Virus record (IMG/VR): IMGVR_UViG_3300030389_003243
Location: 1-26,629 of that record
Strand: one strand, 5' to 3'
DNA length: 26,629 nucleotides
DNA from: a virus
Lineage: Duplodnaviria; Caudoviricetes
Under the pieces are notes generated by a model. It made no database searches and had not been told where the DNA came from. It saw only the letters and a program-made list of their open reading frames with translations. The translations under genes were made by a program, and so were the position numbers. Within the stretch, counting starts at the first letter, position 1, and each line of letters opens with the position of its first letter. Below, piece by piece: positions 1-26,629 of the stretch.

Positions 1-2
1 AC

Positions 3-470
3 GAAACTTGCATTGATGATGGTGAATACAAAATAAAGTTTAAAAAATGGGGTGGCTTTCACGACAAATATAAGGTGCGTTATGGTGCAGACCACTATGG
101 CATGTTGCATGTACAAAATGTGCCAAATTTTTCGGACATACTTATCCACACAGGCAATACAGATGAGCATACATCAGGTTGTTTGTTGTTAGGTGAAACA
201 CAACAAGACTTAGATATGGGTAAAGATGGTTTTATTGGTTCAAGTAAAAACGCATATTTAAAGGCATACAAAAAAATAGCTAAAGAATTATTAATAGGCA
301 CAGAAGTTATTATAGAATACACAACTATTAATAAGCTATTTGAAAAACCATTAGAAGTTTCTTCTTCACAAGATATTGGTGTAGCAAAAGAAGTTATGGA
401 AAAACTAGAAGAAATTAATGGTGGTGTCATACAGACACAAGCTATGTTAAGAGGTAGAATAGTAAGATAA
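3..470 (+). CDS. DUF5675-like protein, 5'-truncated; possible lysin
   Basis: Frame is open from the window edge (ETCIDDGEYKIKFKKWGGFHDKY...). Motifs MLHVQNVPNFSDILIHTGNT and TSGCLLLG match DUF5675-type phage proteins. Coupled to the holin by TAATG. Confidence 0.65.
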   Translation, partial: ETCIDDGEYKIKFKKWGGFHDKYKVRYGADHYGMLHVQNVPNFSDILIHTGNTDEHTSGCLLLGETQQDLDMGKDGFIGSSKNAYLKAYKKIAKELLIGTEVIIEYTTINKLFEKPLEVSSSQDIGVAKEVMEKLEEINGGVIQTQAMLRGRIVR

Positions 471-751
471 TGTTAGATAAATTTAAAAGAGCAAGAAATA
501 AAGAGGGGAAGTTTAAGAAAGACTTGTGGTGGACACCTTGGAATGAAGCATGGGAGTACAAAATGAGTGATGACCTTAAAGATATGTTAGAGCGTACCGC
601 TTGGACATTTATCGAGGCGTTCATTGGCGCATTAACAGTTGCACCATTAGTTGGTGTAGAAGCTGAAACACTACAGTTAGCTGCATTAGCAGGTGGTGGT
701 GCTGCTTTAGCTGTAATTAAAACATACGCTAAAAAACAAATTACTAAGTAA
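470..751 (+). CDS. Holin (r1t/actinophage type) with basic N-terminal extension; second start at 563
   Basis: LERTAWTFIEAF resembles the ERAxxTFxQ motif, followed by two hydrophobic segments and a basic C-terminus. GGGAG precedes the internal ATG at 563. Confidence 0.75.
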   Translation: MLDKFKRARNKEGKFKKDLWWTPWNEAWEYKMSDDLKDMLERTAWTFIEAFIGALTVAPLVGVEAETLQLAALAGGGAALAVIKTYAKKQITK

Positions 752-804
752 ATACCTTATTTGTCACTTATCCACTGTAAAATAGATATTGACAACATAG
801 GAGG

Positions 805-1989
805 GTGTTTATCACTAAAAAAGGTATACCTGCAGAAAATAGCAACAATTATTTTAAAGCAGGTTGGAAACCTACAGTAGACTTTGACCACACAACAGGT
901 GTAGGTGAAATTACACATGTAGGTACAGACCCAAACTACGAAAGCAAGACAGATGAGATACTTCGTAGTTGGGGATTTGACCCAAAACTATACGAAATTG
1001 ATGGAATACTAAAAGTATCATCATGGAACGCACAACTTAAAGGTGGTATAGTTGAAACATTTTACGCATTTAAAGGCAGTGTAAGAAGAAAGTCTGCAAA
1101 TCGTGACAAATACTTTAACTCACTGTTTAAACATGCTGTAAAAAAGCCGCCATTACCTAAGCATAAATTATTTGGTGGTGATACTGCCTTCTTTTTTTTC
1201 ATGTCTGATTGGCAATTAGGCAAAGATGACTTTGGTGTAGAAAATACAATCAAAAGATATGACATAGCACTGCAAGATGCACTTGCTTTGTTAAAAAACT
1301 ACAGGAAAATAGGTTATCAAATAGATGAAATATACTTAGTAGGAATGGGTGACCTCACAGAAAACTGTACAAAATTTTTCTACGACAGTCAACCTTACAA
1401 TGTTTCTTTAAATCTCATGGAACAATACAGCCTAGCTAGGGCAATGATGTTTAAAACTGTAGAAACATTTCTACCTCATGCAGACAAAATTGTGCTGACA
1501 GGTGTTCCAGGTAATCATGGTGAAATGACAAGAAGTGCAAAAGGTCAAGTATCAACAAGCAGGTTAGATAACTCAGACACCATGCACATAGAAATTATGA
1601 AAGAAATCTTTGATGCAAATCCTGATAGATATAAAAAAGTTGAGGTAATAATACCTGATGATTATCATCTTACGCTTGTGGTCAAAGAAAAACAGATATC
1701 TTTTACACATGGACACATGACAAATGGCGGTGGAAATGCAGAAGCAAAAATAGAAAAGTGGTGGAAAGGTCAGATGTATGGGTTTCTTCCTAGTGCAAAC
1801 TCAAACATACTCGTAACTGCACACTATCATCACTTTCGTGCAAAACAACAAGGCGATAGACAGTGGTTTCAATGCCCAAGTTTAGATAAGAGTTTAGATT
1901 TTACAGCTAGGACAGGCTTGTGGTCACACCCCGGAGTATTAACACTACTTGTTAATGACAGGGGTGCATCATTCCCTGTCATTGTTTAA
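805..1989 (+). CDS. Calcineurin-like metallophosphoesterase (Mre11-like, actinophage type)
   Basis: All five motifs in order: SDWQ, GDLTE, GNHG, THGH, AHYHH. Start uncertain because GGAGG is very close to the GTG. Confidence 0.85.
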   Translation: MFITKKGIPAENSNNYFKAGWKPTVDFDHTTGVGEITHVGTDPNYESKTDEILRSWGFDPKLYEIDGILKVSSWNAQLKGGIVETFYAFKGSVRRKSANRDKYFNSLFKHAVKKPPLPKHKLFGGDTAFFFFMSDWQLGKDDFGVENTIKRYDIALQDALALLKNYRKIGYQIDEIYLVGMGDLTENCTKFFYDSQPYNVSLNLMEQYSLARAMMFKTVETFLPHADKIVLTGVPGNHGEMTRSAKGQVSTSRLDNSDTMHIEIMKEIFDANPDRYKKVEVIIPDDYHLTLVVKEKQISFTHGHMTNGGGNAEAKIEKWWKGQMYGFLPSANSNILVTAHYHHFRAKQQGDRQWFQCPSLDKSLDFTARTGLWSHPGVLTLLVNDRGASFPVIV

Positions 1990-2358
1990 ACAAGCTGTAG
2001 CCAATTCTTCTATAGGTAGTAATATGCCTTTAGAATTATTGTCATCACCACCGACAACATCTCTGTCTGTGCCTACATACTTTCTACATAGGTCTTTTAA
2101 TACAGCCACAGGGATAATGTAAGTCATTACAGGTTTATTATCTCTTACTAACATCAAAGCCCAATACTCTGCTTCAGTCACAGATAAGCCACTTTTTGTA
2201 CCTTTGTACTCGTATTCTACAAAATGATTACCTGTTTTTTCCCACAGGTGTCGCTCACTTTTGACTTCAATCTTAGTGCCTATAAAGAACTCACTTAATT
2301 TTTGTTCCATCTCTAAACCTTTGGCTAGGTCTAAATCAAATTTATTATTACTGCTCAT
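1969..2358 (-). CDS. PD-(D/E)xK nuclease-like phage protein
   Basis: FDLDLAKG..E, IEVKSE, TGNHFVEYE and SGLSVTEAEYW form a pattern common in small phage restriction-endonuclease-fold proteins. Confidence 0.6.
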   Translation of the reverse strand: MSSNNKFDLDLAKGLEMEQKLSEFFIGTKIEVKSERHLWEKTGNHFVEYEYKGTKSGLSVTEAEYWALMLVRDNKPVMTYIIPVAVLKDLCRKYVGTDRDVVGGDDNNSKGILLPIEELATACLNNDRE

Positions 2359-2764
2359 ACCAACAATCTTTACTACTATTCCAATGATGAGAACCGCTAT
2401 TGTAATATAACCAACTTGCAGTTTTAATATTCACGCTTGGGGTCTTACGATTACCTTTAATGTTTAATTTATTTTTAAGCCAAAGCCATGTGCTGTCCCA
2501 AAATTGAAACAACCCAACATCAGTTGAGTTATCTCTGTTTATATTAACAGCATTTGGTCTGCCACTGCTCTCACAATAAATAATAAGTAGTGCTTCTCTT
2601 ACATCTTCTTTTTTAAAATAAAGGCTGACACTTTCCTCCCATTCAATAACATTCAAAATTTTTTCATTATTGTTTAAACAGGAAGCATAAACCTTTATTT
2701 CATTTAGTGTTTCTTGTGTTGGCGTTGCACATAGTATCAACGAACTCAATACAACGCCAAACAT
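2348..2764 (-). CDS. Secreted lytic transglycosylase (SLT/lysozyme-like fold)
   Basis: Hydrophobic N-terminal signal-like segment; catalytic CESSG; AVN, GLFQF..STW, NIKTA and HW..SKDC motifs. AAGGAG RBS. Confidence 0.8.
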   Translation of the reverse strand: MFGVVLSSLILCATPTQETLNEIKVYASCLNNNEKILNVIEWEESVSLYFKKEDVREALLIIYCESSGRPNAVNINRDNSTDVGLFQFWDSTWLWLKNKLNIKGNRKTPSVNIKTASWLYYNSGSHHWNSSKDCWYEQ

Positions 2765-3144
2765 TAGAACTCCTTACCGCTACTTTCTTCGTTTTTAAAT
2801 GTTTTTTTAAGTAAGTTTCTAAATCTATTTACTTCATTCAATCTCTGTGTTTCAAGTTTTTTCATTATTTCGTGTAACTCACCTATCATAAGTGTAGCCT
2901 CAAACTTGTCCTCACTGTTGACAAAAGTAAAATCAACCTTGTATAAATCTACCCAACTAAGATATATCTCACCATAAACACTAGGCAATGTAAAAGACAT
3001 ACCGCCTCTTTCTTTGTCTAATCTTTTAGCTAACCAATCACTGCTATCAATTTCTAGTTCAGTAAATATACCAACTAAACCATTGAAGCCATAATCTGTT
3101 TCGTTTTTTTTAGGTTTACTATCATTATTAGAATGGGATTTCAT
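2764..3144 (-). CDS. Hypothetical protein (126 aa)
   Basis: Start moved from 3195 to ATG 3144 (MKSHSNND), which has GGAGG upstream. Coupled to the next gene by TAATG. Confidence 0.65.
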   Translation of the reverse strand: MKSHSNNDSKPKKNETDYGFNGLVGIFTELEIDSSDWLAKRLDKERGGMSFTLPSVYGEIYLSWVDLYKVDFTFVNSEDKFEATLMIGELHEIMKKLETQRLNEVNRFRNLLKKTFKNEESSGKEF

Positions 3145-3442
3145 CTTGCTTTCCTCCACTGTATTTCCTTTCTTCAGCAGTAGTGATAATTGCATTGCAC
3201 CTCACATCTGACTTGTAATAGGTCTTCTCATCTATTTGTTTAAACAAAAAGACACACATTTCATTATTTTGCGTGTCAATTACTACAGGTCTTTCATTTT
3301 GTTTTGGGCATTGCAAACCCTCGACAACTAACTTGCATTTTCTATCTAAAGGTGCGGCTTTATCAAAATCGTAATTAGGATAACGCACCTTTAATTTTTC
3401 TTTAAGTTTTTCTATGTTGATATTTGTTTGTTCTAAAGCCAT
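3128..3442 (-). CDS. Hypothetical protein with four Cys and an SSB-like acidic tail (QDEIPF)
   Basis: ORF overlaps both neighbours. The C-terminal DEIPF resembles SSB interaction tails. Adjacent to the annealase. Confidence 0.6.
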   Translation of the reverse strand: MALEQTNINIEKLKEKLKVRYPNYDFDKAAPLDRKCKLVVEGLQCPKQNERPVVIDTQNNEMCVFLFKQIDEKTYYKSDVRCNAIITTAEERKYSGGKQDEIPF

Positions 3443-4344
3443 GTACTAGGAACTTCTTTTTCGCCTTTAGAACCAATGTAACCTCCCCAACCACAACCAC
3501 CTGCGTTGTTCCAATTAGTACAGGTGAAGTCAGGTATGCCACCAAACTTCGTTGAGTTATCAGCTTTCTTTTGTCTGTTATCCTCTATGTTGTCAGTTTT
3601 TTTACATTGTGGGCATACTTTTGCGTGGCTCTTAACCTCGCCAAAAACATCTTCTACAATCTCTTTGTCGCTAGGTTCTTCTACAACAATTTTATTTTTG
3701 TCTTGTGCTTGTGCTTGATAAAACAAATCTAAAAAGTTATCTAATTCAAAACTTGTCCATTTTCCCATGTCTGTTTCATTTGTTTGTTTAAACAAGTTCC
3801 ATGCCTCTAGCTTGTACTTGCCTCTAAGTTCACTATCCTCTTCTGCGTGTTGCAATTCGTTAGTAATTCTTGTTAAATAATCTTCTTTTGTAGTTTCCTT
3901 AACAATTTCTTTTGAAGAATTATCTAATTGTTTTATTACTTTTTTTGTTTCTTCTTCGGCATAATGTTCTTCTTCTGTGCTCTCACCCACCCATAGATGA
4001 AGCCCAAGTCCAAACCTCATGCAACATCTTTTAATGCTGTCGCTAACTGCAAGTTTAAGAACTTCGCTTTCAGTATTGTTTTCAAGTTGATACTTACTTA
4101 CATCACCAACCTCTTCTACAACACCTAATCCCTCTATTTCAAGTCTGCCTTTAGCACCGACAATAGCATTGTCTTTGCCTCGTATTTCATCAAAAGTAAA
4201 GTTGTATTTGCCTCCAATGACTTCTACTAATCTCTTAGTGTACAAGTGATGGGGAACATATTCGCCAAACTTACCCTTTGGCGCAGGTCTTACATCTTTC
4301 TTGTCAAAGTCTTTTATTAATTTCTTGTGTGTTTCTTTATCCAT
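3433..4344 (-). CDS. Sak/Rad52-family single-strand annealing protein with C-terminal Zn ribbon
   Basis: YVPHHLYTKRL and AVSDSIKRCCMRFGLGLHLW are Rad52/22 signature motifs; C-terminal CPQC...DNR...PDFTC...C. Confidence 0.85.
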   Translation of the reverse strand: MDKETHKKLIKDFDKKDVRPAPKGKFGEYVPHHLYTKRLVEVIGGKYNFTFDEIRGKDNAIVGAKGRLEIEGLGVVEEVGDVSKYQLENNTESEVLKLAVSDSIKRCCMRFGLGLHLWVGESTEEEHYAEEETKKVIKQLDNSSKEIVKETTKEDYLTRITNELQHAEEDSELRGKYKLEAWNLFKQTNETDMGKWTSFELDNFLDLFYQAQAQDKNKIVVEEPSDKEIVEDVFGEVKSHAKVCPQCKKTDNIEDNRQKKADNSTKFGGIPDFTCTNWNNAGGCGWGGYIGSKGEKEVPSTWL

Positions 4345-4546
4345 TTGCTCTTTCCTTTTCTATAATTTTGTAAACCCTTTGTCTACTTATATTTAAAACA
4401 TCTGCAATTTCCTGTACTCTGAACCCACTGTTTAAACAAGCAGCAATAGCTTTGCTACGATTGGCAATACAAACATCTAAGTTTGCTTTGCTTCTCTCAT
4501 ACAATTCTTGTGATTGTTTTAATACTCTAATTTCTTTGTGCGACAT
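4337..4546 (-). CDS. Helix-turn-helix DNA-binding protein
   Basis: GFRVQEIADVLNISRQRVYKII is a classic HTH. GAGGAGG RBS. Confidence 0.85.
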   Translation of the reverse strand: MSHKEIRVLKQSQELYERSKANLDVCIANRSKAIAACLNSGFRVQEIADVLNISRQRVYKIIEKERANG

Positions 4547-4689
4547 TATTCTTTCACCTCCTCATATTTTGATGATAAAACTTTATGACCTTTCATATTG
4601 TTTATGTACATAATTAAAAAACTTACTGCACCCTCGCCTTGTCTTACCAAGTTTTTAGTGTCAATTTCTATGCCCAAAGTTAATTTCAT
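4546..4689 (-). CDS. Hypothetical protein (47 aa, MKLTLGIEIDTKNLVRQGEG...), not in ORF track
   Basis: Fills the gap exactly: ATG 1 nt after the upstream stop, TAATG overlap with the HTH gene. Confidence 0.65.
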   Translation of the reverse strand: MKLTLGIEIDTKNLVRQGEGAVSFLIMYINNMKGHKVLSSKYEEVKE

Positions 4690-4690
4690 C

Positions 4691-4984
4691 TTAGGCAATG
4701 TTTATCCTTTCTTGATATATTTCCACAGGCAATGATGTTTCGTATGCCGAAACTTGTATGCTAGGCATTACTTTTTTGAAAGTAATAAGTTTTGTAGTTG
4801 TATTGTTAAAGACTTCTAGTTGTTTAAACTGTGCCTTTGCAATGTCATTTATTTCTATGCTGATAGGATTTTCATCTATAATCTTATCTTCATCAGCGTT
4901 GTACTTATACAAAAACGATATAAGACTTCCTACTTCTAAATTATGAAATCCTCTTGCGTTTTTGTTTGACTTTCCTACTGCCAT
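4691..4984 (-). CDS. Hypothetical protein
   Basis: GAGGAGG RBS and TAATG coupling. Confidence 0.7.
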   Translation of the reverse strand: MAVGKSNKNARGFHNLEVGSLISFLYKYNADEDKIIDENPISIEINDIAKAQFKQLEVFNNTTTKLITFKKVMPSIQVSAYETSLPVEIYQERINIA

Positions 4985-5184
4985 TATTCCTCCTCTAATT
5001 CTTTAGCAACTTTTATTGTGTTCTCGTTATGGTCTTTAACAAACTCATCTAACAACTCTCTAATTCTTTGCGGATTTGTTTTTTTAAGGTGGATTGTTTT
5101 TTCTACTACTTGTCCACCACAAGCATTAGCTAACTTGATAGCCCATGCTTTAAGCAGCTTTGGCTCATCAAATATATTAGGCAT
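4984..5184 (-). CDS. Hypothetical protein
   Basis: GGGAGG RBS; co-oriented with the operon. Confidence 0.7.
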   Translation of the reverse strand: MPNIFDEPKLLKAWAIKLANACGGQVVEKTIHLKKTNPQRIRELLDEFVKDHNENTIKVAKELEEE

Positions 5185-5213
5185 ATTTTTCCTCCCTTTA
5201 CCTATTGTTGTGT

Positions 5214-5375
5214 TTAACTGTTTATTGGTTCTAATTCGTATAAAGAAACAATAAAGTAGTTAGAACCTGTATCTTTTAACTCTCTAACTTTTTGCTTTGC
5301 TTCCTCTTTAGTTGTAAACTTCCATGAGAAAACACTGCTGTCAAAGATTGATACACTCTTAACTAAGTATTTCAT
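5214..5375 (-). CDS. Hypothetical protein (53 aa, MKYLVKSVSIFD...)
   Basis: ATG 5375 preferred over TTG 5411 because a TATAAT lies within the longer version. Contains F.TKEEA, typical of small phage proteins. Confidence 0.55.
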   Translation of the reverse strand: MKYLVKSVSIFDSSVFSWKFTTKEEAKQKVRELKDTGSNYFIVSLYELEPINS

Positions 5376-5399
5376 ACCCACTATGGTAACAGGTATTGA

Positions 5400-5430
5400 A
5401 TTATACAACAAGTATTTACTACGATTTCAC
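5400..5430 (-). promoter_or_regulatory. Possible sigma70/SigA-type promoter
   Basis: Perfect TATAAT on the minus strand at 5405-5400 in an intergenic gap; -35 poor; TGTTTAAACA site immediately upstream (5435-5444). Confidence 0.4.
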
Positions 5431-5437
5431 TGTTTGT

Positions 5438-5638
5438 TTAAACAACCTGTCTTTCTTGTTCTAATTTAATATACTTATCAATTAACTTTATAAAACTTTT
5501 TACTGCGCTTAACTCGACATCAAGTTCTTTTGTTTCACTGTCAATTTGGTGTTGTTGACTAGCAACAATCTTTTTAAAACCAATTAATTCTGCCTCCCAT
5601 TTTTTTACTGCTATTCGTAAAACTTTTAGCATTGTCAT
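5438..5638 (-). CDS. Hypothetical coiled-coil protein
   Basis: AGGAGG RBS; its stop codon is the TAA within a TGTTTAAACA site. Confidence 0.7.
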   Translation of the reverse strand: MTMLKVLRIAVKKWEAELIGFKKIVASQQHQIDSETKELDVELSAVKSFIKLIDKYIKLEQERQVV

Positions 5639-5720
5639 CTTTCCACCTCCTATTAATTAATAACCATGAAAGCCCTGTTAGGATTACCACTAAAATAATC
5701 CAATACCACCCATAGTTCAT
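5574..5720 (-). CDS. Small membrane protein (48 aa, MNYGWYWIILVVILTGLSWLLINRRWK...), not in ORF track
   Basis: ATG directly follows the upstream TAA; one clear TM helix followed by RRWK; overlaps the downstream gene by 65 nt. Confidence 0.55.
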   Translation of the reverse strand: MNYGWYWIILVVILTGLSWLLINRRWKDDNAKSFTNSSKKMGGRINWF

Positions 5721-5915
5721 TTAAATTGCCCAATCTTTAATATATGATTTATGTTTTCTTTTAACTAATCCACAGTCACAATTTGCAGAAAAGATTGTAT
5801 TATCTTTTTTTTTAAGAAATGCAATAATTTTTCTTAAATCATTAATACCGCTTGTATGTGTACAAATTTCTTCTTCTTTATCTAAGAGTTCTTTAACATA
5901 TTGAGTGTTACTCAT
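5721..5915 (-). CDS. Hypothetical protein (CxH...CxC, possibly metal-binding)
   Basis: GGGAGG RBS upstream of ATG. Confidence 0.65.
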   Translation of the reverse strand: MSNTQYVKELLDKEEEICTHTSGINDLRKIIAFLKKKDNTIFSANCDCGLVKRKHKSYIKDWAI

Positions 5916-5926
5916 TATTCCTCCCT

Positions 5927-5959
5927 CGCTTGTGGTCCGCTTGTGGTCCGCTTGTGGTT
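5927..5959. repeat. Tandem repeat, 3 x 11 bp (CGCTTGTGGTC)
   Basis: Units at 5927, 5938 and 5949 (last base differs in the third); GC-rich against an AT-rich background. Confidence 0.9.
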
Positions 5960-5972
5960 TATATTTTTGTGT

Positions 5973-6178
5973 ACAGCTACCACTATAGTCGTAGATATTT
6001 ATATAGTTAATAGATATTTACCATAATGGTAGCTGTTTAAACAGCTATCTACTTTCAGTCGGTCAGCAACAGGGCTGTATTTTTACTCACCTCTTACTTA
6101 TAGATAGCTTGTAACACACAGATACGAGTATCTCACTAAGTTCCGATACTGTTGAATTACTCTATGTGCTACAAGCTA
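5973..6178 (-). ncRNA. Chain of stem-enclosed small RNA candidates
   Basis: Stems 5973-5986/6023-6036, 6043-6051/6101-6109 and 6105-6122/6161-6178; mismatches are G-U on the minus strand; no convincing ORF. Confidence 0.5.
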
Positions 6179-6192
6179 CTTATACTTCATAA

Positions 6193-6409
6193 TATTTTTA
6201 CGAGTAACTTAGTGTTTGATTGCAATTAAGCCTTTTCAAGCTCTGTTCTTTGCAGGTAGTTTCTTTTGCGATACTTTGGAATGAGGCAGTAGACTATTAG
6301 TAAGTATTCAGCGCCATTGGATAAATACAAACCTCACTAAAGCGTTCATCAGGTAGTTTCGATAAGCGACTATGAACAAGTACGAACCACTAAGCTACTC
6401 ATAAAAATA
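6193..6409 (-). ncRNA. Structured RNA candidate (about 217 nt) closed by a 22-bp stem
   Basis: 6193-6214 pairs with 6388-6409 (20 Watson-Crick plus 2 G-U on minus); internal helices; duplicated GAAACTACCTG. Confidence 0.55.
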
Positions 6410-6435
6410 CTATTTATGCTCTTTGTTTAAACAAA

Positions 6436-6473
6436 GCGAAGGGGATAGTCGAGGCACCAACTATCCCAATCGC
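6436..6473 (-). terminator. Hairpin after the DUF5049-like gene (terminator or processing site)
   Basis: Minus strand GGGATAGTTG-gtgcct-CGACTATCCC, outer GCGA/TCGC, then TTTGTTT. Confidence 0.5.
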
Positions 6474-6483
6474 TATACATTAA

Positions 6484-6699
6484 TTATGTGTTTTGACTTT
6501 CAGGCACAAAACCATAAAAAAAACCTTTCATGTAGATTTCTTTGTTGTCTTGTAGCCAACTAGCGACATCATTAGGAACTAACTCACATAATTGTTTGAC
6601 ACTAGCCATGTTGATTAAGCCACTTTCTCTAACACTAGAGATAGCCTCATACACATTATCAGGGATAACCAACTTACCCTCTGCTGTTTCGGTAGCCAT
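6484..6699 (-). CDS. DUF5049-like protein
   Basis: VYEAISSVRESGLINM resembles the I..IR.SG.TNM motif. AAGGAGG RBS. Confidence 0.65.
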   Translation of the reverse strand: MATETAEGKLVIPDNVYEAISSVRESGLINMASVKQLCELVPNDVASWLQDNKEIYMKGFFYGFVPESQNT

Positions 6700-6712
6700 T
6701 TGTCCTCCTTTA

Positions 6713-6759
6713 TAGTTACCACAATGCTGTTTGTTTAAACAAACAGCACTAGCTAACTA
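6713..6759 (-). promoter_or_regulatory. Intergenic hairpin with a perfect 24-bp palindrome centred on TGTTTAAACA
   Basis: TGCTGTTTGTTTAAACAAACAGCA at 6725-6748; outer TAGTTA/TAACTA; directly upstream of an RBS. Confidence 0.7.
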
Positions 6760-6760
6760 C

Positions 6761-6919
6761 TTATAGTTCTACACCTTCCTTGTTAAATGTTTTATCTATA
6801 CTAGGAACATATAATATTCCATCTTCTTTTAATAAAGATAATGTATTTTTAAACCACTCATCATTTCTTTTATGTTCAAGTTCGCTTAATGTTTTATAAT
6901 ATTTTTTGCTCCATGACAT
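6761..6919 (-). CDS. Hypothetical protein (52 aa, MSWSKKYYKTLSELEHKRNDEWF...), not in ORF track
   Basis: AAAGGAGGCAAAA-ATG; open to TAA at 6761. Confidence 0.7.
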   Translation of the reverse strand: MSWSKKYYKTLSELEHKRNDEWFKNTLSLLKEDGILYVPSIDKTFNKEGVEL

Positions 6920-6935
6920 TTTTGCCTCCTTTAGA

Positions 6936-7043
6936 TTATTTTTTAAGTTCTTTGATTATTTCTAATGCTTCTTTTTTATTAGGATTTATGTTATACATAT
7001 CCCACTCTACAATTTCTTGCAATCTGTTTAGCTTTTCATTCAT
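6936..7043 (-). CDS. Hypothetical protein (35 aa, MNEKLNRLQEIVEWDMYNINPNKKEALEIIKELKK), not in ORF track
   Basis: TAAGGAG RBS 6 nt before ATG. Confidence 0.65.
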   Translation of the reverse strand: MNEKLNRLQEIVEWDMYNINPNKKEALEIIKELKK

Positions 7044-7063
7044 ATCAACTCCTTACCTTGTGT

Positions 7064-7130
7064 TAGTAATTACCTTGTTGTAACTACTATAAACCCCGCT
7101 GTTTAAACAACGAGGTCTAACTAATTACAA
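7064..7130 (-). promoter_or_regulatory. Intergenic overlapping-hairpin module
   Basis: Hairpin A 7078-7130 (TGTTTAAACA apex, G-U pairs on minus); hairpin B 7064-7073/7080-7089. Confidence 0.65.
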
Positions 7131-7523
7131 TTAGTATGGTGATGGGTATGGCGGTTGTTCAGTCGCAAACAAGTCATTATAATCTTGCTTGGATAGAACA
7201 CGCTTTGCCTCCTCTAAAGTAAGAAAGTGTTTATCTTTTGGATTACCGCAATCGATATCCTCCATAGATATTCCAAAGTTGTGATTAGATACAGTGGCAC
7301 TGTTTAATAATCTAATATCTCTAAAGGTCTGTTCATCAGTTAGACCTGCTCTTTGAACTTTGATACTTTCTTCTATATATCTAGTATCTACATTGATACC
7401 TAGTTTGCCATTAAGTGAACGCCACTGCTGTAACGCATGGTCATTACTCTCTGCCGCAACTATATGTACATCAATAAAATGACTAAATACACATTTAGCT
7501 TGAACTACATATTGTTCTACCAT
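7131..7523 (-). CDS. Hypothetical early protein
   Basis: AAGGAGG RBS; bounded by hairpin modules on both sides. Confidence 0.75.
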   Translation of the reverse strand: MVEQYVVQAKCVFSHFIDVHIVAAESNDHALQQWRSLNGKLGINVDTRYIEESIKVQRAGLTDEQTFRDIRLLNSATVSNHNFGISMEDIDCGNPKDKHFLTLEEAKRVLSKQDYNDLFATEQPPYPSPY

Positions 7524-7547
7524 CTAATGCCTCCTTAATATTGTGAT

Positions 7548-7613
7548 GATATTTATCTGTTGATAAATATCGTTGAACGCTCATTGTTTAAACAAGCGCT
7601 CTACGATATCTAT
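7548..7613 (-). promoter_or_regulatory. Intergenic overlapping-hairpin module
   Basis: Hairpin A 7563-7613 (TGTTTAAACA apex); hairpin B is a perfect 10-bp stem 7548-7557/7562-7571. Confidence 0.65.
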
Positions 7614-8320
7614 TGATAATCTTTGCGCAATTTTAGTGGTAAGTCTACAACTGTAGAAGAACCACAAGCCATACAACGAAAGTTATCGCCAACTTTCTTG
7701 TATACTGCCATAGATACACGACTGATTAAGCCAAAACCCTGCGCAATAGATTTGTCACTAGCACCTATACAAGCCTCTGCACCTGTACATTTAACTGCAA
7801 CTGTAGTTGAGCCAACACCCTCTTTTTGCTTGATAGCATAATGAGGAAGTAAGCCTAACTTTTTGATGAAGTCTTGTATAAGTAGAGTAAACTGCGGTCC
7901 TGCAACGGTCGCTGTAGGAATACCATCCGCACCTAGATAATCTATAATGATTTTCTTAAAGCGGTGACCATGTCCTGTGCCAACAGGCAGCACTGCATGA
8001 GTTACCTCATGTGCAACTATCTGCGCAGTTTCGATACTTTGGGCAAGTGAAGTGCCTGTGCGAGTAGGGCAGATGAAGATTTCTCTAACATTGCCTTCGC
8101 TGTGTTCTTCATAATGACATACGCCAATAGCTTTGGCTTTACCTTTTGGCATAAAGCCGATAGATAATTTAATGACATCACGAGCAACTTCGCATACAAA
8201 CTCTTTGCTTATTTCATTATAGATAAAATCTGCAACCTTGTTAAGCCATTCTTCACGATTACCTTTGAAGAAATGAATTTCTTCTTGTGTATCTGTACTA
8301 GATTTTTGTTTTGTTTCCAT
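7610..8320 (-). CDS. SprT-like zinc metalloprotease with C-terminal Zn ribbon
   Basis: AIGVC, AHEVTH (HExxH), GHG..FK; C-terminal C-x5-C...CMAC. AGGAGG RBS. Confidence 0.8.
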   Translation of the reverse strand: METKQKSSTDTQEEIHFFKGNREEWLNKVADFIYNEISKEFVCEVARDVIKLSIGFMPKGKAKAIGVCHYEEHSEGNVREIFICPTRTGTSLAQSIETAQIVAHEVTHAVLPVGTGHGHRFKKIIIDYLGADGIPTATVAGPQFTLLIQDFIKKLGLLPHYAIKQKEGVGSTTVAVKCTGAEACIGASDKSIAQGFGLISRVSMAVYKKVGDNFRCMACGSSTVVDLPLKLRKDYQ

Positions 8321-8346
8321 TGTGTTTGCCTCCTATATATTTATTG

Positions 8347-8413
8347 TACACTCATAAAAATTATAAGTGTATCTATCTACTCACTATTTGTTTAAACAGT
8401 GAGTAGTTAGATA
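8347..8413 (-). promoter_or_regulatory. Intergenic double-hairpin module
   Basis: Hairpin A 8370-8385/8398-8413 with TGTTTAAAC in the loop; hairpin B 8347-8371. Confidence 0.65.
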
Positions 8414-8414
8414 T

Positions 8415-8756
8415 TTAATTAACCTCTTTTATTATATTTATAGATTTAGTTATAGATTTACTAAATTCATCTTCATAATAAAAAGGATGTTGAACTGATT
8501 GAAGAACTTCATCAATTAATGAGGTTATCTCATCATATGACCTATTCTCAAACAAAGATAAACATTTACCAAATAAAACAAAGTCTTGCTTATGAACATA
8601 TTTTTCAAAGTCAACAGTAAAAGTATCGTTTAAATTTGTCATTGTGTTGTGTGCAATGTTTACAAAATCATTCCATACATTTGCCTGACCTGGCGTACCA
8701 TTCAAAGACCAATCATAAGCTTTTCTTAGTATTTCTAATTCTATCCATCTTTTCAT
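8415..8756 (-). CDS. Hypothetical protein (113 aa), first gene of the early arm
   Basis: AGGAGGCAAA-ATG at 8756 (MKRWIELEILRK); the longer track start at 8804 lies inside a hairpin. Confidence 0.75.
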   Translation of the reverse strand: MKRWIELEILRKAYDWSLNGTPGQANVWNDFVNIAHNTMTNLNDTFTVDFEKYVHKQDFVLFGKCLSLFENRSYDEITSLIDEVLQSVQHPFYYEDEFSKSITKSINIIKEVN

Positions 8757-8778
8757 TTTGCCTCCTATAATTTGCTTT

Positions 8779-8823
8779 ATAAATAGCTTGATGCACACCC
8801 TCAATGTGTATCAAGCTACCTAT
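8779..8823 (-). promoter_or_regulatory. Long hairpin upstream of the first early gene (RNase III-site-like)
   Basis: TAGCTTGAT-g-CACA...TGTG-t-ATCAAGCTA at 8784-8818; arms resemble those of the 6105-6178 stem. Confidence 0.6.
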
Positions 8824-9331
8824 TAATCCATACTGACTTGAAACTTTTAGTCATTACAACTTCAATTCCAATATGGTTCTGAATTAATAAATAGCCTTAA
8901 ATATAAGGCATAAATAGAATATGCGTACAGTCTCCTTTGTTTCTGTAAATATCCAATCTAAATCAATAATGTCAATTTTTTCGCTAGTGTTGTTGTTTTA
9001 TGTCTTTCGACCAATCTTCGTTAGAAGTAGAGTTCTTACCGATTACACCCGGTCATTCTCTATGGGGTTTAGCGCCTGTATTTAGTATTTAGTTGAACAG
9101 CGCCTTGCCTGTACTTGCCTTGAACACTTTCTTAGGCTTTTTTAAGTAGATGTCTAAGTCCATCTCTATTGTGTTACTACTAACCTTAGGGGGATTTGAA
9201 ATTTATGCCAACTTATGTTGACATATTTCTGAAAAAATATACTTAGTAAAAGCCTATAAACATTGACTATTACAGGTGCATGAAGAATTATTTATTTTTT
9301 TTTGAAATAATCTTTAATTTGCGGTGACATT

Positions 9332-9366
9332 TCTTAGGCGTAACTTTCTGCGCCTAAGATTTTTTT
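9332..9366 (+). terminator. Rho-independent terminator
   Basis: TCTTAGGCG/CGCCTAAGA stem (plus T-G and A-T pairs) followed by T7. Confidence 0.7.
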
Positions 9367-9964
9367 GGTGCTGCTGTTAGATTTGAAAAGAATAATAATG
9401 TGCTGATATCAATGTTAGTGTACCCTCTGCCTGTTTGTGTTTAAACAACTACCAAATACAGCCAAACTGTACCCACAATATGATGTAGCACTATATATAG
9501 TGTGCATACTTACACAACACAATATATGGGCTTGGTGCCAACAAACACAAGGGCTTGGGGTAGGGTTTAATGTGCGTGGGCGCTCTTTTTATGTGTGTGT
9601 TCTTTAAAAATATGCTGTTAACTAGGCAGTAAAATAGCCACCTAAAGTGCTTGTTTAAACACTTATAGTGATTATCTAAAATAAGTAGAAACTAGACACA
9701 ACTAACCCTGTGTCATCCCTCCCAACCGATAACAAATCTGTTTATGACTTATTGTAAATATATGAAGTAATAGCCTCTAACGCTAGTTACTATGGTCAGG
9801 CAAATCCACTTTATTGAAGTTTTTATCTGATAAATCTTTCCTAGTGCCTGAAATCTATCATGTTTGTTTAAACACTATACCATAAAATATTTTTTTGTGG
9901 GGATTTCCTTACCAAGTAAAGGAGGAAACCAAAGTAAAAAAATCCCTATCTTATTTTACAGATA

Positions 9965-9973
9965 TGTTATAGT
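9965..9973 (+). promoter_or_regulatory. Extended -10 promoter candidate TGtTATAGT
   Basis: The same 9-mer recurs at 10385, ahead of the late operon. Confidence 0.5.
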
Positions 9974-10036
9974 GGATGTTAGGAATATTCATTTTCCTTT
10001 CAAGGACATGTTTAGCCCTTTCTATTGTGTATACGA

Positions 10037-10068
10037 AATGGGTGTGACAGGCAACTGCTACACCCATT
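10037..10068 (+). terminator. GNRA-capped hairpin, possible 3' end of a short RNA
   Basis: AATGGGTGT-ga-CAG-GCAA-CTG-ct-ACACCCATT; the T-tract is displaced to 10085-10092. Confidence 0.45.
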
Positions 10069-10104
10069 AGTATTGTCAAAAAAATTTTTTTTACACCTAC
10101 TTTC

Positions 10105-10113
10105 TGCTATAAT
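10105..10113 (+). promoter_or_regulatory. Consensus extended -10 promoter TGcTATAAT
   Basis: Perfect TGnTATAAT with A/T tracts upstream. Confidence 0.7.
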
Positions 10114-10119
10114 AAATAT

Positions 10120-10385
10120 GCTTTTAGAAAGTCTAAAAGTATCGTGTATGAGGATATACGATTAGAAAAGAAAGTATGCTTTTCATCATATAGCATTTGT
10201 GATTATGTGATTGAGTAAGTTTATTTCTTTTTCTTTCATAGAGTAGCGTAGGTGCGAGGACCTACAGAGGCTAAGGAAAAGGGTTGCACGACCTGCCCAA
10301 AGTGATGGCAAAACAACTGCTTACCTACTCGCAAACAGTATTGGACATGCTGTACGAACAGAACTCCACTTCGGTGGAGTTTTGT
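10120..10385 (+). ncRNA. Structured non-coding RNA candidate (about 265 nt)
   Basis: Lies between a consensus promoter and a cUUCGg terminator; successive helices; no RBS-led ORF. Confidence 0.6.
10361..10385 (+). terminator. cUUCGg hairpin terminator
   Basis: GAACTCCAC-TTCG-GTGGAGTTT followed by TGTGTT. Confidence 0.7.
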
Positions 10386-10393
10386 GTTATAGT
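10385..10393 (+). promoter_or_regulatory. Extended -10 promoter candidate for the late operon (TGtTATAGT)
   Basis: Located 27 nt before the ATG at 10421, which has a GGGAG RBS. Confidence 0.55.
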
Positions 10394-10420
10394 AATAAGA
10401 AGCAACTATGGGAGATAAAA

Positions 10421-10492
10421 ATGCCAATGAGCAAAAAAGGCAAAAAGAAAAGATACTCTAGCAAACGCAAGAGTAAAAGAATGGGTTACTAA
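10421..10492 (+). CDS. Very basic 23-aa peptide (MPMSKKGKKKRYSSKRKSKRMGY)
   Basis: GGGAG RBS; TAATG coupling to the next gene. Confidence 0.6.
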   Translation: MPMSKKGKKKRYSSKRKSKRMGY

Positions 10493-10602
10493 TGTTATCA
10501 CCTAAACAAAAAAAAATTGCTAAACTAGCAAAACCTTTTGATAAAATTACAGGTGAAGATTTTAAAAAACTCAGAGATAACAAAAGAAGAAAAAAACAAT
10601 AA
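10492..10602 (+). CDS. Basic 36-aa protein (MLSPKQKKIAKLAKPFDKITGEDFKKLR...)
   Basis: TAATG overlaps at both ends; LSPKQKKI...KITGxDF..LR is a motif I recognise from marine phages. Confidence 0.7.
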   Translation: MLSPKQKKIAKLAKPFDKITGEDFKKLRDNKRRKKQ

Positions 10603-10775
10603 TGAAGGTAAAAGGTGTAGATGTTTCTAAGTTGACTAAAAGACAACAAGAAACCATGAAAAAACATTCTAAGCATCATAGTAAAAAACATATTCAATAT
10701 ATGTACAACTCTATGCGTAGAGGTGCTAGTTTTACAAAAGCACATAAAAATGCACAAAAAAAAGTTGGCAAGTAA
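10602..10775 (+). CDS. Basic His-rich 57-aa protein (…MKKHSKHHSKKH…GASFTKAHKNAQKKVGK)
   Basis: TAATG overlaps at both ends. Confidence 0.7.
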   Translation: MKVKGVDVSKLTKRQQETMKKHSKHHSKKHIQYMYNSMRRGASFTKAHKNAQKKVGK

Positions 10776-11032
10776 TGGCAACCTACCAAGGAAAAACAGT
10801 TACGCTTAATAAACCTTCTAGGATTACTAAAGGTGAACCTGGTCATGGTAGAAAAAAATTTAAGGTTTATGTTAAGGATGGTAAGAAAGTAAAAAAGGTT
10901 ATGTTTGGTGACCCTAACATGGAAATACGAAAAGATAACCCTGAAGCTAGAAAATCATTTAGAGCAAGACATAAATGTGATACAGCAACAGATAAAACAT
11001 CTGCAAGATATTGGTCTTGCAAGATGTGGTAA
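10775..11032 (+). CDS. Basic conserved phage protein (RKSFRARHKC...ARYWSCKMW)
   Basis: Motif recognised from marine phages and giant viruses; TAATG coupling. Confidence 0.75.
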   Translation: MATYQGKTVTLNKPSRITKGEPGHGRKKFKVYVKDGKKVKKVMFGDPNMEIRKDNPEARKSFRARHKCDTATDKTSARYWSCKMW

Positions 11033-11042
11033 AGGAGATAAA

Positions 11043-11285
11043 ATGGCAAAAAAACCTGCAAGAAAACCTATTAATGCAAAAACCAAAAAGGCTTTACAAG
11101 CAAAAGCCGCAAAAAGCAAATATACCTATGGGCAATTAGCACAAGTATATAGGCGTGGACAAGGTGCATATTTATCTAGTGGTAGTAAATCAGCTAGTAT
11201 GGCAGCTTGGGCTATGGGTAGAGTAAATAGTTTTATAAGAGGTGGACATTCACAAGATAATGACATTAAAAGAAAAAAGAAATAA
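11043..11285 (+). CDS. Basic protein, DUF5824-like (QVYRRGQGAY...WAMGRVNSF)
   Basis: AAAGGAG RBS before ATG 11043 (MAKKPARK); the track start at 10905 is probably wrong. Confidence 0.7.
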   Translation: MAKKPARKPINAKTKKALQAKAAKSKYTYGQLAQVYRRGQGAYLSSGSKSASMAAWAMGRVNSFIRGGHSQDNDIKRKKK

Positions 11286-11470
11286 TGCCAAAAAGAAAAG
11301 TAAAATATGAAAAAGGAGTACCTTCTAAATACTTACAGAATAAAAAAAATTCAAAGGCTTCTGTTGCTCGTGAGATTAAGGCGACTGCAAAAGCTTATAA
11401 AGAAGGTAAATACATAGATTTAAAAGCTGTGCAGAAATCAAGAGCTGTTAAGAAAAAACGCAGGAGATAA
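11285..11470 (+). CDS. Basic 61-aa protein (GVPSKYL)
   Basis: TAATG coupling. Confidence 0.7.
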   Translation: MPKRKVKYEKGVPSKYLQNKKNSKASVAREIKATAKAYKEGKYIDLKAVQKSRAVKKKRRR

Positions 11471-11473
11471 TTG

Positions 11474-11596
11474 ATGGCTAGACAAGTTAGTTGGATGTGG
11501 GGTGGTAAAAGACATTATGGTACTCTTATAAGAGAAACCAAAACTCATAAATTTGCTAGAACTAAAAATGGCAAAATTAAAAAAATAAAAAAATAA
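11474..11596 (+). CDS. Basic 40-aa protein (MARQVSWMWGGKRHYGTLIRETK...)
   Basis: AGGAG RBS; fills the gap. Confidence 0.65.
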   Translation: MARQVSWMWGGKRHYGTLIRETKTHKFARTKNGKIKKIKK

Positions 11597-11695
11597 TTGA
11601 AGATAACCTGTCCTGTTTGTCAGGAATACTTACAGGTGGTCAAGCTTAAATTAAAATGTAAAAATAAGAAATGTAAAAATTATGACAAAAACTAA
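11597..11695 (+). CDS. Small Zn-ribbon peptide (32 aa, CPVC...CKNKKC)
   Basis: TTG start directly after the upstream stop; four Cys; overlaps the terminase start. Confidence 0.45.
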   Translation: MKITCPVCQEYLQVVKLKLKCKNKKCKNYDKN

Positions 11696-13598
11696 ACTCT
11701 GTTTCGCAAAAGGTTGTCATAATATTTTACGACCACCAAAGAAAAAATTTTGTTCTTCTAAATGTTCTAAAAGTTATCATAACGCTGTATATCATGCTAA
11801 GAAAAAAGGTGCTGTATATGAAATTGACCATGATGGTAAACCTGTAGCAGAGGGCAATGTACAAAAACGCAGAGGCAAAGTTTACGAACAGTTAATAGAA
11901 AAAAATCTAGGACCTTTAATTTTAAAAGGTGACATGCTAAAACAAGATGCTGCTGCTCTACTAGGTTGTACAAAAGCCGCACTAAGTTATGCTTACGCTG
12001 CTTGGGTAGAGGATATGGAAACAAAAGCAAAAGCAGAAAATTGGACCATACCTGCAAAAGCAGAAAAGTCACTAAATAATTTCAAACAATTTAGAGATAG
12101 ATATTTTTTAACAGAAACAGGAGAACCTTACGAAACACCTGAATTTCACATTAGGTGGATAAAATCTATTTTAGAAGCTATAGAACATGGCGACCAACAA
12201 ATGATACTGTCACCACCTAGACATGGTAAAACAGATTTGCTTATACATTTTGCTGTGTGGTTAATTATAAAAAATCCTAATGTTCGTATTTTATGGGTAG
12301 GCGGTAACGAAGAGATTGCTAAAAATGCAGTAAGCTCTGTAATTGACCAATTAGAAAATAACGAAAAACTTATAGAAGAACTATGTCCTCCTGGAAAAAC
12401 TTTTAAACCTACAAGTCGTACAGGTAAAGCATGGTCACAAAATGGTTTTACTGTTGGCACTAGAACAGTTACAGGTATTAAATCACCTACTATGGTAGGT
12501 ATTGGTCGTGGTGGTAAAATATTATCAAGAGATTGCGACATTATTATTGGTGATGACCTAGAAGACCATTCATCTACTATGCAACCTGCATCAAGAGAAA
12601 ATACTAGAAATTGGTGGACTACAACACTATCAAGTCGTAAAGAAGAACATACAGCAATAATCGTAATTGGTTCTAGGCAACATTATGATGACTTGTATTC
12701 TCATTTGTTAGATAACGAAAGTTGGAAAACATTGGTTGAAGAAGCACACGACACATCTTGCAACATTGCAGATTGGGATGAAAAAGCACATACAGAGTGT
12801 ATGTTGTGGACAGGTAAGCGAACTTATAAGTGGTTGATGGACAGAAAACGAGCAGCAGAAACTACAGGTGGTAGAGCAATATACGAAATGGTATATCTTA
12901 ATGTCGCTATGCCTGATGGACTTGCTTTGTTTGAGCGTGAAGAAATAGAACAGTGTCGTGACCAAAGTAGAGCAATAGGTGACATACCAATTAATGTAAG
13001 ACTTATAGCAGGACTTGACCCTGCATCTACAGGTTATCAAGCTGCAGTATTGTGGGGTTACAATACCGAAACAGGCACATTGTTTTTAATAGATATAGAA
13101 AACAATTTAGGTGGTGGAATACCACAAGCATTACAAATAATTAAAAAATGGTGGACAGAGTACAACTGTAGTCATTGGGTTATAGAAGAAAATGGTTTTC
13201 AAAAAGCTATACGACAAGATGTATCTATAAAAGATTTTGCAAATAGACATGGCGTATTTTTAGAGGGACACGAAACACGAAATCAAAAGTTTGACCCATT
13301 GTTTGGTGTGACAGCTATGCGACCAATGTTTGCTGATAAACTAATAAATTTACCTTATAGTGGATTTGAAGCACAAGAAAAGATAAACTTATATACAAGT
13401 CAGTTGGTTTATTTTAGTTCTGCTAGAAACAAAAGCAAAAGCGTAGGAACTAAAACAGATATTGTTATGGCTAGTTGGTTTCCAATGAGAGCAATTAGGC
13501 GTATGCAAAAAGAACGCTTTGCAGAACTTGGATATGATTACAATCCTAGTTTTTCTGACTATAATCCTAGTAATATAGATTATGATAATTGGAGATAA
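11682..13598 (+). CDS. terL: Terminase large subunit with N-terminal Zn-finger and HTH extension
   Basis: Walker A SPPRHGKT, Walker B IIIGDDLED, coupling motif GSR, RNase H-like nuclease GLDPA...IEEN...DIVMASW. Confidence 0.92.
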   Translation: MTKTKLCFAKGCHNILRPPKKKFCSSKCSKSYHNAVYHAKKKGAVYEIDHDGKPVAEGNVQKRRGKVYEQLIEKNLGPLILKGDMLKQDAAALLGCTKAALSYAYAAWVEDMETKAKAENWTIPAKAEKSLNNFKQFRDRYFLTETGEPYETPEFHIRWIKSILEAIEHGDQQMILSPPRHGKTDLLIHFAVWLIIKNPNVRILWVGGNEEIAKNAVSSVIDQLENNEKLIEELCPPGKTFKPTSRTGKAWSQNGFTVGTRTVTGIKSPTMVGIGRGGKILSRDCDIIIGDDLEDHSSTMQPASRENTRNWWTTTLSSRKEEHTAIIVIGSRQHYDDLYSHLLDNESWKTLVEEAHDTSCNIADWDEKAHTECMLWTGKRTYKWLMDRKRAAETTGGRAIYEMVYLNVAMPDGLALFEREEIEQCRDQSRAIGDIPINVRLIAGLDPASTGYQAAVLWGYNTETGTLFLIDIENNLGGGIPQALQIIKKWWTEYNCSHWVIEENGFQKAIRQDVSIKDFANRHGVFLEGHETRNQKFDPLFGVTAMRPMFADKLINLPYSGFEAQEKINLYTSQLVYFSSARNKSKSVGTKTDIVMASWFPMRAIRRMQKERFAELGYDYNPSFSDYNPSNIDYDNWR

Positions 13599-15365
13599 AT
13601 GCTTTTAGATAGCAAAAAATTGTACGACCAAATAGATTACCTTAGAGTAATAAATAAAGACCAAATGATTGATAGAAGTCGTATTCGTGACATTATGAAT
13701 GGTGGAGAAGCTGCAGTCAAAGCATTGCTAGGCAATCAAGTAAATGTAGAATATCACGAGTTACCTGCCCCTAATTTATTTTTGACAGCACTAGAAAGAT
13801 TTGCACAAAAATTAGGCAGAAGTCCTGACATCAAAGTAGATATAATAAATGAAAAAGACAGTGAAAGAGCAAGAAAAAAATCTGAAAAACTAGAGCGTAT
13901 AGTCGTAAGTTATGACAAATATCAAAAGTTAAACAAACAATTACCACAAGTTGGTAGATGGCTTCCTGGATATGGTTTTGTTGTGTGGACAATAGGACAC
14001 AAAAGAGATAAAAATGGTTCTCCATATCCTTACGCAGAACTTCGTGACCCTTTTACTTGTTACCCTGGAACTTTCGGCAATGACCAACAACCAAAAGAAT
14101 TAGCAATAATTAGTCGTGTACCACACACTATATTGGCTGAACAATATCCTGAAGCAAAAGAATTTATTTATGCTCAAGAAGAAAACGACAGTGGTTTTCA
14201 AAATCCATACTCTGCTTTATACGATAGTTCAGATAGAGCAGGTAGTTGGGCTAACTCAACAGGACATGGCAAAGTAGTTGTTGAGTATAGGGATGGCGAA
14301 GGAACATATATATTTTTACCTGAAAATAAAAAAATAATAGACTTTATGCCTAATGTATTAAAATCAGGTCCATGTTTTGTTGTTGCAAAAAGATATTCAT
14401 TTGACCAAATGCAATCACAGTTTCAACATATTACAGGTCTTATGGCTAACATGGCAAAAATTAACATACTAGGAACTATTGCTATGGAAGATGCAGTGTT
14501 TACAGAAACAAACATTGTTGGTGAAATAGAAAGCGGTAAATATCGTAAAGGTAGATTTGCAGTTAACTATTTGACACCTGGTTCACAAGTATCAAAACCT
14601 GTAAACAATTTACCTTATCAATTATTTCAACAAGTAGATAGGTTAGAAAGACACCTTAGACTAGGTGCAGCTTATCCTGTATCTGATGATGGACAATCTC
14701 CTAATGCTTTTGTTACAGGAAGAGGATTAGAAGAACTAGGTCAATCTGCATCATTGCATGTAAGAGAGTATCAAACTGTATTAGGAGATGCTCTTGAAGA
14801 ATTAGATGCGAAAAGACTAGAGTATGATGAAGCAATGTTTGGAGCGACAAGAAAACCACTTGCAGGATTTCATAAAGGAACATCTTACAAAGAAACTTAC
14901 ACGCCTAACTCTGATATATCTGAAGTGTACACAACACGCAGAGTGTATGGTGTTATGGCAGGTTTTGATGAACCACAGAAAATAATTACAGGTTTACAAC
15001 TTTATCAACAGGGAATTATTGACAAGCAGACATTGCAAGAAAATATGGATGGGTTAGAAAATATATCAAAAATACAAAATCGTGTCAATAAAGAAAGAGC
15101 TGAAACTGTATTGTTTGAAACTCTTATGGCACAAGCAGCACAAGGTGACCAAAAGGCATTAATTGCTGCTATAGAGATAAGAAAAAATCCTCAAAGAATG
15201 TCTGAAATATTAGATAAATACTATACTGCAGAAGGTGAAGAACCTAGTGAAGAAGAACTAGCTTTACTAAATGCACAAACGCAACAAGCAGGTGCTGTAC
15301 CTCAAGGACCACCACCTGGATTAGCACAAGTGTTATCACAAGTAGCACAACAGGGAGGACAATAA
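13599..15365 (+). CDS. Portal (head-tail connector) protein
   Basis: 588 aa directly after terL; helical; Q/P/G-rich C-terminus typical of podovirus-type portals. Mainly synteny and size. Confidence 0.75.
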   Translation: MLLDSKKLYDQIDYLRVINKDQMIDRSRIRDIMNGGEAAVKALLGNQVNVEYHELPAPNLFLTALERFAQKLGRSPDIKVDIINEKDSERARKKSEKLERIVVSYDKYQKLNKQLPQVGRWLPGYGFVVWTIGHKRDKNGSPYPYAELRDPFTCYPGTFGNDQQPKELAIISRVPHTILAEQYPEAKEFIYAQEENDSGFQNPYSALYDSSDRAGSWANSTGHGKVVVEYRDGEGTYIFLPENKKIIDFMPNVLKSGPCFVVAKRYSFDQMQSQFQHITGLMANMAKINILGTIAMEDAVFTETNIVGEIESGKYRKGRFAVNYLTPGSQVSKPVNNLPYQLFQQVDRLERHLRLGAAYPVSDDGQSPNAFVTGRGLEELGQSASLHVREYQTVLGDALEELDAKRLEYDEAMFGATRKPLAGFHKGTSYKETYTPNSDISEVYTTRRVYGVMAGFDEPQKIITGLQLYQQGIIDKQTLQENMDGLENISKIQNRVNKERAETVLFETLMAQAAQGDQKALIAAIEIRKNPQRMSEILDKYYTAEGEEPSEEELALLNAQTQQAGAVPQGPPPGLAQVLSQVAQQGGQ

Positions 15366-15637
15366 TGCCTGAACCATCAGACAAAATGCGTGAAACTAAT
15401 GTTAAGTTTTATGACATTATTAATTCAGAAGATTGGGATTTAGACAATATAGAAGTAGAACCAAAAATAGATGATAGTTTTACACCTCCAATTATGCAAT
15501 ATTGGATGCCTACACCACACCCTAAAGTATTTATTCGTGTAGATTTTACTATTGAAGATGCTGCAGAAAACGAAAGACTAAAAGATTTTTTAGGAGGGCT
15601 TGATGATTTCTTTAATGATGAGGGATATTATGGTTAG
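15365..15637 (+). CDS. Acidic hypothetical protein
   Basis: GGAGG RBS; TAATG coupling. Confidence 0.7.
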   Translation: MPEPSDKMRETNVKFYDIINSEDWDLDNIEVEPKIDDSFTPPIMQYWMPTPHPKVFIRVDFTIEDAAENERLKDFLGGLDDFFNDEGYYG

Positions 15638-16055
15638 AAAACCAAAGGCATTAAAACAAGTTACTGATGGCAAACCTGACCCTGCTTTTCAAGATTTATA
15701 CATACCAAGACAAAAAGGCGACCCAACAGGACAATCTAAAATAATTAACGACCAAGAAGATGCTCTTAATTATGAACTGCCTACAGTAGCAGGGGAACAA
15801 GTACAGCAAAATGCAACTAGAACAGCTAGTCCTATATCATTAGGGCAACCTACAAGGTTTCAAAGTGAGCCAAATACAGCAGGAATATCACAAGGACCTG
15901 GCGTAGGAAGAATAGGAACAAGTCCTATGGCAACAGATTTAGATGCTTATTTACAAGGATTATTTAGCAAATTTAATGACCCTGTAATTTTAGAGTTGAT
16001 AGAACAAAAAAATGCTGTGCCTGTACAGGAGAAGCCACAAACTAGGTTAAGATAA
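15630..16055 (+). CDS. Hypothetical, probably virion-associated protein
   Basis: GAGGG before ATG 15630 (MVRKPKAL); G/P/Q-rich, contains EPNTAG...GPG. Confidence 0.65.
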   Translation: MVRKPKALKQVTDGKPDPAFQDLYIPRQKGDPTGQSKIINDQEDALNYELPTVAGEQVQQNATRTASPISLGQPTRFQSEPNTAGISQGPGVGRIGTSPMATDLDAYLQGLFSKFNDPVILELIEQKNAVPVQEKPQTRLR

Positions 16056-19000
16056 TGCGTAGATATTCTTTGCGTTATTCTTTAGATGATTTAAAAAGAC
16101 AGGCTGCACAAGAAACATTTAATCGTGCAAGTTCTTTTGACAAAGGTGTTAAAGAAACAAATCCTGATTTAGTTCAAAATATTTCTAATCTTACAAAAGC
16201 ATATCCTACAATTCCTAAAGAAATTTTGCCTTATATGGCATTAAGTGGCACTACTGCAGAAGATGAAATTGCTTTGCAGGTAGCAAATAGAGCAGCATCC
16301 ATTATAGCAAACAAAAACACACAAGACCTTGTAACAGATGTGAACTTTTTTAAACGAGGTGTACAAATGGGTTTTTTAGGGTTAGATGCTGTATTTCAAA
16401 ATATATCAAGGGGTTTTAAGTCTGCAGTTGTAGCAGCACAAAAAACAGGAAAGTTTGTACCTGGAGTTGTAGCTAATGCAACATTAGGAGGATTGTATGA
16501 AACATTTAGACCACAAGTAGAAGGTGAGGAAGGTAGTTCTACAGCTAGATACTTAAATAACATATATGGCGGTGGTGTAGGGGATGTGTTTAAACAGACA
16601 CGAGATAGATATGGAAAAAATGAGTTTCGTTTAGCTTTAGAACAAACTAGAGATAATAAACCATTAAATTTAGGAAAAGGATTTTTGCCTAAATCTTTAG
16701 ACCCAAAAGAAACACAAGTGTACTTAGATATGCGTAGAGCAGGTAGAAGTGAAAAAGAAGCATTAAGTAGAGCCATAGAAGTTTATGGACTTCCTGTTAC
16801 ACAGTTGTACGACATAAGAGAAGATGCTTTTAAATACGAAGCCAAAGATGGCACAAAAGTAAATATATCACCAGGTCGAATAGCAGCAGTGCAAGTTTTT
16901 GAACCTGGTTCTGCAGGATTTAATGTTGTATCAGGAGTTATTGATGGTGTATTTAGACTTGCAGGTGACCCAACAAACTTGGCGTTGATGTATGGTGCAG
17001 GTGTAAAGACAGCAATGAGAACTATGGTACAAGCCAATAAACAATCTAAAAATGCTGCTACATTCTTTAAATCTTTTGCTCCTGGTAAAACAGGAAAATT
17101 TAATCGTGCTGCTTTTTATGGAAGGACAGTAGATGATGTAAGAAACACAGGTTGGGGTCAAAAGTTTGGTGAAGCTATTGCAAAATTAAAAGGTGATGAA
17201 GGTAGAGCATTTTTAGATGACATTAAAGAATTTGACAATGTTCCTGCATCTGTAAAAGAAGTATTGTTACATGTTGATGATGCTGATGATGTATGGAACA
17301 TATTAGACATAGTTGCTAAAAATGGTAATTTAACAGGCAAAGAGTTTGACAACATGTTTAATTTAATTAAAAAATATGTAAATGATGATGTTGCTGCAAA
17401 CCTAGACAGAGTTAGAGAAGCAAGTGTAGAAAACATTGCTTTTGGTTTAAATAACATTCCTGCAAGACCTACAGCTATGGGTGAACTATTTAATTATGCT
17501 AACAAACTTATGATAGGAGCAAGTACAGATGTTGCACCTATGAGAAAGTTTGCAGGTTTATTATTATCTAAAGATGACCCTGCAAGAGGATTGTTAGGCA
17601 CAGGCACACAAATAGCTAGAAGTCAATTCTTTCCACGACATGTAAAAAGAGCAATGCAACTTAGACCTGAAACAACAATGGTTATAGATGATTTAGAAGC
17701 AGCATCAAGAAATGCTAATGATATGCTTAAATTATCTTTCTCTAGTGCTAAAGAAAGAGGTTATTACTCTCGATTAGTTTTGACTGCTACATCACAAAAA
17801 GATTTAGAAGAAATTGCATATCAAATAAACCAAGCAATAGCTAAAAATGTTGCAGATTACAACCCTAACTTAAAAGTAGATGTTGAAGATATAATTAAAC
17901 AACAAGAAAGCTATAACGCACAAATGAACGAATTAAGAGATTTCTTTGGTAACTCTGCAGGTGGTTCTATTGCTTTTAATGGTACACAGATTAAAAAAAG
18001 ATACAAAAAATTAATTAAAGATGTAGAGGAACATTTTAAAGCTACAGGTGTTGAAGTTAATCCTGATGATGTAGAAAAATATATATTTGAAGCAGTGCCA
18101 AGTATGCACCTATTATCACAAGCATCTAAATCTTACATGGCACAACTTATAGACCCAAGAGATGTAATACAAGCTACAAGAGCGCATCAAACATTAATTG
18201 GTCCTGCAGAAAAAAGACTTACTACATTGTTTGACAATTTAAATATATTTAATGAAAATGCTGCGGACATGAAATGGGCAGATAGATTAAAAATACCTAG
18301 AAAAGCATTTGTTGGAGGTTATTCATCAAATCGATTGACATTAAAACCAAAAACAATGTTAGATACACTACTTGATGAAGCACAGAATAAAATATTAAAA
18401 CCTTTTTGGATGTTTAGATTAGCACTACTTATGCGTATTGCACCTGAAGAAGCAGCTAGAGCGGCATTTGGCGGATATGTCAATGCGTGGTCACATCCAC
18501 TACAAAGATTAGCTATGGTATCTAATAAATATTTAAACTTTGTTGGTGATGTAAAGCGTGAAGATAAGATATTCCAATTACGCAACAACTTAGGTAACAT
18601 TGTATTTACAGGTCACATGGGTCCTGATGACTACAAAAAATTAGCTGAAATGATAGATGAAAAAACACTTAAAAATTTTTTAGCTATTGAATACCCACAG
18701 ATAGAAAAATTAGTTAAATCTTATATGCTAGAAACAAGTTATACAGGTCAAGTATCTGATTACATGATTAATGCTGCAATTAACAATGTCAATCTTAAAA
18801 CATTTGTTAGAGAAGCAGTACAGGAAAGTAAATTGTCTGTAAGCAGTAAAGAAATAAACGCTAAAGCAAAAGGAACAGTAGTTGGCTTTGATAATAAAAC
18901 AGAGTACGCATCTATGGGTGAAGCGTTAGTAGAAGGTGGAGGTTTTAGCATTGATTTAGATGCAGCAAAATTCCTAGACATGAAAAAAAGAGTGCCTTCT

Positions 19001-22000
19001 GATGCAGAGGTATTTGTTTCTCCATACAAAGAATTTGAGTTTCCTTTAGGAACTGCTGCTGAAGTACGAGAAAAAGCAGCTAAAGTAAACATGACACCAA
19101 TAGAGTGGGTAGATAGTCAAATAGACAATTTATTTTTTACAGATGAAACTGTAGGTTTATTAAGCAAAGATGGTCATGTCTTAGGTGCGTACATAGATGA
19201 TGATGGTATTTTAATGTTAGATGTTTCTGTAGGATTAAGTGGAGAGAACGCTATAGACAACGCAGTGTTTATGGGTATCAATGCTTTTCAAGAAAGTATT
19301 TATGTAGGTCAACCGGGCAGACAAGCTGCTGTACAAGCAGGATATGGCAATGTAATGACATCTGATGGTTTTATAAACCTCTATAGAAAAAAAGCAAAAG
19401 ATGGAGAGATACTTAAAGGTGGTGCTGCTGCAATAAATTATGACAGTGTTATAGCAAAAGAAGTATTAGAAGTTTTATATGAAAACAATTTTAATGCTTT
19501 ATCACTAACAATGGATGATGTTAAAGGTGCAGGTAGAGGTTTGCCTAATGGTAGTTTGTTTAGTGCTGATGAAGGATATAATGCCGCAATGGGTGAACAA
19601 AGAATTACAGAGGGTTTAATAGGAGGCAGAAAAGATTTAGTAGAAAATTTGTTTATTAGAACAGATAAAAGATTACCAAATGATAAAATTAATCCTCTTT
19701 ATTGGGAAGGATTGTGGACAGAGATTGGAGAACTTCTTGCATCTGACCCTATAACAGTAAGGTTGTTAAATCTAGGAATTGATGACATGATGGAGTATTT
19801 ACGCACTAATCCTACAGGTAAAAATTTAATTAAAGAATTTGTAGAAAGAAGTCACAATGCAGATGATATATCATTTTTAACTGATGATGCAGCACTAAGA
19901 AGTTATTTAGAAAGTATAGAATACAGAGTAGGTATTGCGGTTGGTAATCCTACAGCTAAAATACGACATCCTATTGAAGGATATGAATTAAATCCTGCAG
20001 ACACAAGTCAAGTGTATTGGGTAAATAAACAAAAAGTATATCCTAAATTTGAAGTAGATTTGTCTGTTACTGCTAATACTAAATTATTTCAATTTATTAA
20101 AAGCGGTGGTTTTATGGATGGAACAGATTGGGTTCGTTGGAAAAGCCACATTAATACATTAACAAGAAGAACAAAAAGAGAAAAAAACATATTATTTAAA
20201 GGAAATGTAAAAGGAAAATCTAATCAAGAATTTTACAAACAGTTTATAAAACTTTTTTCAAAAGAAGTAGATGGTGCAGACTTAGGTCCACAAACTATTC
20301 CAAGAAGATTTGATTTAAAAAATAGAATTAATGAAGATGGAACAATAATTGCAGGAGAAAAAATTGTAGCTGCAGGTGCTATGGATGATTTAGCTTTTTC
20401 AGAAGGCATGGCAAGTTATGATAGATTACTAGAAAGTGGATATAACACATTAATATCAAAACCATCTAATTACCTTAATCGTGACCCATTGTTTAGGCGT
20501 TCTTTCTATACAACTGCAGTAGAAGTAATGGGATATATGGATGATGCAACAACAGCAGAGTTTATGAAAGGTGCGAAAGTTTGGATAGAAGGCACAGATA
20601 TGTGGGATAACTTAGTTAAAGCATCTAAACAACCAAAGATAGAAAATACCATAACTAGCTTAGAACAGGCAGAAAAAATACTTAAACATAAAGCAATGGA
20701 AGATGTTAAGAATTTGTTCTACTCAACATCACAACGACATGTAGCATCAGATTTGTTTTCTAAATACATACCATTTCCTGAAATATGGGCAGAGGTATTT
20801 AAAACATGGGGTGGATTGATTGCAGACAATCCACATAAATTTAACGCTACAAGAATAGCTGTAGATAATGGTACAGGTGCTACTCCATGGAATGATGAAA
20901 ATGGTTTTCTATCAGAAGATGCAAGAACAGGCAAGTTAATGTTTAATTATGTAGATGCTTTTAATGTATTAACATTAGGTGCTTTCAAAGGTCTAGGTAA
21001 AGTTGCAGAGATGTCAGGATTAAGAGAAGCGTTGCCTGATATTGTAACATCACCATATCAAACAACAGTATTTGGTGAAGATTTACAAGATGAAGGCGTA
21101 AGAGTTGATGCACCTGGATTTGCTGCAGGTCTTAACCTAGTTGCACAAAATGGTTTTGCACCTGGTTTTGGTCCTGCTGTGCAAATGCCTATGAAATATT
21201 TTATAGACAAGTTTGGTAGCACAAAAGCATTTCGTAAATTCTTTTTAGGTGAGTATGAAAGTTCAGGACAACTTAAAGACATTGCAATACCTGCATGGTT
21301 AAAAAAGTTTAGATTGTTTTTATCAGGAGAAAACATTGCAGACAAAGATATGCAAAGAACATTTGCTTCTACTGCTATGGATTTATACACAGCTTATGTA
21401 CTTGCAGGTATTATAGACCAATCAGACCCACAAAGCGTAAGAGAAGGTGTAGAAAGAGCTACAGAACAAGCTAGAGCAGTTTTTGGTTTTAGAGCAGCAG
21501 CACAGTTTGCATTGCCTACTGCTGTACAACCAAGAATAGAAGTAGAAGATAAAGATGGTCAATGGTGGGGTGTACAAACATTAGTCAATAAATATCAAGA
21601 AATGTTAATTAAGAATGGTTATGACCACTTTACAACTCAACAAGAATTTATAACTAAATTTGGTGTTAATCCTATACCGCTAAAACAACCTGGAAGTTAT
21701 AGAGTTGGTAAACAACCTATTAAAGAAAATTCTTTTATATGGTGGCAAAAAGATGAAAATAAAGAGTTGTTAAGACAAAACAATTTACCTAATACTGCAT
21801 ATTACATTTATCCTGACAAAATAGAAGATGAGTTATTTTATCCTGCTTACTACGAAACAAGAGCGCAGAATATAACTACAGGAGAGTTTGCATCATTTAT
21901 GCGACATACACAAGCTATATTTGAATACGAAAAAGGTAAAGCAGACATACGAGATAATGGTAAAACCAAAACAGAACAAAACAAAGAAATATCAGATTTA

Positions 22001-22495
22001 AAAAATCAAATAAATGATGAGTATCAAATTGATATGTTTAACTTTCAAGGTAAACCTAATGCTGTTACAACTACAGAGTTAATGTTTGAGTTACGAAGAT
22101 GGAATGATTTTGAACAAACAAAAAATAGTCCTGAAAACAAATATGTACAAGAGTATTTAGATAAGCGTGATGAGTTAATAGATGTGATACTTAATGGGGG
22201 AACATTTACATTTAATGATTTGACTATAGAAGTTGAAAACAGAGATGGTAAAATTTACTATACTTATGATGAAGTAGATGAGTTTGGTATAACAAAATCA
22301 GTTACTAAAAGAAGTCAGAAAAATGCAAGAACCTTGAATGGTACTTCGCAAATAACGATTGATGCAAGAGTAATTATGAAAGCAATTTGGGATGATTTAA
22401 TAGTCAAAGGTAAAGACACTAACTTTCCACAATTAGCTAATGAAGTTTTATTTTATGAAATAAGCCCAACAAATAGTCAGAATGAGAGTGATTAA
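16055..22495 (+). CDS. Very large (2146 aa) probable internal virion/ejection protein, multi-domain
   Basis: Uninterrupted ORF in the structural operon; no tape-measure or fibre repeats seen. Function inferred from size and position. Confidence 0.6.
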   Translation: MRRYSLRYSLDDLKRQAAQETFNRASSFDKGVKETNPDLVQNISNLTKAYPTIPKEILPYMALSGTTAEDEIALQVANRAASIIANKNTQDLVTDVNFFKRGVQMGFLGLDAVFQNISRGFKSAVVAAQKTGKFVPGVVANATLGGLYETFRPQVEGEEGSSTARYLNNIYGGGVGDVFKQTRDRYGKNEFRLALEQTRDNKPLNLGKGFLPKSLDPKETQVYLDMRRAGRSEKEALSRAIEVYGLPVTQLYDIREDAFKYEAKDGTKVNISPGRIAAVQVFEPGSAGFNVVSGVIDGVFRLAGDPTNLALMYGAGVKTAMRTMVQANKQSKNAATFFKSFAPGKTGKFNRAAFYGRTVDDVRNTGWGQKFGEAIAKLKGDEGRAFLDDIKEFDNVPASVKEVLLHVDDADDVWNILDIVAKNGNLTGKEFDNMFNLIKKYVNDDVAANLDRVREASVENIAFGLNNIPARPTAMGELFNYANKLMIGASTDVAPMRKFAGLLLSKDDPARGLLGTGTQIARSQFFPRHVKRAMQLRPETTMVIDDLEAASRNANDMLKLSFSSAKERGYYSRLVLTATSQKDLEEIAYQINQAIAKNVADYNPNLKVDVEDIIKQQESYNAQMNELRDFFGNSAGGSIAFNGTQIKKRYKKLIKDVEEHFKATGVEVNPDDVEKYIFEAVPSMHLLSQASKSYMAQLIDPRDVIQATRAHQTLIGPAEKRLTTLFDNLNIFNENAADMKWADRLKIPRKAFVGGYSSNRLTLKPKTMLDTLLDEAQNKILKPFWMFRLALLMRIAPEEAARAAFGGYVNAWSHPLQRLAMVSNKYLNFVGDVKREDKIFQLRNNLGNIVFTGHMGPDDYKKLAEMIDEKTLKNFLAIEYPQIEKLVKSYMLETSYTGQVSDYMINAAINNVNLKTFVREAVQESKLSVSSKEINAKAKGTVVGFDNKTEYASMGEALVEGGGFSIDLDAAKFLDMKKRVPSDAEVFVSPYKEFEFPLGTAAEVREKAAKVNMTPIEWVDSQIDNLFFTDETVGLLSKDGHVLGAYIDDDGILMLDVSVGLSGENAIDNAVFMGINAFQESIYVGQPGRQAAVQAGYGNVMTSDGFINLYRKKAKDGEILKGGAAAINYDSVIAKEVLEVLYENNFNALSLTMDDVKGAGRGLPNGSLFSADEGYNAAMGEQRITEGLIGGRKDLVENLFIRTDKRLPNDKINPLYWEGLWTEIGELLASDPITVRLLNLGIDDMMEYLRTNPTGKNLIKEFVERSHNADDISFLTDDAALRSYLESIEYRVGIAVGNPTAKIRHPIEGYELNPADTSQVYWVNKQKVYPKFEVDLSVTANTKLFQFIKSGGFMDGTDWVRWKSHINTLTRRTKREKNILFKGNVKGKSNQEFYKQFIKLFSKEVDGADLGPQTIPRRFDLKNRINEDGTIIAGEKIVAAGAMDDLAFSEGMASYDRLLESGYNTLISKPSNYLNRDPLFRRSFYTTAVEVMGYMDDATTAEFMKGAKVWIEGTDMWDNLVKASKQPKIENTITSLEQAEKILKHKAMEDVKNLFYSTSQRHVASDLFSKYIPFPEIWAEVFKTWGGLIADNPHKFNATRIAVDNGTGATPWNDENGFLSEDARTGKLMFNYVDAFNVLTLGAFKGLGKVAEMSGLREALPDIVTSPYQTTVFGEDLQDEGVRVDAPGFAAGLNLVAQNGFAPGFGPAVQMPMKYFIDKFGSTKAFRKFFLGEYESSGQLKDIAIPAWLKKFRLFLSGENIADKDMQRTFASTAMDLYTAYVLAGIIDQSDPQSVREGVERATEQARAVFGFRAAAQFALPTAVQPRIEVEDKDGQWWGVQTLVNKYQEMLIKNGYDHFTTQQEFITKFGVNPIPLKQPGSYRVGKQPIKENSFIWWQKDENKELLRQNNLPNTAYYIYPDKIEDELFYPAYYETRAQNITTGEFASFMRHTQAIFEYEKGKADIRDNGKTKTEQNKEISDLKNQINDEYQIDMFNFQGKPNAVTTTELMFELRRWNDFEQTKNSPENKYVQEYLDKRDELIDVILNGGTFTFNDLTIEVENRDGKIYYTYDEVDEFGITKSVTKRSQKNARTLNGTSQITIDARVIMKAIWDDLIVKGKDTNFPQLANEVLFYEISPTNSQNESD

Positions 22496-24006
22496 TGGAT
22501 GATGAAATAGATGAGTTATTAGAAGAAGAAGTTGTAGAAGAAACAGAAGATGTTTCTGAAAAAGAAGTAAAACGACTTACTTCTAACAGCGTATATAGCT
22601 ATGTAGAAAACATGGTTAATATGCCTGTATTCTTTTTTAATTTTGGTAAGCCTACTGCAACTGCAGGTGCAAGAGGTATGGTAATAGAAGGCTATATACC
22701 TTCAGAAGATAGTGATTTCTTTTCATTAAAACAATTAATGACTAAACCTGAATTTTTACAAGTATTACCTAGACAGTTTGAAGATAGATATAGAGATATT
22801 ACAAGTTTTGGAGTATCAGAAGAAAATTTAGAAAAAGAATTACAAGATTTATTTACTGATATAGATACATATTTTACAGAAAATGTAGAAACAAAAGTTG
22901 GTAATGAAATTGTTGCTTATGACAAAGAACTTACAGATAAAGGTAGCGCTATAACAACAATTAATTTATATGGTGAAGATACAAAACAACCGACATCATT
23001 TGCAGATTTTTTGGCAACTATTGATGGTACAAATGTATCAACAATAAAAAAAGCAGCAGCAGAATATGTAACGCAAGTTGAAGAACAAGCAGAACTTGCC
23101 ACTGCACAACAAATACAAAATAATGCAGATAGTTACTCTACATCAGGTAATGCGTGGGGTATAACTACTACACAAGAAGGTTATATAGTTAATCCTGAAA
23201 AACCTAGTGAATTTATAATTGCACCTTTTATTAAAGGTGATGAGTACAGAGATTTTGTTGATATGAGTGAAGCGGAGATATTTAAGTTACAAAAACAAAT
23301 GGTAGCTGCAGGTATGTCGCCACCATCAATAGATGAATATGGACAGTGGACACCAAGAGAAGCTAACTTTATGGTTGGTATATTTGTTGAAGCTACAGAT
23401 AGTGGAACATGGTTTCAAGATAGTCAAAATGGAGTGCCAATGTGGACAACTGCTTTGGCAAATGTTACAACAAGTTTTAAAGAGAGAGAAGATTTTACTA
23501 ACCTACTAAGGTCAGAAGGCTATGGTGTACCTACGCCAAATCCTACGACTTCACAAATTAAATCATTACTAGATGGTGCAGCAGCCGCAAATGGTGTTGT
23601 TTTAAGCCAAAGTGATTATGTAAATTTTGCAAATGTCGTTATAAAAGCAATGCAACAATCAGCGCAATCTCAAAGAGATAGTGATAACGCAACAGTTACA
23701 GATAGAGATTTAATATTAAACACAAACTTTCGTGACCCTAGAAGCGCAAAAAAAGGTGAGTATGGTAGATTTTTAGATGGTTCTCCATTACCGCTTATAT
23801 TGCCTAGTTATGAATTTTTAACACAAGAAGCAGGTTATCAACCGCCTGTATTATCTACTGAAGAAATATTAAATGATGAAATCAAAAAATTAAAAAGTAG
23901 ACAAATAGAAGGAAATCAAGATTTAGCAGCTATTAAATACACCACCAATTTATTTGAAACAGCAATGGGTAAAATAACTTATGGTGGTGCGGAAAAGGAT
24001 AATTAA
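22495..24006 (+). CDS. Acidic probable virion protein with possible peptidoglycan-binding domain
   Basis: EIFKLQKQMVAAG...DEYGQWTPRE resembles PG_binding_1 (LQ..L...G...DG.WG); TAATG coupling. Confidence 0.5.
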   Translation: MDDEIDELLEEEVVEETEDVSEKEVKRLTSNSVYSYVENMVNMPVFFFNFGKPTATAGARGMVIEGYIPSEDSDFFSLKQLMTKPEFLQVLPRQFEDRYRDITSFGVSEENLEKELQDLFTDIDTYFTENVETKVGNEIVAYDKELTDKGSAITTINLYGEDTKQPTSFADFLATIDGTNVSTIKKAAAEYVTQVEEQAELATAQQIQNNADSYSTSGNAWGITTTQEGYIVNPEKPSEFIIAPFIKGDEYRDFVDMSEAEIFKLQKQMVAAGMSPPSIDEYGQWTPREANFMVGIFVEATDSGTWFQDSQNGVPMWTTALANVTTSFKEREDFTNLLRSEGYGVPTPNPTTSQIKSLLDGAAAANGVVLSQSDYVNFANVVIKAMQQSAQSQRDSDNATVTDRDLILNTNFRDPRSAKKGEYGRFLDGSPLPLILPSYEFLTQEAGYQPPVLSTEEILNDEIKKLKSRQIEGNQDLAAIKYTTNLFETAMGKITYGGAEKDN

Positions 24007-24341
24007 TGGAAGAAGATAATGTAGTACAAGACCAACCTAATACAAGGTTTGAAAGAAGCCCACAGGCAATGGCTAATGCCTCGTTGTTTAAACAACCTGC
24101 AAGAAACTATTATAAACTGCTTAAATTATTGACTATGGTTGGTGAGGGTCTAGCTAGTACAGGTGACTTTATAGGTAGTGCTGCACGAGGACCTTCAAAA
24201 TTTGTTGAAAAAATCAAATCAGAAACACAAGAATTAATTGACAGAGATAATCAGTTTTTTCAAGAAACACAAACAAACAATGTACCTTTACAAGAAATAA
24301 TCAAAAGATTGCAAGATTTTAGAGGTGACAATGATAATTAA
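24006..24341 (+). CDS. Hypothetical protein
   Basis: TAATG coupling; contains a TGTTTAAACA site at 24085. Confidence 0.65.
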   Translation: MEEDNVVQDQPNTRFERSPQAMANASLFKQPARNYYKLLKLLTMVGEGLASTGDFIGSAARGPSKFVEKIKSETQELIDRDNQFFQETQTNNVPLQEIIKRLQDFRGDNDN

Positions 24342-24456
24342 ACCACCTGTAGGTGACTATAGTTATCTACCTGAAGATATGCGAAAAGAATTTATAGAGG
24401 TAAGAAAACAAATAGATAAAAAATTTTATGAACAAATAGCAGCAGATAAGGAATAA
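24331..24456 (+). CDS. Hypothetical protein (41 aa, MIIKPPVGDYSYLPEDMRKEF...), not in ORF track
   Basis: GAGGTG RBS; fills the gap. Confidence 0.55.
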   Translation: MIIKPPVGDYSYLPEDMRKEFIEVRKQIDKKFYEQIAADKE

Positions 24457-24459
24457 AGC

Positions 24460-26629
24460 ATGGGTTATAGTGCTGAAAATAATAAAATTTTAACACAACT
24501 TCATGCAGACCTTTTAGATAAAGTATTACAAAGTTTTCCTAGTGAAGCAATATCTATACAAGAATTTAGAAAAAAAATTTTTTTTGATTTATTACAAAAC
24601 GATAGCGAAGTTTACAGGTCACATGTTGATATATTTAATGATGTAATAGAAGATTTTGTAACAGGTAGAAAATACAATCCTTTAAAACTAACAGATGTAT
24701 CTAATTATCTAAAAACTACTTTAAACATGTATTTAGATAATAGTAAAGAAGTCCCCGGTCCTTTAATAGATGGTTTAATACATGGTAGTGATGATAAAGT
24801 GTTAGAGTTTGCAAATAATATATTACTCCCTGTTATGGAAGAACTTGAAATAAAAAATTTACCTGAAAGAGAACCTTTGGTAAATTTTGGTGGTGGAGAG
24901 TTTAGAATTCCTTTAGCTCGTAACATAGAAGCGGGAGGCAATGTAAAATTTGGCACTAACACAGAAATAGAAAGATTACAGTTAAGAAGAATATATGACA
25001 AATTTGATGAGTTTGCAAAAGCAAATCCTAATATGACCATTAATGATTTAAAAATATTTGTACAAGATAACGACACTTATGTAAACTTAGTATCTTTTTT
25101 GAATAATGAAATAACTCAATATGAATTTGGCAATATGTATTCTGCTGTTCCAGGAACAGAAGCTGTACGCCCTAATTTACACATTGCACAAACTATGTTA
25201 GATAGTATTGATGAGATAGCACCTTCTTTATCTGTAACTGAAATTAATAAATTAGTTTCTTTAATTGATGACTTTGATATGCAGGATTTTAATAAATTTT
25301 CAGAAATATTAGAACAAGATTTTGGAAAAACTAGATTAAAAATACAAGACTATGACACTTTCAAATTTGCAAGTGGAGTAGAAGATAATAAAGCTGTTCG
25401 TATACAATTTATAAAAGACAAATTAATACAATATGTGGAGGATTTTGTTGACCAAGCAAATGCTTATATTACAAATAATGGAGAATTATTTGGACCTTCA
25501 CATGTGCTTTATCGCAGAGGAATGAATGCAAAAAAATTCAGAAAAGTTTTTAAAGAAGGCTTTATCGAAAGCGGTATTGTAGATTTAGAAATACTATTAA
25601 AAAACTCTGCAGACCCTGTAGGTTTTTTACAATCTTTGGATGATAGCCATGCTGCAGGAAATGTAAGTTTTGACAACCCCCCTTATGTTTCTGAAAAATT
25701 ATTAGCATCATTAAACGAAAAATTCAATTTAAATACTGATGGTATGCTAAATACGAGTATTTATTTAGGAGATAAATTTCAGGATTTTACTATTGCAGAA
25801 TTAGCTGCAGAAGTATTTGATTATCCTAACAGAGATGACTTTGAAAATATAACACCAATTTTTGATAAATTAGAAAAATATAATAATTTAATTGATGACA
25901 CAGGGGACATAGAGGGTTTTGACACACCTACAGTAGACACACCTACAGATGTAGTAGCAAATGTAGTAGATAGTCAAACAATTAAAAATTTAGAAACAGA
26001 ATTAAAAAATAAATATCCTGATTTAGAAACTTTAAAATTAGAGTTTAATGAAATCAAAGGAAAAGAAAACATATACAAAAAAGCAGATTACTTTGCAGGT
26101 AAAGACTATATATATTTAAATAGTATAGATGTATTTGAAGATGCAAGAGGTCAAGGTGTAGGAGATAATGTTATGAAAGAACTTATTGCTTTTGCAGACA
26201 AAAATGATATACCTATATTATTAGATACTAGAGGTGGAGATACAGGTTTAACAAAATTTTATGCAAAATATGGTTTTCTAAATACAGGAAAAATATTTTC
26301 TGCACAACAAGCCACAATAGATGGAAGTTTTAGATTAGTAACTGCTGAATTAATTAGACAACCAAGAGATTTAGCAGGTAAAGCAACGACAATAGGAGAA
26401 GATGGTGTACATAAAAATTACGCAGAAGCAAAACAAGCAGCAGCAAATTCAACAGGTCCAATGTACACAAATGAACAACTTGATGAATTACGATATATGG
26501 AAGCACCTAGTATTGCAGGAATAGACACACCTACAAATGTAGTAGATGCACCTAAATTTAAAGTAGAAAATGTTCCTAATCCTAAACAAGTAGCAACTTT
26601 ACAAATTGATGGTATGTTACACGCTCAAC
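24460..26629 (+). CDS. Large multi-domain protein, 3'-truncated (>=723 aa), containing a GNAT acetyltransferase domain; not in ORF track
   Basis: AAGGA RBS; hand translation is open to the window end; GNAT motifs IYLNSIDVFEDARGQGVG..VMKELIAFAD and LTKFYAKYGF at about 26100-26280. Confidence 0.85.
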   Translation, partial: MGYSAENNKILTQLHADLLDKVLQSFPSEAISIQEFRKKIFFDLLQNDSEVYRSHVDIFNDVIEDFVTGRKYNPLKLTDVSNYLKTTLNMYLDNSKEVPGPLIDGLIHGSDDKVLEFANNILLPVMEELEIKNLPEREPLVNFGGGEFRIPLARNIEAGGNVKFGTNTEIERLQLRRIYDKFDEFAKANPNMTINDLKIFVQDNDTYVNLVSFLNNEITQYEFGNMYSAVPGTEAVRPNLHIAQTMLDSIDEIAPSLSVTEINKLVSLIDDFDMQDFNKFSEILEQDFGKTRLKIQDYDTFKFASGVEDNKAVRIQFIKDKLIQYVEDFVDQANAYITNNGELFGPSHVLYRRGMNAKKFRKVFKEGFIESGIVDLEILLKNSADPVGFLQSLDDSHAAGNVSFDNPPYVSEKLLASLNEKFNLNTDGMLNTSIYLGDKFQDFTIAELAAEVFDYPNRDDFENITPIFDKLEKYNNLIDDTGDIEGFDTPTVDTPTDVVANVVDSQTIKNLETELKNKYPDLETLKLEFNEIKGKENIYKKADYFAGKDYIYLNSIDVFEDARGQGVGDNVMKELIAFADKNDIPILLDTRGGDTGLTKFYAKYGFLNTGKIFSAQQATIDGSFRLVTAELIRQPRDLAGKATTIGEDGVHKNYAEAKQAAANSTGPMYTNEQLDELRYMEAPSIAGIDTPTNVVDAPKFKVENVPNPKQVATLQIDGMLHAQ
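25921..26547 (+). repeat. Direct repeats encoding a DTPT(D/N)VV linker and bracketing the GNAT domain
   Basis: TAGACACACCTACA(G/A)ATGTAGTAG at 25934-25957 and 26522-26545 (23/24 identical); partial copies at 25921-25932 and 25958-25971. Confidence 0.85.

Follow-up and report, generated by a model that had tools for sequence, protein, structure and literature searches.

The window, the whole stretch of 26,629 nucleotides analyzed here, is a portion of a marine podovirus-like phage of about 40 kb. Its early arm (1124..9874) carries an array of a 10-bp palindrome, TGTTTAAACA, comprising 16 exact sites and one 9/10 copy (4821); two exact copies lie outside, giving 18 in total (starts: 1124, 1983, 2671, 3237, 3785, 4429, 5435, 6034, 6424, 6732, 7100, 7585, 8389, 9438, 9652, 9865, 16587, and 24085), the same count as in an earlier note on this DNA. 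The site at 1124..1133 (plus strand) is read as L-F-K-H in an exonuclease gene, with its synonymous positions kept; that at 1983..1992 lies where two converging genes end and provides the exonuclease stop codon; that at 4429..4438 is read as C-L-N in an HTH gene (4337..4546, minus strand) and is kept in site-rich relatives; and that at 5435..5444 supplies a second stop codon. Three sites (9438, 9652, and 9865; 9438..9874) are noncoding and lie in the stretch from which the early and late arms diverge. The two outlying sites, both on the plus strand, are read as V-F-K-Q in a 2,146-aa late gene (16587..16596) and as L-F-K-Q in a late gene (24085..24094). The frames previously claimed (LFKH/LFKQ/VFKQ versus CLN) and both site-supplied stop codons were verified.

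A minus-strand gene at 7610..8320, overlooked in the earlier note, has array sites on both flanks and encodes a 236-aa SprT-like zinc metalloprotease with a C-terminal C4 zinc ribbon, the putative reader of the sites. Four sites (6732 to 8389) cap long, strand-biased RNA hairpins on the minus strand: 8368..8419 (site 8389, some 70 nt ahead of the sprT start; −22.5 kcal/mol, z −7.4), 7564..7615 (site 7585, right after the sprT stop codon; −23.4 versus −13.3 kcal/mol on the other strand), 7079..7130 (site 7100; −24.0 versus −7.0 kcal/mol, pairing only with G-U on the transcript strand), and 6711..6762 (site 6732; −25.0 versus −15.9 kcal/mol). Rfam gave 0 matches at the gathering score in the window.

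Selection on the array

With the sites masked, Markov models of orders 0 to 6 predicted 0.09 to 0.22 copies of TGTTTAAACA, in line with the roughly 0.1 estimated by hand before and far below the array observed; unmasked expectations of 1.3 (order 5) and 5.0 (order 6) are inflated, because the sites themselves train the model. The 19 matches at ≤1 mismatch were reached by 0/100 dinucleotide shuffles (mean, 4.73). Density was 1.94/kb in the arm versus 0.11/kb elsewhere in the window, spacing was more regular than random (coefficient of variation [CV], 0.41 versus 0.92; P = 0.0003), and T was the base immediately flanking the 10-mer in 23/36 half-sites. The array is kept in the window's relatives, where a check of synonymous positions found the in-gene sites constrained. 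An apparent shortage of one-mismatch copies was dropped as a signal, being seen in site-free relatives too. An artefact of composition or codon usage is ruled out by the shuffles, the masked Markov models, and the synonymous-position test, and the palindromes are selected DNA sites. The earlier reading of a region-wide protein-binding array is supported by synonymous constraint, even spacing, and retention in relatives; the binders proposed with it are not supported.

The SprT-like protein and its co-occurrence with the sites

The SprT-like protein carries HEVTH at residues 104 to 108 plus H117 and matched phrog_6361 (E, 5e-18). Its match to the Pfam SprT-like family (PF10263; E, 4e-4) scored 20.5 bits, under the 25.6 cut-off, which the homologue in phage Dismas clears (26.5 bits). 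H104, E105, H108, and H117 (HEXXH and a third zinc ligand) were invariant across 22 sequences. A sequence search for relatives of solved structure found none. The predicted fold strongly matched a phage SprT model, with SprT-like neighbors, and the best solved structure was human SPRTN (6mdx), a weak match (E, 0.032); an Atlas search with the C-terminal part returned sub-threshold leads only. Compared with Lizalica gp46, the window protein carries 12 inserted residues in the ribbon, and its word is stricter, at 10 bp.

Among relatives, SprT-like was the sole gene family present in 12/12 site-rich and 0/8 site-poor genomes, and site status switched four times on the exonuclease tree, three of these forced by strong branches. 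One site-poor relative that lacks SprT (G005) nevertheless has six exact sites in its late region. The word was enriched (p<0.01) at 67/74 SprT loci, many of them near-copies. GTTTA[A/C/T]AC arrays occurred in 10/16 cultured SprT phages, with actinobacterial and proteobacterial hosts, and in 0/3 cultured phages without a whole SprT gene. A ribbon motif, R-x-[T/S], was kept in 10/10 array-bearing and absent from 6/6 site-free cultured SprT phages, four of the 16 cases having been retrieved after the rule had been noticed; Y-x-S replaces R-x-S in five site-rich marine proteins. Site number in phages of Microbacterium foliorum likewise follows the ribbon sequence (Percival, 16; Cen1621, 28; Dismas, Eden, BAjuniper, and Bachaco, 0). 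One homologue from Arthrobacter cluster AZ matched 168 records of the phage collection.

Most site-positive phages, including those with four to six sites, have a site 25 to 81 nt upstream of the sprT start. Four sites in Cassia lie directly 3′ of a repeated −35/−10-like element, and one site in UNTPL overlaps a −35-like element. Orientation is mixed in UNTPL (16:23) and Percival (8:6) and biased in Cen1621 (24:4) and Cassia (16:7). Spacing is even genome-wide in UNTPL, Percival, Cassia, and R5C (with the window arm, P <0.0001 to 0.015), and in-gene site positions vary between lineages. The Venkman array, like that of the window, is restricted to the early arm, with gaps of 8 to 15 kb. A promoter scan of the window was at chance level (43 versus 49 expected), with no site convincingly overlapping a promoter, and a site that many relatives have 32 bp ahead of terL falls within a small open reading frame, not a promoter.

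Integrase or resolvase domains were found in 0/5 near-complete relatives (PF00589, 0/5; PF00239, 0/5), and an integrase was likewise not found in UNTPL and R5C; classical lysogeny is therefore not the array's purpose here. Scans of prokaryotic genomes aimed at the host found no relative, and the host assignment is putative.

Proposed function and alternatives

The array, the DNA-level selection, and the tight co-occurrence with the sprT gene and an intact ribbon are established; since the word appears and disappears with the SprT-like gene, its copies are likely docking sites for that protein. It is thus probable, judging by co-occurrence, that the SprT-like protein docks directly on the sites, through its zinc-ribbon tail.

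As for what docking serves, silencing of early genes is the leading function, to which we give about an even chance. The bound protein would dampen sprT transcription and that of the early arm, with site 8389 as the candidate autoregulatory site. More speculatively, it could, at intervals of ~0.5 kb, obstruct promoters and polymerase during elongation, the outcome could be early shut-off or a dormant, nonintegrated state, and the conserved protease site might act on a protein located at the DNA. The sites upstream of sprT and those following the Cassia promoter-like element suggest such silencing, as does the Arthrobacter AZ phage Liebe, in which SprT is truncated and plaques are clear, versus turbid in Maureen; this phenotype is confounded, however, by three further positions at which the two differ (10.1101/2025.05.26.655371). 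Against silencing stand the chance-level promoter scan, the sites within late genes, the mixed orientation in UNTPL and Percival, the late sites of G005, the Y-x-S ribbons, the lack of integrase hits in the marine relatives, UNTPL, and R5C, and an invariant HEXXH+H that a pure repressor would not need.

In the main rival, which we regard as rather unlikely, docking is the same but the tethered protease cuts host proteins landing on the phage's DNA or caught there (restriction translocases, silencers, or crosslinked proteins), the regular spacing providing coverage. The invariant HEXXH and H117, the weak fold match to SPRTN, the evenly spaced sites of the window arm and of four other phages, the lineage-specific in-gene positions, and the dense arrays of integrase-free phages would all suit a guard. 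Immunity operators diversify, whereas this word is almost constant across host phyla. Confinement to the early arm in the window and Venkman, the promoter-abutting sites, and the Liebe phenotype would go unaccounted for, however, and protease activity is dispensable for antirestriction in ArdC (PMC7213743).

A broader proposal joins docking and cleavage, and we put it forward tentatively, at slightly less than even odds: the sites and the gene may make up a phage module, widespread but undescribed, whose SPRTN-like protease has turned sequence specific; its ribbon would dock on a self-seeded word, the tethered protease would cut arriving proteins (RNA polymerase, silencers, or defence enzymes), and the form of the word (GTTTAAAC, GTTTATAC, GTTTACAC, or the window's 10-bp form) would be tuned by residues of the ribbon.

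It is improbable that the sites are bound by a regulator from the host, whether GntR/HutC-like or of another type, and that the SprT-like protein is an antirepressor cleaving this regulator, as ImmA and IrrE do. The conserved protease site would be explained, and GTTTAAAC, GTATAAAC, and GTGTAAAC differ solely at an N of GT-N-TA-N-AC. The fit to a HutC-subfamily GntR operator proposed in the earlier note nonetheless failed, as GTTTAAAC violates the consensus GTMTAKAC (PMC4494728) at both variable positions (T at M, A at K), and the GntR domain (PF00392) was found in 0/5 phage genomes tested. The identical word occurs, moreover, in phages of four host classes, and on the single host M. foliorum site counts (16 and 28 versus 0 in four phages) follow the ribbon. 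Any single host factor, another earlier suggestion, is unlikely because the word recurs across host phyla, actinobacterial and proteobacterial, and tracks one phage gene.

A role for the word in RNA, where an RNA-processing factor of phage or host would recognize it as a hairpin loop, is very improbable. Although the transcript strand was more stable in 31/32 strong site hairpins (G-U pairs, 75 versus 14), hairpins were formed by only 6/48 in-gene sites, which are themselves selected; the asymmetric variant is found in either orientation; in UNTPL, a −35-like element shares bases with one site; and site-free relatives keep long early-arm hairpins lacking the word. Folding 19 hairpins to a consensus gave no information, since bulges put them out of register, and the hairpin results are therefore based on single-sequence folding. 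The likely role of the hairpins is an ordinary one, as stems for the processing or stability of early mRNA, and their loops would offer free room for a site.

We give as little credence to the sites being mainly crossover points that shuffle small early genes. One relative (G001) is missing the 6732-7100 segment and has an extra gene inserted at the 5435 site, with a copy of that site on either side, and 22/75 alignment breakpoints lay ≤20 bp from a site, versus 8.4% of positions. Against gene ends, however, the excess is modest (16/45 versus 52/239), breakpoints were counted from both sides, alignments continue through shared sites, a recombinase was not found, and in-gene sites would serve no purpose; the breakpoint excess is likely a side effect. 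The HTH protein was rejected as the reader and is extremely improbable in that role, since its family, although found in 12/12 site-rich genomes and encoded by a gene that carries a site, occurs in 3/8 site-poor relatives as well (G005, G027, and G033) and leaves the arrays in unrelated SprT phages unexplained.

Comparison with known systems

A description of a SprT-site pairing was not found in print. The DNA-dependent metalloproteases SPRTN, Wss1, and SprT resemble the window protein in having a zinc-binding domain C-terminal to an HEXXH+H protease, but SPRTN recognizes DNA structure and crosslinks rather than a sequence word, and in the literature examined no site array is described for it. 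ArdC is a mobile-element protein that also unites DNA binding with a metalloprotease domain; as described, it differs in nonspecific single-stranded DNA binding, reversed domain order, and absence of a site array (PMC7213743). The PeSL cassettes of T4-type phages are similarly repeated stem-loops among small, variable early genes and act as recombination points, but they are described with strong sigma70 promoters and terminators (PMC2839356), whereas none strong was seen at the four hairpins here and most sites are hairpin free. The homologue in Arthrobacter cluster AZ, Lizalica gp46, has been proposed as a DNA-binding candidate for lysogeny control; the main text of that preprint names no binding site and holds 0 matches to GTTTACAC or GTGTAAAC (10.1101/2025.05.26.655371). 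The pairing reported here gives a candidate DNA target to a common, unexplained phage protein family and suggests a testable candidate for the missing AZ immunity repressor; as it recurs in cultured phages on laboratory hosts, a direct test is possible.

Cluster A mycobacteriophages (L5 and TipsytheTRex) likewise have more than 20 short, dispersed sites at promoters and junctions, their stoperators, through which one phage protein silences transcription (PMC9283540). According to that account, their sites are 13 bp, asymmetric, and oriented with transcription, their reader is an immunity repressor with HTH and Stoperator domains, and the phages are temperate and have an integrase; here, in contrast, the sites are 8 to 10 bp, palindromic or in both orientations, and often in genes, the co-occurring gene is SprT-like, its putative reader combining a metalloprotease with a zinc ribbon, and an integrase was found in 0/5 near-complete relatives. 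Stoperator binding stops transcription at initiation and during elongation. If the SprT-like protein is a repressor and nothing else, the case becomes a form of stoperator-like silencing; if its protease does act at the site, it would be a sequence-addressed protease, a new means of genome control or protection.

The early arm of the window (positions 1124 to 9874) carries a palindrome array that is real, selected and tied to one specific phage gene. As the earlier note had counted, there are 18 exact copies of the 10-bp palindrome TGTTTAAACA in the window, 16 of them within the arm, plus one 9/10 copy at 4821. The enrichment held against masked Markov models (order 0 to 6), which predict just 0.09 to 0.22 copies versus the 18 seen, and no shuffled sequence reached the observed count. 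The description of in-gene copies as read in different frames, some supplying stop codons, also proved correct. Neighboring sites in the arm are spaced more regularly than chance would give (CV, 0.41 versus 0.92; P = 0.0003). Upstream of ORF 5721 to 5915, a 10-mer is repeated in tandem about three times (5925 to 5954).

The window encodes terminase, portal, large late proteins, holin and exonuclease, with a leftward arm of small genes including a Rad52-like annealing protein. Near-complete relatives are 38 to 42 kb long. The closest cultured terminases, from Streptomyces phages, share ~24% identity, and we infer an actinobacterial host, perhaps “Candidatus Actinomarina”; two prokaryotic genome scans for the host detected no relative. 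No tyrosine or serine integrase was found in the five relatives tested, and ORF lists of three ~40-kb relatives (G001, G003 and G018), read by eye, showed no recognizable DNA polymerase, primase or helicase. A small cysteine-rich ORF with two CxxC-like pairs (11594 to 11690, plus strand; no clear start codon in the window) directly precedes terL; the orthologous ORF of many relatives contains a site located 32 bp ahead of terL's start.

Relatives down to 66% exonuclease identity retain 13 to 20 sites per arm; others, at 64 to 70%, carry none. Conservation at synonymous positions was borne out at the exonuclease site, where the word is retained in 40 of 41 site-rich loci and in 0 of 16 site-poor loci that retain L-F-K, a split that is slightly circular, as site density in the locus, exonuclease site included, defined the class. 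Among deduplicated loci (L009 to L058), site-rich loci use TTT (29/29), AAA (29/29) and TG-ending Leu (28/29) at the site, the same choices making up 66%, 62% and 19% over the rest of the gene; site-poor loci have TG-ending Leu in 0/14. In other genes, site positions differ between two lineages. Sites serve as crossover points in some relatives. A 73-aa gene is inserted between two site copies relative to window 5435 (G001:C1:7818-8062), and adjoins sites in G003 and G007.

ORF clustering over 20 genomes or long contigs identified a SprT-like zinc metalloprotease (7610 to 8320, minus strand; C-terminal zinc ribbon) as the sole family present in 12/12 site-rich and 0/8 site-poor members (early arm complete in five of the eight; three distant). 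The HTH gene (4337 to 4546), earlier put forward as the binder, fares worse, its family occurring in 12/12 site-rich yet also 3/8 site-poor members. Relative G005 lacks both SprT and arm sites, yet has six exact sites in its late region. A quick exonuclease tree (50 rows) gave four changes of site status, three of them forced by strong branches. Among 74 SprT-fetched loci, many of them near-copies of one another, 67 were site-enriched (p<0.01); the others were five marine loci (most covering mainly late genes) and two distant ones. The variant TGTATAAACA predominates in L224, L225, L228 and L230, and the word's flanks are relaxed in L240 and L256. A distant SprT locus (L263:1-11133) has eight copies of a 12-mer repeat with a different sequence, and a single GTTTAAAC close upstream of sprT.

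Among 16 cultured SprT phages, hand-picked out of 168 hits, six have strong arrays (Cassia, 23 sites; Percival, 16; UNTPL, 39; Cen1621, 28; R5C, 17; Venkman, 34), four modest ones (PT1, 6; Mano, 4; Persinger, 4; ep3, 4; expected, 0.1 to 0.7) and six none or one (Dismas, Eden, BAjuniper, Bachaco, CN2 and Epa5). Three phages without a whole SprT gene (Didgeridoo, IndyLu and YuA) have no sites; in the Microbacterium phages Didgeridoo (L270:33830-33991) and IndyLu (L280:286-447), SprT is reduced to a 53-aa zinc-ribbon remnant. All 10 array-bearing phages retain R-x-[T/S] in the ribbon strand, the four Microbacterium negatives have S-I-S at that position, and the ribbon cysteines are gone from CN2 and Epa5. 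The last four phages, fetched as a test, all conform; the rule is not absolute, with Y replacing R in five site-rich marine proteins.

SprT shows no variation at H104, E105, H108, H117 or the ribbon cysteines. A phage SprT model is a strong match to the predicted structure (pLDDT, 79), and human SPRTN a weak one (E = 0.032). Marine proteins have a 12-residue ribbon insertion which, as a lead only, may read the word's outer bases; the frequency of T next to the core is 91 to 100% in the window's group versus 63% in Venkman, at similar GC.

In the window and in Cassia, UNTPL, Persinger, PT1, Mano, ep3 and Cen1621, sprT has a site 25 to 81 nt ahead of its start; in Percival and Venkman a site falls in the start region itself, and in R5C no site occurs within 130 nt. 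Spacing is regular across the whole genome in UNTPL, Percival, Cassia and R5C, whereas Venkman and the marine phages have their sites in clusters. Cassia repeats a TTGCG-N-TAnnCT element directly 5′ of four sites. No promoter overlap was established for the window's sites; an extended −10-like element (9865 to 9885, minus strand; compare the Cassia promoters) is immediately 5′ of site 9865, which is absent in G001.

Four sites (6732, 7100, 7585 and 8389) sit at the tips of stems with folding energies of −22 to −25 kcal/mol. Among 32 such stems selected by two-strand mean, the transcript strand was stabler in 31 (background, 64%), with G-U pairs favoring it 75 to 14. Long early-arm stems without the word exist in site-free relatives. 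We read the site-capped hairpins as probable RNA processing or stability stems, analogous to the RNase III sites of T7, that would bear the DNA site in the loop. Two further long early-arm hairpins (6099 to 6184 and 8776 to 8826; outer arms shared, no TGTTTAAACA) are candidate RNA processing stems. On the early strand, site 6424 is directly preceded by a terminator-like GC-rich hairpin (6442 to 6467, minus strand).

A literature search, thin on subscription journals, found no paper connecting the word with SprT; the main text of a preprint on Arthrobacter cluster AZ phages (https://doi.org/10.1101/2025.05.26.655371) mentions repeats near sprT without displaying them, and its supplements might bear on the pairing. 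From the sequence comparisons, the SprT ribbon likely docks on the sites. A guard protease docked there, which would agree with an active site that is conserved, with regularly spaced sites and with the absence of integrase, is a less likely alternative. The function that we favor, at about an even chance, is silencing, because a site lies at sprT's own start, some sites abut promoters, the array centers on the early arm, and the plaques of two cluster AZ phages differ, being clear for Liebe (truncated SprT) and turbid for Maureen.
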